Shown: positions 1 to 64,000 of the stretch, one piece after another
Layout of the letters: each line of letters starts with the position of its first letter
Position numbering within the stretch: the first letter of the stretch is position 1
DNA from: Patescibacteria group bacterium
GTDB taxonomy: Bacteria > Patescibacteriota > Dojkabacteria > JAHIVN01
Direction of reading: 5' to 3'
NCBI GenBank assembly: GCA_043816305.1
Contig: JBDRHZ010000023.1
Coordinates: forward strand, 7,720-71,719
DNA length: 64,000 nt
The notes under the pieces: generated by a model
The model's database searches: none
Told to the model about the DNA's origin: nothing
What the model saw: only the letters and a program-made list of their open reading frames with translations
Translations under genes and position numbers: made by a program

Positions 1-461
1 TCAATAACTACAATATCAATTCCCCCGCTTCTAACAAGAGTTTCTAAAATTTCAAGAGCCTGTTCTCCAAAATCCGGCTGTGATATGTACAAATTATCTA
101 CATCAACCCCCAGTCTTTTTGAATACTTGGGGTCAAGAGCATGTTCAGCATCTATAAACGCAGCGGTCCCCCCTGCTTTTTGTGACTCTGCAACAATATG
201 CAAGGCAAGAGTCGTCTTTCCAGAAGCTTCCGGACCATATATTTCTATGATTCTACCCTTTGGAACTCCTCCAATACCTAGTGCAACATCCAAAGAAAGT
301 GCCCCAGTTGAAATCGCATCTATGTCTTGCCTCACATCGTCTCCAAGTTTCATTATTGAGCCCTTTCCGAAACGTTTTTCTATTTGACTTTTCGCTATTT
401 CGAGAGCCTTCATCTTCTCGGAGCTTTGCGGTGGGGATTTCTTTGTACTTGCTTTAGCCAT
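1..461 (-). CDS. recA: Recombinase RecA, N-terminal ~153 codons (gene continues past the left window edge)
   Basis: Reverse-complement translation from ATG at 459-461 reads [42 protein letters not shown]...[24 protein letters not shown] (Walker A)...[13 protein letters not shown]. It is absent from the ORF track because it has no stop inside the window. Confidence 0.95.
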
Positions 462-607
462 AACAAAATATAATTAAATAAAATATAGCTTGTAAAAAAA
501 TACACTATTTGGGGCAGATGTGTCCAAATGATTTACTCAGAACGTATAAACAAGAATAACAAGTTAGCGCAAAAAGGTCAATAGGTATTCTGGGGAAATT
601 GGAAATT

Positions 608-1807
608 TTAGACGATCTCTACATACGTACTTACAACCCAGCCTTCTTTTCCGTTTGCGCTTATCTTATAATAACCATCTTGCGTCTCAAGAACAATAAA
701 CCTCTCACCTGGAACAACTTTTGTTATAACATCACCTAGCCCAGGTGTACTTCGAACATTCAGATACCCCACTGGGTTATCAGTAACCTCGATAATCTCC
801 TGTTCTCCTTTATCAATTGATAGTCGAATCTTGAAACTTGTATTTTTCAAAACGTTTCCCCCCGAATCAGTAATAACAAAATCTTCACTTTTTTCGGGCG
901 GGAAAAGTGGAACCCCTACTTTGACAATAATCTCTTTCTCTTCTTCTAGAGCAAGCCTTTCCCCGCTTTGAAGAAGTGCTACCTGATATGGACTGTCCCA
1001 CTCGCTAGGTAAATAAAAAGTACTTCTAGCGCCTTCTTTCAGTGATATGAAAACATTTGTACTTGAATATATGTTATAGTCACCGACATTCTTTACTTTT
1101 ATTCTAACCTCAGCTGTCTCACCAATCTTAACCTTCTCTTTGGGAACAACAACATCAACAATCTCAACTTTATATGTTCTTTTCTTTGGAGAATAGTTCC
1201 CTGCAATTGAGTCTAGGAGTTTTGCAAAATCTGACTTAGCTTCTTTGTCAGCATCTACTAACTGAGTTTTATCCATCTCTCCCTTCTCCCCGAGTTCATA
1301 GCCTAATTGCCAAATACCTACCTTTTTAGGGCTGATACCATAGCTGTTCATACTTTCTAAAAGGATATCTTTTATCGATCCCGCCGAAGCAGCACCCAGT
1401 TTCCCAGTACTCCCAGGAATGTAGGCAATAAATAAAGCATCGGACTCTCCTCCAAGTTCGATTTTGGCCTCTGCACCCAGTTTATTACCACCGTAAACCT
1501 TACCATCCCATGTAACTACATAATGAAAGGGAAAATCTCCAAAACCAGACCTAGTAGCAAAATAGTAGTAAAAATTCCTTATGAAGTCATCTGAGTTGCT
1601 TATATAATCGTCCGCTGTCTTGAAGACAATTAAATTTATCTTTGTTGGATACGCATACTCCTCTTTTGTAACAACGATGTTTTCATCTGCGCCCCAAGCA
1701 TCTCTTTCAATTGAACCTGCTTTGACACTATTGGGTACCAGTAAACAGACAGCAATAAAGCAAAAAGCAGAAAAGAATATATTTTGAACAGCTTTAAATC
1801 TTTGCAT
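608..1807 (-). CDS. Secreted protein: signal peptide, PGRP/Amidase_2-like domain with substituted metal-ligand positions, beta-sandwich middle region, C-terminal SH3b domain
   Basis: N-terminus MQRFKAVQNIFFSAFCFIAVCLLVPNSVKA looks like a signal peptide. FPFHYVVTWDGKVYGGNKLG resembles the DIGYhFlvd.dG.vyeGR core of Amidase_2. The C-terminus GYLNVRSTPGLGDVITKVVPGERFIVLETQDGYYKI...GWV is SH3b-like. Confidence 0.55.
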   Translation of the reverse strand: MQRFKAVQNIFFSAFCFIAVCLLVPNSVKAGSIERDAWGADENIVVTKEEYAYPTKINLIVFKTADDYISNSDDFIRNFYYYFATRSGFGDFPFHYVVTWDGKVYGGNKLGAEAKIELGGESDALFIAYIPGSTGKLGAASAGSIKDILLESMNSYGISPKKVGIWQLGYELGEKGEMDKTQLVDADKEAKSDFAKLLDSIAGNYSPKKRTYKVEIVDVVVPKEKVKIGETAEVRIKVKNVGDYNIYSSTNVFISLKEGARSTFYLPSEWDSPYQVALLQSGERLALEEEKEIIVKVGVPLFPPEKSEDFVITDSGGNVLKNTSFKIRLSIDKGEQEIIEVTDNPVGYLNVRSTPGLGDVITKVVPGERFIVLETQDGYYKISANGKEGWVVSTYVEIV

Positions 1808-1850
1808 ATTTGTTCTATTCTAACATCTTCCGAAATTCTTTGAAACACTT

Positions 1851-2786
1851 TCAAAGCGCTGCTATAAAGAGATCCAAAACAAGTTTTTCCTCAAACTTCC
1901 CTTCCTTCACAACTAAATCTGTATTCAAAAGTTTCTGATACAATCTCCTCAACTTCTGAAAGCTAAAATTCCCCGCATGAACTACTGATTTTTTAACAAC
2001 GAAAGGATGTAAATGAAGTTTACTAACAATTTCAGATTGACTCCTGCCTATCTTAAGCAAATATTTGGTCATGACTAGAATCCTAAGCTGTCTAGTAAGC
2101 ATGCCAATAATTTTTACGAAGTCACCAGTATCTTTGATGATATCCTCTAGAATTGCTAAGGCCCTTGACTTGTCATATTCTCCCAAAGCGTCAACTAGAT
2201 CCCACATACTTTCCTCTACTGTTTTTTCAACAAAAGAAACCACATCATCCTCCAATAGTTTTGTCCTTCCTTCTGATTTTACCAGAGTAACAAGATTATC
2301 TAACATATTAGAGAGCTGCATTTGGTCATCCCCCAATTTTAGGATAAGCCTGTCAAGACTAATCTGGTCGAAATCAATTTTTTCTTTTGCGTATTTATGC
2401 AACCAGCTTTTAAGTTGAAAATAAGTTAGCTTCTGGAACTCCTCAATATTGCCGGTTCTTTTGATGTCCTTATAAAGAGATCTCCTCTTATCCAAAGATC
2501 TATCCTCCCAAAAGATACAATTGCACTTCTGCTTAGACTTCAGCAGATCTGCTATCTTCTCGATAAATGGGGCCTTTGACGTGAAAAGCCTCTTGATAAC
2601 AATGAGTTTTTCTTGGTTAAATAAAGAGAAACTTTCAACATTTGCGGCGATCTCGCTTGGGTCTGTCATCTCGTCAGCATTAAATATCTTTACTATACCA
2701 GCAGATCTGTCTATAAACTCACTTTTGAGTTCTTCCAGCCTTCTTTGACTCTCATATATATTCTCACCGCCTATTAGATAAAGCAT
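1851..2786 (-). CDS. holA: DNA polymerase III delta subunit
   Basis: A ~311-316 aa ORF. The N-terminus MLYLIGGENIYESQRRLEELK is typical of HolA, and the C-terminal helical region has length and layout fitting delta subunits. The track start at 2801 is TTG; the ATG at 2786 is preferred. Confidence 0.75.
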   Translation of the reverse strand: MLYLIGGENIYESQRRLEELKSEFIDRSAGIVKIFNADEMTDPSEIAANVESFSLFNQEKLIVIKRLFTSKAPFIEKIADLLKSKQKCNCIFWEDRSLDKRRSLYKDIKRTGNIEEFQKLTYFQLKSWLHKYAKEKIDFDQISLDRLILKLGDDQMQLSNMLDNLVTLVKSEGRTKLLEDDVVSFVEKTVEESMWDLVDALGEYDKSRALAILEDIIKDTGDFVKIIGMLTRQLRILVMTKYLLKIGRSQSEIVSKLHLHPFVVKKSVVHAGNFSFQKLRRLYQKLLNTDLVVKEGKFEEKLVLDLFIAAL

Positions 2787-2837
2787 ATCTTGAATTGACA
2801 ATATTTAACTATGGCAATCGTAAAGCAAAATTACGTT

Positions 2838-2910
2838 AATTTTGTTTTGTAAGTTTGACGTATCTTCGACGATAAAACAAATTTCATAAAACACGCAACT
2901 TTGTTTTTGA
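2838..2910 (-). repeat. Dispersed intergenic repeat, copy A (related to 48689-48777)
   Basis: The reverse complement reads TCAAAAACAAAGTTGCG..GAAATTTGTTTTATCGTCGAAGATACGTCAAACTTACAAAACAAAATT. This matches copy B at 14/14 nt plus about 39/44 nt, in the same orientation relative to the downstream gene. Confidence 0.8.
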
Positions 2911-2996
2911 ATCGGTATACCTGGAATCATAGTACATAGACAACAGCCTGTCTAGGGATCTCACACAGATATCCTAATCCGAAGGTTTCAAGAAAT

Positions 2997-4709
2997 TTAT
3001 TTAGAAAAATTTCTCCTTACCACCGATATAAGTTTGGTTATCATACCAACTTCAGGATCTTTAAATATGTACGCTAGCCAAAGATAGAGACAGGAACCCG
3101 AAACCATCGTGGAGGAGGTAAGTATAAGTACGTTGATTGTCCTTGCAGTATCTAGAACTTCATCCCACATCTTAAACAAAACATACATGAAAACTGCCAT
3201 TACAAGCCCAAACATTATTTTTTTAATTATTGCTCCCCAAAATCTAAGTCCACCAAGACTACCAATTTTCTTTCTCAGTAATATCATGAGCAATCCAAAA
3301 GAAGTTGAATAAATGATGCTTGAACTAAGAGCAAGTCCACCGATTGCTGAAATGCCGTCAACTTTTGACTTAAAAAATTCTGGGTTCCAGTATATAATTC
3401 TTAGTGAAAAATCATCAAAGTGGCTGAAATAGTTAGTGAAGAGAAGTCCTGTAACGATTCCACCAACTACTGTAAAGATTCCAACTAAAAGTGGTCGCAC
3501 AGTATCATGCATTGCAAAAAACACCCTGTTCAAGAAAACGAGCATTACTTCCGGTATAAGTCCTAGTGAGAAGAAAAACACTACCCATGCAACCATAAGT
3601 GTGTTTTCCCAGGAAAATTCATTCCCCATAAGACCATATAAAAGACGAACCAACGGCAATCTGAGCACAAGAAAAATCATCGTAACAGGAACAGTGAGAA
3701 ATAAGATCTGATTAAAAACCTTTGAGAACATAGTAACAAAGCCCTTGATATCCTTCTTTGCATACATCCCTGAAAGAAATGGTAGTGCTGCAACTGAAAA
3801 GGTATGCGAAAAAAGGGAAAATGGCATAGAAACAAGACTGACTGCAAGCTGATATGCACCCAGAGGAGTAGCCCCTAGACCTATCGCAAGCACTCTGTCA
3901 ATGGCCAAAGCGATTTGATCCGCTGCAAGGGAAAAAATCCTAGGGAAACTGATGGTAAATGCCTCACGCAGCCTCTTGCTTGCCAGATCAATTGTAAACT
4001 TATACTTTATCTTCAAGTGACTGCCCAGAGGCAGCTGGATAAGAAGATGCAGTACGGAGCCCAACAACACTCCCCAGGTGATACCCCAGGCGCTTTGACC
4101 AAGAAGCGGGATAATAACAGCTGCACCAAATAATATACCTAGATTATAAAACAAAGGAGCCAATTGAGGAATTACAAACCTTTTATATGCGTTCAGTGCA
4201 CTTGAAAGAAAACTGCTTATTCCCAAGATCACTTGCGGAAGAAGAAGCCATTTCATCATATCGCTGATCATACCAATCTGTTCCTGAGTAAAGGGGTCTA
4301 CTGGTTTTGCTATTTTCTCAATTACAAAAGGCGTGATATCATCCGCAAGCAGGAGGACAAAGACAGAAATAGCAACAAAAGCAAGAAGCCCTACATTTAT
4401 GATAGAGCTAAATAGCCTAGAGAAGGACTTCAGATCTTTCTCTTCAATTTCCTCAACCAGAACAGGGATAATTACTGAAGTAATACTTCCAAAGATGAAA
4501 AGCATGGAGAGTGTTTCGGGAATAGTATTTGCTGCAACAAATATTCCATATTTCTCAGCTCCAAGCTGGGAAACCATGATTGTCTTCGTAAGCAATCCAA
4601 CGATTTTGCTAATCAAAATAAGCACCATCATGATCGCAGACGCTGACAATATGGTCGGCTGTTCCTTTGTGAAAAACTTTTTCCCGTTGGAAAAAAGATA
4701 GTCTAACAT
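2997..4709 (-). CDS. murJ: Lipid II flippase MurJ/MviN
   Basis: 570-aa polytopic membrane ORF. The N-terminus ...ILSASAIMMVLILISKIVGLLTKTIMVSQLGAEKYGIFVAANTIPETL is characteristic of the MviN/MurJ family. Confidence 0.85.
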   Translation of the reverse strand: MLDYLFSNGKKFFTKEQPTILSASAIMMVLILISKIVGLLTKTIMVSQLGAEKYGIFVAANTIPETLSMLFIFGSITSVIIPVLVEEIEEKDLKSFSRLFSSIINVGLLAFVAISVFVLLLADDITPFVIEKIAKPVDPFTQEQIGMISDMMKWLLLPQVILGISSFLSSALNAYKRFVIPQLAPLFYNLGILFGAAVIIPLLGQSAWGITWGVLLGSVLHLLIQLPLGSHLKIKYKFTIDLASKRLREAFTISFPRIFSLAADQIALAIDRVLAIGLGATPLGAYQLAVSLVSMPFSLFSHTFSVAALPFLSGMYAKKDIKGFVTMFSKVFNQILFLTVPVTMIFLVLRLPLVRLLYGLMGNEFSWENTLMVAWVVFFFSLGLIPEVMLVFLNRVFFAMHDTVRPLLVGIFTVVGGIVTGLLFTNYFSHFDDFSLRIIYWNPEFFKSKVDGISAIGGLALSSSIIYSTSFGLLMILLRKKIGSLGGLRFWGAIIKKIMFGLVMAVFMYVLFKMWDEVLDTARTINVLILTSSTMVSGSCLYLWLAYIFKDPEVGMITKLISVVRRNFSK

Positions 4710-4720
4710 CCCTTGCTGCT

Positions 4721-4729
4721 ATTTTACCA
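4721..4729 (-). promoter_or_regulatory. Candidate extended -10 element (TGGTAAAAT on the minus strand) upstream of murJ
   Basis: Plus-strand ATTTTACCA is the reverse complement of TGGTAAAAT, 11 nt upstream of the murJ ATG. The same TGnTAAAAT motif recurs upstream of other genes in the window. Confidence 0.35.
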
Positions 4730-4758
4730 AGATAAAGTGTATATTTTTGTAAGTAACC

Positions 4759-6888
4759 TTACTCCGATTCTTTCTGCTCCGGCTCGGATGCTCTCTTCAT
4801 TGAGAAGTTTATCCTTCCTTGATCATCAATCCCTATTACCTTTACCTTTACAGTTTCTCCAAGTTTGACTATGGATGACGCATCGGACACAAATTTATCT
4901 GCCATCTCGCTTATGTGAACCAGTCCAGATATTGCTGGCGAAACATCGACGAAAGCACCATAGGATTCTATCCTTGCTACCTTGCCTTCATATACCTTTC
5001 CAACCTCAGCTTCTTCAACAACACTATTTATCATTTCCAATGCTTTTTCTTTTGCCTCAGTTGAGATAGTAGCCACATGGACCTGTCCATCTGGCTTGAT
5101 ATCAATCTCGGCTCCAGTTTTTTCTGTTATTTCCTTGATAACCTTTCCTCCGGGACCTATGAGATCTCCTATCTTATCTATGCTTATCTTCAAAGTAGTG
5201 ATCTTTGGTGCATATTGAGATAATTCTTTCCTTGGCGAGTCAATAATCCCCTGCATAACCTCTAAAACGTGCTCTATACCTGCCTTTGCACTAGAAAGTG
5301 CTTCTTTGAGAATACTTATCGGCACTCCCTTTAGCTTGTTATCCATTTGAATTGCAGTAACGCCATCTTTGCTCCCAGTCACTTTGAAGTCCATATCCCC
5401 GTAAAAATCCTCGAAGTCCTGCATATCTGTTACTAAAACATGCTTTGACAGATCTTCTGAGGTAACAAGTCCAATCGCAATACCCGCAATAGGTTTTTTG
5501 ATAGGAACTCCGGCATCCATAAGTGCCAAGGTCGAGCCACAGGTTGCTGCCATAGAACTTGACCCCTGTTGAGACAATATTTCTGAAACTACTCTGATAG
5601 TGTATGGAAATTCCTCCTCCGAAGGTATCACCGGAAGTAATGCTTTCTCGGCCAATGCTCCATGTCCAACTTCCCTCCTGCCCGGATAATAATTATATCT
5701 TCCAGCTTCACCAAGAGAAAAACTCTGGCCATTATAATGATGCATATATTTTTTTGTTTCTTCGCCCTCAAGGCTCTCAACTATTTGCTCAAGTCTAGTT
5801 GAACCAATAGTCACAATAGAAAGAGACTGCGTAATTCCTCGAGAGAATAAGGCACTTCCATGGGTTCTTGGGAGTAACCCTACTTTCCCAGTAATTTCTC
5901 TGACCTCATCGAGCTTCCTTTCACTTGGCCTTCTATGATCCTCCAGAATCCCTTTTCTCACCCTTCCCTTCACAATCTTTTCGAGCATACCTGCAACTTC
6001 ACTCTTTGAGTACTCTATGTCTTCCCCTCCCATAATCTCATCAACAATCTTTGCAAAGGCAACACTTCTTTCTTCTCCGGGTATATTTCCCTTCAGATCA
6101 TATATAATAGTGTTAATTTGATCGCTGTACTTCTTCTCGATCATCTCCTTCAATTCAACCTTTACTTCTGCTTCAACAACTTCCATTACCTTAGGCTTCA
6201 GTTCGTCGACCAGTTCTTTCTGAAAGTTAATGAGAGTCTCGAAGAATTTAGCCCCGAAATCAAATGCATCTGCAATTTTTTCGTCTGCAACTTCCTTTGA
6301 GTCACTATCAACCATTACAATTCTGTCTTCATACCCAGAGAAAACCATATTCAGATCACTTCTTTCGAGTTGCTCACCCCCAGGATTTATGACAAATTCT
6401 CCATCTATCAGACCTACTCTTACTCCTGCAACCGGACCATCGAAAGGCACTCCACTGATGCATAGTGCTGCTGATGCAGCATTAATTCCCAATGTCGCTG
6501 GGTCATTCTTTTCATCAAAAGATAAGACGGTTACTACAACCTGAACTTCCTTACGGAAATTATCCGGAAAAAGCGGCCTGAAGGATCTGTCTATCATTCT
6601 AGCAGTCAAAACAGCATCTTCAGAAGGAAATCTTTCTCTCTTGACAAAACGTGATCCCGAAATTATCCCTCCTGCATAGAATTTCTCTATGTACTCAACA
6701 CTTAATGGAAAATAATCCCTGTCGGTATCCTCTTTTGATACAGCAACCGTAGCCAGAACAACAGTTTCCCCCATAGATGCAAGGATTGCTGCATTGGCTC
6801 TCGGAGCCAACTCGCCAACTTCAAAAGACAGCTTACTATTGTCAAAATCGACTGTTTTGACTATAGTTTTATTTTTGTTTTCTACCAT
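4759..6888 (-). CDS. pnp: Polyribonucleotide nucleotidyltransferase (PNPase)
   Basis: 709 aa with two RNase PH-like halves, a KH region (ISIDKIGDLIGPGGKVIKEITEKTGAEIDI) and a C-terminal S1 domain (VGKVYEGKVARIESYGAFVDV...GLVHISE). Confidence 0.95.
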   Translation of the reverse strand: MVENKNKTIVKTVDFDNSKLSFEVGELAPRANAAILASMGETVVLATVAVSKEDTDRDYFPLSVEYIEKFYAGGIISGSRFVKRERFPSEDAVLTARMIDRSFRPLFPDNFRKEVQVVVTVLSFDEKNDPATLGINAASAALCISGVPFDGPVAGVRVGLIDGEFVINPGGEQLERSDLNMVFSGYEDRIVMVDSDSKEVADEKIADAFDFGAKFFETLINFQKELVDELKPKVMEVVEAEVKVELKEMIEKKYSDQINTIIYDLKGNIPGEERSVAFAKIVDEIMGGEDIEYSKSEVAGMLEKIVKGRVRKGILEDHRRPSERKLDEVREITGKVGLLPRTHGSALFSRGITQSLSIVTIGSTRLEQIVESLEGEETKKYMHHYNGQSFSLGEAGRYNYYPGRREVGHGALAEKALLPVIPSEEEFPYTIRVVSEILSQQGSSSMAATCGSTLALMDAGVPIKKPIAGIAIGLVTSEDLSKHVLVTDMQDFEDFYGDMDFKVTGSKDGVTAIQMDNKLKGVPISILKEALSSAKAGIEHVLEVMQGIIDSPRKELSQYAPKITTLKISIDKIGDLIGPGGKVIKEITEKTGAEIDIKPDGQVHVATISTEAKEKALEMINSVVEEAEVGKVYEGKVARIESYGAFVDVSPAISGLVHISEMADKFVSDASSIVKLGETVKVKVIGIDDQGRINFSMKRASEPEQKESE

Positions 6889-7295
6889 AAGAAATTACTT
6901 GCGAAGCTCTGGCGGGGTTATAATATTGGGATTAAGTAAAAAAACTCTTGTCAAATTCCCTTACTTAACCACAATATTTAACCCTTACTATCGCTTCCTA
7001 AGTTTTACTAAAAATTTAACTTGATAAAGATTATATATCAATAATAATTCAAAAACAATAACAGCCAGGCATTGACATTTAAAAGACCTGATTGAAAATT
7101 AGAATACCAGCAAAACAGGCTATGGTTAAGAAGCCGGTTTCGTAGTTGGGTCATGGTTGTACTACAAATAATACTTGCCCTTGCCGTAACCGATACGGAC
7201 TTCATAACCTTAACCAGAACATAATATCCAAGGTAATTCGTAACATGTACCAGGCCTACAAAATACATTTACATCCTTCTCTTCAATCTTGTATA

Positions 7296-7763
7296 ATGAA
7301 AGCCATGAAAACAATGGGAATTGATTACGGCGACAAAAGAATCGGACTTGCAATCTCTGACGACACGGGATTCTTGGCAAGTCCTATACCTACACTCAAA
7401 GTGAATTCTCTCGCGGATGCTGTTTCAAAGATACAAAGAATAATCAAAAATCAGAAAATTGCAAGAGTAGTCCTAGGTCTTCCTCTTGGGCCCAAGCGAG
7501 AAGAGACTCAAAAATCGATACAAATCAGATATTTTGCAGATGCGCTGAAAACTACAAATGGAGCTGAAATTGACTTCTGGAATGAATATTATTCAACGAA
7601 AAGTGCCCAACAAAACCTAGCTGCAGGAACAAAGCGAAAGAAAAGAAATCTAGATAGTGAAGCCGCAAGGATAATACTTCAAGAGTACCTAGACAATATT
7701 AAAACCCCAAAAGATAAATTCTTTCCCCAAGGCTATGACCAATTACTCATGAACGCCCCTTGA
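7296..7763 (+). CDS. ruvX: Putative pre-16S rRNA nuclease / Holliday junction resolvase-like YqgF
   Basis: MKAMKTMGIDYGDKRIGLAISD... is the YqgF/RuvX N-terminal motif. The ORF-track start at 7146 adds 50 implausible residues. The conserved ruvX-mltG neighbourhood supports the call. Confidence 0.85.
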   Translation: MKAMKTMGIDYGDKRIGLAISDDTGFLASPIPTLKVNSLADAVSKIQRIIKNQKIARVVLGLPLGPKREETQKSIQIRYFADALKTTNGAEIDFWNEYYSTKSAQQNLAAGTKRKKRNLDSEAARIILQEYLDNIKTPKDKFFPQGYDQLLMNAP

Positions 7764-7832
7764 AATCCTGGCTGATTGACTCTGATGTTTAATAATAATA
7801 AAATCACTGTACTTTATATTAGCTGAAATTTT

Positions 7833-8903
7833 TTGATGAAAAAAATAATAATCTTTCTAATGATAATGATAGCGTTTTTTGGAATCACGGTTTTTTCAGT
7901 ATACAAATGGTACGAGAACCAGGTCGATCTTCCAGCGGGGGATTCTTCAAATATTATAGACATTGAGATCGAACAGGGGGAATCAATCAAGGAAATTGCA
8001 GTCAAGCTTCAAGCAGCAGGACTTATAAAAAATTCTGATGTTTTTTACTGGTATATTAAATTCGAAAAAATCGCACCGAACATCCAGGCTGGAAAGTTCC
8101 AAATTCCTCAAAACCTAACTATCGTTGAGGTTGCAGCTTTTCTACAGAAGGCTAGTGGGAATGATGTGTGGGTAACTATTCCTGAAGGTAAGAGGATTGA
8201 TGAGGTTGCCGAAATTTTAGATGAAAGATTTCTAAAGGAAGAAAACTCTATGTTTAATAAAAATGAATTCTTAAAGATTGTAGAAAATCCAGACGATTAT
8301 CAATTCAAGGCTGAAGTATTGATGTTCAAGCCTGCTGGTAAAAGCTTAGAAGGTTTCCTTTTTCCGGACACTTATAATGTGGAAAAGGACATTACCTCGA
8401 AAGAACTGGTAGATCTTTTCATAGATACACTTGAGAAAAAGCTCGAAACTGAGAACGTTGCACTTGACTCGCACAAAACTCTCAGTGTTTATGAAGTCAT
8501 CACACTTGCTTCGATAATCGAAAGAGAGGCCAGGTCAAGTGATGAAAGATACATGATTTCCGATATACTTCAAAGAAGACTTGCTGGAGATATGGATGGT
8601 GTGAAACTCCTTCAGACTGATGCGACATTATTATACGAACTAAAAGATTGGGAAGTGGTGATCACAGACGAGATAAAGAAAAACGATACAGAATATAATA
8701 CCTATACTCGAACCGGCCTGATCCCCACCCCGATATGTAATTCCGGTCTTGATTCTATAGAATCGGTTATGAACCCTACTGCAAACGAGTATTTTTTCTA
8801 CCTACACGACGACGAGGGGGATATACACTACGCAAAAACACTCGCAGCACACATAAATAATCAAAGATGCTATATCAATAAGAATACAGACTATTGTTTA
8901 TAG
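7833..8903 (+). CDS. mltG: Endolytic murein transglycosylase MltG (YceG family)
   Basis: N-terminal TM helix, then YceG hallmarks IPEGKRIDEVAEIL, LEGFLFPDTY and ASIIEREA. Confidence 0.9.
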   Translation: MMKKIIIFLMIMIAFFGITVFSVYKWYENQVDLPAGDSSNIIDIEIEQGESIKEIAVKLQAAGLIKNSDVFYWYIKFEKIAPNIQAGKFQIPQNLTIVEVAAFLQKASGNDVWVTIPEGKRIDEVAEILDERFLKEENSMFNKNEFLKIVENPDDYQFKAEVLMFKPAGKSLEGFLFPDTYNVEKDITSKELVDLFIDTLEKKLETENVALDSHKTLSVYEVITLASIIEREARSSDERYMISDILQRRLAGDMDGVKLLQTDATLLYELKDWEVVITDEIKKNDTEYNTYTRTGLIPTPICNSGLDSIESVMNPTANEYFFYLHDDEGDIHYAKTLAAHINNQRCYINKNTDYCL

Positions 8904-8942
8904 GAAGTTGATATAGTAAGCGAGAGGTATTAGAATGTAGGT

Positions 8943-9320
8943 ATGAAGTCTAGCCAGCCGACAAGAAAACTCAAGTCCTTTCGTCCTTCTTTCAGGATAA
9001 CTCTTCTACAAGGTGTTGTAATATTTATAACCCTGGCTGTCATTGCAGCTGTTCCTGCATCAATCGAGTACCTTATCAATTCAAACCATAAGTCTTCAAA
9101 TGAAGTAGCTGAGGTCCCAGGTGATAACTATACAGAGCAGTTCATCGTCAAGCTGCCAGTAACAGGAACAGACATTGATCTCTCGGCAGTCAAGAAAAAT
9201 CCCCAGCTTATAACATATGCAGGCCTTGGTTTCATATCTGTTGCTATACTTGTTGGCATGTCTTTTGCAAAAAATATGCTAGGTAAAAAGCCAGGAAATC
9301 CAGTCGCCTCCTCTGCATAA
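8943..9320 (+). CDS. Hypothetical membrane protein (two predicted TM helices)
   Basis: 125-aa ORF with hydrophobic stretches ITLLQGVVIFITLAVIAAV and YAGLGFISVAILVGMSF. No family recognised. Confidence 0.45.
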   Translation: MKSSQPTRKLKSFRPSFRITLLQGVVIFITLAVIAAVPASIEYLINSNHKSSNEVAEVPGDNYTEQFIVKLPVTGTDIDLSAVKKNPQLITYAGLGFISVAILVGMSFAKNMLGKKPGNPVASSA

Positions 9321-9382
9321 ATAAAGTCACTTTTGATAATATTGATTTCCTACTTGCTGGGATTTATAATCCAAAAGACTTG

Positions 9383-9391
9383 TGTTATAAT
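9383..9391 (+). promoter_or_regulatory. Candidate extended -10 promoter element (TGTTATAAT) for the tRNA-Lys transcript
   Basis: Exact TGnTATAAT consensus about 170 nt upstream of tRNA-Lys. If used, the GC-rich hairpin at 9467-9526 would lie in the leader. Confidence 0.35.
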
Positions 9392-9466
9392 TTTGTTCGC
9401 TCTTTAGAAGGAATTTGCTTGTCTGTGTTTACCATTCTCAAACATAAATTGTCTGTTTTGAGTTTT

Positions 9467-9526
9467 CCAGCCAGAGGCTGGCTTGCCTGCCGATCAGCAT
9501 GGTCCCTGTCTGCGCAGGCAGGCGCC
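9467..9526. repeat. GC-rich hairpin element (CCAGCC-aga-GGCTGG, then GCCTGCC ...25 nt... GGCAGGC)
   Basis: Two stems can be read directly: 9467-9481, and 9485-9491 pairing with 9517-9523. It is strongly GC-rich against an AT-rich background and shares the CCTGCC/CCTGTC motif with 13827-13848 and 34934-34970. Confidence 0.6.
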
Positions 9527-9561
9527 TTTTGCGGAGAGTTTTGAGATATTAGTTACCTGTT

Positions 9562-9633
9562 GGGGGTGTAGCTCAATGGTAGAGCAGTAGCCTTTTAAGC
9601 TATTGGTTGTGGGTTCGAGTCCCACCGCCCTCA
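9562..9633 (+). tRNA. tRNA-Lys (anticodon UUU)
   Basis: Manual cloverleaf: acceptor GGGGGTG/CGCCCTC, D arm GCTC-AATGGTA-GAGC, anticodon arm GTAGC-CTTTTAA-GCTAT, T arm GTGGG-TTCGAGT-CCCAC, discriminator A. No encoded CCA. Confidence 0.9.
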
Positions 9634-9648
9634 TTTCATTTAAACAAA

Positions 9649-9752
9649 GTGTTTGTTATCTCGAATGGTAGAGTAGTCCCGCTTTGCGGGATTGGTTGTG
9701 GGTTTCCGCCTTCGCTGAGGCTTCGTCGGACAGGCGAGTCTCACCGCCCTCA
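9649..9752 (+). pseudogene. Degenerate tRNA-like copy with a 30-nt GC-rich insertion in the T loop
   Basis: It retains AATGGTAGAG, TTGGTTGTGGGTT and CGAGTCTCACCGCCCTCA, which are co-linear with tRNA-Lys 35 nt upstream. The 5' acceptor strand cannot pair. The anticodon region forms a 6-bp/3-nt hairpin (TCCCGC-TTT-GCGGGA). Positions 9705-9734 (TCCGCCTTCGCTGAGGCTTCGTCGGACAGG) interrupt the T loop. Confidence 0.65.
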
Positions 9753-9860
9753 TCCTTCGACAAGCTCAGGACAAGGTTCTTCTTTTCGATTTAGTCAGGG
9801 AGTGATACTGGGCTCGCTGAATTCCTGTTTAATAGGATTGATGATTAAGAATTATTCTCT

Positions 9861-10640
9861 TTAGCAATAAAAATAGCTTTTATCTCCTTTGATTTTTAGT
9901 TCTTCAGCTTTAAATAACCCTCTTATTTTAAATTTCAATTCGAAAATTTCTTTCAACGTTTCCTTGAATTCGGGTATCCCTTCTAAATCCTCTTCTTCTC
10001 CATTAGAAACTGGAACCAGAAACTCCTTCTCCATACTAATCTCACTTCCCTTATAAAAAATCCGTCTAGTCTTAATCAAAGACGGATCCAAGATCGGTGG
10101 AACAAGTGAAGATGTAATGAAATTTGTTTCTCGACTTCCAATTATCTTTTGATTAATAGGCTTGATTCCAATGATACTCATCCCAAATTCACGCATAAGA
10201 AGTCTTATCGATGGCAAATTGTTTATTCTTACTACAGAGGTCTTTTCCAATTCCGATGGAATTTTCTTAATGATATACCTGCAAATCCGGGATCCTATAT
10301 GTTGATTTTGATACTCGGGGAGAACAGCTATCCAAGAGATATACATTTGCTCACCCTCAATAAATTTGATATCGTCATGAGTATAGCTTTTGCCTAGTTC
10401 TTTTAGCTGCCGCAGCTTAGGCTGAAGAATATTCTCTTCTACTTTGTCATCAAAACATTTATACATTACTTCGATCAATCCAACCACTTTTTCACCTAGT
10501 TGCGCGAAGTAGAACTGCCCATATCCCTTTTCTACCACCAAAGAGTACTCTTCTTTGATTAAGGGTACTCCAAACTGCGTGAGTTTTTCGAAATCTTTCA
10601 TTTCCGCTGGACGGAACGTAAGCTCGTTGTTCATTGTCAT
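9861..10640 (-). CDS. GNAT-family N-acetyltransferase with an uncharacterised C-terminal extension
   Basis: YISWIAVLPEYQNQHIGSRICRYIIKK matches GNAT motif A (Q/RxxGxG/A-like). 259 aa. Confidence 0.6.
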   Translation of the reverse strand: MTMNNELTFRPAEMKDFEKLTQFGVPLIKEEYSLVVEKGYGQFYFAQLGEKVVGLIEVMYKCFDDKVEENILQPKLRQLKELGKSYTHDDIKFIEGEQMYISWIAVLPEYQNQHIGSRICRYIIKKIPSELEKTSVVRINNLPSIRLLMREFGMSIIGIKPINQKIIGSRETNFITSSLVPPILDPSLIKTRRIFYKGSEISMEKEFLVPVSNGEEEDLEGIPEFKETLKEIFELKFKIRGLFKAEELKIKGDKSYFYC

Positions 10641-10706
10641 ATCAGATTGATTATACTAGAATAGCTTAATCATTTGAATCCGAAGTTTTGCACTTTTCAA
10701 ATATCG

Positions 10707-10715
10707 TGATAAAAT
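10707..10715 (+). promoter_or_regulatory. Candidate extended -10 element TGATAAAAT upstream of tRNA-Asn
   Basis: Identical 9-mer to those upstream of infB and def. It lies 53 nt before the tRNA 5' end. Confidence 0.4.
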
Positions 10716-10767
10716 CTCTCCATCATTTTTTGTAGGACGAAAGTATTCAAAACTGATGAATATATGA

Positions 10768-10839
10768 TCCGAGGTAGCTCAATGGTAGAGCTGTCGACTG
10801 TTAATCGATCGGTTGTGGGTTCGAGTCCCACCCTCGGAG
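10768..10839 (+). tRNA. tRNA-Asn (anticodon GUU)
   Basis: Manual cloverleaf: acceptor TCCGAGG/CCTCGGA, D arm GCTC-AATGGTA-GAGC, anticodon arm GTCGA-CTGTTAA-TCGAT, T arm GTGGG-TTCGAGT-CCCAC, discriminator G. No encoded CCA. Confidence 0.9.
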
Positions 10840-10913
10840 CATTTCACTCTCAATTTCCTGGTACAATTCCCGATTTCATGCTATACATAAGCATAATTTA
10901 GTCTTCAAATCGT

Positions 10914-11318
10914 ATGTGGATATGTCAAAAGTGCGAGAGAATTTTCCAAAAAGCAAAACAGCCTCACAGCTGTAAAAAGGTTTCTTTAGAAAGTCATTTC
11001 ACAGGAAAAGAGAAATCAAAGGATTTATTTGACTTTTTATTCAAGCAGATAGAAAAGAACATTGGTAAATGCAAGATAATTTCTATGCCCTGTTGTGTCC
11101 ACTTGTTTGGGAAATATGATTTCCTAGCGGCTTTACCTAAAAAAGATAAGTTGGAAATAAGGTTTGCATTAGACAGAAAACTTGATAGCCCTAGGTTAAA
11201 GATTTGTGTACCCATGTCCTCTAAAGTTTTTAAGAATTGCTTTGAGGTACAGTCAAGATCAGAAATTGACAAAGAGTTCTTGGGATGGATAAGAGAGTCG
11301 TATCACCAGAAAGACTAA
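10914..11318 (+). CDS. DUF5655-like protein with N-terminal zinc-ribbon-like CxxC...HxC
   Basis: The MWICQKCERIFQKAKQPHSC start, followed by ...HLFGKYDFLAALPKKDKLEIRFAL, resembles the DUF5655 family pattern as remembered. Confidence 0.5.
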   Translation: MWICQKCERIFQKAKQPHSCKKVSLESHFTGKEKSKDLFDFLFKQIEKNIGKCKIISMPCCVHLFGKYDFLAALPKKDKLEIRFALDRKLDSPRLKICVPMSSKVFKNCFEVQSRSEIDKEFLGWIRESYHQKD

Positions 11319-11518
11319 CTACTTTCCAATTAAAGAATCAACCTCTGGAACAAAGGAAAATTATTAAAATCTCGGATTCCATACACTTTAGATCAAGCGG
11401 TTTGTTACATGTGGGTGGCATGTTCTTATGTGAGGTTTGGGGTGAGGCAACTCCCTGTTTTTGATTTCTGTAGGTGTGGTGTATTCTGTTGGAATCTGCC
11501 TCACCTCAAAGATTTTTG

Positions 11519-11550
11519 CATACTTTTTTACTCAAAAAAGTATGTGTTTT
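11519..11550 (+). terminator. Possible intrinsic terminator after the 10914-11318 gene (A/T-rich stem)
   Basis: CATACTTTTTT-ACTC-AAAAAAGTATG is a perfect 11-bp stem followed by TGTTTT. The stem is almost all A-T, so its stability is doubtful. Confidence 0.3.
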
Positions 11551-11665
11551 AGTTCTTTACAAAAAGAACATCTACGATATTACGTATAAACCAAATTATA
11601 AAAACGTTCAAAGTTCAAATATTACCCGCATTTAATACATCCAGGCTTTCTGATATACTTTCGCC

Positions 11666-12511
11666 ATGCACGAAGAACTCGAATTTGCTAAAAAGTTGGC
11701 ACTCGAATCCGGCAAAGTAATGCTGAAGTATTTTAATAAAGAGGTAAAGTCCAGATATAAATCAGACTTGTCCATAGTCACAATAGCTGATGAAGAAATC
11801 AACAGAAATGTAATCTCATCAATTTCAGCGCAATTCCCCGACCACTCAGTTCTAGGAGAGGAAGAAAGCTCGGACAAGAAATCTGATAAAGTCTGGCTCT
11901 GCGATCCGATTGACGGCACCTGGCCTTATGCAAAGGGCATTCCTGTTGCCTCTTTCTCGCTAGCCTTGGTCAAACAAGGAGTTTCCCAGCTAGGAGTAGT
12001 ATATGACCCCTTTATGAAAAGATTATACTCAGCCGTAAAGGGAAAAGGCGCATTTCTGAATAGCAAAAAGATCTTGGTGAGCAATTTAGATACGAAACAT
12101 GCAACAGTCAACATGGAATGGTGGCCCAAAGCTAAATACGATATTGCTGCAACTATGCATAAATTCTCAATTGACACTTCTGCCTACGTTCTACATCTTG
12201 GAAGCGTCATTACTGCATCATGTTTAGTAGCCTCGGGCCAGTATGAGGCTTGCGTTTATGCAGGGACAAAAGGCAAAAGTATTGACATAGCAGCTATCAA
12301 AGTAATCGTCGAGGAAGCAGGCGGGAAAGTAACCGATCTTTTTGGTAACGAACAGCGCTACATTCAAGATATCAAAGGGGCTGTTGTTTCAAATGGAGTG
12401 ATACACGAAAAAATTCTTGAGTATACAAACGGCTTAGGAGCAACCAAAAAAATTTGTATTTCTTCTCTGGCATCAGAGTTCAACTCTGCTACTAGGAAAG
12501 TTTCTTCATAA
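11666..12511 (+). CDS. Inositol monophosphatase family protein (SuhB/IMPase-like)
   Basis: Contains VLGEEE and WLCDPIDGT metal-binding motifs typical of the IMPase/FBPase fold. 281 aa. Confidence 0.8.
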   Translation: MHEELEFAKKLALESGKVMLKYFNKEVKSRYKSDLSIVTIADEEINRNVISSISAQFPDHSVLGEEESSDKKSDKVWLCDPIDGTWPYAKGIPVASFSLALVKQGVSQLGVVYDPFMKRLYSAVKGKGAFLNSKKILVSNLDTKHATVNMEWWPKAKYDIAATMHKFSIDTSAYVLHLGSVITASCLVASGQYEACVYAGTKGKSIDIAAIKVIVEEAGGKVTDLFGNEQRYIQDIKGAVVSNGVIHEKILEYTNGLGATKKICISSLASEFNSATRKVSS

Positions 12512-12995
12512 AAAACACCGCACTCCCATTTTCGTAATAATACCTAAGAATTCCAGTCCTCTTATAGCCCAATTTCTCATAGAATTTCTGCGTTTCAGTC
12601 ATCAGCTCATGTACATTCAAAACAATACTTTTTGCACCCATAAGTTTTGCCTCTTTTTCAACAGCCTCCATAAGATCAGAGCCTAATCCTTTGTTACGGT
12701 GTTCCGGCAGAACACCGAGATTAAATACCTCACATTTCTTTCCATCCGGCCATGTTAGCGGATTTTGTTTGCCGACAATAGCAGCTCCTACTAGCTTACC
12801 ATCTTCTTCTGCTACTATAATGCGCGAGTGCTTCAGGTAGTCCCTCAGTTCATCTATCCCAAACCATTCACGAAGCGACTGACCATTGTTTTCGTCAAAC
12901 TTCTCCTCGTCTTGTTCTACCAAATCAAGAAAACAGGCAGTAAAAAGAAGTTCCAGCTCATGGATTGCGACTTTATTGTCAGTAAATATTTTCAT
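12492..12995 (-). CDS. GNAT-family N-acetyltransferase
   Basis: 167 aa. LGVLPEHRNKGLGSDLMEAVEKEAK is GNAT motif A. Confidence 0.8.
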   Translation of the reverse strand: MKIFTDNKVAIHELELLFTACFLDLVEQDEEKFDENNGQSLREWFGIDELRDYLKHSRIIVAEEDGKLVGAAIVGKQNPLTWPDGKKCEVFNLGVLPEHRNKGLGSDLMEAVEKEAKLMGAKSIVLNVHELMTETQKFYEKLGYKRTGILRYYYENGSAVFFMKKLS

Positions 12996-13052
12996 CTTTC
13001 ATAGAATTAACTAATCCTAAATCACAGATTTGAACTCCGCCACAAAATATCC

Positions 13053-13592
13053 CTAAACCTGTTTCCCAATTTCCCTCTCCAAATATTCCTTGTCCTCAGG
13101 TTCGAGCATCTTGATAAGTGTCTCGTCATTTGAAACATCGATATCATTCTTTTTGAGCAGCAGCGTCAAAAGTTCAAGGCATTTTGTCACCTTCTCTTCA
13201 GCAACGATATCTATCCTCGCATCTATCTCCGACCTCAGATCGTTTACTTTTGTCTCTCTGTTCTGCGAGATAAGAACTGCAGTTGAAAGAAGTATCGCTT
13301 CCAGCGAAACTATCATCGTCAAAAGCCCAAACGGATAAGGGTCAAATGGTTCGATTCCGGGAATTAACTCTGTATTGATAGCAATCCAGGCGATGAACCA
13401 AATAACATTAATGACAAGGAAAGGAATACTGCCGGAAAAAGCAGTAATTGTATCAGCATACTTGTCTGCAACTGATCGGTTCCGCTTTGCATTTTCCTTA
13501 AACGTCTGGATTATCTCATTTACATCTTTTCTAACCTCAGCATACTTTTTCCTGCGAAATGTAAGGATATCTAAAAGTTTTTTGCCGCCCAT
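13053..13592 (-). CDS. DUF1003-family membrane protein
   Basis: ADKYADTITAFSGSIPFLVINVIWFIAWIAIN...DPYPFGLLTMIVSLEAILLSTAVLISQNR matches the DUF1003 pattern, followed by a coiled C-terminal part. Confidence 0.7.
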   Translation of the reverse strand: MGGKKLLDILTFRRKKYAEVRKDVNEIIQTFKENAKRNRSVADKYADTITAFSGSIPFLVINVIWFIAWIAINTELIPGIEPFDPYPFGLLTMIVSLEAILLSTAVLISQNRETKVNDLRSEIDARIDIVAEEKVTKCLELLTLLLKKNDIDVSNDETLIKMLEPEDKEYLEREIGKQV

Positions 13593-13680
13593 AACTTAAG
13601 CGTTTAAGAATTTATATTCAAAGGTAAATTTAGAATGATTTCGAGGTAATGTCAATGTAGAATGTTCAGTAGGATGTCTT

Positions 13681-13809
13681 TTACTTCAGTTTCTTTCTCA
13701 AAAACACCGCAGTCAACCATATGAGGTTGAACACACCAATCCCAAGGGGACCGTAGCTTACAGCAAAAAGCACAAAAAGCAGTATGTAGATAACTATTAT
13801 TTTAGACAT
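13681..13809 (-). CDS. Possible 42-aa hydrophobic peptide (below the ORF-track size cutoff)
   Basis: Minus-strand ATG at 13807-13809 to TAA at 13681-13683: MSKIIVIYILLFVLFAVSYGPLGIGVFNLIWLTAVFLRKKLK. It has two hydrophobic segments and a basic tail. There is no homology support. Confidence 0.3.
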   Translation of the reverse strand: MSKIIVIYILLFVLFAVSYGPLGIGVFNLIWLTAVFLRKKLK

Positions 13810-13904
13810 AATCAGTAATCAGTATACCGCCGTGCCTGCCGGCAGGCAAGTAATCTGTAAACCTTAGACAGCAGCCGTTGATCTTAGTTCTTAAATCCTA
13901 ATCC
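13807..13904. repeat. Heptamer-phased degenerate tandem repeat enclosing a perfect 16-nt palindrome
   Basis: Read in 7-nt phase: CATAATC AGTAATC AGTATAC CGCCGTG CCTGCCG GCAGGCA AGTAATC TGTAAAC CTTAGAC AGCAGCC GTTGATC TTAGTTC TTAAATC CTAATCC. The palindrome TGCCTGCCGGCAGGCA lies at 13833-13848. Confidence 0.65.
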
Positions 13905-14099
13905 CAAATCAACTCGATCAATTTAATCATATCGATTACTTCGAGCATTATTCTCTTGCTTGATACTGTTGAGTATTTGTTGATCAAGTTAATCGGTCGT
14001 CACTTAGTTGTCCTCTGGTTAAACAGAAGGTTCCCGGTCTTTAGCTCAAGGCTCATGGCCCACGAGCACATTGGGCCATTAGCTCATTGGCTCACTAGC

Positions 14100-14864
14100 T
14101 CAACTATACTTCGCCAGCTTATCAAATGCCTGCACTGTGATACTCTTCTCCGCCCGATCTTTTTCTGTAAGACCGAGCTTTTTGGCCGCACCGAAAATTT
14201 CTCTGAGCGCTTTGTCTCTATCTTTAAATGTAGTTATTTCTATCTCAACGCCAGCCCCAAACCCTTTTATGTCATCTATGCAGACCTTGAAGTTTCCCAG
14301 TTTATAAACTATCCGATCCTTGTCGATAGTCAAAAATTCTTTTCTATCAAGTAATTCCAAAAGTCTTTCTGTACTTTCGGCCGAGTCAACATATATTTCG
14401 GCCTCTAAGAAAGTATTGTGGTTCATATCCTCTTTTGTAAGCCGTTTTGCTTCAAGACTGACAGTGATCTTTCCTGTATAGCCGTTGTCCTGCTCGCGGA
14501 TTCTAATTCCGCATCCGCGGTTTTTATCAAACCATTCTTCCTGCTGCTCAGCTGATTTTATCCTATTTGGTATATACCAATGGTCTATAATGTGGCCATG
14601 ATAGACTACTTTTGATCCAAGATTGATAAGTTTTTTCTCAAGCAAAGTTCTATTCTTCAATAAGTATCTAAGCTCTATTTCAATTCTGTCATTGTTCTGA
14701 ATCTGGGGAGATAAAAATAAATCCAGATCTTCCCTCTTTATCCTCACTACCCTGCCGATCTTGTGTGCCCGTAGATCCCCGCATTTAATGTGATTACGCA
14801 CTGTCTGCCAGTGAACCTGAAGAAGCTTTGCAGCCTCTTTGATTGTTAAAAGGGTATCACTCAT
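14100..14864 (-). CDS. Fusion protein: excisionase/MerR-type HTH DNA-binding domain plus CYTH (class IV adenylyl cyclase / triphosphate tunnel) domain
   Basis: The N-terminus LLTIKEAAKLLQVHWQTVRNHIKCGDLRAHKIGRVVRIKREDLDLFL is an excisionase-family HTH. It is followed by EIELRY (ExExK-type signature with R), GIRIRE..., and a C-terminal VCIDDIKGFGAGVEIEI typical of CyaB-like CYTH proteins. Confidence 0.75.
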   Translation of the reverse strand: MSDTLLTIKEAAKLLQVHWQTVRNHIKCGDLRAHKIGRVVRIKREDLDLFLSPQIQNNDRIEIELRYLLKNRTLLEKKLINLGSKVVYHGHIIDHWYIPNRIKSAEQQEEWFDKNRGCGIRIREQDNGYTGKITVSLEAKRLTKEDMNHNTFLEAEIYVDSAESTERLLELLDRKEFLTIDKDRIVYKLGNFKVCIDDIKGFGAGVEIEITTFKDRDKALREIFGAAKKLGLTEKDRAEKSITVQAFDKLAKYS

Positions 14865-15008
14865 TGTAAGTAGTAGTAAATGTATTGATATATGATTATA
14901 TAAGGATATGGTTTAGAAAACAAGCTTATGTTATCATATATTGTAATAATATAACTTGTTACTGTGTTCCTAAAATTTAGTTATAATGTACAATATTGAA
15001 GTAAATTT

Positions 15009-16442
15009 ATGTTATCAGCAGATTCACCAGAACAAAGGACATTTGGAGAAAGATTAGAAAGATGGACATTTAATAATATTGGCCGGGTTTACCATACAGA
15101 AAGTGGACAAGTGTTCGGCACAAAGGATTATATGAAAAGATTACAAAGGTTAGTCCGTAAAGGAAAGGCTACAAGGCTAGAACTATTTGATTATTATACT
15201 GGATGTGGATTATTTGTTTTACTTGGACTTCTTACAGTAAGTAAACTCACGAAAAGAATCCCTATTCCTAAGGTGCCAGAACTCCGAAAAAACCATAGAG
15301 CGGAAAAAGTCACTCGATCACCTATTCCTTTACAACGAAGTAATGACCCCGTTAAAATCGCTACCCCCGCACATCAGCGTTTAGACCATGGTATGACACA
15401 TATCGAAGCAGTTCAAGAATTTGTAAATAATGGCACATTATACTTGGCATTAACTCAAGCTGCTGAAAATTTGACAAGAACTGATTTTTTGGAAATTACT
15501 TCAGTCTCTCAAGCCATAGTATCAAATACACCCAGAGAAACCTTAAGAGATGTTGCAGAGACACAGGGCATATCGTTATCAAAACTAGACATTGAATATG
15601 CACAACTTATGTCTATTACAGTACATATGGCTGCTTACAACATAATTGAGTTAGATAGAGCAAGACTTCCAGATATAGTGGCCGTATGCATAGACAAGGT
15701 TGTTAGAACAGAAAGACATAGCGCATTAAAAAGAGCTGTTATACGATCTTTCAGCAGACAGCTCGTTGTTGCAGTTGGCTACACTAATGTTGTTGCAGCA
15801 AGACAAGTTAAGGACAAAGCAGCTCCCCAAGAACGACAGGTTGCAAGTAGAGAAGTTAGACTATCAGCTGATCAGGCTAGAATGCAATTCCGAGATCGTA
15901 TAGCGCATATGATAGAAGAAGAGGATATAGAATTAGAGGATGAAGATACTCTTACAGAATATTTCTGCAAATTAGTAACAAACGCTGAAACTCTTGATGA
16001 TATTTCTTGGTTCTTAAAAGAATTCCAAGCTTATGTCCCTCACAGAGAGGAGCCCGCTCCTGCAAAAGCTACAAACGACAGAACCTTTTCTCTCATTGAG
16101 CTCATTGCAGTTATCGAAGAATCGTCGATCAATCCATCAAGAGGCCGTCTCGCTTTGTATCAGAACTTATTTGGCCTGGCGCTACACTCTTTCTTTGAGC
16201 AATACGGAGACGCTAGACAGAGGGGACTATACCAAAATCAAACTCCTCACAAAATGGCGATGAGAACGCCTGAGAGATACGGAGATGGAAGGTGGCGAAA
16301 AGACGCCAATCACAGTAGAATTCTGTATGTTGCCTACATTCACACCCCATTACCTATTGACGGGAAATTTGCTTGGCCTTTTGCAGTATTCCAAAAAAAG
16401 TCAGGAGTCAGAAGCAAGGGGGAATCTTTCTTCCCTTTGTAA
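15009..16442 (+). CDS. Hypothetical protein, 477 aa, one predicted TM helix, no recognisable domain
   Basis: Long uninterrupted ORF divergent from the HTH-CYTH gene. Hydrophobic segment GCGLFVLLGLLTV. R/A/E-rich and visibly less AT-rich than its neighbours. Confidence 0.55.
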   Translation: MLSADSPEQRTFGERLERWTFNNIGRVYHTESGQVFGTKDYMKRLQRLVRKGKATRLELFDYYTGCGLFVLLGLLTVSKLTKRIPIPKVPELRKNHRAEKVTRSPIPLQRSNDPVKIATPAHQRLDHGMTHIEAVQEFVNNGTLYLALTQAAENLTRTDFLEITSVSQAIVSNTPRETLRDVAETQGISLSKLDIEYAQLMSITVHMAAYNIIELDRARLPDIVAVCIDKVVRTERHSALKRAVIRSFSRQLVVAVGYTNVVAARQVKDKAAPQERQVASREVRLSADQARMQFRDRIAHMIEEEDIELEDEDTLTEYFCKLVTNAETLDDISWFLKEFQAYVPHREEPAPAKATNDRTFSLIELIAVIEESSINPSRGRLALYQNLFGLALHSFFEQYGDARQRGLYQNQTPHKMAMRTPERYGDGRWRKDANHSRILYVAYIHTPLPIDGKFAWPFAVFQKKSGVRSKGESFFPL

Positions 16443-16572
16443 AAGATCTCTGGTAATACAACCCCTTCCTTTTCGAATATCAACAGTACTAATATTCAAT
16501 AACTTCGCAATTCGAGAAAGCAAGCAGCTCAAGTTCCTAGAAATCAAGAAACAAATGAAGTAAAATGATCCT

Positions 16573-18312
16573 ATGCCCAAATATTTCAAGGTTACAGTTC
16601 AACTCTTATTATTCCTTCTCCCAATTGGTCTTATTCTCAGCATCATAAGCCACATACCGGATTTTTTGCCCAAGGTAAAAGCCGCTTCGTGTCCTATGAC
16701 TACAAAGAACTGTGTACCATGTACTGCCAGTGAGCTTTACTGCAGACTCGAAGATGGTGAAGAATACGGCTATCTCGGCTGGGCTTGCCAGAACAACAAC
16801 CCGACAAATATCAAGTACTCACAATACAGAATAGATCTCATAACTCAAATGGGCGGTCAGACACCTTGTGGAGAGAAAGGTGCCTTCATGGTATTTTCCG
16901 ATTATAAAAAAGGAAGAAATTCTACAAAATCTTACATCAAGGCTATCAATGCCGGACTGCATTATGCATACCCGAAATGCGGCAACTGCACCCTGCTGGA
17001 GTTCTATCAGAGTTACGCGCCGGATAATCCGGAAGTCTATTCTCAAAGGATCGCAGAAATAATGGGTTCCCCGGTTACTAAAAATACGAAGATTTCTTGG
17101 ATTGTTGAAAACAGGCTTGATGACTTCATCAACGCCATGATGCATATGGAGGGCTTCTTCACTTTTTCAGGTGACATACAAAGTGATGTTGCTTTAACCA
17201 GTTACAAGACACCGGGTGAGCGGAAAATGTTGATTTCTGTTCGAAGAAGTGATGGAAACATATATACAAGAAAATATCTAAATGATAATGAATATACAAA
17301 CTGGGAGCGAAACGGGAACACCCAGGCAAATGTTACGATCACGACATTTGAAAATGACAGCGACCAGCAAGTCTTGATTCAGTCAGCTCGAAGTGACTCA
17401 AATAGGTTAACTCAGAGGTATTCAGTGAATGGTGCAACCTGGTCAACTTGGGTATCAGGAAGGAAAATTTCAGGGAATGTTTCTATGACAACTTTCATTT
17501 CAAGAGGAAGCACCAGAATGACTAGCTTCCTGTCAGTTTTCTTCACGTCTACCGAAAAAAGCTTGCTTTCACAAAGTGTCCGCGGACTAGATGACCAAGT
17601 TTACTCACGAATCAGCAACGACAGGATAAACTGGACTGATTGGTTCGGGAGTGATGGAGAAACAGCAGAAGATATCGAAATGACAGCCTTCAGCCCCACT
17701 CGGAACGTAGTACAAACTCGCAACAGCAGAGTCTACGGCAACCTTGTATTTCAGGCATCCAGAAATAAATCGGGCCAGCTTGCTACAAGATACTCTGAAA
17801 ACGGTCTCCAATTTACCGCCTGGGAAAAAAGCAGACAGATAAAGGGAAAGCCTTCTATGACAGCCTTCCAGCCCGGAACACGAAACGTTCACCCAGACAG
17901 CTCCATGCTTTTTCAGTCAGTGAGAGGTTCTGATAACTTTGTTTACACAAGGTATACAGTCGACGGGGCCAACTGGAGTAGCTGGAAGAAAAGTATAAAA
18001 ACCAACTTGGATATCGAAATGACAGTATATGAAAGGGGTATCATAAACATTCTCTATCAAACAATTGTCGGAACAGACAGCAGGGTATATACAAGATACA
18101 CGTTTAATGGGAAAGACTGGTCAGCGTGGGAATCTAGTACAACGTCTAAATCAAAAGTAACTATGTTGAACTTTTTACCTGATATACCCGAAAATGCACG
18201 GCAAATCGTAACTTCAAACAGGCTATATCAAGCTGTCATACGGTCTGACGAGGAATTGTACATGAGGTACACCTCGAATGGATTCAGCTGGACAAACTGG
18301 GAGAGATTTTAA
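16573..18312 (+). CDS. Secreted protein: Cys-rich N-terminal domain plus seven ~50-aa W-containing repeats (beta-propeller, lectin-like)
   Basis: Signal/TM peptide LLLFLLPIGLILSII. There are seven repeats of the pattern [LF]xQSxRGxDxxVYTRYxxxGxxWSxWxxS (NIYTRKY..TNWERN, RLTQRYS..WSTWVSG, QVYSRIS..WTDWFGS, QLATRYS..FTAWEKS, FVYTRYT..WSSWKKS, RVYTRYT..WSAWESS, ELYMRYT..WTNWERF). Confidence 0.7.
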   Translation: MPKYFKVTVQLLLFLLPIGLILSIISHIPDFLPKVKAASCPMTTKNCVPCTASELYCRLEDGEEYGYLGWACQNNNPTNIKYSQYRIDLITQMGGQTPCGEKGAFMVFSDYKKGRNSTKSYIKAINAGLHYAYPKCGNCTLLEFYQSYAPDNPEVYSQRIAEIMGSPVTKNTKISWIVENRLDDFINAMMHMEGFFTFSGDIQSDVALTSYKTPGERKMLISVRRSDGNIYTRKYLNDNEYTNWERNGNTQANVTITTFENDSDQQVLIQSARSDSNRLTQRYSVNGATWSTWVSGRKISGNVSMTTFISRGSTRMTSFLSVFFTSTEKSLLSQSVRGLDDQVYSRISNDRINWTDWFGSDGETAEDIEMTAFSPTRNVVQTRNSRVYGNLVFQASRNKSGQLATRYSENGLQFTAWEKSRQIKGKPSMTAFQPGTRNVHPDSSMLFQSVRGSDNFVYTRYTVDGANWSSWKKSIKTNLDIEMTVYERGIINILYQTIVGTDSRVYTRYTFNGKDWSAWESSTTSKSKVTMLNFLPDIPENARQIVTSNRLYQAVIRSDEELYMRYTSNGFSWTNWERF

Positions 18313-18620
18313 TCCGTTGATGAGACTACACCGACAAGATCCATGTACTTGAAATATTTTCGGATTTCATCCCAGTATTTATCCGCTACTTTTGAACTGT
18401 AGACACGATTATTTGTGTTTTCCATTGCACGGCAGAGTTCATTTTCCCCATCTGTTAACAAATTCTTCACCTTCCCTCCTATATTCTGGAACTTTTCTTC
18501 AAGTTTATTTCTGTTTCGGGCATCTGCATAATCATTGTTCAACATAAAAAACTCTTGGAACAAGGCTTTATTTCCTTCCCATATTTCTTCAAATATCCTT
18601 TTGTATTTCGCTTTCGCCAT
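18309..18620 (-). CDS. Hypothetical protein (103 aa, helical, no family recognised)
   Basis: ORF convergent with the propeller gene and overlapping it by 4 nt. No motif recognised. Confidence 0.4.
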   Translation of the reverse strand: MAKAKYKRIFEEIWEGNKALFQEFFMLNNDYADARNRNKLEEKFQNIGGKVKNLLTDGENELCRAMENTNNRVYSSKVADKYWDEIRKYFKYMDLVGVVSSTD

Positions 18621-18720
18621 ATCACAAGTGCTAAATATAAATCACCATATCATACCAAAATTTCAAAAAGTTAAAAGGTTTTGCTTCTTGCATAAACTAT
18701 GTATATAATAATTTGAGCAA

Positions 18721-19176
18721 ATGAAAAATATCTTCGAAATAATTTGCAAAAAATGCAGAGGCAAATGCTGTAAAACTGTTACTTTCCTCTCGCAGGACGA
18801 CTTGCAAAGACTAAAAAAATGCAAGGATATGTTTGCTCAAAACAAGAAGTTCATTCACACACGAACCAATAACCATTTTCTTATGCTAAAAAATGGAGAG
18901 TGTTCATTCCTTGATCCGGTAAAGGGCTACAAGCTCAAAGAAGCCTGTCGTCCGCTAGAATGCCTCCTTTTCCCTTTAGTCTTCAAATCAGAGAAGAATG
19001 ATATCCGGTTTTATCTAAACAAAAAATGTCCATACCTCAAGGAGATATCGAAAAAGTGGGTTTCCGAAACCACAAAGTGGGCTGATAGTCGGCTGAAGCA
19101 TTGGAAGAAAGCTGAAAAAGAATCTTTCAGTAAGATCATAGGAAACCACCCAAGTTCTCATCTGCACGTTTTATAA
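18721..19176 (+). CDS. YkgJ-family cysteine-cluster protein (UPF0153)
   Basis: CKKCRGKCCK near the N-terminus plus ECSFLD...CRPLECLLFPL matches the CxxCxxCC ... CxFL ... RPxxCxxFP pattern of the family. Confidence 0.7.
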   Translation: MKNIFEIICKKCRGKCCKTVTFLSQDDLQRLKKCKDMFAQNKKFIHTRTNNHFLMLKNGECSFLDPVKGYKLKEACRPLECLLFPLVFKSEKNDIRFYLNKKCPYLKEISKKWVSETTKWADSRLKHWKKAEKESFSKIIGNHPSSHLHVL

Positions 19177-19241
19177 GAGAGACAAGTTTTGTCAATAGTC
19201 CTGGTTATTGATATAGTAACTCTCATATTAGCTCAGAGTTT

Positions 19242-20723
19242 ATGAAAACAAAAAAATTCACCATTCTTCACTCCAACGACATGCATGGAGATTTCCTCGC
19301 CGAGATTCAGAAGAAAGACGTTGGAAAGAAAAGTAAACTCATAGGCGGCTTATCACTTCTCTCTGGTTATATAAATAAAGTCCGTCATGAAGAGGAAAAT
19401 GTTCTATACGTAATATCTGGAGATATGCTTCAAGGAAGCATGATAGACTCCGAATACAAGGGTATTTCGACAATAGAAATTATGAATTATCTAGCACCCG
19501 ATGTAGTTGCACTTGGAAATCATGAGTTTGATTATGGGCTTCCTCACTTGCTTTTTCTCGAAAGAGTAGCTAATTTCCCAATTGTAAACGCAAATTTATA
19601 TATAAAAAAGTACAACAAAAGACTGATGAATCCGTTTCTGATAGTCAAAAAGGCAGGCTTTGAGATCCTTTTCACTGGAATCATAACTGAAAAAGTGATG
19701 GATTCAATCAAGCTTGATAAACTCGTCGGAAGTTTTATCACTCTGGAGGAAGCCAGCAGAGAAGTGGGAAAAATCTGCAATGCATATAAAAACAACGATA
19801 TAGATCTAACTATTCTTTTGACACATATCGGCTTTGAATCAGATATCGAGCTGGCAAAACTTTTGAAACGGGAATGGGGAGTCGACATCATGATAGGTGG
19901 ACATTCTCATACTATTCTCAAACATCCAAAGAGGGTTAATAAGATACTTATCACACAGGCCGGGGTAGGCACTGATCAGATTGGCCGCTTTGATATCGAA
20001 GTCGATGATGCTACCAACAGCATTGTCAAATCCTCCTGGAGACTCATTCCGATAAACAGTAAATTAGCTGACCCAGATGAGAAGCTTGAGGGGTTTATAG
20101 ATTCTTTCAAAAAGAAGGTCGACAGAAAATACAATACAATCCTTTGCAAACTTTCTAAAAAACATACTCACCCCAAAAGAGAGGAAGAAAGCAGTCTCGG
20201 GAACCTGTTTTCAGACGCTTTTGCCGAGATAGCAGAATGCGACGTAATGCTTGTCGGAAGCGGCTCGATCAGGATTCCTGAGTTGGGACCGCTCGTGACT
20301 CTCAAAGATTTCATTTCCTGCTTCCCGTTTGATGACTCCCTCACACGTTTTACCGTCACAGGCTTTTCATTGAAAAAGATTTTCAGTCACATACTGCGCA
20401 ATGAAAACAGAAACAGTGAGGGTGAATGCTATCAGGTAAATTCAAAGGTTAGAGTTGTCTTTTCGTCAAAAAGCAACCTGCTTAAGTCTCTGGAAATAGA
20501 TAATGCCAAGATAAAGGACAAGCAACTGTACACTATTTGCCTTCAGGGATATCACATCCAAAACTCGAAAGATAATTTAAATGTGTCTGAAAAACAACTG
20601 CTGAAGGCTGGCAACTCTAAGGTTGTAACAACATCTGTTCAGGAAATCCTGGAAGAATATCTGAGGAATCATCAGAATATCTCAAAAGAGGTCGAGGGTA
20701 GATTGACTTATTTAACTACATAG
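19242..20723 (+). CDS. Bifunctional metallophosphatase / 5'-nucleotidase family protein
   Basis: Calcineurin-like motifs ILHSNDMHG, GDMLQGS, GNHEFD and GGHSH, followed by a 5'-nucleotidase C-terminal-like half. No obvious signal peptide. Confidence 0.85.
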   Translation: MKTKKFTILHSNDMHGDFLAEIQKKDVGKKSKLIGGLSLLSGYINKVRHEEENVLYVISGDMLQGSMIDSEYKGISTIEIMNYLAPDVVALGNHEFDYGLPHLLFLERVANFPIVNANLYIKKYNKRLMNPFLIVKKAGFEILFTGIITEKVMDSIKLDKLVGSFITLEEASREVGKICNAYKNNDIDLTILLTHIGFESDIELAKLLKREWGVDIMIGGHSHTILKHPKRVNKILITQAGVGTDQIGRFDIEVDDATNSIVKSSWRLIPINSKLADPDEKLEGFIDSFKKKVDRKYNTILCKLSKKHTHPKREEESSLGNLFSDAFAEIAECDVMLVGSGSIRIPELGPLVTLKDFISCFPFDDSLTRFTVTGFSLKKIFSHILRNENRNSEGECYQVNSKVRVVFSSKSNLLKSLEIDNAKIKDKQLYTICLQGYHIQNSKDNLNVSEKQLLKAGNSKVVTTSVQEILEEYLRNHQNISKEVEGRLTYLTT

Positions 20724-20727
20724 CCAG

Positions 20728-21537
20728 ATGAAACTAATCAATAAAATTATCCAGAAATTCTTGCTAATACTTCTTTTTGCCAGTCTTCTTACCTTTATCT
20801 ACTCCGAAATCCGAAAAGACTATCTTCCAAGTCAAGCGGGAATTCTTGAGCAAATATATACTGTTCCTGAGCAAATAGCTGTAAAGGATGAAGGTTTTGA
20901 GATAAAGAGAGAAGGTACAACATACGAAATTACTCCCAAGTACTCCTATGAATTATACGGCCTGATCGTATCTGCCTATGACACAGATATCTGGTATGAC
21001 ATCACCCACGCAAACGATCCATTAAATACGAAAGACATCTGTGTTATATGGGGTGAGAACATCAAAAGCGGAGTATATCAGAAAATGAAGTACAGAAGCG
21101 GAGAATTTACTTGTTTCTTTGAGTTCAAACCCGGTACAGATTCTGTCTGGTATGACAAGTTTGACGGGACTAGTCTTTCAAATAATCATCTCCTTCCGGA
21201 AACTGAGACTCTATCAAAATTGATCAAGAGCTCAAACATAGGCGACCAAATCCACCTCAAAGGTCTACTCATAGATTATTCTATAAAAACACAGGATGGA
21301 ACAATCGGCACAAGAGATACTAGCACAGTGAGAACTGATACGGGCTGTGAAATCATTTATACAACGGATTTTGAAATTCTGAAAAAAGGAAATGAAAGCT
21401 ATCATACCCTGAACTTGGTTTCTAAATACGCCATACTTACTTCTTTTGTAGCCCTGGTTTTGTTATCTCTTTTCCAGAATAACAATCATTCAACTACGCA
21501 TGAACAATTAATTAACACCAAATCAACTATGAATTAA
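20728..21537 (+). CDS. Hypothetical membrane-anchored protein (N- and C-terminal TM helices)
   Basis: 269-aa ORF starting 5 nt after the nucleotidase stop. Hydrophobic N-terminus FLLILLFASLLTFIY and C-terminal AILTSFVALVLLSLF. Confidence 0.5.
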   Translation: MKLINKIIQKFLLILLFASLLTFIYSEIRKDYLPSQAGILEQIYTVPEQIAVKDEGFEIKREGTTYEITPKYSYELYGLIVSAYDTDIWYDITHANDPLNTKDICVIWGENIKSGVYQKMKYRSGEFTCFFEFKPGTDSVWYDKFDGTSLSNNHLLPETETLSKLIKSSNIGDQIHLKGLLIDYSIKTQDGTIGTRDTSTVRTDTGCEIIYTTDFEILKKGNESYHTLNLVSKYAILTSFVALVLLSLFQNNNHSTTHEQLINTKSTMN

Positions 21538-21616
21538 CTAAGGATTAGCTTTTGGCTATTCTTGAGCAAAAAGGTAATCTATTGTTTACGAAATTTAAAC
21601 TCTTCACTTCTCAACT

Positions 21617-22471
21617 ATGAACCCTTCAATTATTTTTGGACTTCTAGCTATGTTTGGCTGGGGAGTTGGAAATTTTACAACTGGTGTTCTTTCCAAAAAG
21701 GTTGATCCATTTAAACTTAGTTTTATAGTTCATACTTCAGCGCTCCCACTGACAGTTCTGCTTTTATTATTTTTTAAGTACAGCATCTCGATAGATTACT
21801 TTTTCCTGCTTAGTATCCTTGGTATAACAGCAAGTTCATCCTACTTCACCTTGTCCAAGTCACTTCAAACAGGAACCATATCTGTCATCAGTACGATCAT
21901 TCCCATCTGGGCAATTTTCACCTCAGTCTTAAGCTTCCTATTTCTGGAAGAGGAAATCTACGCCGAAAAGGTCCTTGGAATTTTGATCGTGATATCCGGC
22001 GTACTTCTAGTCTCGGCAGATTTTGAACAGATTAAGAAAAAAGCTGTCGTTCTGCATGCTGGTACTGCTTGGGCATTCTTGTCTGCATTTGTCATGGGCC
22101 TACACTCCTTTCTTGTCGCACTTTTTACACAGAAATTTGACTGGTTCTCGGTCACCCTTACCGGCCGTATATGGACATTCTTGGTGTTTCTCATCTTAGC
22201 CTTCTTCAGCAGAAAGAGACTGAAAAATTTCTTTATCAAAGTCCCCAAGTTGGTAATAGCACTGATACTCCTTGAGACAATAGTTATAGCTGTATTCAAT
22301 CGCGGCCTGGAACTAGGAGAGCCTTCTGTTGTAGCTACTATCGCTTCAGCCACACCGCTGGTTGCAGTTCCTCTCGCGTTCATCTTTTTCAAAGAGAAAC
22401 TGAAACTGTACCAGATATTTGGGATGCTGCTAAGTATCGTAGGAATTGGTTGCTTATCTTTCGGGGGTTGA
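21617..22471 (+). CDS. EamA/DMT-superfamily transporter
   Basis: 284 aa with about 10 hydrophobic helices and a duplicated EamA-like architecture (GLLAMFGWGVGNF..., ...IFGMLLSIVGIGCL). Confidence 0.75.
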   Translation: MNPSIIFGLLAMFGWGVGNFTTGVLSKKVDPFKLSFIVHTSALPLTVLLLLFFKYSISIDYFFLLSILGITASSSYFTLSKSLQTGTISVISTIIPIWAIFTSVLSFLFLEEEIYAEKVLGILIVISGVLLVSADFEQIKKKAVVLHAGTAWAFLSAFVMGLHSFLVALFTQKFDWFSVTLTGRIWTFLVFLILAFFSRKRLKNFFIKVPKLVIALILLETIVIAVFNRGLELGEPSVVATIASATPLVAVPLAFIFFKEKLKLYQIFGMLLSIVGIGCLSFGG

Positions 22472-22549
22472 CTTCATTAACTATGTAGATAAAAAAATAC
22501 TAATGCCCCAAAAGGGAAACATTAGTATTTTTCTTTTTTTGCATATTTA

Positions 22550-22720
22550 TTACTTTTTCTTTCTTCTTACCGTCTTTTTGGCAGCTTTTCTTTTTGTCTT
22601 TCTTACGGTCTTTTTTGCAACTTTCCTTTTTGCTTTTTTCGCGACTTTCTTAGCAGGCCTTCGCTTTACTGCTTTTTTTGCAGGTTTCCTTGCCTTTGAT
22701 TTTGCTTTTGCTCGGGGCAT
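22550..22720 (-). CDS. Lysine/alanine-rich histone H1-like basic protein (56 aa, missing from the ORF track)
   Basis: Minus-strand ATG at 22718-22720 to TAA at 22550-22552: MPRAKAKSKARKPAKKAVKRRPAKKVAKKAKRKVAKKTVRKTKRKAAKKTVRRKKK. The listed plus-strand ORF 22446-22733 is its phenylalanine-rich mirror image. Confidence 0.55.
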   Translation of the reverse strand: MPRAKAKSKARKPAKKAVKRRPAKKVAKKAKRKVAKKTVRKTKRKAAKKTVRRKKK

Positions 22721-23030
22721 TTTTTTAAATTAATAAATTAATACAATATCAATATACGCAAAAATTCAGAAAATGCAATAGGGTAAACATGCCGTAATGA
22801 AGGGGTTATCATTTGTTATATTTTGGAACTTTGCATAAATTTATAAAACAAAAAATAACTACGACCGATAAATACCTTGATAACAAAGCTATTTCGCTTC
22901 TTATATATTTACATTTATTGTATAATTTATCGATATAGTTTGGACACAAGTTCAAAACTGGAAATAGCTGGAACAAATTTTTATCGCCGATTGACAGCAC
23001 AATACTTGATTTCTTGAATGTAAAAATTTA

Positions 23031-23222
23031 ATGAAAAACTTTCTCCAAAAAAACTGGACACTGTTTATTGTTATGATCTATTTTATTTTTCCCGACTTTA
23101 TTCCAGGTGTTTGTGATGATATCTCGCTTCTAATCGTAGAGAGAACCCTCAATAATACTTGGAACCAAATCAAGTCGAAACAGCGTAAGTCTGATGAAGT
23201 CAAAAAAGAGACCTCTTCATAA
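23031..23222 (+). CDS. Small membrane protein, DUF1232 (YkvA)-like
   Basis: IFPDFIPGVCDDISLLIVE resembles the DUF1232 core (D.IPD.IP..G..DD..). Confidence 0.45.
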   Translation: MKNFLQKNWTLFIVMIYFIFPDFIPGVCDDISLLIVERTLNNTWNQIKSKQRKSDEVKKETSS

Positions 23223-24210
23223 ATCTTTCTACAGTTTTAACGCAGAAACCAATTTCGAGCTTGGATGCATGATGGGAGCAGCATTTAAACAAGACGCTAA
23301 GAATGGTTTGAAAAGATCCAGTCAAAGCAGAGACTGGGAAAGAAGAAACCGAGTGTCAGATAAATATTTGGATTTTACGGAAAATGAATTTCCCAGCTAT
23401 GTTGAAGAGCTGAGAGGATTTGCCGAGGGCTCGGGTGTTTCCTTTGCAGATTTGTGGCCGATGGTAATAGGAAGCGATCTTTCTCAGGACAAGTCAGAGA
23501 AATGCACTGCTATCGTGACAAATGATGGATCTCTTATTGGCAGTACGGAGGATTTTGATGCTTCTGTGAAGGATGAAATTTACATAGTTCAAAAGACGAT
23601 TCGGGACATAACAGTTTTTGAATTCTACTATTCTTATTCTCTCGGAGGAGAATCTATCAGTATAAATTCAAACGGCATTGTCCAGCTGACAAATTCTCTA
23701 GTGCATACCGATCATCAGGTTGGTATACCCAGAAATGTGATCTCCAGATGGTTATCAGAAACCGCTGAACCTGTGAATGATTTTGAAAAATTGAATAAAC
23801 TGACTAGGGCATCCGGCTACAGCCATACGATCACCTCTCTCGGTGGACCCGTTTGGAACATAGAAATGACTTCAAAAAATCTAGTTGTAACTAAGAACAA
23901 AACTCCATTTATCCATACAAATCACTATCTGAGCGAACTGGCCAGAATACAGTCCGAAGAATACAAAGAGGGTGTAGGTATAGGCACTTATGAGAGATAC
24001 GAGAGTGCGATTGCTCAAGCAAAGAAGAAAATGACAGAAGGGGACTTGAGAGAATTATTATCAGACAATTCTCTTGGAAAAGAAATAAGCATTTTTAATG
24101 AAAGAACGATCGCAAGAATCTTGATCAATCTGAAAACGCAAAAAGCTTTCGTCTGGATGCTGAGAGAAAAAGAACTAGGGTGGGTGGAATATGAATTAGA
24201 TTTTCTATAA
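23194..24210 (+). CDS. Peptidase C45 family acyltransferase/hydrolase (Ntn-type, Cys nucleophile)
   Basis: EKCTAIVTNDGSLIGSTEDFD (candidate nucleophile Cys after the propeptide) and HTNHYL motifs. Size and layout match C45 proteins. The start codon is uncertain and overlaps the previous ORF. Confidence 0.65.
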   Translation: MKSKKRPLHKSFYSFNAETNFELGCMMGAAFKQDAKNGLKRSSQSRDWERRNRVSDKYLDFTENEFPSYVEELRGFAEGSGVSFADLWPMVIGSDLSQDKSEKCTAIVTNDGSLIGSTEDFDASVKDEIYIVQKTIRDITVFEFYYSYSLGGESISINSNGIVQLTNSLVHTDHQVGIPRNVISRWLSETAEPVNDFEKLNKLTRASGYSHTITSLGGPVWNIEMTSKNLVVTKNKTPFIHTNHYLSELARIQSEEYKEGVGIGTYERYESAIAQAKKKMTEGDLRELLSDNSLGKEISIFNERTIARILINLKTQKAFVWMLREKELGWVEYELDFL

Positions 24211-24249
24211 AGTCAGGGCTTGGCTACTTTATTTATTAACTCTAACTAC

Positions 24250-24558
24250 ATGAATCTTCTATTTTTAACCTGCGCAAATAAGGATGAAGCTGAAAAGATA
24301 AAAAAAGTGCTTCATGAAAAGAAACTAGTCGTATGCGCCAAAATGTGTAGTGTATCGTCTTCCTTTCTTTGGAATGGAAAAGTTGATAATGCCAATGAAG
24401 TAATGCTCATCATGGATTCAAGAGAAGATCTTTTTGAACAGGTTGAAACAGAGATTCGAAAAGTCCACAGCTATGACACCTTTGTTTTGTTATCAGTACC
24501 AGTTACCAGGAGCTCAAAGGGAATAAGGGAGTGGATAGACGAAGAGCTTAAAGACTGA
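24250..24558 (+). CDS. cutA: Divalent-cation tolerance protein CutA
   Basis: MNLLFLTCANKDEAEKIKKVLHEKKLVVCAKM...SSFLWNGKVDNANEVMLIMDSRED...VHSYDTFVLLSVPV is the CutA1 pattern. The ATG at 24250 is preferred over the TTG at 24220. Confidence 0.8.
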   Translation: MNLLFLTCANKDEAEKIKKVLHEKKLVVCAKMCSVSSSFLWNGKVDNANEVMLIMDSREDLFEQVETEIRKVHSYDTFVLLSVPVTRSSKGIREWIDEELKD

Positions 24559-24648
24559 TCCATTTATTGAGGAACTAAATGAGATCCTTATGAATTGGCG
24601 TAAAGAGAAATTTACAAAGGAAACGAAAAAAGTTGCCTAACTACCTAG

Positions 24649-25149
24649 TTACAATCCCATTTCCATAATTACTACAACTTTTTCTTCTCCACCAAGCATT
24701 TCTTTTTTCTCACCGGTAATAACAAAGCCGGACTTTTGGTACAAGGCAACTGCTGCGGATTGCTCTTTATTCACCGATAATCGTAACGTGCCTACTACGT
24801 TTGAATTTTTAATTCTTTCAATTAGCTCGCTCATCAATACAGAAGCCAGCCCCTGCCCTCTTGCATCTTCTGTAACATAAACTCCTACTATCTCAGCTAC
24901 ACCATCTTCTGAAACATAAGCTCCTGCTGAAGCGATCAGCTTACCCGTTTTATCCTCTACAAATACTGCCCATTGCCTATGTTCTGCAGAATACGGCTGA
25001 AGGCGTGACCTCCACTTTACTTCATCAAAAGCTGCTTCTCTGGCAACGCTCGAGCCAAATGCCTGTGGGTCATGCTCCAAGGCTTCGAGCCGAATATCTC
25101 TATACCTATGCCAATCATCCGGAGTAAGTTCTACAACCGAGTATTCCAT
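24649..25149 (-). CDS. GNAT-family N-acetyltransferase
   Basis: IVGVYVTEDARGQGLASVLMSELIERI is GNAT motif A. 166 aa. Confidence 0.8.
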   Translation of the reverse strand: MEYSVVELTPDDWHRYRDIRLEALEHDPQAFGSSVAREAAFDEVKWRSRLQPYSAEHRQWAVFVEDKTGKLIASAGAYVSEDGVAEIVGVYVTEDARGQGLASVLMSELIERIKNSNVVGTLRLSVNKEQSAAVALYQKSGFVITGEKKEMLGGEEKVVVIMEMGL

Positions 25150-25287
25150 TGCTAGCTAATAGGATTACTAAACTAAAGACGGTTCCATTATAACATGATC
25201 AAGCTATGTCCGAGAAAATGTAGGAACTTTAGCCCTAAGCCTCTGTTCTGTCCTTTTAACATTGGAGCTTTAAGTATTAATTCTGAG

Positions 25288-26136
25288 TTAGTCCTTGCAG
25301 CTCAAACACTTCACATACGAAAACTCGCTTTCATCCTCTTTTGGTTCATCAGTGTACTGAAAATCTCTCGCCTGTTTTTCCAGCGTACCTTGTAATACAC
25401 CTGGCAGAAACTTGAAAAGCATAGCATAATTGCTTGCCATCTTCGGAACTAGGACCTTTCGCTTGTCAGTGAACACAGCATCATAAACCGCCTGAGCAAC
25501 CTCAGAAGCCTCGACTGCATCTCCATAATCATCAAGATCCAGATTTGCTTTGTCCTTTGCAAAAAAGTCTGTCTTCACTGCTCCCGGATGAACAGTAGTA
25601 ACATTCACATTATGCTGTTTCAGTTCAGGGCGGATGCTATCTGCAAAGCCAGTGATTGCCCACTTAGTTGCAACATATACCGACCACTGCGGAATGGTGA
25701 TCAAACCGGCAAGCGACGAGGTCATGATTATATGGCCGTATTTTTGACGAACCATTACTTCTGCAGCATACTTTGCAACCATGATCATGCCGATCAAGTT
25801 TACATCTATCATGGCGTGTATCTGTTCTCTGGTTAGATCTTGAATATTACCAATAAACCCCAATCCTGCATTATCAAAAACTACATCCAAAACTCTGCGA
25901 TCTTTAATTGTTTCTAAGAATAAATTCTTTACAGAATCGTCGTTTGTAACGTCTGTCGGAACAACAACTCCCTTCCCTCCAAGTTTTTCTACTTCGGATT
26001 TTACTTCCTGCAGCTTATCCTCACTCCTCGAAGCAAGAATTACAGTTGCTCCATCGCTAGCAGCTTTCAATGCAAAAGCTCGGCCTATGCCGCTTGAAGC
26101 ACCCGTGATAAGAACCGTTTTGTCCTTTAATTTCAT
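25288..26136 (-). CDS. SDR-family short-chain dehydrogenase/reductase
   Basis: TGASSGIG cofactor motif, NAG, and the catalytic Y..xK region (SVYVATKWAI). Confidence 0.9.
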   Translation of the reverse strand: MKLKDKTVLITGASSGIGRAFALKAASDGATVILASRSEDKLQEVKSEVEKLGGKGVVVPTDVTNDDSVKNLFLETIKDRRVLDVVFDNAGLGFIGNIQDLTREQIHAMIDVNLIGMIMVAKYAAEVMVRQKYGHIIMTSSLAGLITIPQWSVYVATKWAITGFADSIRPELKQHNVNVTTVHPGAVKTDFFAKDKANLDLDDYGDAVEASEVAQAVYDAVFTDKRKVLVPKMASNYAMLFKFLPGVLQGTLEKQARDFQYTDEPKEDESEFSYVKCLSCKD

Positions 26137-26201
26137 GATTAAAGCTTAAAAGGTAAGAGTATAATTCTTAGGATAAAAGAAAAGGAACAGGGGTGCAAGA
26201 G

Positions 26202-26504
26202 CTAGTTCGAGTTAGCCATTAATCCTTGCAAAACTTTATCAGCTTCGTTCAAAAAATCATCTGATAAAGCACCCCGATAGCTACCTAGTTGCACGCGAGC
26301 CATACGTAGGGCAAGAAAGACATTAACCCCGGGTGTAATTTCACAGACATCTTGAAGAACTCTATACGCAAAGTTAAAGCCTGTTTCTCTATCTCTTGGA
26401 GTAACAACTGGTTTTACCACCCCTGAGTATTCACCGGGTTCCATATACAGAATCATACAAATATGCTTGATTATATCACCAGTTCTGAAAGCTATCAAAC
26501 ACAT
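26202..26504 (-). CDS. Hypothetical ORF adjacent to the IS remnant (possibly a gene fragment)
   Basis: 100-aa ORF with no recognised motif. It sits immediately downstream of the truncated transposase reading frame. Confidence 0.25.
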   Translation of the reverse strand: MCLIAFRTGDIIKHICMILYMEPGEYSGVVKPVVTPRDRETGFNFAYRVLQDVCEITPGVNVFLALRMARVQLGSYRGALSDDFLNEADKVLQGLMANSN

Positions 26505-26516
26505 GTACGAGGTTGC

Positions 26517-26974
26517 ATTACATATGTCTCCTGTTTACTCTTAGTCTGTACTTTCTTTCTCTTTTTCTTCTCTTCAATCCTGCAGTGTTTACTATCTTCT
26601 GTATTCTACTTTGTCCTATACTTATTCCTTCTCTCTGAACTAGTATCTGTAACTTTACCTTTCCCTAGCCGTATTCCTGTCTTAACTCTACCACTCTCTC
26701 TATTACCTCAAAGGGTATATTGCTTTCTCTTACTCTAATTGGTTTCCTGGACTCATCTTCCAGTGTTGACAGCTTCCATCTGTTATACTTCTTTCTCCAG
26801 TATCTTATCGTTGATTCTGCTATTCCAAAGTGTCTTGATGCTTTTCTTGTGCTGTTTCCTTCCTCTATGTAATCCATCCAGCCTAGTCGTAGTCTTGCCT
26901 TTGGACTTAGGCCAAGTGATGTTTGCTATGTAGGGGGATTTATATCTTGCTGTTGTTTTGATACCATACTTCAT
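26517..26974 (-). pseudogene. IS481-like transposase remnant: N-terminal HTH region only, with one frameshift, one in-frame TAG and no DDE domain
   Basis: Minus strand reads MKYGIKTTARYKSPY.. (frame A), then LGLSPKARLRLGWMDYIEEGNSTRKASRHFGIAESTIRYWRKKYN...VELRQEYG-TAG-GKVKLQILVQREGISIGQSRIQKIVNTAGLKRRKRE (frame B). The TAG sits where IS481-type proteins have W (..WG..ki...L..eGi.vs.stV.riL...GL). The reading frame ends at 26517 without a catalytic domain. Confidence 0.65.
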
Positions 26975-27092
26975 GGTGCGATTACGTAACAATTTATCAT
27001 AGTTATTATATCGCACCTCTGCGCAACATGTATCCCAACTTATTCACACACCCTTCTGTATATTTCAAAAGCTACTGTTTAAGAGCAGTTTA

Positions 27093-27101
27093 TGGTAAAA
27101 T
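27093..27101 (+). promoter_or_regulatory. Candidate extended -10 element TGGTAAAAT upstream of the ASCH gene
   Basis: TGnTAAAAT motif 37 nt before the ATG at 27139. Confidence 0.35.
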
Positions 27102-27138
27102 TTAGTTGATGCCCGACTAACATCTAACATCAAAAAAA

Positions 27139-27555
27139 ATGCTACATCTAGCGATCTTTACTCCAGGCTACATCACCAAAATATTTACGGGCCAAAAAAC
27201 TATTGATGCCAGGTTCTCAAAGATACAATGTGCGCCATTTGGAAATATCGAAAAAGGAGATCTTGTACTTATGAAGAAATCCGGAGGAGCTATAGAAGGT
27301 TACTTTGTTGCAGGAAATGTGAAATTTTATAAAAACTTGACTCCGGACAAGTTGAAAGAAATCATTAAGAAGAATTGGGATGCGCTGGCACTTTCAGAAA
27401 AGTTTTGGCAGGAAAGGGTAAGCGCAACATTACTCACTCTTATAGACATAAAAAGACCAACGAAGTTCAGAATTCCAGTTACGGTAAAGAAGAGAAGCCT
27501 TTCTGGCTGGGTCATGCTCGGAGGCGAAAGCCAGAAGCAGATACAGCTTTTTTAG
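27139..27555 (+). CDS. ASCH domain protein
   Basis: 138 aa. ITKIFTGQKTIDARFSK...GDLVLMKKSGGAIEGYF matches the ASCH beta-barrel pattern (GxKTxExR ... GD). Confidence 0.65.
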   Translation: MLHLAIFTPGYITKIFTGQKTIDARFSKIQCAPFGNIEKGDLVLMKKSGGAIEGYFVAGNVKFYKNLTPDKLKEIIKKNWDALALSEKFWQERVSATLLTLIDIKRPTKFRIPVTVKKRSLSGWVMLGGESQKQIQLF

Positions 27556-27606
27556 TCCAGATAACAACAATTGTTGAACTAATGTTAAACAATTGTACAG
27601 CCTCTC

Positions 27607-28707
27607 CTAAACATCTCCCCGGCCTATCTCCCCGCTGCATACAACTACCTCCCCATCATACAACATCCCAAACTGTCCCTCAGTCACACCAAATGCTTTA
27701 TCCTTCAACTCTAATTCTAGCGAATTATCGTTCAGTTTCTTCACTTTTCCCATCACCCCTTTGTGAGGATGTCTGAGTTTGACCAAGTATTCTTTTCCCT
27801 CTTCCAGCAAATCGCCTGCGAGAACATTCAAAGACTTCAACACAACCGTGCCTGCTAGAAGATACTTGCTACTGCTACCCTTCGCAACGTAAACTATATT
27901 CTTTTCGACATCTTTCTTGGCTACATAATAAGGTTTCCCAGCTCCGCCAATTCCGAGGCCACTCCTTTGCCCGATCGTGAAAAACCAGTAGCCATCATGT
28001 TCGCCTACAACTCTTCCACTCTCTATATCTATAATTCCACCTTTCTTTTTCCCCATATATCTCTCAAGAAAATCATTGAAGCGAATTCTTCCTAAGAAAC
28101 AAAGCCCTTGACTATCGGGACGTGCGTGGGTTGGGAGACCTGCCTTCTTTGCGATATCACGAACTTCACTTTTCAACATATCCCCTATCGGAAACATCGC
28201 TTTAATCAGCTGTTTCTTTGTCATTCTGCTCAGAAAGTAAGTCTGGTCCTTCCAAGCATCCTTTGCTCTAAACAATCTATCAACAACCTGCTGCTTGCCC
28301 GACGAAGCCTCGGCGAAGTCGGGTTCGCTGTTCTTTAATCTCGCATAATGTCCCGTAGCTATTCTGTCATACTTTTTCCCATATTTTTCATCAAACACTC
28401 CAAACTTAATCAGCTGATTACACATTATGTCCGGATTCGGAGTTCTCCCCTCTTTCAGTGTTTTTAGCGTATACTCAACGATTGATTTCCAATATTCTTT
28501 TTGTAAATTGACTACTTTAAGAAGGACTTTCAGTTTATTAGTAACTGCCCGAGCATACTTCAGGTCTTCTTTCCACGGACAGACTTTGAAATCCTCCTCT
28601 AGCCAGATCTTGATATAATATGATGTAACGTCATACCCCTGCTTTTTCAAAAGGTATAATGCTACCGAGCTGTCAACACCACCTGAAGTGAGTACTGCGA
28701 TTTTCAT
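27607..28707 (-). CDS. mnmA: tRNA 2-thiouridine(34) synthase MnmA
   Basis: MKIAVLTSGGVDSSVAL (PP-loop SGGxDS), then ...ATGHYAR..., DQTYFL, ...DSQGLCF. The ATG at 28707 is preferred over the track start at 28806. Confidence 0.92.
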   Translation of the reverse strand: MKIAVLTSGGVDSSVALYLLKKQGYDVTSYYIKIWLEEDFKVCPWKEDLKYARAVTNKLKVLLKVVNLQKEYWKSIVEYTLKTLKEGRTPNPDIMCNQLIKFGVFDEKYGKKYDRIATGHYARLKNSEPDFAEASSGKQQVVDRLFRAKDAWKDQTYFLSRMTKKQLIKAMFPIGDMLKSEVRDIAKKAGLPTHARPDSQGLCFLGRIRFNDFLERYMGKKKGGIIDIESGRVVGEHDGYWFFTIGQRSGLGIGGAGKPYYVAKKDVEKNIVYVAKGSSSKYLLAGTVVLKSLNVLAGDLLEEGKEYLVKLRHPHKGVMGKVKKLNDNSLELELKDKAFGVTEGQFGMLYDGEVVVCSGEIGRGDV

Positions 28708-29237
28708 GATGGGGAAATTATAACACATGGGACGATTGTCAGACTCTTGGGAAACGTGATTAGCGGATTGCGCGTGCTTGATACCAGATCCCAGCCAAAC
28801 TATCAAATCTATGTACTACCTAAACTTTCTTGCTACATGAATTAGTCTCCAGTTACGTAATTCTTTTCCAAGTCAATAATACAATACCGGACGGAACCTA
28901 TCTAGCAAGGAATTTCTTGATTTTTGAAGTTTCGTTCAGCATCTTAAGTAAACTTATTTCAAAACCAAGTTTCTCGGTGGTTTCTGGGTCTATTTTTACA
29001 GCAATGATTTTACAATAGCCCACCTAGAGGATCAGTGTACTTAGATGTGAAATATCAGTCCTTGGCTCAGTAAAAATGTTGCATATTCAAAGTGTTTCTA
29101 GTGCGCAACATGTATGCAACCTGTACAACATCTTGATAATCTCCAAGTGGTGATGTAAACTGTTACTGCAAAGTTTTATATATTTAAAGTTGCTTACGGC
29201 CGATTTTAACTAAAAAGTTAATTTCGGATATAGTCTA

Positions 29238-31835
29238 ATGAAGGGTATAGTCCGCTTAATAATCCATACTATTCCTATATTCATATTTTTTGTGGTTGTG
29301 TTTCTGTTCTATGGAACGAAGAGTCGAGCCTTTGCAGTGTTACTTGATACTCCGGATGAGGATATCTGGATTACAAATGGAATAGTAAGAGCTTCGGTGG
29401 CCGGTAATGATGGTATAGTCTACATCGGCGGCTCTTTTAATTATATTGGGCCAAATACAGGGAATGGAGTACCTTTTGATATAACTAACGGTGACCCCGT
29501 ATCTAGCTATCCTAAAATTGATGGCTTTGTGCGTACAGCAGTTCCCGATGGTTCGGGTGGTTTTTATTTAGGAGGATCATTCAACTATGCGGGGGGGATG
29601 CCACGAAATCGTCTTGTTCACCTTTTTTCTGATGGAACAGTTGATTTAGCATGGAATCCAAATTCAAATGGTGATGTTTACTCTTTAGCCGTTAGTGGGT
29701 CGATTATATATGTAGGTGGAGAATTCACATCGATCGGTGGTCAAACACGAAACCGAATTGCTGCTGTCGACACTTCTACTGGAGCTGTTACAACATGGAA
29801 TCCAAACGCAAATAATAGAGTTTTTGAGTTGTCGATAAGTGACTCGATAGTGTATGCAGGAGGATTCTTTACTACAATAGGAGGGCAACCAAGAAATCGT
29901 ATTGCAGCCTTAGATGTTTCGACCGGAAATGCCACAACATGGAATCCAAATGCAAATAGTCATGTAAGTACTTTGACTGTTAGTGGTTCGACAGTGTATG
30001 TCGGAGGAGGCTTTACTACAATAGGCGGCCAGTCAAGAAACTTTTTAGCTGCCTTAGATACAACATCCGGTAATGCTACAGCGTGGAATCCGAATGCAAA
30101 TAGTCAAGTGAGCACTATAGCTGTTAGTGGTTCAATAGTGTACGTTGGGGGAAATTTTTCTACAGTAGGCGGCCAGTCAAGAAATTATTTAGCTGCCTTA
30201 GATGCAACATCCGGTAATGCTACAGCGTGGAATCCGAATGCAAATAATCAAGTGGGTATTATTGCTGTTGTTGGTTCGACAGTGTATGTCGGGGGAAACT
30301 TTACAACAATAGGAAGCCAGTCGCGTAGGTCTATTGCTTCTCTTGATTCAATTACAGGAATTGCGACTGCATGGAACCCTGAAACAAGCGGTGTTCCAAT
30401 GACTTTGGCTGTTAGTGGTTCTATGCTGTATGTAGGTGGCAACTTTGTTTCCATTGGTGGAAAAGCAAGAAGCAATCTTGCCGCATTTGATACTTATACG
30501 GGAGAGTTTACAGAATGGGATCCTGTTTCGTCTGGTGATGTTTATACACTCGTATTTGATGATTCTAAAGTATATATCGGTGGGGACTTTTTCAATATTG
30601 GAGGTCAGTCCCGTTACCGAATTGCTGCAGTAGAAACCCCTACTGGTACCGTAACAGCGTGGAATCCAAGTGCTAATAACAGTGTTTTTTCAATCGCAGT
30701 AAATGGTTCAACAGTATATGCAGGAGGAAACTTTACAACAATAGGCGGCCAGTCAAGAAATTATTTGGCTGCCTTAGATGCAACATCCGGCAATGCTACT
30801 GTGTGGGATCCGAACGCAAATAGCTGGGTCAATACTATAACTATCGATGGTTCAACAGTATACGCAGGAGGAAACTTTACAACAATAGGCGGTCAGTCAA
30901 GAAATTATTTGGCTGCCTTAGATGCAACATCCGGTAATGCTACTGCGTGGGATCCGAATGCAAATAGTTCAGTGACTAGCGTGGCTGTTAGTGATTCTAT
31001 GCTGTATGTATGTGGAGCTTTCAAAGCATTCCAAAATAATCTTCTTTATCGTCCTAGTTTTGCGAGATTCAACGATGATTCTACTGCACCAGTTATTTCG
31101 CTCACGGCTTTATCACCAGATCCAACAACCGATCTTAGTCCGACGTTCTGGGGTACGGCTACAGATGACTTAAATACAGTGACATTAGTTGAATTTCAAA
31201 TAGATAGTACTTCTGGCTCATGGACGACTTGTGTTTCTGACGATGGTACATTTGATGAAGCTTCGGAAATTTTTACTTGCGACGTTTCCGCTTTGACTGA
31301 TGGCAGTCATAAAATTTATGTTCGTGCTACCGATAGTACTGGTAATACTACAGGTTCCGGTAGTGAAGCAACGGATACATTTACTGTTGATACTACAGTA
31401 GAAGGGAAAACCATTTCAATAGGGGGAAAACTAATTGAAGAAGGTAAAGACAATGCGGAAATCGGAAATAAGAAACCCGAGTTCAGAGGAAGTGGAGAGC
31501 CAGAAGCATTGGTTACAATAGTACTAAGTGGAGATGGTATAGTGGTGATAGGAAGAACAGCAGTAGGAGAAGATGGAAGTTGGGCATGGAAACCGAATGA
31601 AGCTCTGCCTAACGGTGAATATACTGTCATTATTACTTATGAAGATAGAGTTGGTAATACAAGAGAGGAAAAGTTCACACTTATAATAAAAGCTGGATCT
31701 ATTGACACAACTGAAACTGAACTTGCTGATAGCGGGGGTAATAGTAGATATATGATAATATATGGACTAATCCTTATCACTTTTTCTCTAGGAATATATA
31801 GACAGGATACATCCGTGATAATGATTAAACTTTAA
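29238..31835 (+). CDS. Large surface protein: signal/TM peptide, about 12 x 48-aa beta-propeller repeats (DUF5122/delta-60-like), two Ig-like domains, C-terminal LADSG + TM + tail
   Basis: The repeat unit WNPNANxxVxxxAVSGSxVYVGGNFTTIGGQSRNYLAALDATSGNAT occurs ten times plus two divergent N-terminal units. It is followed by Ig-like segments (PTFWGTATDD...DGSHKIYVRATDSTGN; PEFRGSGEPEALVTIV...DGSWAWKP...LPNGEYTVIITYEDRVGN). The protein ends ELADSGGNSRYMIIYGLILITFSLGIYRQD. Confidence 0.8.
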   Translation: MKGIVRLIIHTIPIFIFFVVVFLFYGTKSRAFAVLLDTPDEDIWITNGIVRASVAGNDGIVYIGGSFNYIGPNTGNGVPFDITNGDPVSSYPKIDGFVRTAVPDGSGGFYLGGSFNYAGGMPRNRLVHLFSDGTVDLAWNPNSNGDVYSLAVSGSIIYVGGEFTSIGGQTRNRIAAVDTSTGAVTTWNPNANNRVFELSISDSIVYAGGFFTTIGGQPRNRIAALDVSTGNATTWNPNANSHVSTLTVSGSTVYVGGGFTTIGGQSRNFLAALDTTSGNATAWNPNANSQVSTIAVSGSIVYVGGNFSTVGGQSRNYLAALDATSGNATAWNPNANNQVGIIAVVGSTVYVGGNFTTIGSQSRRSIASLDSITGIATAWNPETSGVPMTLAVSGSMLYVGGNFVSIGGKARSNLAAFDTYTGEFTEWDPVSSGDVYTLVFDDSKVYIGGDFFNIGGQSRYRIAAVETPTGTVTAWNPSANNSVFSIAVNGSTVYAGGNFTTIGGQSRNYLAALDATSGNATVWDPNANSWVNTITIDGSTVYAGGNFTTIGGQSRNYLAALDATSGNATAWDPNANSSVTSVAVSDSMLYVCGAFKAFQNNLLYRPSFARFNDDSTAPVISLTALSPDPTTDLSPTFWGTATDDLNTVTLVEFQIDSTSGSWTTCVSDDGTFDEASEIFTCDVSALTDGSHKIYVRATDSTGNTTGSGSEATDTFTVDTTVEGKTISIGGKLIEEGKDNAEIGNKKPEFRGSGEPEALVTIVLSGDGIVVIGRTAVGEDGSWAWKPNEALPNGEYTVIITYEDRVGNTREEKFTLIIKAGSIDTTETELADSGGNSRYMIIYGLILITFSLGIYRQDTSVIMIKL
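29652..31070 (+). repeat. In-frame 144-nt tandem coding repeats inside the propeller gene
   Basis: Ten consecutive 48-codon units. Some units are near-identical at nucleotide level, for example GGCCAGTCAAGAAATTATTT[A/G]GCTGCCTTAGATGCAACATCCGG[T/C]AATGCTAC at about 30171, 30750 and 30891. Confidence 0.85.
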
Positions 31836-32156
31836 TCCTGTAAATCATTAGAAAGGGTGAGTACAACAATTTTCTTTGTCACTATTGCCGTACCTATAGG
31901 TATGAATTGTATTCCTGTCGTTATTTCAGAATGGTTCTAATTTCTACGAGATTTGTTCATAGGATCAAGGTTTTATCGCTATATAATCATCCATCTCTCC
32001 TATCTCCCTCGGACCATATAACATATGATAAAATGTGTTAGGCAGGTGGATAACCGATCTCGCACGCATCATGTCCAAAAAAAGATTTACTGAAAAAAAT
32101 ATAGCTCTCACTTCTGAACTCACCTAATTGCAAATAAAAGTTTAGAAAATAAAAAT

Positions 32157-32531
32157 CTAATCACCCTCAATTCTACTTCCAATGATTACTGACAGTGTTG
32201 ACCCTGCAACTGCTCCCACAGTAATACCACCCATAAGCGCAAGAGTCATTCCTATAGCACCAGCCCCAGAGGTAACTGCTTTGTGCCCAAAATACATACC
32301 AGCCGTGTAAGCTCCAATAAGTTTGAGAGAGGCCCCAAGAACAAACCTTTTCTCAGAAGGTGTCATGCTATCTACTCTTAATCGGACACATTTAGCCGTG
32401 TTTTTGACTAGACCTTTTACCCGGAGCAGTCCTCCTGTAACTCTCAAAAGTTTCTCTCGAAAAAGCGCAAATTTGTTTACTCCTGTTTCGAACTCTAAGT
32501 TATCCATATAGATAAAAAGATAAGGATTCAT
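32157..32531 (-). CDS. Hypothetical small membrane protein with glycine-zipper C-terminus
   Basis: GAGAIGMTLALMGGITVGAVAGSTLSVIIG is a glycine-zipper-like hydrophobic region. No family recognised. Confidence 0.4.
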   Translation of the reverse strand: MNPYLFIYMDNLEFETGVNKFALFREKLLRVTGGLLRVKGLVKNTAKCVRLRVDSMTPSEKRFVLGASLKLIGAYTAGMYFGHKAVTSGAGAIGMTLALMGGITVGAVAGSTLSVIIGSRIEGD

Positions 32532-32603
32532 TATATCAGTTACACTAATCCATTCTCAACTATAGGACGGACAGAAAGTGATTGAAGTGCTCTGTGTAGT
32601 TAA

Positions 32604-32638
32604 GGCTTACGGGTTACGGAGTACGGTTACCGGCTACC
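32604..32638. repeat. Heptamer tandem repeat (5 units)
   Basis: GGCTTAC GGGTTAC GGAGTAC GGTTACC GGCTACC, in the gap between two minus-strand genes. Confidence 0.7.
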
Positions 32639-32642
32639 AGTT

Positions 32643-34517
32643 CTAATAATATGGATTATCCGGCACATCGTGTGAAGCCGGCTGTGCATGCACGAAATTC
32701 TTTGAGGACAGCTTCTTTATGACTCTTATGATCGAGTAAAAAACAATTATCACTAATATCAGAAAAAGAATGACTGGGATACCTAAAAACACAATTTTTC
32801 CATATACGTTTAGCTGGTCTATCTTTTCCAAAACCTTGTGCTTTGGTGTATATCTATACCGGTCAAGCAATGATGATAAATCTTCCACGTCCTCAAGTTC
32901 CAGCTCATCGATTATTTCTATCTGAAAAGTCGGAGGATCGAGTTTCATAGTATCGACAGAGTATTTTGTAATCGGGCTTGGCGTCTCGACGTCTATACTT
33001 GCAACCCGCCATAGAGCATGATCCAGATCTGAACCGATATAGTTTCTCCTCCCAGTATCACCCCAGGTCGGATCAACTGGAACCCAGCCAATATTTGGCA
33101 TGTAAACCTCGGTCCATTGATGACCTTCCTCAGTTTCTTCTTCGGCTCTAGGGTCAAAACCATATCCAAAAGCTGCTCTGGCTGGGATTCCCTGCGCGCG
33201 CAGCAGAGTTATCAAGAGATCAGAGTATTCCATACATACACTGCTACCGCCTTTCAAAGTTGCAAGCGCACCTTGCCGCTGGTTGTTTATACCAGTTTTC
33301 AGGTTATCATAGTCTACATTTTCAGTCACATAATTGTAGTCAGCAAGAACAATATCGTAGACATTCTTCATATCCCCTTTTAACTTTTCGGCTGTTGTTT
33401 GAATTTCTGAATCGTTTACTTCCCAGAAATTGGCTTGTTCCAGCAGATTTTCATATGATCTTTTCTCACCATCAGACTCAGAATAAACTTTGTCCAGATC
33501 AATATCGCTTATTGTCCCAACAGTCTTTTTATTGATTTCTTTTGTAATGCTCGTTACGATATAGCCTTCAACGGCAATCTCTGTCTCCTCCTCATTTGTA
33601 AATGAAAACCTAGCAACAACATTTCCTTCACTATCCTCTTTGACATACACAGGCGAAGGCATAATGGATTTGAAGTAGACTTTTTGATTACCGCCATCGC
33701 CCTCTCTAGGCAAAACCAGGTCATAAAAGACATTGAATATTTTTGACGATAGCTCTTTTGTTGCCCTAACGGGCTGAGTAATTCTAAATTTATAATACTG
33801 AAGGTCCCCTATCTGAACCCATGCAGAATTCTCTACTAGAGCGTCAACATCAAACTTGTAAACACTTCCGTCTTCAGTGTGAGAAGATGTGTGCTCAGAA
33901 GGAAGAACAAAATTTGGTTCATCAAATGATTTATCTAGTTCCAAAATTACTGAATAATGCGTTTTTGATGTTGCCCCAGAGTCATATGAGACAACATCAC
34001 TGTATCCTTTCGGAAGCCCTGGAACATAGATATTCCAAACATTTCCACTTCTGTTTACCAGCTCAAAGTTTTTGTATTCCAACACATATACATAATCTGT
34101 ACCTTTCACTACATTGGACTTGAATTTCGTAGTAAGCTCAATTTTCTTGTCATCTATTTTAATGTCATAGTCTAGTTTGTTGCCTGAAGGATCGGTTAAA
34201 GAAATTGTCTTTGCGACTTTCTTCAGATCTTCTTTTGAACTTTCGGACCTGGTTTTGAATGAAGATATGATAAACTTTTCAGATGAATCTCGCGGAATGT
34301 AATACTTGCTGGATGAATTCTCAATAGTTCTTATCTCCCTTATACTCATGATCCCCGAAGAATCGACCGAATAGGAAAGATCAATATTTGTAGTAAAATC
34401 TGCTGCTGACACAGATCCTGCTGGCAAAAAAGCATACATAACTACCACCAGCAAACAGGTAGACATAATCTTTATAAGGGAAAGTCTAATTTTTGATTCC
34501 AATAATTTCATTTCCAT
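32643..34517 (-). CDS. Transglutaminase-like (Cys-His-Asp) domain surface protein with signal peptide and C-terminal TM anchor
   Basis: GGSSVCMEYSDLLITLLRAQGIPARAAFGYGF ... EGHQWTEVYMPNIGWVPVDPTWG is the classical transglutaminase-core C/H/D arrangement. The N-terminal signal peptide ends VSA. C-terminal TM helix IVFLGIPVILFLILVIIVFY. Confidence 0.85.
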   Translation of the reverse strand: MEMKLLESKIRLSLIKIMSTCLLVVVMYAFLPAGSVSAADFTTNIDLSYSVDSSGIMSIREIRTIENSSSKYYIPRDSSEKFIISSFKTRSESSKEDLKKVAKTISLTDPSGNKLDYDIKIDDKKIELTTKFKSNVVKGTDYVYVLEYKNFELVNRSGNVWNIYVPGLPKGYSDVVSYDSGATSKTHYSVILELDKSFDEPNFVLPSEHTSSHTEDGSVYKFDVDALVENSAWVQIGDLQYYKFRITQPVRATKELSSKIFNVFYDLVLPREGDGGNQKVYFKSIMPSPVYVKEDSEGNVVARFSFTNEEETEIAVEGYIVTSITKEINKKTVGTISDIDLDKVYSESDGEKRSYENLLEQANFWEVNDSEIQTTAEKLKGDMKNVYDIVLADYNYVTENVDYDNLKTGINNQRQGALATLKGGSSVCMEYSDLLITLLRAQGIPARAAFGYGFDPRAEEETEEGHQWTEVYMPNIGWVPVDPTWGDTGRRNYIGSDLDHALWRVASIDVETPSPITKYSVDTMKLDPPTFQIEIIDELELEDVEDLSSLLDRYRYTPKHKVLEKIDQLNVYGKIVFLGIPVILFLILVIIVFYSIIRVIKKLSSKNFVHAQPASHDVPDNPYY

Positions 34518-34589
34518 GAAAATTTCACGGGCTAAGGAAAAAAATCTGCCTCCTTGACAAGATATCAGAGAATTATTTATATGACAAAT

Positions 34590-34829
34590 TTACTTTACAG
34601 GTTTAGGCCCTTCTACAGTGATAGGTTTCTGAGGAATGGGAATTTTTGGTTTGTTAATGGCTCTCACTATCAAATTCCCTACAACCCCGAACACTAAAAG
34701 TAAAACGCCGGTTATCACATACTCCGCCCACATAGGCAGGTCAAAAAAGAGGTATAACGGAAGTGAGAAAAAAACTGCCAAAAGTATCCCTAGGAAACAT
34801 CCAAATGTTTGAGCACTCTTGTCGTCCAT
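34590..34829 (-). CDS. Small two-TM membrane protein (hypothetical)
   Basis: 79-aa ORF with FGCFLGILLAVFFSLPLYLFF and VITGVLLLVFGVVGNLIV. Confidence 0.4.
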   Translation of the reverse strand: MDDKSAQTFGCFLGILLAVFFSLPLYLFFDLPMWAEYVITGVLLLVFGVVGNLIVRAINKPKIPIPQKPITVEGPKPVK

Positions 34830-34882
34830 TTTGTAAATAGAATAATAAGGATAATATATAATATTACGGAGAGAATAACAAG

Positions 34883-34975
34883 GTACGCAGATAGTAAACC
34901 GTAAGCCGTAGACTGTAATCCATATTTCGTAATCCGCCGTGCCCTGCCTGTCCTGGTCGTTAGGCCAGGGAACTA
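34883..34975. repeat. Heptamer-phased repeat followed by a GC-rich imperfect hairpin
   Basis: GTACGCA GATAGTA AACCGTA AGCCGTA GACTGTA ATCCATA TTTCGTA ATCCGCC, then GTGCCCTGCCTGTCCTGGTCGTTAGGCCAGGGAAC. It shares CCGCCGTGCC(C)TGCC with 13827-13840. Confidence 0.65.
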
Positions 34976-35116
34976 GTCGAGGTGTATTCCGTAAACAGTA
35001 GTCGGAATCTGTAGGACAGTAATAGGGATGAGTTAGAAGGTGACAGATAAAAGATAACGGATATCTGATATCTAAAATCCAGCAACTACTAAATATTATC
35101 CAAATCTCGTGATATG

Positions 35117-35125
35117 TGATAAAAT
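35117..35125 (+). promoter_or_regulatory. Candidate extended -10 element TGATAAAAT upstream of infB
   Basis: Identical 9-mer to 10707-10715 and 60382-60390, 19 nt before the infB ATG. Confidence 0.4.
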
Positions 35126-35144
35126 CTTAAGTCACATCTAAAAA

Positions 35145-36722
35145 ATGACAAAAAAGAAAGAAACCAAAAAAGAATATAATCTTGTCAGGCCACCAGTAGT
35201 AACGTTTCTGGGACACGTAGATCATGGCAAAACTTCAATTCTTGATGCCATCCGAGGGACAAGGCTTCAGGTATGTGAAGCTGGTGGCATCACGCAAAAT
35301 ATTCGTGCTCATCAGATAGAATACAAAGCAAAGACAGGAACAGCATACAAGATAACTTTCATAGATACCCCGGGACACGAGGCATTCTCAGAAATGCGAT
35401 CGCGAGGAGCAAATGTCACCGATATTGTTGTACTTGTCGTTGCTGTTGATGACGGCGTCAAGCCTCAAACAAAAGAAGCTATTTCATTTGCAAAAGAATC
35501 CAAGGTCCCAATTATTGTTGCTATAAACAAAGTAGACTTGAAGGGTCATGACCTAGCAAAGATAAAAAGAGAACTTTCAACTGCAGGTGTACAGGCAGAA
35601 GACCTGGGAGGTAATGTAATGTTTGTTAAAGTTTCCGCAAAGAAAAAAACCGGACTGGATCAGCTAATTGAAACAATACTGCTTGTCGCCGAAATGCAGG
35701 AATTAAAAATGCAAAAGCCTAAAGAAGGTATTGCTGAAGCGGTCGTTCTAGAATCAACTACAGACAAATCACAAGGACCAATCAGCCTTTGTCTTGTCAA
35801 GTCTGGGGAAATAAGCATCGGAAATTATGTGGGGTGGGAAGATAAATGTGCGACGATAAGAGCCCTCAAGAATGAAACTTTCTGCAGTCAGGAGAAAGCT
35901 CAAGTGTCTGATCCTGTGTGGATATCCGGCTTTCAAAAAGAAATCCCTATAGGCGTCAAACTTGTTTTTTATCCAAACCAATCAGATGTTAAAGCGATAA
36001 AGAATGAGGCCAGTGAAACTCCGGATGAAGAGAAAGAACTAAGCGAAGTACTGGATGAAGATATCCTGTCGCAACTGCTTGAGGCAAAAACTGATGAAGA
36101 CGACATAATAGAACTAAACATTGTTATAAAATCAGAAAGCCAGGGAACTCTTGAAGTTGCACTCAAAGAGCTGCAAAAGGTTTCCTCAGATGACGTTGCG
36201 ATTAAAATTCTCCACTCAGGAACAGGCGAAATTACAGAAGATGACATCCTGAAGGCAAAGAACGCTAAAGGAATAGTGATAGGATTCAAATCAAAAATTG
36301 CAAGTAAAAATCAGAAAATTGCAAAACAAGAAAAGGTATTGGTCAGGAATTATGAAATCATTTACGAGTTAATCGATGAAGTAGCTGACGTTTTAGAAAG
36401 CATGAAAGAACCTGTAGAAATTGAGGTTGAGATAGCTAGAGCAAAGGTCCTCAAAACATTTGAACTTTCAAACGGATCTATGATTGCAGGCTGTAAAGTT
36501 TTGAAAGGTACAATTCTAAAGGGCTACCGCTGCTATGCAGAAAGGTTATCGGATAAAGAAAAAGCTCGTGTTGGAGAAGGGAAAATTACTTCCATAAGAC
36601 ATAATAAAGATGAAGTGAAGGAAACTCATAAAGGCTCAGAATGCGGGATTTTGCTTGAGCCACAAATTGACCTCGAAAAAGATGACGAGATAGTTTGTTT
36701 TAAAATTGAAAAATCTCAATAG
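35145..36722 (+). CDS. infB: Translation initiation factor IF-2 (short form; the G domain starts at about residue 15)
   Basis: [23 protein letters not shown] (G1), DTPGHEAF (G3), NKVD (G4), then the C-terminal beta-barrel domains. Only 525 aa. Confidence 0.93.
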
Positions 36723-36935
36723 CCGTGTGGTACAGGAATTTGAATAGCTAAGTACACTTTTCAATTATTATTCTTATCATTCGCCACTGCGTAACGCTTA
36801 GCGGGACTGCGTTAAGCTAGCACTTCAAACCAAGGAACAAGCGGAACAGGCTTAACTTGACTTTTCGGCCTAAATAAGGCATTATTACAGATAGACCTGT
36901 ACTTTTCTGCCCCAGTTATCAAATTTTAAGATTCC

Positions 36936-38225
36936 ATGTTGAAGGACATTGTTAAATCAGCAAAAAACATTCTTATTCTCCTTCCTGAAGCATTCTGCTT
37001 TGATACAGTATGCGCAGCGTATGGCTTGGCTCAGACACTACTTGAGCAAAAGTTTAAGGTAACTATCGGATCTTCTAGAGAAATTCCCAAAGAGTTTGAG
37101 AGAATTCTCAACAAGCCTGCAATTCAAAAAACTAATGAGCTTCAAAAAAAAGAAGTAATCCTAAGTCTTAATCTCAGAAAAGGCACAGTCGAATCTGTAA
37201 AGTGGAGAGAAGCTGCTGACAGAATCCAATTTGTCATTACTCCAGAGGTTGGTGATTTCGAGTATAACGATGTAGATCTAGAAACAACAGGGGGCATATA
37301 TGACCTATTTATCACGATAGGAAGCAGTACGTTGGAATCGCTTGGCCAGATCTTCTCAAAGAATCCTGAGGCTTATGCTGATGTCAAAATCGTAAATATT
37401 GACATAAACCCCAAGAATACAAAGTACGGAAACGTGCAAGTAATAAGAGAATCAAAGTCACTTTCAAACTTGACCCTCGAGTTAATAGAAGAAAACGGCT
37501 GGGAAGTTAACAAGGATGTGATACAAACGTTATTTCAAGGAATTTTCTGGTCGAATGAAGGGTTCCGAAAAGATAATGATCTGGAACAGGCTGTTAAGAC
37601 TCTAGTCTCGAGGAACTTAAGTCTGGTTGAAGTGGTATCGGGAATGTTTGACTCAATTTCGGTTGCAGAACTCCGCTATCTAGGAAAGATAATATCAAAT
37701 CTCAAAATATTTTCAGATGACTTAGTCGTATCCAGGATACCAGCAAAAGACATACAGGGCGTAAACCTAGATAGAATTCTTTATCCTGAAATCAATATTG
37801 TTTCTCGGGTTAAGGGTCAAAGAGCCGTAATTATCCTATCAGAATATGAGCCTCAGAAAATGCAGGTTCGCATTTACTCGAAACAAGTTGATGTTTTTCA
37901 ATTGTTTGCCGAATTCTCACCAGTAGGTAACTCGCAAAGAGTGTTGTTCCAGCTCGATGGAAATCTTGACGAATCCGAGAAGAAGTTATTAGAGAAATTC
38001 AGTCGTCCCTCAATTACTGATACTAAATTACCTGAAGCCAAGAAAGAGCCGATCAGCATACCAGATACCGATAAGCAAAAATCAAAACCCGAGCCGCTAA
38101 AAAAAGCCGCAAGACTTCCACAGGCTATCGAAGCCCCTCCGATAACACCTATGCAGCCTCAACAAGCAGGACCTTTCCCTTCACAAGTCCCAACCCAGCC
38201 TCTTCAGCCAAGTCAATGGAGATAA
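36936..38225 (+). CDS. Hypothetical protein, possibly a degenerate DHH/NrnA-like fold with a P/Q-rich C-terminal tail
   Basis: Its position after infB and the N-terminus NILILLPEAFCFDTVCAAYGLAQTL resemble NrnA-type proteins, but the DHH residues are absent. The tail is ...PQAIEAPPITPMQPQQAGPFPSQVPTQPLQPSQW. Confidence 0.35.
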   Translation: MLKDIVKSAKNILILLPEAFCFDTVCAAYGLAQTLLEQKFKVTIGSSREIPKEFERILNKPAIQKTNELQKKEVILSLNLRKGTVESVKWREAADRIQFVITPEVGDFEYNDVDLETTGGIYDLFITIGSSTLESLGQIFSKNPEAYADVKIVNIDINPKNTKYGNVQVIRESKSLSNLTLELIEENGWEVNKDVIQTLFQGIFWSNEGFRKDNDLEQAVKTLVSRNLSLVEVVSGMFDSISVAELRYLGKIISNLKIFSDDLVVSRIPAKDIQGVNLDRILYPEINIVSRVKGQRAVIILSEYEPQKMQVRIYSKQVDVFQLFAEFSPVGNSQRVLFQLDGNLDESEKKLLEKFSRPSITDTKLPEAKKEPISIPDTDKQKSKPEPLKKAARLPQAIEAPPITPMQPQQAGPFPSQVPTQPLQPSQWR

Positions 38226-38303
38226 CAAAGAAATGTAAATGTTAAGTTCAGAATAAAATAAGTGGATTAAGCCTCCTACTGATTTAAAAAAGTTTGAAAG
38301 AAC

Positions 38304-40535
38304 CTACTCTACCGGTTCTTCCTCAGAATTTTTTCCTCCTCTGAGAAATTCTTCCGCATCGAAGACCAGTATTTTTCTAGGCTTGCTGCCCTCCTGATCA
38401 CCGACAACGCCAACTTTATATAGCTCATCGAGCAGGCGTGCTGCTCTATTATAACCAATACTCAGTTTCCGCTGTAACAGTGAAGCCGAACCTTTTTTGG
38501 CACTGCAGACTATTCTCACAGCATCTGCAAAATGCTCATCGTCTGAGAATTTGACCGATTCAACGGCAGATGGAGAAGCCCCTGGGTCAGTTTGTTTCTC
38601 AGTTACATCGGAAGCGTAATGTACTTCTTTTGCTTGAGACTTGATAAATCTTACTACTCTTCCAATCTCATCTTGAGAAACCCAGATACCCTGTAGCCTA
38701 TACGGCCTTGCTTTATCCGGTTCTTTAAAGAGCATATCACCTGCTCCAAGCAAAGTTTCGGCACCGGACTGATCGAGGATAACCCTTGAGTCAACCTGCG
38801 TTGCTACACTCATACCAACTCTGCCGGGGATATTTGCTTTAATGAGTCCAGTCAACACATCAACCGAAGGTCTCTGCGTTGCAAGTAAAAGATGAAGTCC
38901 AGTTGCCCTGGCTTTTTGTGCAAGTTTGACAATTGCGATCTCTACTTCAGCACCGCAGGAAAGCATCAAATCTGCCATTTCGTCTATTATTATAATGATA
39001 TAAGGCATAGCTGAGTATCCCATTTTCTCGTTGTATCCAGCAATATTCCTCACTTTCGCCAGACGGAAAATCGTGTAACGCTTCTCCATTTCAAGGATCG
39101 CCCACTTGAGAGAGTTGAGCACTTTCTGCATATCTGTTATGACTGGAGTCAACAGATGCGGGATTCCATCATAGTCTGAGAGCTCAACCTGTTTTGGATC
39201 TACCATGATCATTCTCACTTCGTCAGGAGTTCTTTTCATCAAAAAGCTTATGATAAATCCATTCGTCAGAACTGATTTACCAGAGCCGGTAGCTCCAGCG
39301 ATCAATAGATGAGGCATTTTCTGTAAATCAGAAACAACATTTTTTCCATTGATCCGCTTTCCCACACAGACCGGAAGAAGCATATGATTATCCTTCATCT
39401 CAACTGATTCCATGAGTTCACGTATAGAAACTGTCTCCCGCTTTGAGTTTGGTATCTCGATTCCTATATAACTTGTTCCTGGGATTGGGGCCTCTATTCT
39501 GACCGCACCTGTGGGTGCAGCTAGCGCCAGCGCAAGATCAGTTTTGAGGTTTGAGATTTTCGCGGCCCTTTGTCCGAGGGCAAGATTTACAGCATATTGG
39601 GAAACAGTAGGTCCGACCAATGCGTCTACGACTTTTGCCTTTACACCAAAGCTCTGTAAAGTCTGCTCTATAATGTCCGCATTTTTCTGTACATTTCCGT
39701 CCTGCTTGGAACTTTTCACTGCTGGAGACAGGAGGCTTGTCGGAGGAAGCTTCCAACTCTTGTAGTTCAAGGATTTGTTTACAAGAGCCCCCTCGAGAAC
39801 TTCTTCCCTTATGTTCACTTTTGCCTTGACGGCCGACTGATCTCTATTGGGTTCGGATTCCTCTTTTGCCTCATTCTCTCGATTCTCTTCCTCTGCCGCC
39901 TTAGCTGCATCATCTTTCCTGAAATCCCCTACCATCTTTTCCTCGCCTGCCGTTCCTTCCGTCTTATCTGCATCAGCTTCCTTATGTTCTTTTACTTTTT
40001 GGTTGACCCCTTTGATCGCATCTATAATTTTCTTGATCGCGGTAAATATTTGCTGAATCATTTGTCCTATAGACACTCCGAAAGTTAGAGAAGCGGCAAC
40101 TACCAAAAGAAAGAAAATGATGATGATGGAACCCTCATGAGCAAAAATGTCGATCAAGTATTTGTGAGCAAATTCGTAACCCAGCACTCCTCCGCCTTCG
40201 CCTCTACTTGCAAGTTCAAACCCCTCATCAAGATCAATTAAGTAATGCAGCAAAGCTGAAGTGCCGATAAACGCTAATACTTGTCCAACAAGCGAGCTCG
40301 TTTTTGAAAGAATGTATTCGACCCTGAACATTCTGAGTGAAAGATTTGAAAAAAAGATAAACCCTACGATGGTTGCTCCCCCAAAAAATTTCTTTATAAA
40401 GTCTAACCCCGGTGAATCTACGAAATAGCTGAGAGCAAACAGCGATGCTACGATTAGACTAAGAATACCGATAACATTCTTTGTTTCATCGCTTTTTATT
40501 GTTATGTGTTTACTTCGGCCTCTTCTTCTAGCCAT
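38304..40535 (-). CDS. ftsK: DNA translocase FtsK
   Basis: N-terminal TM helices, an acidic linker, and a motor domain with HLLIAGATGSGKS (Walker A), IIIIDEMADL (Walker B) and LLATQRPSVDV. The C-terminal gamma-like winged helix is SASLLQRKLSIGYNRAARLLDEL. Confidence 0.95.
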   Translation of the reverse strand: MARRRGRSKHITIKSDETKNVIGILSLIVASLFALSYFVDSPGLDFIKKFFGGATIVGFIFFSNLSLRMFRVEYILSKTSSLVGQVLAFIGTSALLHYLIDLDEGFELASRGEGGGVLGYEFAHKYLIDIFAHEGSIIIIFFLLVVAASLTFGVSIGQMIQQIFTAIKKIIDAIKGVNQKVKEHKEADADKTEGTAGEEKMVGDFRKDDAAKAAEEENRENEAKEESEPNRDQSAVKAKVNIREEVLEGALVNKSLNYKSWKLPPTSLLSPAVKSSKQDGNVQKNADIIEQTLQSFGVKAKVVDALVGPTVSQYAVNLALGQRAAKISNLKTDLALALAAPTGAVRIEAPIPGTSYIGIEIPNSKRETVSIRELMESVEMKDNHMLLPVCVGKRINGKNVVSDLQKMPHLLIAGATGSGKSVLTNGFIISFLMKRTPDEVRMIMVDPKQVELSDYDGIPHLLTPVITDMQKVLNSLKWAILEMEKRYTIFRLAKVRNIAGYNEKMGYSAMPYIIIIIDEMADLMLSCGAEVEIAIVKLAQKARATGLHLLLATQRPSVDVLTGLIKANIPGRVGMSVATQVDSRVILDQSGAETLLGAGDMLFKEPDKARPYRLQGIWVSQDEIGRVVRFIKSQAKEVHYASDVTEKQTDPGASPSAVESVKFSDDEHFADAVRIVCSAKKGSASLLQRKLSIGYNRAARLLDELYKVGVVGDQEGSKPRKILVFDAEEFLRGGKNSEEEPVE

Positions 40536-40672
40536 ATCAACTTGAAATATAAAATCAACATTACCGGCTAATAATAGCAGTAAATCGAATCATAGACAAG
40601 AAAAGAAATAAGAAAAAAGATATTGTAAAAGAATCATATTTGCACTATTATATAATATATTCTGAAAATACT

Positions 40673-43030
40673 ATGAACAAATTCAAAAAAATTATCCCAG
40701 CCGTTTTTATCGTATTTGGTATGACGATTACTGCCTTGACTGCATACTACATCCAGTATCAGCAGGAACTTCGTTCGAGTGCAGCAATCCCCGAGACGAT
40801 ATATGTTCGGCAGACTTGTGACCCGACAGATCCGGAATGCGCTGTTACTGTAAACGATGCCTTGGGCCGGGTTCACGACGGATGGACTATTCAGATAGAA
40901 ATTCCGGTATATGATGATATGGCTATCATAAGTCCTGACTATTTGAATCCGGATCTTTTAGACGATAATCCTCATGAATTTACTATCAGGGGAAAAGGAG
41001 TAGATCAGACTACATGGAAAATGACTCTCGAAGGTGTTGGAAACGGACATACAGTTCACATAGAGAGATTAAATAAAATAACCATAAATTTTAAGGATAT
41101 TACCTTTGACAGTGACACTTTTGTCAACAGCACTATCCACATATACGGACATAACACAAATGGAGGACAGGATCCCAACCCAAATACCGACTGCACTTTC
41201 AATTTTGAGAACATAAAGGTCTTGAATAGCAAAGCTGCCGGAATATACTTCAGCGGAGAAAATTCCGGAAGTGTTAAAAGCTCCTACTTTTCGAACAACG
41301 AATGGCCGGGTGTTTCAGTACATGGGAATGGAAAGGTCACAATTGAAGACAGTAAATTCGAGAATCATCAACATCAGGGTATCGATGCCAGGGATAATGC
41401 TTTTGTCGCTATAAAGACAAGTGAATTCTCAGGAAATAATATTAAAGAAGAAGATTACACAAAAGGTGCAATTTATTTCTATCAAAATTCCGAGGGAAGT
41501 ATATTATCAAATAAAATCCAGAATAATGCATTTGGTATAATTCTTAGTGGTGACTCCAAGGTACAAATTACAGATAATATTATCAAAAGCAATCACAAAT
41601 GTGGAATATACATAACTTCTAATTCGAATGTAGGCATTGTAGGGAATCAGATATCTGAGAATACTGATTTTGGAGTACAGGGGGATGGAAATGTATTGGC
41701 TGTAATAAAAAACAACCTTGTGTACAATAATACAAAAACTGGTATTAAAATTTTTGACAATACTATTACCCAATTAATTAATAATAATGCAGTGGGTAAC
41801 GGAGGACACGGGATAGACTTGCTTGATAATGTCAAAGGCACAGTCCTCAATAACATAAGTGCTTTCAATGAAGAAGGTGGTATCAGGGCAGCTACACAAA
41901 GCAACTTTACGAGCCTTGAATACAACCTCGCTTTCGGGAATGCTGGAGGCGACTGGAACAATTTCTCCGACTGGCCGCCGGCTACAAATTTGACAGTTGA
42001 TCCAAAATTTGTTAATCAGAATGATTATCATCTCCAGACAGGTTCGCCTGCTATCGATGCAGGACACCCCGATGCTGATTACAACGACCCTGACGGCTCG
42101 AAAAATGATATTGGTGCTTATGGAGGTCCGGGTGCCTGCAATCTAGATCCTGATCTTCCAGGTTGTTTAGCTGTCTGTACTCCCCAGTGTGATGGTAAAG
42201 AATGCGGCGATGACGGGTGCGGAGGAACTTGCCCTTTTGGATGTTCAAATGATCATGGCTCTACTCAATGCGATTCCGGTCTTTGCAATCCTACATGTGA
42301 CGCTGACTGGGGTAACTGTGACGGCATCAATCCCAACGGCTGCGAAACTGATCTATTGAACTCAAACAGCCACTGCGGTCAGTGCGGTAATGCCTGTGGA
42401 GCTGGACAAACCTGTCAAACGGGCACTTGTGTAGATATCTCATGTACTACTGACGAAGAATGCAAGCCCGACTGTTCCGGAGTAAAGCGAGCACCATATA
42501 TGTGTGACACAGCTCTCAGTATTTGTGTTTTTGGTGACCCGCTTGTCTGTGATAAAGAATGCGGTGCAGAATGTACTGCAGATAGTGACTGTAGTGATGA
42601 TAAAGTTTGTGATACAAGCAATTGTACCTGCAAGATTCCTCCAATGAAATGTGCCCAAAACAGTGACTGTGATGACGAGAACGACTGTACGATAGATACT
42701 TGCAATATTCTCTCCGGTGTCTGCTCGAATACATCTCTGCCGGATGGTACTATCTGTTCCTCCTGCGAAGGGGACAACTGCAAGTGTGACGATGGTATCT
42801 GCAAAGAGCCTTCATCTGCCGATTGTTCTATAGCTGATATCTGGGGTGAGGAAAGTAAACCTGACGGCAAAGTCAGTGCTCATGACCTCTCCCTCATACT
42901 TGCTAACTGGAAGTGGCAGAAGACTCCAAAGGATGTGCAGACTGACATCTGGGGAGAGGCTGATAAGCCGGATGGAATGGTAAACGCATATGACTTGTCA
43001 AAAGTTCTAGGCTGCTGGACGAAGCACTAA
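40673..43030 (+). CDS. Secreted parallel beta-helix (PbH1-repeat) protein with Cys-rich modules and a C-terminal dockerin-like twin-segment tail
   Basis: Start MNKFKKIIPAVFIVFGMTITALTA. Repeated ..I.NN.. beta-helix turns (SGNNIK.., ILSNKIQNNAFGI.., ITDNIIKSNHKCGIYI.., IVGNQISENTDFGV.., IKNNLVYNNTKTGI..). Then DPKFVN..DYHLQTGSPAIDAG...DIGAYGG, CGDDGCGGTC and further Cys-rich modules. The tail is CSIADIWGEESKPDGKVSAHDLSLILANWKWQKTPKDVQTDIWGEADKPDGMVNAYDLSKVLGCWTKH. Confidence 0.8.
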   Translation: MNKFKKIIPAVFIVFGMTITALTAYYIQYQQELRSSAAIPETIYVRQTCDPTDPECAVTVNDALGRVHDGWTIQIEIPVYDDMAIISPDYLNPDLLDDNPHEFTIRGKGVDQTTWKMTLEGVGNGHTVHIERLNKITINFKDITFDSDTFVNSTIHIYGHNTNGGQDPNPNTDCTFNFENIKVLNSKAAGIYFSGENSGSVKSSYFSNNEWPGVSVHGNGKVTIEDSKFENHQHQGIDARDNAFVAIKTSEFSGNNIKEEDYTKGAIYFYQNSEGSILSNKIQNNAFGIILSGDSKVQITDNIIKSNHKCGIYITSNSNVGIVGNQISENTDFGVQGDGNVLAVIKNNLVYNNTKTGIKIFDNTITQLINNNAVGNGGHGIDLLDNVKGTVLNNISAFNEEGGIRAATQSNFTSLEYNLAFGNAGGDWNNFSDWPPATNLTVDPKFVNQNDYHLQTGSPAIDAGHPDADYNDPDGSKNDIGAYGGPGACNLDPDLPGCLAVCTPQCDGKECGDDGCGGTCPFGCSNDHGSTQCDSGLCNPTCDADWGNCDGINPNGCETDLLNSNSHCGQCGNACGAGQTCQTGTCVDISCTTDEECKPDCSGVKRAPYMCDTALSICVFGDPLVCDKECGAECTADSDCSDDKVCDTSNCTCKIPPMKCAQNSDCDDENDCTIDTCNILSGVCSNTSLPDGTICSSCEGDNCKCDDGICKEPSSADCSIADIWGEESKPDGKVSAHDLSLILANWKWQKTPKDVQTDIWGEADKPDGMVNAYDLSKVLGCWTKH
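42824..43027 (+). other. Dockerin-like 68-aa tail module, copy 1
   Basis: Two segments DIWG-x3-KPDGKV-x-A-[HY]-DLS-x-[IV]L separated by an 11-aa linker, bracketed by a Cys at position 1 and GCW near the end. Confidence 0.6.
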
Positions 43031-43084
43031 TCTTCTAGTTGTAATGCTACTGGAAATATCCTATCATTTCTATCGTTAGTATGT

Positions 43085-44635
43085 ATGATCCTGAAAAAAC
43101 TGGGGAAAGTCATAATTATATTCACTATTGTTATTGGAACTAGCATATCGGTTTATTCTGTGATGTCTGACAAGAGCCTTGACATTCGAGATAAGGCTGC
43201 AACAGATATTCCCTCAGTTGATTGTCCGTCAGGTAAAAAATGTGTTGCACTCATCATTGGGAAGATTGCTTACGAACAAGTACAGCCTAGTATTGACCAG
43301 TTTATCAAAGATGCAGAAGCACGAGAAGAAATAAAAATCTTTCTTTTAAATGATAATTCCTACGAGAACTATACCCCTGAACAAATTAGAGACGTTTTGA
43401 TAGATTATTATAATAACAAGAGTATTCAAGGGGCAATACTTGTTGGAAGAATTCCCTATTCGCTTTGGGAAAATGGATGGGATGAGAATAAGGGAGTCAA
43501 TAGTTTCTTCTACGAAGATTTGGATGGAAGCTGGTATGATAATGACTCTGATGGTTATTATGACTATCATACTTGGGGAACAAATGACGGTCCTGAAATT
43601 TGGGTCTCATGGATTTATCCTTCTGATGTTTCCCCTACTCAAAACACTAAGGATTTGACCTACTTCTTCTCCAAAACACATGACTATTATACAGGAAACA
43701 TCCAATACAATGAAAGGTCATTGATTATGCTTCACACTGACTGGTCCCAAGATATGGATTTTTATTACGAAAAAATTTCAGATATTTATGGACCAGAAGT
43801 TGATACCAGGGGAGGGTTTGATTCCTCTGGGAACAGGATTGAAGTTGATGGGCTTGAATACCTTTCACTAATTAAAAATCCGTACCAGATGACGCTATTA
43901 TATGTGCATGGCGACAATAACACTCATTATCCAAATATTAACCACATAAAAAAGGAAAAATTAGAACAAAATGGAGGCGGATCAATAATCACATTTATTG
44001 GAGGCTGCCATACAGGAGATCTATTGGAATCTAAACAAGATATCCCTATCGCCGAGACTTATCTTTTCAGAATGCCAATTGGATTAGTTTCAACAGCAAC
44101 TACTTGGTCATACGGCCCAGAAGAATTACAAGAGGTGACTGAGGCTCTAAATGAGAATATTAATTTTGCAGATGCATGGTTCAGTAAACAAACGTACCGA
44201 AACAATAGTACATTCTACAAAAAAAGATATGGTGATGATTTTGATCCAAACATTCATATGTTCGGAGAAATTCTTTTTGGGAACCCACTCATTAAGCTGA
44301 ATGAACCGAGTTGCATTCCAAACTGCCAAGAGAAGACATGTGGGGATGATGGTTGCAGAGGAAACTGTGGTAACTGCATTTCAGATGAAATCTGTAGTGA
44401 AAATGTCTGTATTCCAAAGAAAACAACATGTTCTGTTGCGGATATATGGGGACCAAAAAAGAAGCCTGATAACAAAATTGACGCATATGACCTTTCACTA
44501 CTTCTCGCTAACTGGAAATGGAAGAAGTCTCCAAAAGATAAACAGGCTGATATCTGGGGAGCTGCTGATAAGCCTGATGCGAAAGTAAATTCTTACGATT
44601 TGTCAAAAGTATTAGGCTGCTGGACGAAACACTAA
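43085..44635 (+). CDS. Secreted clan-CD (gingipain/C25-like) cysteine peptidase candidate with a dockerin-like tail
   Basis: Signal/TM peptide VIIIFTIVIGTSISVYS. LLYVHGDNN (His at codon 275, nt 43907) and ITFIGGCHTGD (Cys at codon 308, nt 44006) form a His-Gly ... hydrophobic strand-Cys arrangement 33 residues apart. Then CGDDGCRGNCGNC. The tail is CSVADIWGPKKKPDNKIDAYDLSLLLANWKWKKSPKDKQADIWGAADKPDAKVNSYDLSKVLGCWTKH. Confidence 0.6.
   Translation: MILKKLGKVIIIFTIVIGTSISVYSVMSDKSLDIRDKAATDIPSVDCPSGKKCVALIIGKIAYEQVQPSIDQFIKDAEAREEIKIFLLNDNSYENYTPEQIRDVLIDYYNNKSIQGAILVGRIPYSLWENGWDENKGVNSFFYEDLDGSWYDNDSDGYYDYHTWGTNDGPEIWVSWIYPSDVSPTQNTKDLTYFFSKTHDYYTGNIQYNERSLIMLHTDWSQDMDFYYEKISDIYGPEVDTRGGFDSSGNRIEVDGLEYLSLIKNPYQMTLLYVHGDNNTHYPNINHIKKEKLEQNGGGSIITFIGGCHTGDLLESKQDIPIAETYLFRMPIGLVSTATTWSYGPEELQEVTEALNENINFADAWFSKQTYRNNSTFYKKRYGDDFDPNIHMFGEILFGNPLIKLNEPSCIPNCQEKTCGDDGCRGNCGNCISDEICSENVCIPKKTTCSVADIWGPKKKPDNKIDAYDLSLLLANWKWKKSPKDKQADIWGAADKPDAKVNSYDLSKVLGCWTKH
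44429..44632 (+). other. Dockerin-like 68-aa tail module, copy 2
   Basis: Same twin-segment architecture and same length as copies 1 and 3. Confidence 0.6.
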
Positions 44636-44692
44636 AGCCAGTTGTAAAACCTCTGGAAATATTCTATTATTCAATAGATCAGAAAGATAATC

Positions 44693-46528
44693 ATGAATCA
44701 AAAGAAACTAAAGTCCTTCATTATAGCGCTCGTACTTGTCATCGCTACAATAATCGTAATTTACCTCGCAACCTCCGACGAAAGTCTTGATATCCGTAAT
44801 CAAGCATCCGGCGGAGAAACTATAACTGTTTGCTTTAACGGAGGAGCTGATTGTGATTTCGATTACGAAAACGGTGATGATAAACAGGCTATTCAATCCG
44901 CAATCGACCTGGCTCAAGATGGTGATACTGTACAACTAGAGGAAGGCATATACGAGATAGACAGTTACATCAACCAATATGATAATTATTACGGCACAGC
45001 AGCAGGAATCGGAATCCATGATTCTATCACGTTAAAAGGTGCCGGCCTTACAAAGACCATCATAAAGGGGCTGAAAGACTGGAATACTTATGGAATTCAT
45101 GTAGGACTGCTCACAATAAGTGAATCGGAAGATTTTAAAATCGAGGAGTTAACCTTGATTTCGAAAGGGAAATCTGTTCCAGCTATATATACTTATAGTT
45201 CTCAAGGAGAGATCCATAATAATCTTTTGAAGGCGCCTAAACATTTAGGTCTTTATATTGACGAATCTTCAGATGTAGAGATCAAGAACAATATTGTGAC
45301 CGAATGTCAGTACTTCGGTATCTTTGTTGAAAAATCTGATGCTGTTATAAAAAACAATATTGTCTTTAGAAACAATGATCAAGGGATAACGTCCTTTCCT
45401 GAAAGTACGATCGAGATCATAAACAACACTATAGTTGAAAATGGCCTGGACCCCGAGGGAGTAAGTTATGGAGCCGTCTCAATTATGAGAAGATCCTCTG
45501 CAAATATTATCAACAACATTATCGCAAATAACAGAAATTATGGAATCTTTAATGATTCCGACAGATCATGGGCTGGTGAATATATAAACGATTACAATAA
45601 TGTTTTCCAAAACGAACAAGGCAACTATTCAGATGTCGAGCCCGGAGAAAACTCTATCAGCGAGGACCCGGAATTTTATGAAGACGACAGTTACCTATAT
45701 CTACTAAAAGATACTTCCAGCTCGGTAGATTCTGGAGACCCTTCAATAGAGGACCCCTCGAGTAATGGAATCGAAGCAGATTTTCCTGCAAAGGGCTCTA
45801 AGGCATCTGATATAGGAGCATATGGAGGGCCCGACACAGCGGGTTGGGAACCATATCTACCATTCCCAGCTATAGACCCGATCTGCTCAAATGATGCTGA
45901 TTGTGAGCCTGACTGTGAAGGATATCATATGTATGAATACCTCTGCAGACAAGGAGACTGTGTATATGGAAGTGACTTGAAATGCAGTGCAAAGTGCGGT
46001 GCAGAGTGTACGACAAATAACGTTGGGGAGAGTGAGTGCGCGGATGGCTTCGAGTGCAACTTTGATAGCTGCAAATGTGAAATAGTTCTGCCTACAATTT
46101 GTGGCACAAATGAAAGCTGCAAACCTCCATGCGATGGCAAGAAAAGGCTTTCATACAGTTGTTTACGTACAGGGGCTGAAGGATTCTGTGTATTTGGAGA
46201 AGAGCCGACTTGCAACAAGGACTGCGGAGCTGAATGCACCAAAGACGGAGATTGTACTGTCGGCAAGTGCAACTTGAAAGCTTGCACTTGTGAATCTACA
46301 ACCCCGCCGCCTGTAAAAAATTGCGAGGAGAGTGACATCTGGGGCCCGTTAGAGAAACCAGATGACAAGGTAAGTGCTTATGATCTGTCACTCATTCTTT
46401 CAAACTGGAAATGGCAGAAAACTCCAAAGGACGAACAGGCTGATATATGGGGAACTTCACAAAAGGCTGACGGAAATGTAAATGCCTATGACCTGTCAAA
46501 AGTACTAGGCTGCTGGACAAAAAAATAA
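44693..46528 (+). CDS. Secreted parallel beta-helix (PbH1-repeat) protein with two Cys-rich modules and a dockerin-like tail
   Basis: Signal/TM peptide FIIALVLVIATIIVIYLA. Beta-helix turns (VEIKNNIVTECQYFGIFV, AVIKNNIVFRNNDQGI, IEIINNTIVENG, ANIINNIIANNRNYGIF), then SEDPEF...DIGAYGG. The tail is CEESDIWGPLEKPDDKVSAYDLSLILSNWKWQKTPKDEQADIWGTSQKADGNVNAYDLSKVLGCWTKK. Confidence 0.8.
   Translation: MNQKKLKSFIIALVLVIATIIVIYLATSDESLDIRNQASGGETITVCFNGGADCDFDYENGDDKQAIQSAIDLAQDGDTVQLEEGIYEIDSYINQYDNYYGTAAGIGIHDSITLKGAGLTKTIIKGLKDWNTYGIHVGLLTISESEDFKIEELTLISKGKSVPAIYTYSSQGEIHNNLLKAPKHLGLYIDESSDVEIKNNIVTECQYFGIFVEKSDAVIKNNIVFRNNDQGITSFPESTIEIINNTIVENGLDPEGVSYGAVSIMRRSSANIINNIIANNRNYGIFNDSDRSWAGEYINDYNNVFQNEQGNYSDVEPGENSISEDPEFYEDDSYLYLLKDTSSSVDSGDPSIEDPSSNGIEADFPAKGSKASDIGAYGGPDTAGWEPYLPFPAIDPICSNDADCEPDCEGYHMYEYLCRQGDCVYGSDLKCSAKCGAECTTNNVGESECADGFECNFDSCKCEIVLPTICGTNESCKPPCDGKKRLSYSCLRTGAEGFCVFGEEPTCNKDCGAECTKDGDCTVGKCNLKACTCESTTPPPVKNCEESDIWGPLEKPDDKVSAYDLSLILSNWKWQKTPKDEQADIWGTSQKADGNVNAYDLSKVLGCWTKK
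46322..46525 (+). other. Dockerin-like 68-aa tail module, copy 3
   Basis: Same twin-segment architecture and same length as copies 1 and 2. Confidence 0.6.
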
Positions 46529-46545
46529 TATTTTAGAAACATTTA

Positions 46546-47163
46546 ATGAAACTCAAGCCAGTTTTATTCTTAATCATAATCTTTACCTTTACTCTTTTAG
46601 CTCATCCAGGCAAAACTTGTGCGCAAACAGCATCCCTGTCCTTTGAGCCAAATACCATAACAGCGATAGGAAATGAAGACGTTGTTATAACAGTTTATCT
46701 TGACACTAACTCAACAGAGACAAATACTATCACGGTAGATATTGACTACGATCCTAAGATTCTCGAAGTTACAGAACTCGATACACAAAACAGTGTTTTT
46801 GAATCCAGCGCCGAAGAAGACTTCGGTAATGGCAACATCCTTCTCACCAGATTTATGAGTCCAGGTAATTTATTTAAAGGCAAGGGAGAATTACTAAAGG
46901 TGAAGTTCCGCATCTTACAAGAGACGGCTTCGACTGTTCGTTTTGGAGATAAAACCTTAGTTCTGGATACGTCCGCCAATTCCCTTGACCTGTCGAGTGG
47001 CACATTATCTATAAACGATGAGGTTGGTAATGTAACAGATATTGTCATAGACAAAGATAATTCATATCTAATAATATTGGCCGTTGTGTTTGTTGTAGTT
47101 ATTTTACTTGTTGCATATCTACTGTCAAGAAAAAGGAAAGGCCAGTTTGCTCAACAAGGATAA
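46546..47163 (+). CDS. Cohesin-like domain protein, signal peptide plus C-terminal TM anchor
   Basis: Signal peptide ...LLAHPGKTCA. ASLSFEPNTITAIGNEDVVITVYLDTNSTETNTITVDIDYDPKILEVTELD...GKGELLKVKFRILQETASTVRF follows the cohesin pattern (..G..v.v.v......v...dftl.YDp..Levv.v...........G.la.v.Fkv..). It ends YLIILAVVFVVVILLVAYLLSRKRKG. Confidence 0.6.
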   Translation: MKLKPVLFLIIIFTFTLLAHPGKTCAQTASLSFEPNTITAIGNEDVVITVYLDTNSTETNTITVDIDYDPKILEVTELDTQNSVFESSAEEDFGNGNILLTRFMSPGNLFKGKGELLKVKFRILQETASTVRFGDKTLVLDTSANSLDLSSGTLSINDEVGNVTDIVIDKDNSYLIILAVVFVVVILLVAYLLSRKRKGQFAQQG

Positions 47164-47223
47164 AAAACAGGGGACTTGTTTTGTCATTTTGTTTATTATA
47201 GTCTATAATAGTTTTTATTAAAT

Positions 47224-47874
47224 ATGAGAAATACTGCTGTGAAAATAAACCTTCAAAAGATCACCACCCTGATTTCTGCTTTCTTGATCTCGTTTGTATG
47301 TTTGCCAAACCTTGGAGTGAAGGCGCAAACAGCAGATGCTTCTCTTTACTTTTCACCCGTTTCTACTTCAGTTTCGCTAAACGGTACCGTAAGCGTAGCA
47401 ATTATGGTCAATACAGGGGGAAACTCTGTAAATACTGTAACTGCCGACTTTACTTATCCAACAGATACTTTGCAAATTATCAATATCGATTCGACAAATA
47501 GCGAATTCAGCGTCGAGGCTGAAGAGGATCATACTTCAGGTACGGTTTATATCACCAGAGCCACCTCTGGAGGAGATAGTTATTCTGGCATCGGTGAAGT
47601 GACAACAATTAACTTTAGAGGTATAGCGGCTGGAACAGCCACATTGACATTTACGGGAGACGCAGTTGTAATGGATGCAGACACTTCACATGACATACTT
47701 GGAACGGCAAGCAACGGAACGCTCACTGTAAGCTCATCATCCCTGCCGAACACCGGTCTTTATGATAAGCCGCTTTTCTTTCTTGTTATTACTATTGCCT
47801 TGCTTTTCATTACCTTAGGGTTTGCCGGAGTTGCACAATACAAAGAAGATTTAAAAATTAAACGCCATAATTAA
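47224..47874 (+). CDS. Cohesin-like domain protein with LPNTG sortase-type sorting signal
   Basis: ASLYFSPVSTSVSLNGTVSVAIMVNTGGNSVNTVTADFTYPTDTLQIINID...GIGEVTTINFRGIAAGTATLTF. The C-terminus SLPNTG plus hydrophobic FFLVITIALLFITLGFAGV plus a KEDLKIKRHN tail forms the sorting signal. Confidence 0.6.
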   Translation: MRNTAVKINLQKITTLISAFLISFVCLPNLGVKAQTADASLYFSPVSTSVSLNGTVSVAIMVNTGGNSVNTVTADFTYPTDTLQIINIDSTNSEFSVEAEEDHTSGTVYITRATSGGDSYSGIGEVTTINFRGIAAGTATLTFTGDAVVMDADTSHDILGTASNGTLTVSSSSLPNTGLYDKPLFFLVITIALLFITLGFAGVAQYKEDLKIKRHN

Positions 47875-47891
47875 ACTTTAAGTTAAATAAA

Positions 47892-48608
47892 ATGAAGAAA
47901 AACATTCCTGTTCTTTTGCTTTCCATTTTAACATTTCTATTTGTGCTGCCCTTTGGAGTCAGGGCAGAAACAGGCAAAGCAACGCTCGAATTCAAGCACA
48001 AGAACTTCCAGGATGAGGTAATCGTTACCGATATTTACTTGAATACCGGCGGGGAGAAAGTGAATACAGTAACTGCAGATTTCAAGTATCCTTCGAAGGT
48101 GCTTGAAGTAACTGCTATAAACACCGATTCTTCATTGTTCCCATATTTTGTTGAGAAGGATTTCTCAAAACCAGGTGCCGTTTATATTTCCTGCTTTTCG
48201 CTAGAAGGCGTAAATGCAGAAGGAGTAATCGCCACAGTAACTTTCAAATCTCTGAGTTCAGGAAAAGCGGAACTTACGTTTACTGAAGATGCAGTAGTAC
48301 TAGATGTAGATACTTCATCAAACATTCTCACATCGACTGAGCCAGCCTTATACACAATTTCTGACGACTTGAATATTCTTCCACAAACCGGATCAACCGA
48401 TCAATCTGTTATGCTGGGATTGTTCGTCCTCATTCTCCTTGTAATGATAGTACTCTTCGCATTAGCGGGCTTTACGATATGGGGCGGAATCTACTTCAGC
48501 ATGGGAAAGCTGAAACTTGAAGGAAAATATGAAGTCGGGTTAGGGAAGTCGAAGAAGGAAAAGGCTGTAAAGTCAAAGAGAGAGGCAACTTCTACTAAAA
48601 AGAAGTAA
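47892..48608 (+). CDS. Cohesin-like domain protein with LPQTG sortase-type sorting signal and a long basic tail
   Basis: ATLEFKHKNFQDEVIVTDIYLNTGGEKVNTVTADFKYPSKVLEVTAIN...GVIATVTFKSLSSGKAELTF. Then ILPQTG plus hydrophobic MLGLFVLILLVMIVLFALAGFTIWGGIYF plus a Lys-rich tail. Confidence 0.6.
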   Translation: MKKNIPVLLLSILTFLFVLPFGVRAETGKATLEFKHKNFQDEVIVTDIYLNTGGEKVNTVTADFKYPSKVLEVTAINTDSSLFPYFVEKDFSKPGAVYISCFSLEGVNAEGVIATVTFKSLSSGKAELTFTEDAVVLDVDTSSNILTSTEPALYTISDDLNILPQTGSTDQSVMLGLFVLILLVMIVLFALAGFTIWGGIYFSMGKLKLEGKYEVGLGKSKKEKAVKSKREATSTKKK

Positions 48609-48688
48609 TTATTCTAACAAACGGCTTTTCCGATACAAAAGTATTTGCTTTATATTCAATACTTCCCTAAAATCGTATTTATACCTAC

Positions 48689-48777
48689 TCAAAAACAAAG
48701 TTTCGGACTTTTATTTTTTTAGTACTTACAGAATTTGTTTTATCGTCAAGTATAAGTCAAACTTGCAAAACAAAATT
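48689..48777 (+). repeat. Dispersed intergenic repeat, copy B (related to 2838-2910)
   Basis: TCAAAAACAAAGTTTCG...(25-nt spacer)...GAATTTGTTTTATCGTCAAGTATAAGTCAAACTTGCAAAACAAAATT. It ends 51 nt before the GTG start at 48829. Confidence 0.8.
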
Positions 48778-48828
48778 CACACAGATTTGTTTGAGTTTGC
48801 TATATAAGACCGTTATTAAGGTTGTATT

Positions 48829-49716
48829 GTGAAGCAAGTACGTGAAATCCTACAAACATATTTAGTTATCGTATTCACAGCAGTTCAGGTATTCCTAGTA
48901 TCCAGGTTCTGCATTGACTTTTTTGGGACTCAGTCAGAAAATTCACTATTCAGGCTTGTACGAAATATCTCATCATTTCTACTCAAACCCTTTGATCAAA
49001 CCTTTATTCCCTCAACCCTGGACGGCAGTACGCTCGACTACACTACACTTTATGCGATTATTATTTATACTCTTGGGGGAATTTTGACATTCCGCATTTG
49101 TAAAATCCTTGTAAAAACCGAATTGCATAAGAAAAGCCTTGAACTAGTAAATTTGATCTTTGCCAGTTTTGAAATTCTAATCGTTATAAGAATTGTTTCC
49201 GATATTTGTTCGGCTGGCCTAAGTTTTTTCTACTTATTTGTATTAAGATTTACAGACATTTTCATAAGACCACTCTCTCTGCTCACCGAAGTGACTGGTG
49301 ACTTGTCCGGCCAAATTGCTGCTGTAGCCTCGATGTTTGTCATTGGAATAATGTGGTTCACTATTTACAAGGTTGTAGAAGGTCTTAGCGACACTGCAGA
49401 AAAACTTGCTGATCAACTTCCTCAAACTCAAGCTCCAACTACACCTTCGGAACCGATACCAATCCAGGCGCCAGTTCAAACGGAAAAGGCAGTCGCTACA
49501 CAAGAGCAAAAACAACAATTTATCCAGGAGCCAATTCAAAACGCTCCCATTGAGCAAGTACAGCCAGAACAAAAACCTCAAAAAAAATCATCCAAGATTT
49601 TTGGGTCAATTCAAAAGACGTTTTCAACTATCTTAAAATCCGATGAAAAGGATAAACAAGTGTTCCAACTCCCAAAACAATCAGATAAAAATTCGAGAGA
49701 AAGTCCTCTAGCTTAG
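48829..49716 (+). CDS. Hypothetical polytopic membrane protein with a P/Q-rich C-terminal tail (GTG start)
   Basis: 295-aa ORF with four or five hydrophobic helices, then ...QLPQTQAPTTPSEPIPIQAPVQTEKAVATQEQKQQFIQEPIQNAPIEQVQPEQKPQKK. No family recognised confidently. Confidence 0.5.
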   Translation: MKQVREILQTYLVIVFTAVQVFLVSRFCIDFFGTQSENSLFRLVRNISSFLLKPFDQTFIPSTLDGSTLDYTTLYAIIIYTLGGILTFRICKILVKTELHKKSLELVNLIFASFEILIVIRIVSDICSAGLSFFYLFVLRFTDIFIRPLSLLTEVTGDLSGQIAAVASMFVIGIMWFTIYKVVEGLSDTAEKLADQLPQTQAPTTPSEPIPIQAPVQTEKAVATQEQKQQFIQEPIQNAPIEQVQPEQKPQKKSSKIFGSIQKTFSTILKSDEKDKQVFQLPKQSDKNSRESPLA

Positions 49717-49725
49717 CTGTCTACA

Positions 49726-51222
49726 CTACTTTTTCTTCCACAACCTTCTATAAAAAAGAACTGGGAAAAGCGTTGATAACATTAACAGACAACTTAAACC
49801 GTCTAGAACCATGACACCTTCATTATTAGACAATACCATAGCAAGGATAGCCACAGGAACTGCAAAGCCTAAGGATAAAAGAACCGAAACCAGCCAGACA
49901 GACGGGAACTGAAAGAGGTATAGTATAATTCGTATTAGCTTCTTCCTGCTTCTAGCGAGAAGCTTTGTTGATACGAATAGAGTTACTATTGTTCCCACAA
50001 GAATAATCCCGCTGATAGCAACAAGTAAAAGAGGCTCAATATTATTTGAATAGTAATAATTACTTCCACCCAATAGCTCGAAAATGCCACTGAACAATAA
50101 ATATGGGAGATATACAGTGATAACAACCGGCAGAACAAGCCATTCTAAAAAACTCATACTTCCATCATTCACCCCCTTGTTATCCGAAGTGTCTTCGAAA
50201 ACAACTTCTTCATCCATCTCCGTATACGGCAAGTTTGATGCTAAAAGTTTTGTTATCCGCATATTCTTTTCTGGTGTAAACCAGCTTCCCTTACCTAGTT
50301 CCTTGGTAATCTCTTCAATTTCAGTTTTAGAAATTTTCCCAGCATAGCTAGTGCTGAAATAGGAAGAATCTTCATCAGAATAATAATTCTCAATATCATA
50401 GTTCTCTACCCTGGCTTTGTGATCACCGATGACGTAAATTTCTACAGCTAAGTTTCGTTTGGCCAGAGCAGTCAGTTTCATGGGATAAATCATATCTGTC
50501 GTTTCGAAAGAAAACCTAAGGGGATCTACACTTCCTTCTGATAACTGCATTTCCACACCAGTTGATTCTGTAAATTTGTTGTTAACTTTGACAGTAACAA
50601 AATACCAGCCGCTGTCTAGGTAGTCCTGAACAGTTGGCAGGGCTTCGGACCAGGCTTCCTCCTGATCTGCATTCTGCTGTATGGGGAAATAATAGTCCTC
50701 TTCCTCTGTCACAGGCAATTTGTAATCATTTTCATTCATCCAATCTTTCAGATCATCTGCCACTTCTGCTGTAAGAATTGTGTAATCATAAATCCCGATA
50801 CTCTTTTGTTCTATGACTTGTACTGTAGACTTTTCTTCAAGTGCCGCACCTGTAACATCGCTGTACATGACAGGTGAATAGTAATTGTTATCACCTCTAA
50901 GCTTTTCTAGGATATTCTCCTTTGGCTCAGTGAACTCAGCTAGTTTTCGAAAGATTGAAGAATCAACCTTTGACACTTCAGGCTTTGAAGGAAGCGGTAT
51001 CACCCAGCCAAAATCAGAAGCATTACCAGCGAAGCTAATAGATATCACCAGATCTTCCCGCCCGTCTTGATAGATAATCAGTGCTTTTTGCTGTGTCTCA
51101 TAAACATAGTATTCACTTGGAGGCAAAATCATACCATCAGCCTTAACTTTTGAAGGTCCGGCTGACATTAACAGAAACGTAACCAGGAGAATTATATTTA
51201 GAAATTTCTTCATTCTAAACAA
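49726..51222 (-). CDS. DUF2330-family secreted/membrane protein
   Basis: Signal peptide, then GMILPP...QKALIIYQDGREDLVISISFAGNASDFGWVIPLPSKPEV, which matches the DUF2330 N-terminal pattern as remembered. The C-terminal part has several TM helices. Confidence 0.6.
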   Translation of the reverse strand: MFRMKKFLNIILLVTFLLMSAGPSKVKADGMILPPSEYYVYETQQKALIIYQDGREDLVISISFAGNASDFGWVIPLPSKPEVSKVDSSIFRKLAEFTEPKENILEKLRGDNNYYSPVMYSDVTGAALEEKSTVQVIEQKSIGIYDYTILTAEVADDLKDWMNENDYKLPVTEEEDYYFPIQQNADQEEAWSEALPTVQDYLDSGWYFVTVKVNNKFTESTGVEMQLSEGSVDPLRFSFETTDMIYPMKLTALAKRNLAVEIYVIGDHKARVENYDIENYYSDEDSSYFSTSYAGKISKTEIEEITKELGKGSWFTPEKNMRITKLLASNLPYTEMDEEVVFEDTSDNKGVNDGSMSFLEWLVLPVVITVYLPYLLFSGIFELLGGSNYYYSNNIEPLLLVAISGIILVGTIVTLFVSTKLLARSRKKLIRIILYLFQFPSVWLVSVLLSLGFAVPVAILAMVLSNNEGVMVLDGLSCLLMLSTLFPVLFYRRLWKKK

Positions 51223-51564
51223 ATTTTAAAATTATTTAAATTAATGTAACACAACTAACTATGCAAAACAAACAGCAGATTGCATTTATATAGACAGTTA
51301 TGGTTACAGATCTCCTCAGAACATAACTAGTACTCATCTGACAAGAGTACTGTAACATTTTACATATTTTAAATAATTATAACGAACTTGAAATACATGA
51401 GAAGGGATGAAGTGATAATGTCATCATAAAAGAACAAGCTATACGGACGAAATAGTAGGTAAGTAGTAGAGAAAGGAAAAATGTAACTGGGCATAGCGAT
51501 AGTAAATAATCCCGGTTTAGTAGATAAATTCAGACCTGTTAAAATCTTCAGGAAGCCTATACAA

Positions 51565-53421
51565 CTAATCGGTATTTATCGGCCTTAGGCTAGAAACTAC
51601 AGCCTCTGCTTGCAAAAGTAGCTTTTTATTCTCTCCTTCTATTTTAGAGAAATCACTAGCCTCAACCTCTGCGTCAATAATAACCAAATAATCCCTCTCC
51701 CCTATTCTTACCTTATTATCCCAATTTTCATATGACCCTTCTTGATAATGGTTAAACAGTGTTTTTATCAAGAGGTATCTTCCGTTGTCTAAAGACTGCC
51801 ACAATTCATGTTTGGTGTAATCTGTGTCGGCAATTCTGATAGGATAAGTATTATAGTTAATGTTATCCGACAACAGAGATTCCAGGTATCCGTCTAACGA
51901 CACTTCCACATCTTCCCAACTATAAATGCGAATACTTCCATTATGATTTTCTATAGACGCAAAAACTGCTCCACCGAAAGGCTCATCGTCTACACTGGTA
52001 GCATATGACCAACCCTCCGGAAGTACGACAGAATAATCTAGGGTATAGTCAAATATTTCTTGGTACTGTACTTTTCCGGTTACTCGAAACGAACCGATGA
52101 TCTTGTCTGCTACTTCCTCTTCTTCAGGATTCAACCCAGCCTCCTTTATAAGGAAAAGTCTATTTGGAAATTCATATAATGTTCGGCCATCACTGGAAAC
52201 ATACTTTCTTGTTTTGTATGAATTGATCTCCTCATCCTGCGAGTATGTATAGTCGTTGAAGCCGTTCCAGAAACCCAGTGAATACACAACTGTGACCACT
52301 GAGTTATCATTCCCCTGTGCCAATATTGAGAACTCGGCTAAGTTTTCAGATGCCTCTCTTTCAACTACCAGCCAATCCTTTTGAGGATATCTCAGACTAA
52401 AGCCATAATTTGTCCTTGCAAAAATCAGCCAATCTTGAGCAGCCGAGCTGTCTTCACCGAGAGCATAAATCTTTACACTTGCCAGAATAAACTCATAGAT
52501 CTCAAATTCTTCCTCCTCTACTGTTCCGAACTTTACATTGAAGAACTCTGAATTCTTTTGGGCAGAAATCCTGTCAATAGCAGTATACTGGTACCCACTG
52601 TAATTAACCCAGCCGGTATATTGCTTGCCACCAATATCAAATTTCTCAAGTTCTTTTGAGGGCTCGTCAGCACTTTGATAGATTTTGAAATATGATTTCT
52701 CACTTGTAACACTAACTGACAGCTTTTCTTGTGCTTTGTCTTCTTCTAATACCCAACTCAGGGGGTATGTGAATTCAAACCCATTTTCAAGATCAACATA
52801 AGTTTTCCACTCCTTGATCTTATCAAGCACTGACTCCTTTGCAACAAGTGAAATCTCAAAGCTTTGAGACTTACCGGAATTAAGAGTAAAAGAAGTATCA
52901 TAAACTTCATATCCTTTCAAAGTTACCCTCATTTCATATTTTCCTTCCTGTAGCTTTTTTACATACGGTGTCTTGCCCACTGAAGCATACTCCGTATACT
53001 CTTCTCCTTTTAACAACACCTCTGCCCCTTCAGGAACTGAATTTACGCTTACAGTTCCACCGGTCGGTACAAGTATTTCATTAACTGCATTTCGGATAGA
53101 CGGAACTGCAGCATAAGCAACACCTCCTACCATAAATATAGCTAAGAAAGAACTTAACATTGCAATCTGCCATTTCACCCCTCGGAAGAACATTCCCAGA
53201 AACGATCTTTTTTTACCTAATCCCGCGATATGGTCCCGGCGTTCATTCTCCAGCTTTTTAGCCTGCACGGTATTCTCAACAAGCTTGTCTAGGTTTTTCA
53301 AGAAAGTTTTATCCAAGTGGATATCGTCGCCGTACGCAGCTTTAGCAGCGTCTTCTATCGGTTTATTAAATTGTTCTTTATTAGAATTCTTCATATTTCT
53401 GCTATCATTTATAACTTTCAA
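51565..53421 (-). CDS. Single-pass membrane protein with extracellular PEGA domain; candidate anti-sigma factor / sensor
   Basis: Located downstream of the ECF sigma gene on the same strand. It has an ~80-aa cytoplasmic N-terminus, the TM helix WQIAMLSSFLAIFMVGGVAYAAV, the PEGA domain VSVNSVPEGAEVLLKGEEY...GKTPYVKKLQEGKYEMRVTLKGYEVYD, and a ~420-aa unassigned ectodomain. The track start is TTG; an ATG lies at 53394. Confidence 0.5.
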   Translation of the reverse strand: MKVINDSRNMKNSNKEQFNKPIEDAAKAAYGDDIHLDKTFLKNLDKLVENTVQAKKLENERRDHIAGLGKKRSFLGMFFRGVKWQIAMLSSFLAIFMVGGVAYAAVPSIRNAVNEILVPTGGTVSVNSVPEGAEVLLKGEEYTEYASVGKTPYVKKLQEGKYEMRVTLKGYEVYDTSFTLNSGKSQSFEISLVAKESVLDKIKEWKTYVDLENGFEFTYPLSWVLEEDKAQEKLSVSVTSEKSYFKIYQSADEPSKELEKFDIGGKQYTGWVNYSGYQYTAIDRISAQKNSEFFNVKFGTVEEEEFEIYEFILASVKIYALGEDSSAAQDWLIFARTNYGFSLRYPQKDWLVVEREASENLAEFSILAQGNDNSVVTVVYSLGFWNGFNDYTYSQDEEINSYKTRKYVSSDGRTLYEFPNRLFLIKEAGLNPEEEEVADKIIGSFRVTGKVQYQEIFDYTLDYSVVLPEGWSYATSVDDEPFGGAVFASIENHNGSIRIYSWEDVEVSLDGYLESLLSDNINYNTYPIRIADTDYTKHELWQSLDNGRYLLIKTLFNHYQEGSYENWDNKVRIGERDYLVIIDAEVEASDFSKIEGENKKLLLQAEAVVSSLRPINTD

Positions 53422-53592
53422 ATAAGCCTAAAGTAACACTAATTCTGATTATCTGGTCTCTTCATTTCACACAACTTTTTTGCATTTTTACCTCGTCAAA
53501 GCTCATCCTTGTAATCTTTAAATGCGTCCTGCCATTCATCTACCAGTTCTTCTCTACTTTCCGCTAAGTTTTCTGAACGAAGAAGGGTAACA

Positions 53593-54210
53593 TCATTCTT
53601 TCCGCTCAGTTATCAGTTTTCTCAGCAAATCGAGGCCCCTATAAAACTGCATTTTCACGGAGGCTTCAGACTTATCGAGAAGCTGTCCAATCTCGCCAAA
53701 GGTTAAGTCCTCTGTAAACCTAAGCGTAAATAAATGATTAAGTTCTTCGGGAAGATCTTTTGCAATTTCGTTGATCTGGTTTATTAAATCTTCTCTCGAT
53801 AACTCATCGGTGATATCAACGCCTTCTTCTGCGGGCTGGACTACCATTGAGTCAAAGGAAATGTTTCGTTCCTTTCTACTTCTATAATAGTCAACTATCA
53901 GATTGTGGGCTATTGTGTAGAGCCATACTACAAAAGGCTTGCTCTGATACTGATAGTTGTCAAACTTCTCTATTGCCTTTACAAAAGTTTCGCTAGTTAT
54001 GTCTTCAGCTAAATCCCTATTTTTCCCTACTCTACTATAACAGTATCGAAAAACAGCCTTCAGATATTTCCTATACAGAAGTTTAAAATTCGAAAGATCA
54101 GTCTTGGCAGCTTTGATCAATTCTTTGTCGCTTATTTGACTGTTTGTCACATAGAGAGAATATAATGCTGGTATTTTAATACTATTCAGGGAATTTGTTA
54201 ATAGCTGCAA
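53593..54210 (-). CDS. ECF-type sigma-70 family RNA polymerase sigma factor
   Basis: Region 2 (DLAEDITSETFVKAIEKFDNYQYQSKPFVVWLYTIAHNLIVDYYRSRKE) and region 4 (LPEELNHLFTLRFTEDLTFGEIGQLLDKSEASVKMQFYRGLDLLRK). There is no in-frame ATG near the start; either the TTG at 54210 or the GTG at 54150 is used. Confidence 0.85.
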   Translation of the reverse strand: MQLLTNSLNSIKIPALYSLYVTNSQISDKELIKAAKTDLSNFKLLYRKYLKAVFRYCYSRVGKNRDLAEDITSETFVKAIEKFDNYQYQSKPFVVWLYTIAHNLIVDYYRSRKERNISFDSMVVQPAEEGVDITDELSREDLINQINEIAKDLPEELNHLFTLRFTEDLTFGEIGQLLDKSEASVKMQFYRGLDLLRKLITERKE

Positions 54211-54351
54211 ATAAATTTAAGGCGCAGGCATTAAAAATACCTTTTTAGTTAAATCAATTGTGCAGTCCGCATTGCTACTTCACTAGACATTAGAAAGGTT
54301 AAGTAGTTTATGCTGGCCTTTTTATATTCATATAATTGAGTTTATAAGTAA

Positions 54352-54377
54352 TATCTTTCTTTTTCAAAAGAAAGATA
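54352..54377. promoter_or_regulatory. Perfect 12-bp-arm palindrome in the divergent sigma / DUF3048 promoter region
   Basis: TATCTTTCTTTT-TC-AAAAGAAAGATA, read directly. It lies between two divergently transcribed genes. Confidence 0.35.
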
Positions 54378-54513
54378 AGTCTCAAATACTACGAAACAAA
54401 GCATTAACCCATCTCAATTACTAGTTAAAATGAATATGCGTTGGGAATTCTAATTTAACTAAGTATACAACATATCGATTAACAAATCGTTCTGATAATG
54501 CTATGATAATCTC

Positions 54514-55713
54514 ATGATCGATGACATTGGTGCGTATCCACAGGAGAAATCTACTGTCCAAGTCAGAAAAAGTAAAACCAAGACTCTCACAAAGGTATTT
54601 GCTCTCTTTGCCTATGCCCTGCTCTTCTTGGATATCGGCATTGTTATCGGATTTCAACTTGCCCCTCGAAAAGTTGCTGTTGAACCGGAGCCAGAGATAG
54701 CAGAGCAGCTGCCTGATACCGGAGAGGAGTTTCCCTATCTTTCGGATGAGCCTATCAGGTCCCCTCTTAACGGTGAAATAATCGAAGAGGGAGATTATGA
54801 AAAAAATATTCACAATATTCCGCATGCAGTCATAATCTCAAATAATGAATCCGCAAGAGACGAACAGTATGGATTAAACTATGCCGATATCGTGTATGAG
54901 GCCGAAACAGAAAGCGGCATTACCCGGTTTATGGCTATATACTGGACCAATCAGGATAGCTACATTATCAAGCCTGTCCGAAGCGTAAGGAAATACTTTC
55001 TAGAATGGGCAAATGAATACGGAAATATCCCGGTGACTTTCTCCGGATTTGCTCAAACGATAAATCCGGAAACTGACTCCTGGGGTTATTATAAAACAAA
55101 CAGCATTCGGACAACTTACTACGATTGGCCATTTACCTGGGACGAAGATTGCCTCAAAACTCATCCAAGCATGCACTGTAAATCAGTAGCACCTGCAACT
55201 CTTTATACACTTTTTGATCAGAAGGGCTGGAGCTTTGAGTCTTGGGAGGGATTCCTGAATAAGAATGAGTGGAAATTTGACGATGCAAAAACTAACCCCA
55301 AATCTTATAAGCAGGCCAGCGAAGTGACTTACAGCTTTACCTCATACAATGACTGGAGCAGTCATTGGGTCTACTCAAAGAAAGACAACTCTTACAGGAA
55401 ATACGACCCCGACAATTCACACCTTGACATGAATAATAAAAAGGTGATAAAGGCAAAGACATTAATCTTACAGCGGATTGAGCGCAAATATACGGGTGAT
55501 GATAAAGGAAGAGTCGTCTATCATACTGTGGGTGAGGGAGATGCCTACATTCTAAGAGATGGATTAAAAATTCCAGCAACCTGGAAAAAAGAATGCAGTC
55601 AGTGCAGAACCCGCTGGCTTTCACGTGAAACCGTCGGACAGGAAATATCCTTGAGTCCTGGGCTTATTTGGGTTGCAGCAATTCCCTCCGACAAAGAAAT
55701 TACCTTTAAATAA
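54514..55713 (+). CDS. DUF3048-family secreted protein
   Basis: N-terminal TM helix, then SPLNGEIIEEG...IPHAVIISNNESARDEQYGLNYADIVYEAETESGITRFMAIYW, which matches the DUF3048 N-terminal pattern (PLtG...rP.avmidN...ARPQsGL..AD.vyE...EGGiTRf.a.f). Confidence 0.65.
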   Translation: MIDDIGAYPQEKSTVQVRKSKTKTLTKVFALFAYALLFLDIGIVIGFQLAPRKVAVEPEPEIAEQLPDTGEEFPYLSDEPIRSPLNGEIIEEGDYEKNIHNIPHAVIISNNESARDEQYGLNYADIVYEAETESGITRFMAIYWTNQDSYIIKPVRSVRKYFLEWANEYGNIPVTFSGFAQTINPETDSWGYYKTNSIRTTYYDWPFTWDEDCLKTHPSMHCKSVAPATLYTLFDQKGWSFESWEGFLNKNEWKFDDAKTNPKSYKQASEVTYSFTSYNDWSSHWVYSKKDNSYRKYDPDNSHLDMNNKKVIKAKTLILQRIERKYTGDDKGRVVYHTVGEGDAYILRDGLKIPATWKKECSQCRTRWLSRETVGQEISLSPGLIWVAAIPSDKEITFK

Positions 55714-55806
55714 ATTGCCGAAAGACATGCTGCTTCCTGCTTTACTGAAGAGACTATTCTGCTATAATTACAGCAAAGTTCGTTGAACATTTTACCATCT
55801 TTATTT

Positions 55807-56784
55807 ATGATTAAACTAGGAGAGCTTTTAAAATCTAAAAGAGAGGGCAGGGGATTAACAGTCTCTCAAGCAAGCGAAAACACGAAAATCCCAGAAGAAT
55901 TGATATCTGCCCTTGAGAACGGGGAATATGAACTTTTCTCATCCGAAGTATACCTGAAGGGTTTTATCAAGAACTATTCTAAGTTTCTCGGAATAGAGAC
56001 TCTGAAAGCTTTGGCTATATACCGTAGGGAACAAAGAGATTTTAAAGAAGATTCACTCAAAGATTCACAGAGACCAATCAAGCAGCCGAGAGCCTTTATC
56101 ACGCCAGGAAGGATAGTACTTATGATTACTCTTTTGATACTAGTCTCTGTTGTATCTTTTGTAGCTGTTCAGGTAAATAAGCTAGTTCAGCCGCCGAGCC
56201 TTGAACTAACTTCTCCTCTTGTAGCAAATTCACCTTCCGAGCTTTATCTAGAAGTCGACACTGATTCTATTTCACTGATGGGAAAGGTCGAAGTTGGAAG
56301 TAGGCTCCTGATCAACGGCAATGAAGTCACTACAAATAACCTTCAGGAATTTGCTGTGGACGAATATTCTCTCAAACCGGGAAGCAATGAGATCTATATA
56401 GTAGCAGAGAGTTATTACTTTTCAAAAACAAGTCAGATAAAACTTACTGTTCTTTTCGTCCAGAAACAGCAGGCGGATGAAAACACCTCTCCGGAAGAAA
56501 GCGGGGCAGAGGAAAATCCTCCAGGAGTAAAGAATGAAATGAAAGTTAACATTGACATTTTATCAGAAGCGGCGTGGGTAGTTGTTACAGTAGATGATGA
56601 ACCCAAACTGCAGGATACGCTTGAAGCTGAATCCTCCTATCAATTTAAAGCTCAGAAGGTTTTTTCTGTATATTCACCACGTCCCAACATGTTAAAGCTA
56701 ACAATTAACGACAAGGAATACACTTTCGGGTCTCAGACGCCGGCCGTATTCCGGCTGGTCAACGGAGAAGTTGTGCAGGAATAG
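55807..56784 (+). CDS. rodZ: RodZ-like cytoskeleton protein (HTH + TM + DUF4115-like C-terminus)
   Basis: MIKLGELLKSKREGRGLTVSQASENTKIPEELISALENGEYELFSSEVYLKGFIKNYSKFLGIE is the RodZ XRE-type HTH, followed by a single TM helix. The ATG at 55807 is preferred over the TTG at 55783. Confidence 0.75.
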   Translation: MIKLGELLKSKREGRGLTVSQASENTKIPEELISALENGEYELFSSEVYLKGFIKNYSKFLGIETLKALAIYRREQRDFKEDSLKDSQRPIKQPRAFITPGRIVLMITLLILVSVVSFVAVQVNKLVQPPSLELTSPLVANSPSELYLEVDTDSISLMGKVEVGSRLLINGNEVTTNNLQEFAVDEYSLKPGSNEIYIVAESYYFSKTSQIKLTVLFVQKQQADENTSPEESGAEENPPGVKNEMKVNIDILSEAAWVVVTVDDEPKLQDTLEAESSYQFKAQKVFSVYSPRPNMLKLTINDKEYTFGSQTPAVFRLVNGEVVQE

Positions 56785-56833
56785 ACATTGCGAAGTATAG
56801 CGGTCAAATTTAACTAGTCTAGTGAAAACATAA

Positions 56834-58609
56834 ATGCGAACCCAAATAGAAGAGATCAAGGAAAAGCTCAACATACTTGAAATAGCCCAAACTTATCTTT
56901 CAAATTTTCGCAGAAGCGGAGCAAATTACTTTACATTATGTCCATTTCATAACGAAAAGACTTCCTCATTTGCTGTCAATCCGGACTTGGGTATCTATAA
57001 ATGTTTCGGCTGTGGAGAGTCCGGAGATGTGATAAGTTTTATCGAAAAAATGGAGGGAGTCGATTTCCCGAAAGCCTTGGAGATGGCAGCAAATAAAGCG
57101 GGAGTTGAGCTAAAAACTACTTTCTCAAAAGAAGATGAACTTGCCCAAAAGGAGAAAAAAAAGGTTCTTTCTCTTAACAACCTTGTGGCCCAATACTATC
57201 ATTTTATCCTCACGAAACATAAAAATGGGAAGAAGGGAAGAATATACGCCAAAAAAAGAAAGGTAACGGCCGTACTTATCACAAAATTTAATATTGGTTA
57301 TGCTCCATCCTCTTATACAAGTCTTATCAAATTTTTGAGGGCGAAAGGATACAAAGACAACGAGCTCGTGCGGTGGGGATTTGCCGCATCTGGAAATGGC
57401 AGAATTTATGATAAATTTCGAAGCCGGCTGATTTTTCCCCTAATTGATCACCTGGGAGACATCGTAGGATTTTCAGGGAGAAGTATTCTAGAGAACTCTA
57501 GGGCGCCAAAATACCTGCATAGCCCGCAGACAATTGCATTTGACAAGAGTAGACTTTTATTTGGTCTGAGTGAGGCAAAAAACAGTATAAGGAAATCTGA
57601 TGCTGCTATTCTTTGCGAGGGACAACTAGACGTAATCAGCTCGCACAAAACATCCATCACCAACGTTGTTGCATCGCTTGGAACAGCTCTGTCAAATAAA
57701 CAGCTGGAGTTAATCAAAAGATACACTTCGAATATTAAATTCTGCCTGGACTCTGATTATGCCGGAGAAGTCGCTCTAATTCGTGGTGCGAACCTCGCCC
57801 ATAGCATCGGCCTTAATGTAGAAACCGTTACTTTGCCCCAAGGAAAAGATGCGGACGAACTTATAAATTCGGATCCCGGCTTATGGGTAAATTCTATCAA
57901 AAAGTCGGAAAGTATCATAGATCATCTCATCCTGAGACTGGAAAAAAGGCTCGATTTAGGTAACCTTGACGCTAAAGAAAATTTTTATAAAATAATCCTG
58001 CCAATCATTTCGGGTCTTCCCCGGAAAATGGATAAGTCTCATTATATTCACAAAATTTCATTTATTCTTAACATTGATGAAAACATCCTGCTTGAAGAAC
58101 TCGATAATTTAACTACAAGGGAAAACCTATCAGAGATAAATTCTGCTAAAGTAAGAAAGGTGCTTGAGTCTCCTGCTGTAAAGAAAGAAGAATATCTTCT
58201 GACTCTAGTTCTTCAACATACCCAGTTCTTAGATTGTTCCTTTAAGACGTGCACTCCAAGGCATGTGCTTTCTCCAGCAGCCAGATCCGTCTTAGAAAAA
58301 CTGAAAAAATATAAAAATAAGAAAAAGAGGTTTGTTTTGAAAAATTTTATAGCTGGACTTGAGAATGTCGAAGTAGTCCTTGTCCGGAAACTGCTGATAA
58401 CTAAACTTGATACCTATTTTAAACTTGAAAATGAGTTTGAGATTGAGTTAACCAAGCTATGTCGCCACCTAAAGCACAACTATCTTCGAACGAAGATCCG
58501 ACTTCTGAAACCTCAAATCCAGTCTGCGGAGGAAAAGGGAGACAAAAAACTTTCACGATCTCTTCTGGAAAAACTCGCGACTCTAGCCAGTGAGATTTCG
58601 AAGGAGTGA
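56834..58609 (+). CDS. dnaG: DNA primase DnaG
   Basis: Zinc-binding CPFHNEKTSSFAVNPDLGIYKCFGCGESGDVISF, an RNA polymerase core, and a TOPRIM domain (AILCEGQLDVIS..., DSDYAGE). Confidence 0.93.
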   Translation: MRTQIEEIKEKLNILEIAQTYLSNFRRSGANYFTLCPFHNEKTSSFAVNPDLGIYKCFGCGESGDVISFIEKMEGVDFPKALEMAANKAGVELKTTFSKEDELAQKEKKKVLSLNNLVAQYYHFILTKHKNGKKGRIYAKKRKVTAVLITKFNIGYAPSSYTSLIKFLRAKGYKDNELVRWGFAASGNGRIYDKFRSRLIFPLIDHLGDIVGFSGRSILENSRAPKYLHSPQTIAFDKSRLLFGLSEAKNSIRKSDAAILCEGQLDVISSHKTSITNVVASLGTALSNKQLELIKRYTSNIKFCLDSDYAGEVALIRGANLAHSIGLNVETVTLPQGKDADELINSDPGLWVNSIKKSESIIDHLILRLEKRLDLGNLDAKENFYKIILPIISGLPRKMDKSHYIHKISFILNIDENILLEELDNLTTRENLSEINSAKVRKVLESPAVKKEEYLLTLVLQHTQFLDCSFKTCTPRHVLSPAARSVLEKLKKYKNKKKRFVLKNFIAGLENVEVVLVRKLLITKLDTYFKLENEFEIELTKLCRHLKHNYLRTKIRLLKPQIQSAEEKGDKKLSRSLLEKLATLASEISKE

Positions 58610-58785
58610 GGTTGTTTCACTCGAAACGATAAGTTAGGTTAAAAGGAGAAAGAGCATATTTGGCTAATTGATCCTGGCTTTCCCTTTCATATTAAAGGAA
58701 TTTCTTCGTATTTGCTTTTAGCGAAAGGATGCTTTAGAATTCTTTGTATCCCCAGAACCCTTCGCTTAAATTAACTTGTATTGTT

Positions 58786-60312
58786 ATGATTGCGAAAATA
58801 ACATCCGCAGCCGTAATAGGTCTTGATGCACAGCTTGTTTATGTCGAAGTTCACTTTTCAAAAGGAAAGAGCAAGTTTTTTATTGTAGGAATGCCTGACA
58901 AAGCATGCAGCGAATCAAAAGAGCGTGTCTCTGCTATTATCAGGAACCTCCTCGGCCGCAGGATTCCGGCAGGAACAATTACAGTAAACCTTGCGCCAGC
59001 AGACATTCTCAAAACAGGACCTGTATACGACCTTCCCATATCAATTGGAATATTGAGTGTACTCGGAGAAATTCGCTTTGATCAAAACAAGAAGATGTTT
59101 TTTGGCGAATTAGGCCTTGATGGTCGTACAAAACATGCTGATGCAGTACTTGCAATATCAGATCTTGCAAGAAGAAAGGGAGTTAGCGAGCTGTACATTC
59201 CAGAAAGTGATGTTTCAGAAGCTGGTCTTATACCTGGTACAGAGATACTTCCAGTCAGAGCACTTTCCGATCTTGTTGCACATTTAAATAGAACGGAAAA
59301 AATCAAACCCTTTAAGCAGGTTAAACACACCAATCAATCATCCATTTCTGAGTTTGATCAAGATGACATAGCCTACATAAAAGGACAGAAACAGGCTAAA
59401 AGGGCTATGGAAATAGCTGCAGCAGGAAGCCACAATCTGCTTATGTGCGGATCTCCTGGCTCAGGAAAAACCATGCTTGCAAAGAGTCTTCCTGGGATTC
59501 TTCCAACACTTACATTTGAAGAGGGTCTTGAGGTCACTAGGATATATTCAGTTGCAGGTCTTCTAAATAACAATCATTCGCTGCTGAAATACCGTCCATT
59601 CAGAAAGCCTCATCATACGATAAGTCACATAGCATTAACTGGAGGGGGAAGCATACCTAGACCTGGCGAAATATCATTGTCTCATAGGGGAGTATTGTTT
59701 CTTGATGAATTCACTGAGTTTTCAAGCAAGTCGATTGAGTCATTAAGACAGCCTCTCGAGGATGGCGTTATAACGATCTCACGTGCAAAGGGAACACTTA
59801 CTTTCCCTGCTAAATTCATGTTGATCGCGGCAATGAATCCCTGCAGGTGTGGATGGTACGGAGATGACAGCAGAGAATGCTCATGTTCACCATTAGAAAT
59901 CACACGGTACAACAAAAAGATTTCAGGACCGATTTTGGACCGCATAGATATTTCACTTAAAGTACAAAGAGTCGAGTTCAATGAACTAAATTCAAATATG
60001 AATACAGAAACATCCAGTTGTGTCCAGGCTAGAGTGCAGAAAGCAAAAGAGATTCAGAATAAACGCTTTACTAATACTCACATTACTTCAAATAGTGAGA
60101 TGTCTCAGAAAGATATTGAACTAAATGTAATATTGGATTACACCTCTAAAGTAATTCTCAAAAAAGCAGTAATAAAGCTGAACATGTCTGCGAGAAGTTA
60201 TTTCAGAACCATGAAGGTAGCCAGAACAATCGCAGATCTAGAACAGTCCGAAGCTGTAAAGTCATCACACGTAGCCGAAGCTTTAAGTTATAGAATTGCA
60301 GATGCGACCTGA
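58786..60312 (+). CDS. comM: Mg-chelatase-like ATPase YifB/ComM
   Basis: MIAKITSAAVIGLDA... (Lon-like N-domain), GSPGSGKTMLAK (Walker A), VLFLDEFTEF (Walker B), and the C-terminal ...SARSYFRTMKVARTIADLE. Confidence 0.92.
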   Translation: MIAKITSAAVIGLDAQLVYVEVHFSKGKSKFFIVGMPDKACSESKERVSAIIRNLLGRRIPAGTITVNLAPADILKTGPVYDLPISIGILSVLGEIRFDQNKKMFFGELGLDGRTKHADAVLAISDLARRKGVSELYIPESDVSEAGLIPGTEILPVRALSDLVAHLNRTEKIKPFKQVKHTNQSSISEFDQDDIAYIKGQKQAKRAMEIAAAGSHNLLMCGSPGSGKTMLAKSLPGILPTLTFEEGLEVTRIYSVAGLLNNNHSLLKYRPFRKPHHTISHIALTGGGSIPRPGEISLSHRGVLFLDEFTEFSSKSIESLRQPLEDGVITISRAKGTLTFPAKFMLIAAMNPCRCGWYGDDSRECSCSPLEITRYNKKISGPILDRIDISLKVQRVEFNELNSNMNTETSSCVQARVQKAKEIQNKRFTNTHITSNSEMSQKDIELNVILDYTSKVILKKAVIKLNMSARSYFRTMKVARTIADLEQSEAVKSSHVAEALSYRIADAT

Positions 60313-60381
60313 TAATTTGAATCAACCTTAAACGATCCTCAAAATGCTAAAGTTGAGATTTTTTCAATATCTATCATTTTC

Positions 60382-60390
60382 TGATAAAAT
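60382..60390 (+). promoter_or_regulatory. Candidate extended -10 element TGATAAAAT upstream of def
   Basis: Identical 9-mer to 10707-10715 and 35117-35125, 26 nt before the def ATG. Confidence 0.4.
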
Positions 60391-60416
60391 TAAGACTTAC
60401 TATTAAAGTTTACCAT

Positions 60417-60998
60417 ATGAAAAAGATCTTACAGCTTGGCGACCACCTCCTTGAACGGAAATCCAAGCACGTTAAAGATATAAAATCTAAGAGAGTTCAA
60501 ACTGTTATCGCTGACCTCATTTCTTTATGCAAAGCAAAGGAAGAAAATAGCGGTGGCCTTGCAGCACCCCAGATCAGTGAAGATCTCAGATTATTTGTTG
60601 CAAGAAGGCTCGACCTTGAAGATGAATACCAGAAAAAGGGGAGAAAAATTGTATCAGAACTGGGAGAGATGCTTTGGGAAGTTTTTATCAATCCCAAGAT
60701 TGTCAAAAAGGGGGAAAAACTTTCAACTTTCTGGGAGGGATGTTTGAGCGTAGATAATGGGAAGCTCTTTGGACCAATTACGCGTCCTTCTACTGTACAA
60801 GTGGAATACACTGACCAATCCGGCAATCAGAAATTATTGGCTGCATATGATTATTTTGCGCATGTAGTACAACATGAACTTGACCATTTAAACGGGTACC
60901 TCTTTGTAAAATATATAGACAATCCAGAAAATCTTTGGAAAAATGCTGATCTGGATAACTATCTACGTGATCACGGAGATTTTCCCCCCGAAATCTAA
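60417..60998 (+). CDS. def: Peptide deformylase
   Basis: GLAAPQI (motif 1), EGCLSV (motif 2), HELDHLNG (motif 3). Confidence 0.93.
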   Translation: MKKILQLGDHLLERKSKHVKDIKSKRVQTVIADLISLCKAKEENSGGLAAPQISEDLRLFVARRLDLEDEYQKKGRKIVSELGEMLWEVFINPKIVKKGEKLSTFWEGCLSVDNGKLFGPITRPSTVQVEYTDQSGNQKLLAAYDYFAHVVQHELDHLNGYLFVKYIDNPENLWKNADLDNYLRDHGDFPPEI

Positions 60999-61452
60999 TT
61001 CAGAAAAACTTCCCAAGCTATCAATTCAGAATACCTAGAAATTAGAATTTATTCTCTTAATAAGACAGGATTCGTGCAAACGACTCTTCACTATAGGTTA
61101 AAAAATACATAGTCGATAAAATCGAAGAACTCCTGAATGATACATTCTTTTACATACTGCTTTTATATGGAAGAATTTATTAACTGCCATTTGATGCAGC
61201 AAGAATCCAGCCTTTAGTTTACACTCATCCCAGACATATCACACACTAAAGTCCATTTTCAACCTATAAATAGATGTTTTCTCTGATAAGTTGAGCTGTA
61301 CGTTTATAAATGTGAGAAGGTTTTAACTTTGCCTTAGTAGAGTATTGTCGAACCAATTTATTCTTGTATAATGCGCACCAACTTTTAGATATCTTTACAG
61401 TATAGCGTTTATTTACTTACAGTTAAGGAAAACATCGTTACTATAGGGATTA

Positions 61453-61482
61453 TTGACATTTATACGCTTTTAGGGCTAAACT
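61453..61482 (+). promoter_or_regulatory. Candidate sigma-70-type promoter for hup (TTGACA - 18 nt - TAAACT)
   Basis: Consensus -35 TTGACA at 61453-61458 and a -10-like TAAACT at 61477-61482. A second candidate (TTGTCG-16-TATAAT with TG) lies at 61345-61372. A strong RBS AAGGAGG at 61557-61563 sits 9 nt before the ATG. Confidence 0.4.
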
Positions 61483-61572
61483 ATAAGCGAATCCCAAACA
61501 TGATTTACTGCCCGTTTGGGCAATCCCTCAAATAACTTTTAGGGAAATAATAAAGAAAGGAGGAAAGTAAGT

Positions 61573-61845
61573 ATGAACAAAATGGACTTAGTAAACATGC
61601 TGGCTGATAAAACCGGTATGACAAAAAAGGGAGCTGCAGAAGCTCTCGACACAGTTCTTGGTGCAGTAATGGGTGCACTCAGGAAAGGTGAGAAAGTTAC
61701 CATCACAGGATTTGGTACATTTGAGGTTCGAAGCCGAAAGGCACGAACTGGACGAAATCCTCAGACTGGTAGTGAGATTATGATCCCTGCAAGAAAAGTT
61801 GCTGCTTTCCGAGCTGGAAAAGCACTTAAGGATGCAGTTAAGTAA
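61573..61845 (+). CDS. hup: HU-family nucleoid DNA-binding protein
   Basis: MNKMDLVNMLADKTGMTKKGAAEALDTVLGAVMGALRKGEKVTITGFGTFEVRSRKARTGRNPQTGSEIMIPARKVAAFRAGKALKDAV is a full-length HU match, including the arm RNPQTG. Confidence 0.95.
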   Translation: MNKMDLVNMLADKTGMTKKGAAEALDTVLGAVMGALRKGEKVTITGFGTFEVRSRKARTGRNPQTGSEIMIPARKVAAFRAGKALKDAVK

Positions 61846-61867
61846 TTTCAACGCTTTCTAAAGAGGT

Positions 61868-61897
61868 AAAAAGCCCTGTACAAGTTACAGGGTTTTT
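61868..61897 (+). terminator. Rho-independent terminator of hup
   Basis: AAAAAG-CCCTGTA-CAAGT-TACAGGG-TTTTT: a 7-bp G/C-containing stem, a 5-nt loop and a T5 tract, 23 nt after the stop codon. Confidence 0.8.
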
Positions 61898-62044
61898 ACT
61901 TTGTATCCAAGTTTGTATTTAGCTTGTTGAAAATAAGAAGCAATTCTCAGATTCCGTTGACCCAAAAATGATCAAGTTGATTGAGATGATTACTCTTAGG
62001 TAAACTCGGGGCATGCGTCTTACATTTCACCAACCACTGTAGAC

Positions 62045-62121
62045 TGAATACTGATGGCTGATACCAGTTCCCGGTTACCAGATATCGGTTACCTGCTACC
62101 AGTTACCTGTTACTTCCTATT
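62045..62121. repeat. Heptamer tandem repeat (11 units, consensus NGNTACC)
   Basis: TGAATAC TGATGGC TGATACC AGTTCCC GGTTACC AGATATC GGTTACC TGCTACC AGTTACC TGTTACT TCCTATT, intergenic between hup and the GT2 gene. Confidence 0.75.
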
Positions 62122-62175
62122 CCTCAAATCACCTGAATCGGCTATAATACTTCCGCTTACATTTTCGAGTTTGTA

Positions 62176-62928
62176 ATGATGGCATCTCAGCTAGACGTTC
62201 TGATTACAGTACCTGTTTACAACGAGGAGAAACAACTCAGAGAGAAGATATCTGAACTTGACGCTTACTCGCGAAAAAATCTTAATGGTCTTAAATATCA
62301 AATAGTAATTACAGAGAACGGATCAAAAGATAAAACACCTCAAATCGCCAGGCAATTATCAAAGGACCTTGAGTATGTCAGCTTATACGAGCATCCCGAG
62401 CAGGGCAGGGGCAAGGCTCTTTATGCGCTTTGGAAACATATGAATGCCAGGTGTTATGCATACATGGACGTAGATCTAGCCACAGATATAAACCATACTT
62501 TTGAGCTCGTAAATTCAATATTGAAAAAAGGATACGACGTATCCCTCGCCTCAAGAAACTTAAAAGCTTCTAGGGTGCATAGAGGGCTAAAAAGGACTAT
62601 AATTTCTAAGGGATACATTTTCCTTTTGAAATCAATCTTTAGATTAAGGGTCTCTGATACGCAATGCGGATTTAAAGCTATCAGTAAAAGGGCAAGAGAT
62701 TTACTCTGGCCGTGTATGGATCCTTTAAACTGGACAGGAGCGGCCTGGTTTTTTGACGCTGAACTCGTCATCCTTGCAGAAAAGCTGGGTTTAAAAATAT
62801 TTGAGATTCCGGTAAAATGGACCGAGGCCCCAGGTTCAACTGTATCAATAAGAAGTACAATTATAGAAGACTTAAGTGGTATATTTCGATTATTAAAAAC
62901 AAAGCCATGGCAAAATCGCAAAAGCTAA
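62176..62928 (+). CDS. GT2-family glycosyltransferase, polyprenol/dolichol-phosphate mannose (or glucose) synthase-like
   Basis: VLITVPVYNEEKQL, ...ENGSKDKT..., YMDVDLATD (DxD), and a C-terminal ...FDAELVILAEKLGLKIFEIPVKW typical of Dpm1/Ppm1-like GT2 enzymes. Confidence 0.8.
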   Translation: MMASQLDVLITVPVYNEEKQLREKISELDAYSRKNLNGLKYQIVITENGSKDKTPQIARQLSKDLEYVSLYEHPEQGRGKALYALWKHMNARCYAYMDVDLATDINHTFELVNSILKKGYDVSLASRNLKASRVHRGLKRTIISKGYIFLLKSIFRLRVSDTQCGFKAISKRARDLLWPCMDPLNWTGAAWFFDAELVILAEKLGLKIFEIPVKWTEAPGSTVSIRSTIIEDLSGIFRLLKTKPWQNRKS

Positions 62929-64000
62929 GTTCTGCCAGTTTGGGAATCTTTAGGAGGTTTCCAGCAATTATAACTTTTTTCCTTTTCTTTATCATTGTAT
63001 TTTTTTCTTTTGGGACAAGATTTTATGACCTTGGCAACCCCGGCTATTACGTATTTGATGAGAATTATTTCATACCAATGGCCCAGAAATACATGCGGGG
63101 GGAATTCTTTGGCGATCCGCACCCTCCTACTGGGAAGCTACTTATTACTGCCGGTGCATATTTTTATCCGGACGATATTAAAGAGGGGGAACTGACTGAT
63201 GAATCTCCGTCTGCCCCGACAGAGAGTCTTGTAAAATATCGATATGTTCCTGCATTTTTCAGCGCAGTTCTTCCGCTTTTAGTTTTTATAGTCATACACT
63301 TATTTACTAAATCAAACCTGCTTTCTTTTCTTGGCGGTTTTCTTATCACCTTTGATAACGCGCTCCTTGTGCATGGCAGATTTGCTCTTTTCGATGAAAT
63401 TCTTTTTGCTTTTGTATTAATTTCTCTCGTTTTTACACTTCTTTTTGTAAAATATTCCAGAGGGGATATAAAAGATATTTTCAAGGGGAGGAATCTCTTC
63501 AAACGGCTAGCTCTCCTTCTTTTTTCAGGAATTTTTGCAGGATTGGCTCTATCAACAAAGTTTATAGGTCTTGCAAGTGTTGGCTTTTTGTGTCTGGCGA
63601 TTGTTTACAGAACTTTTCTCGACCGCTACACTTTAAATCTTAAATCAGCAATCTTTATCCTTGCTCAGATTGTCATCCCGTTCCTTGCGATTCTTGGTGT
63701 GTTTTACGGATCGTTTGCCATTCACTTCAAGCTTCTCAAATCTTCAGGAGTAAATCTTGAAGAGTTCAGCCAAGCATATCAGGACTGTATAACAAAAGAT
63801 AAATCCGGCTGTCAAATATCAAACGCTGCGCTGACCAATGAATCTATCAAATGGTCATTTAACTATGAAAACCGGGTACCAGCCGTAGATTTTTGCAAAG
63901 AGGGAGAAATGGGAAGCACTCCAAAGCAGTGGCCGTTTATGGGTAGAGCCATAGCATACTCATTCTCAAATCATTCAACTATTCCTCTTTCTACGGTGAG
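62907..64000 (+). CDS. PMT-family (GT39-like) protein O-mannosyltransferase / phospholipid carrier-dependent glycosyltransferase, N-terminal 364 codons (runs off the right edge)
   Basis: The frame is open from ATG 62907 to the window end: MAKSQKLSSASLGIFRRFPAIITFFLFFIIVFFSFGTRFYDLGNPGYYVFDENYFIPMAQKYMRGEFFGDPHPPTGKLLITAGAYF... The (v)FDE.yf ... HPP.gKll motif is diagnostic of PMT/ArnT-like GT-C enzymes. It overlaps the GT2 stop by 22 nt and is not in the ORF track because no stop lies in the window. Confidence 0.8.
   Translation, partial: MAKSQKLSSASLGIFRRFPAIITFFLFFIIVFFSFGTRFYDLGNPGYYVFDENYFIPMAQKYMRGEFFGDPHPPTGKLLITAGAYFYPDDIKEGELTDESPSAPTESLVKYRYVPAFFSAVLPLLVFIVIHLFTKSNLLSFLGGFLITFDNALLVHGRFALFDEILFAFVLISLVFTLLFVKYSRGDIKDIFKGRNLFKRLALLLFSGIFAGLALSTKFIGLASVGFLCLAIVYRTFLDRYTLNLKSAIFILAQIVIPFLAILGVFYGSFAIHFKLLKSSGVNLEEFSQAYQDCITKDKSGCQISNAALTNESIKWSFNYENRVPAVDFCKEGEMGSTPKQWPFMGRAIAYSFSNHSTIPLSTV

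What the first reader, a model, noticed from the sequence alone, without database searches (positions are those of the whole stretch)
40673..48608. Six-gene cohesin/dockerin-like surface-display locus with non-cellulolytic payloads
Seen: three co-oriented genes (40673-43030, 43085-44635, 44693-46528) each start with a signal/TM peptide and carry a different body. Two are parallel beta-helix proteins and one is a His/Cys peptidase-like protein. All three end in the same 68-aa tail. Seventeen nt after the third gene come three small co-oriented genes (205, 216 and 238 aa). Each of these has a signal peptide, one beta-rich domain with a cohesin-like core (TVDIDYDPKILEV / TADFTYPTDTLQI / TADFKYPSKVLEV, then G.GEL..V.F) and a cell anchor (TM helix, LPNTG, LPQTG). 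Established: cellulosome-type systems pair dockerin tails with wall-anchored cohesin scaffolds. Inference: three tails plus three anchored receptors in one tight block would be a self-contained modular display system. It sits in an AT-rich, small-gene (CPR-like) genome and has no glycoside hydrolase payload.
Basis: partly seen in the sequence, partly recalled or inferred. Interest (0 to 1): 0.85.

Follow-up and report, generated by a model that had tools for sequence, protein, structure and literature searches.

The report
Cohesin–dockerin surface-display cassette in Dojkabacteria
An ultra-small (CPR/Patescibacteria) bacterium carries a compact six-gene block in which three secreted proteins end in the same unusual dockerin-like plug and three small cell-anchored proteins are cohesin sockets, so it looks like a cellulosome-style "plug-and-display" kit reused for non-cellulose cargo.

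Summary
The six genes are real and lie as described. All three small proteins are single-cohesin proteins. Gene 4 passes the Pfam Cohesin cut-off. A pLDDT 94.6 model of gene 5 matches only solved cohesins, and NCBI already names all three as cohesin proteins. The shared 68-aa tail is a divergent dockerin. Alone it falls below the Pfam cut-off, but its rare family (83 representatives among 1.84 billion proteins) grades into canonical dockerins, and profile comparison with Pfam-passing Patescibacteria dockerins gives 98% probability. The calcium loops are atypical: Trp at position 3 plus a five-residue insertion.

Tail genes abut cohesin genes in four separate gene arrangements across Patescibacteria, including a syntenic six-gene copy in Dojkabacteria STE_192. 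Binding itself is untested. One-to-one pairing is unlikely: the tails co-vary within a genome, while the cohesins are three old paralogues. The "His/Cys peptidase" label for gene 2 has no profile support.

This is a new variant of a known kind: a non-cellulosomal cohesin–dockerin system.

The parts
40673..43030 (+). Gene 1, 785 aa: N-terminal TM leader with ELRSSA motif (aa 32-37), right-handed beta-helix body, about 220 aa of Cys-rich spacers, dockerin-like tail.
   Evidence: ORF. (Beta_helix E 5e-24, NosD E 4e-15). (leader). (NCBI name: right-handed parallel beta-helix repeat-containing protein).
42824..43027 (+). Tail 1 (aa 718-785): duplicated long-loop dockerin-like module, CSIADIWGEESKPDGKVSAHDLSLILANW...DIWGEADKPDGMVNAYDLSKVLGCW.
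43085..44635 (+). Gene 2, 516 aa: TM leader with DIRDKA (aa 33-38), about 400 aa body of unknown family, short CGDDGCRGNCGNC spacer, dockerin-like tail (44429-44632).
   Evidence: (no family or PDB hit). (only body homologue is the L001 orthologue, 71%)..
44693..46528 (+). Gene 3, 611 aa: TM leader with DIRNQA (aa 33-38), beta-helix body, two Cys-rich modules, dockerin-like tail (46322-46525).
   Evidence: (Beta_helix E 7.8e-26)..
46546..47163 (+). Gene 4, 205 aa: signal peptide, one cohesin domain, C-terminal TM helix (aa 174-193) and basic tail. Starts 17 nt after the gene 3 stop.
   Evidence: Pfam Cohesin 27.6 bits, cut-off 24.1. (NCBI: cohesin domain-containing protein)..
47224..47874 (+). 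Gene 5, 216 aa: signal peptide, one cohesin domain, LPNTG (47743-47757), then hydrophobic stretch and basic end (sortase-type sorting signal).
   Evidence: model pLDDT 94.6. (top PDB hits are cohesins; 6kgf_C E 2.2e-10, TM 0.81)..
47892..48608 (+). Gene 6, 238 aa: signal peptide, one cohesin domain, LPQTG (48378-48392), then a TM stretch and a conserved Lys-rich tail of about 40 aa. Starts 17 nt after the gene 5 stop.
   Evidence: Cohesin 16.1 bits, sub-threshold. (weak EF0750_LPXTG hit). (family HMM E 1.8e-49)..
40623..40651 (+). Promoter-like TTGTAA-N17-TATTAT before gene 1. The same motif recurs before gene 2 (43039-43067) and gene 3 (44642-44670). A TTGTCA-N17-TATAAT site lies before gene 5 (47181-47209).
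   Evidence: These are consensus matches only, and the region-wide count is not above the shuffled expectation.

Best explanation
The locus is a non-cellulosomal cohesin–dockerin surface-display cassette of a Dojkabacteria-like Patescibacteria cell.

Genes 1-3 are exported proteins: two right-handed beta-helix proteins and one body of unknown family. Each carries disulfide-rich spacers and a C-terminal, divergent, duplicated dockerin module. Genes 4-6 are exported single-cohesin proteins held at the envelope. Gene 4 is held by a C-terminal membrane helix, and genes 5 and 6 by LPXTG-type sorting signals.

The inferred step is that the dockerin tails plug non-covalently, probably with calcium, into one or more of the cohesins. 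That would display the cargo proteins on the cell surface, where they could bind or cut polymers of a host cell or the environment.

The three tails are kept alike within a genome, while the three cohesins are old, distinct paralogues. So the tails probably share the same receptor(s) rather than pairing one-to-one. The other cohesins may serve other dockerin classes encoded elsewhere in the genome.

Shown here: domain identities, anchor motifs, conserved gene adjacency and the pattern of sequence evolution. Inferred: export route, calcium dependence, actual binding, which cohesin is the partner, and cargo function.
For: - Cohesin identity: gene 4 above the Pfam cut-off; 108-sequence family profile hits PDB cohesins, E 3.4e-7; gene 5 model pLDDT 94.6; top 38 PDB hits all cohesin or cohesin-like modules, TM up to 0.81, including the non-cellulosomal A. 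fulgidus cohesin 2xdh.
- Dockerin homology: (tail family of 83 representatives that includes short-loop members with canonical DINGDGKIDMSDL loops). (D1, D5 and D12 of both loops invariant in 48 sequences). (best PDB hits are dockerins; 4fl4_A E 2.3e-4). (29 of 48 tails hit Dockerin_1, best E 1.7e-10). (hhalign 98.1%, E 6.5e-14, against Patescibacteria dockerins, four of which score 30-40 bits on Dockerin_1; the fifth, a truncated orthologue, was not scanned).
- Adjacency:
  - L001 (Dojkabacteria STE_192) has the same 3 tail genes plus 3 cohesin genes in the same neighbourhood.
  - L002 and L013 have two cohesin genes followed by a tail gene.
  - Saccharibacteria loci L006 and L007, and the similarly arranged metagenome contig L016, have a dockerin gene abutting a cohesin gene.
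  - L012 has a Metallophos+Dockerin_1 gene followed by two cohesin genes.
- Modularity: gene 3 and its L001 counterpart share 28% in the body but 68% in the tail.
- Anchors are conserved per orthologue: TM, LPNTG and LPQTG in both genomes.
- A sortase-like gene (TLQTC motif) exists in the sister genome.
Against: - No binding or interface evidence of any kind was obtained.
- The window's tails do not reach the Pfam Dockerin_1 cut-off on their own (15.2 bits against 22.9; one tail has no hit).
- Their loops depart from the canonical calcium site: Trp at position 3 and a five-residue insertion.
- Some tail genes have no cohesin within 4-10 kb (L003, L004, L014, L015).
- A relative with the same IF2–DHH–FtsK neighbourhood has only the gene-6-type cohesin and no tail genes there (L008).
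- The N-terminal TM leader might stay uncleaved. The cargo would then already be membrane-tethered.
- No sortase motif was found in the 64-kb window.
- Dockerin-like repeats without known cohesin partners are common elsewhere, for example the Planctomycetes-like members.
Confidence: 0.7

Rival explanations
1. Neighbours but not partners. The tails would be calcium-binding stability or glycan-binding modules, or would bind something on another cell. The small cohesin proteins would be independent surface proteins with another ligand. The gene adjacency would then reflect only co-regulation of envelope proteins.
For: - The tails lack a canonical calcium loop and fall below the Pfam cut-off.
- Small anchored cohesin proteins are common in Patescibacteria (105 hits), and some stand alone (L008).
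- Some tail genes have no cohesin nearby (L003, L004).
- In Southlakia the essential dockerin-domain protein SEML1_0315 has no cohesin neighbour.
Against: - Direct adjacency recurs in at least four different gene arrangements and lineages. That is hard to get by chance for two families that are each rare in a genome.
- Tails within one genome stay more alike than orthologous tails between genomes, as expected for a shared in-genome partner.
- Both modules are homologous to the two halves of a known binding pair.
Confidence: 0.15
2. The pair does bind, but the purpose is not display of enzymes on the cell's own surface. Instead it would build an extracellular or intercellular scaffold. Examples are chains of cohesin+dockerin proteins, a tether between the episymbiont and its host, or an attachment organelle, with the beta-helix proteins acting as adhesins or fibres rather than enzymes.
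For: - Proteins with both a cohesin and a dockerin exist in the family (L006 5161-6717, with Cohesin 43 bits and Dockerin_1 34 bits; P0037).
- Beta-helix, Ig-like and fn3 cargo dominate.
- Some lineages pair an unanchored cohesin with an anchored one (L009-L012).
Against: - In this window every cohesin is anchored, and every tail protein has a single tail and no cohesin, which gives a simple display topology.
- Cargo in relatives includes clear enzymes: Peptidase_S8, GH5 cellulase, M23, Metallophos and Exo_endo_phos.
Confidence: 0.1
3. The cargo proteins stay tethered by their uncleaved N-terminal TM helix. The tail would then fold back onto a neighbouring cohesin only to orient or stabilise them, or it would be a vestigial module.
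For: The leader is a TM helix followed by a conserved (D/E)(I/L)R..A motif rather than a classical AxA signal-peptidase site.
Against: - The tails are under strong purifying selection: 39-49% of the codons encoding identical residues differ.
- The tails are retained when the cargo body is replaced.
- The conserved post-TM motif looks more like a processing site than a simple anchor.
Confidence: 0.05

Closest known systems
Type I cohesin–dockerin pairs of clostridial cellulosomes (e.g. C. acetobutylicum CaCohA2–CaDoc0917, PDB 6KGF; C. cellulolyticum 2VN5; C. thermocellum 1OHZ)
   Same: - The cohesin fold matches: TM 0.77-0.81 to 6kgf, 1g1k and 2vn5.
- The tail is a duplicated loop-plus-helix module of about 68 aa at the C-terminus of the cargo.
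- The two repeats are alike (14-16 of 25 residues), as in dual-binding-mode type I dockerins.
- The receptors are cell-anchored.
   Different: - There is no multi-cohesin scaffoldin, no CBM and no glycoside-hydrolase Pfam domain.
- The receptors are three separate single-cohesin proteins.
- The dockerin loops carry Trp at position 3 and a five-residue insertion.
- Conserved Cys residues flank the module.
- Sequence identity to solved cohesins is only 12-22%.
Non-cellulosomal cohesin/dockerin modules (Peer et al. 2009 survey, cited from my own knowledge; Archaeoglobus fulgidus cohesin 2XDH; Clostridium perfringens cohesin modules 2VO8 and 2JH2)
   Same: The modules occur in an organism with no cellulosome, and the cargo is not cellulolytic. 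2xdh and 2vo8 are among the best structural matches (E 6.9e-9 and 5e-7).
   Different: Here the two module types sit in one tight cassette that is conserved between genomes, inside a reduced Patescibacteria genome. The dockerin belongs to a rare long-loop subclass.
C. thermocellum type II dockerin of 5K39/5M0Y chain B
   Same: HMMER aligns its first loop, GDVERKGVQDNAINMVD, with the extended loop of the tail family. So an enlarged first loop has a solved precedent in a cohesin-binding dockerin.
   Different: Only the first loop is extended there. It has no Trp at position 3 and no flanking Cys pair, and it works with an X-module and a type II cohesin.
Small 'cohesin domain-containing' LPXTG proteins annotated across Patescibacteria, and the dockerin-domain protein SEML1_0315 of Southlakia epibionticum (Wang et al. 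2023, PMC10633639)
   Same: Genes 4-6 belong to this widespread family of 200-260 aa proteins (105 hits, most with PF00963). A dockerin-domain envelope protein is essential in a cultured Saccharibacterium.
   Different: These are published only as domain labels. I found no paper describing paired cohesin/dockerin operons in Patescibacteria. SEML1_0315 has no cohesin neighbour.

Membership tests
Cohesin (Pfam PF00963) | Profile match at or above the curated gathering score | tested here: met
   Gene 4 scores 27.6 bits against a cut-off of 24.1. Gene 6 scores 16.1 bits (below) and gene 5 has no hit. All three belong to one family (HMM E 1e-38 to 1e-49), most of whose members carry PF00963. The family profile hits PDB cohesins at E 3.4e-7.
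Cohesin (Pfam PF00963) | Flattened beta-sandwich jelly-roll fold of cohesin modules | tested here: met
   Gene 5 domain model: pLDDT 94.6, pTM 0.88, all-beta. Foldseek against the PDB gives ranks 1-38 all cohesin or cohesin-like modules, best E 2.2e-10 and TM 0.81.
Cohesin (Pfam PF00963) | Binds a dockerin | not testable with these tools
   No complex prediction or experiment was possible. Only gene adjacency supports it.
Dockerin type I (Pfam PF00404) | Profile match at or above the curated gathering score | tested here: inconclusive
   The window tails score 15.2 bits (E 0.025) for two of three and nothing for the third, against a cut-off of 22.9. However, 29 of 48 family tails hit Dockerin_1 (best E 1.7e-10). 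hhalign to Patescibacteria dockerins, four of five of which pass the Pfam cut-off, gives 98.1% probability and E 6.5e-14.
Dockerin type I (Pfam PF00404) | Tandem duplication of a calcium-loop-plus-helix segment in a module of about 60-70 aa | tested here: met
   There are two 25-residue repeats, DIWG...PDG.V..YDLS..L..W, sharing 14-16 of 25 residues. The module is 68 aa.
Dockerin type I (Pfam PF00404) | Canonical 12-residue EF-hand-like loop with Asp/Asn at positions 1, 3, 5, 9 and 12 | tested here: not met
   D1, D5 and D12 are invariant and position 9 is S, N or D. But position 3 is Trp, and five residues are inserted between positions 4 and 5 in both loops. I therefore file it as a divergent, long-loop relative of dockerins and not as a canonical type I dockerin.
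Dockerin type I (Pfam PF00404) | Calcium-dependent binding to a cohesin | not testable with these tools
   Needs ITC or pull-down with and without EDTA, or multimer modelling.
Cellulosome | Scaffoldin with several cohesins (usually with a CBM) that integrates dockerin-bearing glycoside hydrolases | tested here: not met
   Each receptor has a single cohesin and no CBM. The cargo has no GH Pfam domain. It works like a minimal cellulosome-type docking system but is not a cellulosome.
Sortase-anchored LPXTG surface proteins | C-terminal LPXTG, then a hydrophobic stretch, then a short basic tail | tested here: met
   Gene 5 has LPNTG, a hydrophobic stretch and KIKRHN. Gene 6 has LPQTG and a hydrophobic stretch, but an atypically long (about 40 aa) conserved Lys-rich tail. 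Gene 4 has no LPXTG, only a TM helix.
Sortase-anchored LPXTG surface proteins | A sortase encoded in the genome | tested here: inconclusive
   No TLxTC motif occurs in any ORF of the 64-kb window. One sortase-like ORF (TLQTC) is present in the sister genome at L005 1273-1953. The rest of this genome was not available.
Clan CD cysteine peptidase (for the gene 2 body) | Profile or structural match to a caspase/gingipain-type fold with a His...Cys dyad | tested here: not met
   No Pfam or NCBIfam hit even at E 10 and no PDB sequence hit. By eye only, there are hydrophobic-block+HG (LLYVHGD) and hydrophobic-block+GC (IITFIGGCH) motifs in the right order.

The most novel reading that the evidence does not exclude
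Patescibacteria (CPR) may possess a lineage-wide 'plug-and-display' system of their own. In this reading, small membrane- or wall-anchored single cohesins are encoded next to exoproteins that carry a dockerin. In Dojkabacteria the dockerin would be a previously unrecognised long-loop, Cys-clasped subclass, coupled to a dedicated N-terminal TM-DIRxxA leader. The system would be how these ultra-small episymbionts arm their surface with hydrolases and adhesins for host contact, and it would be important or essential for the epibiotic lifestyle.
Probability: 0.3. Interest if true: 0.8.

Novelty: new variant of a known kind. Interest (0 to 1): 0.6.

Why it matters
How CPR/Patescibacteria cells attach to and exploit their hosts is largely unknown, and their surface proteins are mostly 'hypothetical'. 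This locus gives a concrete, testable wiring diagram. It names three defined sockets with two anchoring chemistries, one shared plug, and swappable cargo.

It also shows that current annotation sees only half of the system. The cohesins are named, while the tail proteins are labelled 'hypothetical' or 'beta-helix'.

If binding is confirmed, three things follow:
- Cohesin–dockerin biology extends into reduced-genome episymbionts.
- A new dockerin loop architecture becomes available for structural study and for orthogonal designer scaffolds.
- There is a sequence handle (tail plus leader) for cataloguing the displayed exoproteome of these organisms.

Tried and rejected
- The first AlphaFold job on gene 5 used no alignment. 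It gave pLDDT 45 and was unusable, which cost one of the two structure jobs. As a result, neither the gene 2 body nor a tail could be modelled, and no tail–cohesin complex was attempted.
- The three-sequence profiles of the tails and of the small proteins gave only insignificant PDB hits. Larger family alignments were needed.
- The word-indexed homologue search with the tails found only one protein. The exhaustive representative search was needed.
- Gene 2 body: Pfam at E 10, NCBIfam and PDB phmmer all came back empty.
- The bodies of genes 1 and 3 have no PDB sequence relatives.
- The promoter and terminator scan is not above the shuffled expectation (26 sites against 24.3), and there is no + strand terminator in the locus. 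The operon structure is therefore only suggested.
- Recent gene conversion as the cause of tail similarity is rejected, because synonymous sites differ heavily.
- Strict 1:1 tail–cohesin pairing is considered unlikely.
- The literature searches found no description of Patescibacteria cohesin–dockerin operons.
- The Southlakia dockerin gene has no cohesin neighbour.


Full report
**Observation**

The six co-oriented ORFs exist at the stated coordinates. They are 40673-43030 (785 aa from the ATG used in the public model), 43085-44635 (516 aa), 44693-46528 (611 aa), 46546-47163 (205 aa), 47224-47874 (216 aa) and 47892-48608 (238 aa). The gaps between them are 54, 57, 17, 60 and 17 nt.

The last 68 residues of genes 1-3 are 69-75% identical. 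Otherwise the gene 2 body matches nothing in genes 1 and 3 except the N-terminal leader and a short Cys-rich spacer.

At DNA level the tails are 71-75% identical. Of the codons that encode the same residue, 39-49% are different codons. So the tails are old copies kept alike by selection on the protein, not a recent duplication or conversion.

GC is about 0.39. The public record is a 'Patescibacteria group bacterium' MAG contig of 80,448 bp. The closest other genome is Candidatus Dojkabacteria STE_192.

**The small proteins are cohesins**

- Gene 4 passes the Pfam Cohesin gathering score (27.6 vs 24.1 bits). Gene 6 is below it (16.1 bits) and gene 5 has no hit.
- NCBI already names all three 'cohesin domain-containing protein'.
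- A domain-only profile recovered 105 relatives. Most are proteins of about 145-265 aa, most carry PF00963, and those that carry a name come from Parcubacteria, Microgenomates, Doudnabacteria and other Patescibacteria.
- The 108-sequence alignment hits solved cohesins (3l8q E 3.4e-7, 1g1k E 4.8e-6).
- With that alignment, AlphaFold2 modelled the gene 5 domain at pLDDT 94.6 and pTM 0.88, all-beta.
- Foldseek against the PDB returned cohesin or cohesin-like modules at ranks 1-38. The best is C. acetobutylicum CohA2 (E 2.2e-10, TM 0.81). The non-cellulosomal A. fulgidus and C. perfringens cohesins are also in the list.
- The model shows no helix or flaps, so the fold is type-I-like.

| Gene | Anchor |
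|---|---|
| 4 | TM helix plus basic tail |
| 5 | LPNTG |
| 6 | LPQTG |

**The tail is a divergent dockerin**

On their own, two tails give sub-threshold Dockerin_1 hits (E 0.025, 15.2 bits, cut-off 22.9) and one gives none.

An exhaustive HMMER search of 1.84 billion cluster representatives found only 83 proteins at E<=1e-3, and 23 at E<=1e-10. This small family forms a continuum:
- long-loop members like the window's (DIWGxxxxPDGxVNxYDLS);
- mixed forms;
- short-loop members with textbook dockerin loops (DINGDGKIDMSDL) that share the same NWKWxKxPRD linker.

In the 48-sequence alignment, the only invariant columns are the Asp at loop positions 1, 5 and 12 of both repeats.

Further evidence:
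- 29 of the 48 tails individually hit Dockerin_1 (best E 1.7e-10), against 5 for EF-hand_1.
- The family profile's best PDB hits are dockerins (4fl4_A E 2.3e-4, 5k39_B, 2y3n_B), ahead of calmodulin.
- hhalign of the long-loop subfamily against five Patescibacteria dockerins that sit next to cohesin genes gives 98.1% probability and E 6.5e-14. It opens a five-residue gap exactly at the loop insertion. Four of the five score 30-40 bits on Dockerin_1; the fifth, a truncated orthologue, was not scanned.

So homology to dockerins is well supported. But the canonical calcium loop is not conserved: position 3 is Trp and five residues are inserted. A conserved Cys before repeat 1 and another in the final 'GCW' suggest a disulfide clasp; this is an inference. 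One solved dockerin (5K39 chain B) also has an enlarged first loop.

**Cargo**

Genes 1 and 3 are right-handed beta-helix proteins (Beta_helix E 5e-24 and 7.8e-26; NosD). Gene 3 has a weak pectate-lyase-like hit. Neither has a close solved relative.

The gene 2 body has no Pfam, NCBIfam or PDB match, and its only homologue is the STE_192 orthologue. The 'His/Cys peptidase' reading rests only on motifs seen by eye.

Across the tail family the cargo is diverse. Beta-helix is commonest (12 of 42). Others include Peptidase_S8, GH5 cellulase, M23, Exo_endo_phos, Kelch propeller and 3-keto-disaccharide hydrolase. The tail is therefore a portable module. Gene 3 and its positional counterpart in STE_192 share 28% in the body but 68% in the tail.

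**Genomic association**

A scan of one genome per species (GTDB) with the tail profile gave 7 loci. A JGI metagenome scan gave 4 more. Five more came from looking up cohesin homologues. Local HMM searches of all ORFs in these loci show the following.

| Locus | Source | Arrangement |
|---|---|---|
| L001 | Dojkabacteria STE_192 | Same cassette: 3 tail genes then 3 cohesin genes, same flanking genes (DHH-like, FtsK, YGGT-like, DUF2330) |
| L002, L013 | Unclassified MAG and a matching metagenome contig | Two cohesin genes (TM-anchored, then LPHTA-anchored), then a 311-aa protein with the tail near its N-terminus |
| L006, L007, L016 | Two Saccharibacteria genomes and a similarly arranged metagenome contig | Dockerin-bearing gene(s) ending 0-4 nt before a ~400-aa cohesin gene; one protein (L006 5161-6717) has both Cohesin (43 bits) and Dockerin_1 (34 bits) |
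| L012 | Patescibacteria | Metallophos+Dockerin_1 (39.8 bits) gene directly before two cohesin genes |

There are counter-examples:
- STE_192 has at least four more tail genes with no cohesin nearby (L003 has two, L004 and L005 one each). That is what cellulosome producers also show.
- L014 and L015, which resemble L004, likewise lack a cohesin nearby.
- A third relative keeps only the gene-6-type cohesin at this position (L008).

In L009-L011 the protein that follows a cohesin pair ends in a single CYDCNGDxxINxLD motif. This may be a half dockerin, but the reading is tentative.

**Evolutionary pattern**

Cohesin orthologue pairs between the window and STE_192 are 44, 63 and 73% identical, while paralogues are 21-33%. 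So the three receptors are old and distinct.

Tails behave the opposite way. Within a genome they are 69-75% identical (window) or 60-72% (STE_192). Between orthologues they are 60-68%. STE_192 also has other tail classes (L003 pair, L004) that are about 50% identical to the locus tails.

This fits several dockerin classes per genome, each matched to a cohesin class, with the three locus tails sharing one receptor. The L002 pair resembles the gene-4 type (TM-anchored) and the gene-5 type (LPXT[GA]). The gene-6 type is the one found alone in L008. So genes 4 and/or 5 are the more likely partners, but this is a weak inference.

**Likely mechanism**

Genes 1-3 enter the Sec pathway through an unusual leader: basic residues, a TM helix of about 20 aa, then (D/E)(I/L)R(D/N/S)(K/Q/S)A at aa 32-38.

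With a relaxed pattern and a TM filter, this leader was found in 10 of 319 ORFs of at least 100 aa in the window and all loci. Nine of those ten are tail proteins. The filter dropped window gene 2, which nevertheless carries DIRDKA. Whether the leader is cleaved is unknown.

Genes 4-6 use ordinary signal peptides and are fixed by a membrane helix or an LPXTG signal. The tails would then dock onto the cohesin(s), placing the beta-helix and unknown cargo on the cell surface.

Possible transcription units are g1, g2, g3-g4 and g5-g6. A TTGTAA-N17-TAT(T/C)AT site precedes each of g1-g3, and a TTGTCA-N17-TATAAT site precedes g5. Genes 4 and 6 start 17 nt after the preceding stop. These are consensus matches only.

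**Comparison and novelty**

This works like a minimal cellulosome docking system but is not a cellulosome. It has no multi-cohesin scaffoldin, no CBM and no GH domain.

It belongs with the non-cellulosomal cohesin–dockerin systems known since the Peer et al. 2009 survey (from my own knowledge) and with the A. fulgidus and C. perfringens examples in the PDB.

What appears not to be described:
- the compact paired cassette in Patescibacteria and its recurrence across lineages;
- the long-loop Trp-containing dockerin subclass, which public annotation does not label;
- the associated leader.

Full-text searches found no paper on this. The nearest is a remark that a dockerin-domain envelope protein is essential in the Saccharibacterium Southlakia epibionticum (PMC10633639), and that gene has no cohesin neighbour.

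**Verdict**

Physical binding, calcium dependence, receptor choice and cargo activity remain inferred. I rate it a new variant of a known kind, interest 0.6, with confidence 0.7 in the display model.

Noticed in passing
window 40766-40783, 43181-43198, 44789-44806; also L001, L003, L004, L012, L015: Tail-bearing proteins share an N-terminal leader: basic residues, a TM helix of about 20 aa, then (D/E)(I/L/V/T)R(D/N/S/K)(K/Q/E/S)A at about aa 31-38. With a relaxed pattern plus TM filter, 9 of 10 matches among 319 ORFs of at least 100 aa are tail proteins. The one exception is a Metallophos paralogue in L012. The cohesin proteins use ordinary signal peptides. This may be a dedicated export or processing signal.
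   Followed up: partly
window about 42160-42820 (gene 1), 44310-44425 (gene 2), 45870-46320 (gene 3): There are two kinds of Cys-rich spacer before the tails. One is a short 'C..K.CGDDGCGG.CG.C' unit, seen in genes 1 and 2 and in many family members. The other is a module of about 55 aa, 'C..D..C.PDC.G....Y.C.....CVFG....C.K.CGAECT.D.DC', seen in genes 1 and 3 and in P0030 and P0037. They are presumably disulfide-rich stalks.
   Followed up: partly
window 48393-48605 (gene 6 C-terminus); L001 12061-12780; L008 10001-10711: In the gene-6-type cohesin, LPQTG/LPETG and the hydrophobic stretch are followed by a strongly conserved Lys-rich segment of about 40 aa (WGGIYFSMGKLKLEGKYEVGLGKSKKEK...). 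This is unusual for a sortase substrate and hints at a cytoplasmic role or at retention in the membrane.
   Followed up: no
L009 7378-10491, L010 7416-10430, L011 7423-11258: In another Patescibacteria lineage, an unanchored cohesin and an LPXTG cohesin are followed by a 589-774 aa protein. In L010 and L011 it ends in a single 'CYDCNGD..IN.LD..CF' motif; L009 has a more degenerate version. This may be a half dockerin. Thioredoxin, thioredoxin reductase and DsbA genes lie just downstream.
   Followed up: partly
L006 5161-6717; P0037: Some proteins carry both a cohesin and a dockerin. The L006 protein has Cohesin at 43 bits, fn3, then Dockerin_1 at 34 bits. Such proteins could act as adaptors or self-assemble into chains.
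   Followed up: partly
L008 (whole locus): A third relative has the same IF-2 / DHH-like / FtsK neighbourhood but carries only the gene-6-type cohesin after FtsK, followed by a PfkB kinase gene. The six-gene cassette is therefore gained or lost as a unit.
   Followed up: partly
L005 1273-1953: A sortase-like ORF (TLQTC motif) lies about 900 nt downstream of a tail-bearing gene fragment in Dojkabacteria STE_192. No such motif occurs anywhere in the 64-kb window.
   Followed up: partly
window 43039-43067 and 44642-44670 (also 40623-40651): The short spacers before genes 2 and 3 are near-identical over about 40 nt (AGTTGTAA..C..CTGGAAATAT.CTAT.ATT). They contain a TTGTAA-N17-TAT(T/C)AT promoter-like site, which is also present before gene 1.
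   Followed up: partly
window 29238-31835 and 16573-18312: Two other large secreted repeat proteins lie in the window. One is an 865-aa DUF5122 beta-propeller with Big_13 Ig-like domains and a C-terminal TM helix. The other is a 579-aa Trp-rich repeat protein with no Pfam hit. Neither has the tail or the leader.
   Followed up: no

Follow-up and report, generated by a model that had tools for sequence, protein, structure and literature searches.

Heptanucleotide-phased repeat arrays in the intergenic DNA of a Dojkabacteria genome

Heptamer arrays at four intergenic loci

Eleven heptamers follow one another in phase just upstream of a glycosyltransferase operon in a Dojkabacteria genome, which raises the question of whether such a row exceeds chance and what could have produced it. 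The 64,000-nt stretch of DNA analyzed here (the window; it matches contigs of GCA_018816645.1) was originally predicted to hold phased, degenerate and exclusively intergenic heptamer repeats at several places, with an excess of period-7 signal over shuffled intergenic DNA as the test. This excess is present. A score of 24 or more period-7 matches was reached by 130 windows of 42 nt, whereas 100 local dinucleotide shuffles gave 4.5 on average and never more than 46; when periods 2-15 were scanned, only the harmonic 14 stood out besides 7. Pooled intergenic DNA of the window (8.1 kb) gave z scores of 5.5 at lag 7, 2.3 at lag 14 and 2.5 at lag 21, while coding DNA gave -3.7 at lag 7 and showed only a 3-nt rhythm; phasing and intergenic restriction both hold statistically. 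Counted as arrays, four were intergenic and one was coding, vs. 1.0 expected.

Three further assemblies from this population have exactly these arrays while carrying SNPs elsewhere relative to the window, and the arrays are therefore not assembly artifacts; no difference in array length and no indel was found among these four near-identical assemblies. In the strain comparison, L013 and L014 were identical to each other. The heptanucleotide-phased arrays are thus confirmed as a real observation, and all of the predicted blocks were recovered where they had been placed.

Array A (62037-62113, plus strand) consists of 11 in-phase heptamers with the consensus C-N-G-T-T-A-C and a 14-nt higher-order unit. 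Read from 62037, its register is CTGTAGA CTGAATA CTGATGG CTGATAC CAGTTCC CGGTTAC CAGATAT CGGTTAC CTGCTAC CAGTTAC CTGTTAC, in which C1 and G3 are invariant in 11 of 11 units and no perfect tandem run of two or more units occurs. Tandem Repeats Finder (TRF) reported 62062-62113 at period 7 (7.4 copies, 68% matches) and at period 14 (78%). The mean Hamming distance between units was 2.2-2.3 at a distance of 1-2 units vs. 3.0-3.4 at a distance of 4-6. Array B (32604-32638, plus strand) has five units, GGCTTAC GGGTTAC GGAGTAC GGTTAC-C GGCTACC, with a single 1-nt phase slip.

Locus C proved bigger than first described, with degenerate heptamers running from 34883 to approximately 35095, split by a 63-nt GC-rich segment. 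On its left, array C1 (34883-34933, minus strand) is made of GTA-phased heptamers that read GGATTAC .. AGTCTAC GGCTTAC GGTTTAC on the minus strand; on its right, the C2 arrays (34997-35095, plus strand) add more heptamers, likewise degenerate, and include CAGATAA AAGATAA CGGATAT CTGATAT (35044-35071). The best period-7 window of the whole 64 kb, at 35031, belongs to this locus. Array D is likewise in two parts, CATAATC AGTAATC AGTATAC on the left (13807-13826, plus strand) and CTTAGAC AGCAGCC GTTGATC TTAGTTC TTAAATC CTAATCC on the right (13863-13904, plus strand), the units of the right part ending in A/T-C. TRF picked up only the best parts of the arrays, namely 13809-13824 within locus D and the segment of array A given above. 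Identity of units to their consensus is about 60-80% in these arrays, with values of 0.63-0.77, below the perfect or near-perfect identity of published definitions of long simple sequence repeats (LSSR).

A fifth, TGAGCYA-type block (14042-14110, no strand assigned), which had been described as a weak heptamer array, begins with three 7-nt units as predicted and continues in 8-nt units with a hairpin; its TRF call (14051-14102) has periods 8 and 16, not 7. The block, which overlaps a stop codon, lies at the 3′ end of HTH-CYTH.

Unit sequences had been said to differ between loci. After orienting and rotating, however, the four main loci form one family with the common, near-palindromic unit C-N-G-(T/A)-T-A-(C/T), or CNGWTAY. 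A four-unit motif score of at least 18 of 24 was reached at 27 positions, vs. 3.8 in the null (maximum 9), and all strong positions fall inside the predicted loci. The unit is almost its own reverse complement (GGTTACC/GGTAACC); after rotation, therefore, array orientation relative to genes cannot be safely assigned, and an apparent bias relative to downstream genes (seemingly three of four) was dropped as evidence.

Loci C and D also share a GC-rich composite element. Copy 1 (13827-13862, plus strand) comprises CCGCCGTGCC-TGCCGGCAGGC, with a 14-nt perfect palindrome GCCTGCCGGCAGGC, followed by GTAATCTGTAAAC. As predicted, its GC part is exactly 21 nt long (CGCCGTG CCTGCCG GCAGGCA), and the heptamer phase of array D is therefore kept across it. 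Copy 2 (34934-34996, plus strand) reads CCGCCGTGCC ... hairpin CCTGG/CCAGG ... GTATTCCGTAAAC and sits within the locus C heptamers, shifting their phase by 1. Both copies have CCGCCGTGCC as left border and GTAWTCYGTAAAC as right border. The left-border pattern CCGCCGTGCCTGCC, with up to three mismatches, had 5 matches vs. 0.86 expected, and the right border 2 vs. 0.34. The composite occurs twice in the 64-kb window and was not found in 93 loci from other genomes; each of the 10-13-mers tested from GC-rich elements occurred in only one other genome or in none. In another genome, GCCTGCCGGC adjoins three copies of TAGATTG. Since loci C and D share the composite, some of the array spread may be due to duplication or transposition and not to local slippage, and a duplication or the insertion of a tiny element may relate the arrays at C and D to each other.

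Other repeated or GC-rich sequences were observed in the window. A GC-rich multi-hairpin segment at 9466-9535, just upstream of tRNA-Lys, has a counterpart at 4016-4066 of L017. Its 25-nt core, CCCTGTCTGCGCAGGCAGGCGCCTT, is identical in the two genomes, whose orthologous proteins are only ~56% identical, and its first hairpin shows a compensatory change (CCAGCC/GGCTGG vs. CCCGCC/GGCGGG). The L017 copy has heptamer arrays on both sides. Rfam gave no match to the segment, which is a candidate conserved small RNA or small mobile element. At 9650-9750 lies a tRNA-Lys-like copy, called by neither ARAGORN nor Rfam, in which the anticodon arm is replaced by CCCGCTTTGCGGG and the T arm carries a 30-nt GC-rich insert, TCCGCCTTCGCTGAGGCTTCGTCGGACAGGC; this 30-mer recurs, inverted and at 87%, at 28293-28322 inside ORF 27607-28806. 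A 61-nt inverted repeat pair (2823-2883/48732-48792) is 82% complementary across 46 kb, with a second pair nearby (2894-2919 and 48680-48705), and could represent a shared promoter, leader or small-RNA sequence. Within an 865-aa ORF (29238-31835) with Big_13/DUF5122-type matches, 29696-31003 holds eight tandem copies of a 144-nt (48-aa) repeat, just inside which the NCBI and ENA contigs break. A 36-nt tandem repeat (22564-22636; 2.1 copies, 86% matches) occupies a T-rich stretch of the doubtful ORF 22446-22733.

Genomic surroundings and distribution among relatives

Array A is located between the HU gene and the GT2-PMT operon. An intrinsic terminator-like hairpin of the HU gene (61869-61897, plus strand) lies 140 nt upstream of the array, and directly downstream of it is a block consisting of CTATTCCTCAAAT ... 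TATAAT (62117-62148, plus strand; TATAAT at 62143-62148). The hairpin and the block are conserved in L091 and L092, whereas the array region is not. We infer that the block acts as the operon promoter, although a consensus promoter scan gave no match there. The array ends 63 nt before the start codon. As it lies downstream of the terminator and upstream of the conserved -10, it is probably not part of the GT2 mRNA.

Array B has the transglutaminase stop codon on one side and, on the other, a strong promoter-like site belonging to a 116-aa gene. Locus C occupies a 315-nt gap between a 79-aa gene (34590-34829, minus strand), conserved in L012, and a short IF-2 gene. The 79-aa gene has a promoter-like site whose -35 adjoins array C1, and the C2 units at 35044-35071 lie 50-85 nt upstream of the IF-2 start codon (35145). 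Array D, between the DUF1003 and HTH-CYTH genes, is like array B farther from start codons than A or C2. A replication origin or DnaA boxes at locus C were considered and dropped, as GC skew does not turn there.

Comparison of 32532-35144 with L012 and L005 showed that arrays B and C flank the pair formed by the 79-aa and transglutaminase genes. The nearest species has other genes on both sides of this pair, which places the two arrays at synteny breakpoints. The IF-2 gene itself (35145-36722 in the window) encodes 525-536 aa in all Dojkabacteria loci seen (the window, L013, L015, L016 and L017), where the protein has no N-terminal extension and its gene stands alone, not after nusA; the spacer upstream of it is 115 nt long in L016 and measures 285-675 nt in the other four of the five genomes.

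The nearest species representative is Candidatus Dojkabacteria MAG STE_192 (GCA_028696515.1), with 71% (GT2) and 80% (IF-2) amino-acid identity to the window proteins. Its HU-GT2 spacer is fully syntenic (DnaG, Mg-chelatase-like, deformylase, HU, GT2, PMT), and an alignment of the spacer showed conservation of the HU terminator and of CTATTCCTCAAAT ... TATAAT through to the start codon. The segment that corresponds to array A is diverged, 22 nt shorter and aperiodic. No true arrays were found in the 29 kb sampled from STE_192. A period-7 match at 6120 of L091 was ruled out as an array, since it is a T-rich coding stretch.

Among other relatives, lag-7 z scores for intergenic DNA were 10.0 in L016, 6.9 in L017, 0.9 in L015 and -1.7 in L005. 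L016 (GCA_054919855.1) has 15 intergenic arrays totaling 945 nt in 22 kb, vs. 0.5 arrays in shuffles; they make up roughly a quarter of the ~3.8 kb of intergenic DNA sampled. L017 has seven intergenic arrays in 22 kb and four more in coding DNA, L013 (GCA_016932045.1) has fewer arrays than either, and none were found in L015 (30% GC). In 72 metagenome loci (726 kb) selected for the same transglutaminase family as the window, 29 period-7 arrays were counted vs. 8.6 expected, clustered in ~6 contigs. One array was found outside Dojkabacteria, in a Saccharibacteria locus. In the Saccharibacteria locus L006 (1-80), two direct copies of a 22-nt hairpin unit, TCTGTAGAACCTCGGAGGTTCT, were observed ~200 nt from a GAATYAA heptamer array. 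The trait is genome-specific, sporadic and patchy among relatives.

Units in the other Dojkabacteria and metagenome loci include TAGATTG, AGAATTT, GGTCAAA, ATAAGCT, TTGAGCT, GTAGG-type, TAGAACA and ACTTGAT, and several different arrays are often concatenated. Perfect runs occur beside decayed copies (TAGATTG x3, TAGAACA x4, ACTTGAT x4). No type of spacer was free of arrays: they follow stop codons, precede start codons, lie in convergent as well as divergent gaps, and often begin at a stop or start codon. An array lies upstream of IF-2 in four genomes; in L016 it is made of NNGCTGA units 29 nt upstream. The constant feature across genomes is the period of 7 and not a particular sequence. Units nevertheless recur between genomes, with 9 identical pairs vs. 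2.5 and 74 pairs within one mismatch vs. 43.9, relative to composition-matched shuffles that ignore dinucleotide bias.

Coding arrays were found in ArgRS of three genomes, where they are in frame in a variable-length loop and a second segment and leave the protein intact. They occupy the same two places in L013 (14041-14301), L016 (15490-15828) and L017 (13852-14088), with differing units (CAATCTA, CCATCAG, CTATCGC) that encode similar loop sequences, in a loop of 15 to 48 residues. A comparison of four Dojkabacteria likewise showed variation in loop length. The heptamers and GC block of the L013 gene were considered as an insertion; none is clear, as solved ArgRS structures have a variable loop of similar length.

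Origin and possible roles of the arrays

We consider it probable that the arrays are spacer DNA born by slippage and turning over rapidly, specific to some Dojkabacteria genomes and STRR/LSSR-like in kind. A 7-nt unit, at times a 14-nt double and occasionally 6 or 8 nt, would be duplicated locally in non-essential spacer by replication slippage or unequal exchange; copies would diverge by point mutation, and variant units would be amplified again. The outcome would be lineage-specific filler between terminators and promoters, and in relatives also inside tolerant protein loops, with arrays that would not constitute a conserved sequence-specific signal. The greater similarity of adjacent units, the better fit at 14 nt and the perfect triplets and quadruplets in relatives are marks of stepwise local duplication followed by decay. 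It is from these marks, from the lack of conservation in the nearest species and from the patchy distribution that we infer slippage as the generating process, as well as neutrality.

Some observations do not fit a purely neutral picture. One unit common to four arrays and an invariant C1 and G3 in array A are not predicted by purely neutral decay of independent arrays, and units recur between genomes, arrays stand upstream of IF-2 in four genomes and arrays A and C1 are at -35 regions. No copy-number polymorphism was seen among the near-identical assemblies, so that ongoing slippage is at most a candidate process. A regulatory reading draws on the shared unit, the invariant positions, the recurring units and the -35 regions; in it, CNGWTAY heptamers would be cis-acting binding sites for a DNA-binding protein near promoters, or for an RNA-binding protein in leaders as proposed for the TAACTGA repeats of Beggiatoaceae (PMC4679880), and tune GT2-PMT, the 79-aa gene, IF-2 and DUF1003. 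It can also point to the motif-array score above null and to the TAACGGA/TATCTGA-like units that lie forward upstream of IF-2 in the window, much as the NNGCTGA units of L016 precede the IF-2 gene of that genome. Yet the promoter is conserved in the orthologous spacer of the nearest species and the array is not; units differ widely between and within sister genomes; arrays also occupy convergent gaps without a promoter and coding loops; and a 7-bp period does not put sites on one face of the DNA helix. With array A probably outside the GT2 mRNA and orientation ambiguous in a unit that nearly equals its own reverse complement, cis-regulation of these genes seems unlikely to be the explanation. 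A further reading, to which we give slightly less credence still, is that in a subset of Dojkabacteria intergenic DNA is largely built by a dedicated 7-nt-stepping process with a restricted, shared heptamer repertoire, some arrays having been co-opted as regulatory sites. Behind such a process might stand pared-down replication and repair machinery or a tiny mobile element, and the arrays upstream of IF-2 in four genomes or beside -35 boxes would be the candidates for co-option.

A mobile element could also act by itself, if GC-rich hairpin blocks with heptamer flanks formed a miniature dispersed element that either spreads heptamer-rich DNA or enters it. The borders shared by loci C and D above expectation, the exact 21-nt length and preserved phase of the GC block in D, and the placement of GCCTGCCGGC beside TAGATTG repeats in another genome are consistent with this, as are the different 30-nt GC-rich block present in both a tRNA-like sequence and an ORF and the 25-mer identical in the window and L017, where arrays flank it. 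Arrays A and B have no GC-rich block, however, the composite is limited to its two copies in the window, and neither a transposase nor terminal inverted repeats are associated with it. Mobility would explain the spread of some arrays and not why the period is 7, and as an overall account it is rather improbable. Phase variation is far less probable. Repeats of 7 bp in the hmw promoters of Haemophilus influenzae are said to act by phase variation, and array A, which immediately precedes the promoter of an operon for a glycosyltransferase and a protein mannosyltransferase, might by its copy number switch or tune surface glycosylation, as heptanucleotides are not multiples of 3 and can alter promoter geometry; SSRs in H. 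influenzae are covered in PMC2651432. A contingency locus has a perfect tract of varying copy number, whereas the units of array A are degenerate (68% matches) with no perfect run of at least two, so that slippage should be rare, and they are identical in all assemblies compared, with no length differences among the four that carry SNPs elsewhere. Housekeeping genes, IF-2 among them, have the other arrays beside them. A role as structured non-coding RNA or as terminators is equally hard to credit. The fifth block (14035-14110), at a gene 3′ end, folds significantly better than shuffles (z = -2.5 and -2.3) and GC-rich hairpins occur within loci C and D, but for arrays A-D neither strand surpassed its shuffles in folding (z from -1.3 to +1.3), and these arrays contain no terminator-like sites. 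Rfam matched no array, either at gathering scores over the whole window, the only Rfam coverage of loci A and B, or at E ≤ 1 in three array-bearing or GC-rich regions that include loci C and D; its overall yield was two tRNAs and a chance YrlA match. For arrays A-D this reading is largely refuted, and with array A upstream of a conserved promoter the terminator or UTR roles first suggested for the arrays find no support.

Arrays of this kind are notable in CPR genomes, which are tiny, with short spacers and minimal sets of replication and repair genes; they account for about a quarter of the sampled intergenic DNA of L016. Comparison with close relatives that lack arrays offers a compact way to ask which genes accompany 7-nt slippage. 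On the reading of a dedicated stepping process, sister genomes that have arrays and others that lack them could allow the long-noted bacterial preference for 7 nt to be pinned to a gene difference. As a practical warning, a long "intergenic" region in a CPR MAG may consist of repeat filler and not of hidden genes or RNAs.

Comparison with known heptamer repeats

To our knowledge, neither the origin nor the function of bacterial heptanucleotide repeats is known. The arrays agree with LSSR- and STRR-like repeats in having 7-nt head-to-tail units beyond chance at several dispersed, preferentially intergenic loci. The best match in kind is the one originally proposed, the STRR repeats of heterocystous cyanobacteria (Calothrix, Anabaena, Nostoc), which likewise are tandem 7-nt units at many dispersed, mainly intergenic loci, with several unit families per genome and no established function; the reading of the arrays as phased intergenic heptamers analogous to STRR is thus supported. 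Unlike STRR, the arrays are short (5-14 units) and much more degenerate, and they belong to a CPR bacterium, whose genome is small. The units of STRR1-3 are CCCCAGT, TTGGTCA and CAACAGT. Within one mismatch, these gave 0, 2 and 0 arrays, respectively, vs. nulls of 0.24, 1.07 and 0.96. Membership in STRR1-3 was rejected, as TTGGTCA was at chance and no CCCCAGT or CAACAGT array was found within one mismatch.

Small dispersed repeats of 21-27 nt reportedly lie within Nostoc heptamer repeats, as Elhai is said to have described in 2008. They resemble the 21-nt GC-rich hairpin block that sits in phase inside array D, with a related block in a second array; the putative element in the window differs in having two copies only and unrelated sequences.

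A second comparison is with the TAACTGA direct repeats that MacGregor 2015 (PMC4679880) reported for marine Beggiatoaceae, for some cyanobacteria and for Bacteroidetes. Once reverse-complemented and rotated, TAACTGA differs from CAGTTAC and CAGTTAT by no more than one mismatch, and both kinds of repeat are intergenic and mixed with other heptamer repeats in long spacers. Close relatives such as Gramella and Aequorivita lack TAACTGA repeats despite the same gene order (PMC4679880), much as the array is missing from the syntenic STE_192 spacer. The TAACTGA repeats of BOGUAY, however, are exact, forward and a few nt upstream of start codons, a placement not seen in arrays A-D; array A is upstream of a promoter and orientation is ambiguous. 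TAACTGA within one mismatch was found in 5 of 51 arrays vs. 2.4 (maximum 7) in a composition-matched null, a resemblance not above null, and the window has only one-mismatch variants, the exact consensus occurring only in L045. Membership in this family was rejected as well. With the TAACTGA and STRR tests negative, the arrays are not filed under either named sequence family.

According to PMC4679880 and PMC4692102, heptameric SSRs are over-represented in many bacteria and, in Nostoc and Xanthomonas, in DNA between genes. Long simple sequence repeats with 5-11-nt units, including GGGAATC of Xanthomonas, were described by Mrazek 2007, as summarized in PMC4679880 and PMC4692102. According to these summaries, heptanucleotides have been noted since 2007 as a favored class of longer simple repeats in bacteria, and LSSR vary extensively between close relatives, with polymerase slippage proposed as their origin. 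The arrays share with LSSR the preferred unit length of seven, the intergenic over-representation and the sporadic phylogeny, and a sporadic, genome-specific trait agrees with the descriptions of bacterial long simple repeats given in PMC4679880. LSSR are defined on perfect or near-perfect repeats, whereas the arrays here are decayed. G-rich units of the GGGAATC kind were not matched in the arrays, and as the arrays are not G-rich they cannot form quadruplexes.

In full-text searches, nothing on repeats of this kind turned up for Dojkabacteria, CPR or Patescibacteria, in line with the original statement that no description was known in such a genome. Should the arrays be nothing more than neutral filler, they would extend a known phenomenon modestly, by one new phylum; the finding gains if array-rich and array-free sister genomes, set against each other, help to explain why bacteria favor seven. 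What is new is the host lineage, while the kind of repeat is already known from cyanobacteria, Xanthomonas and Beggiatoa.
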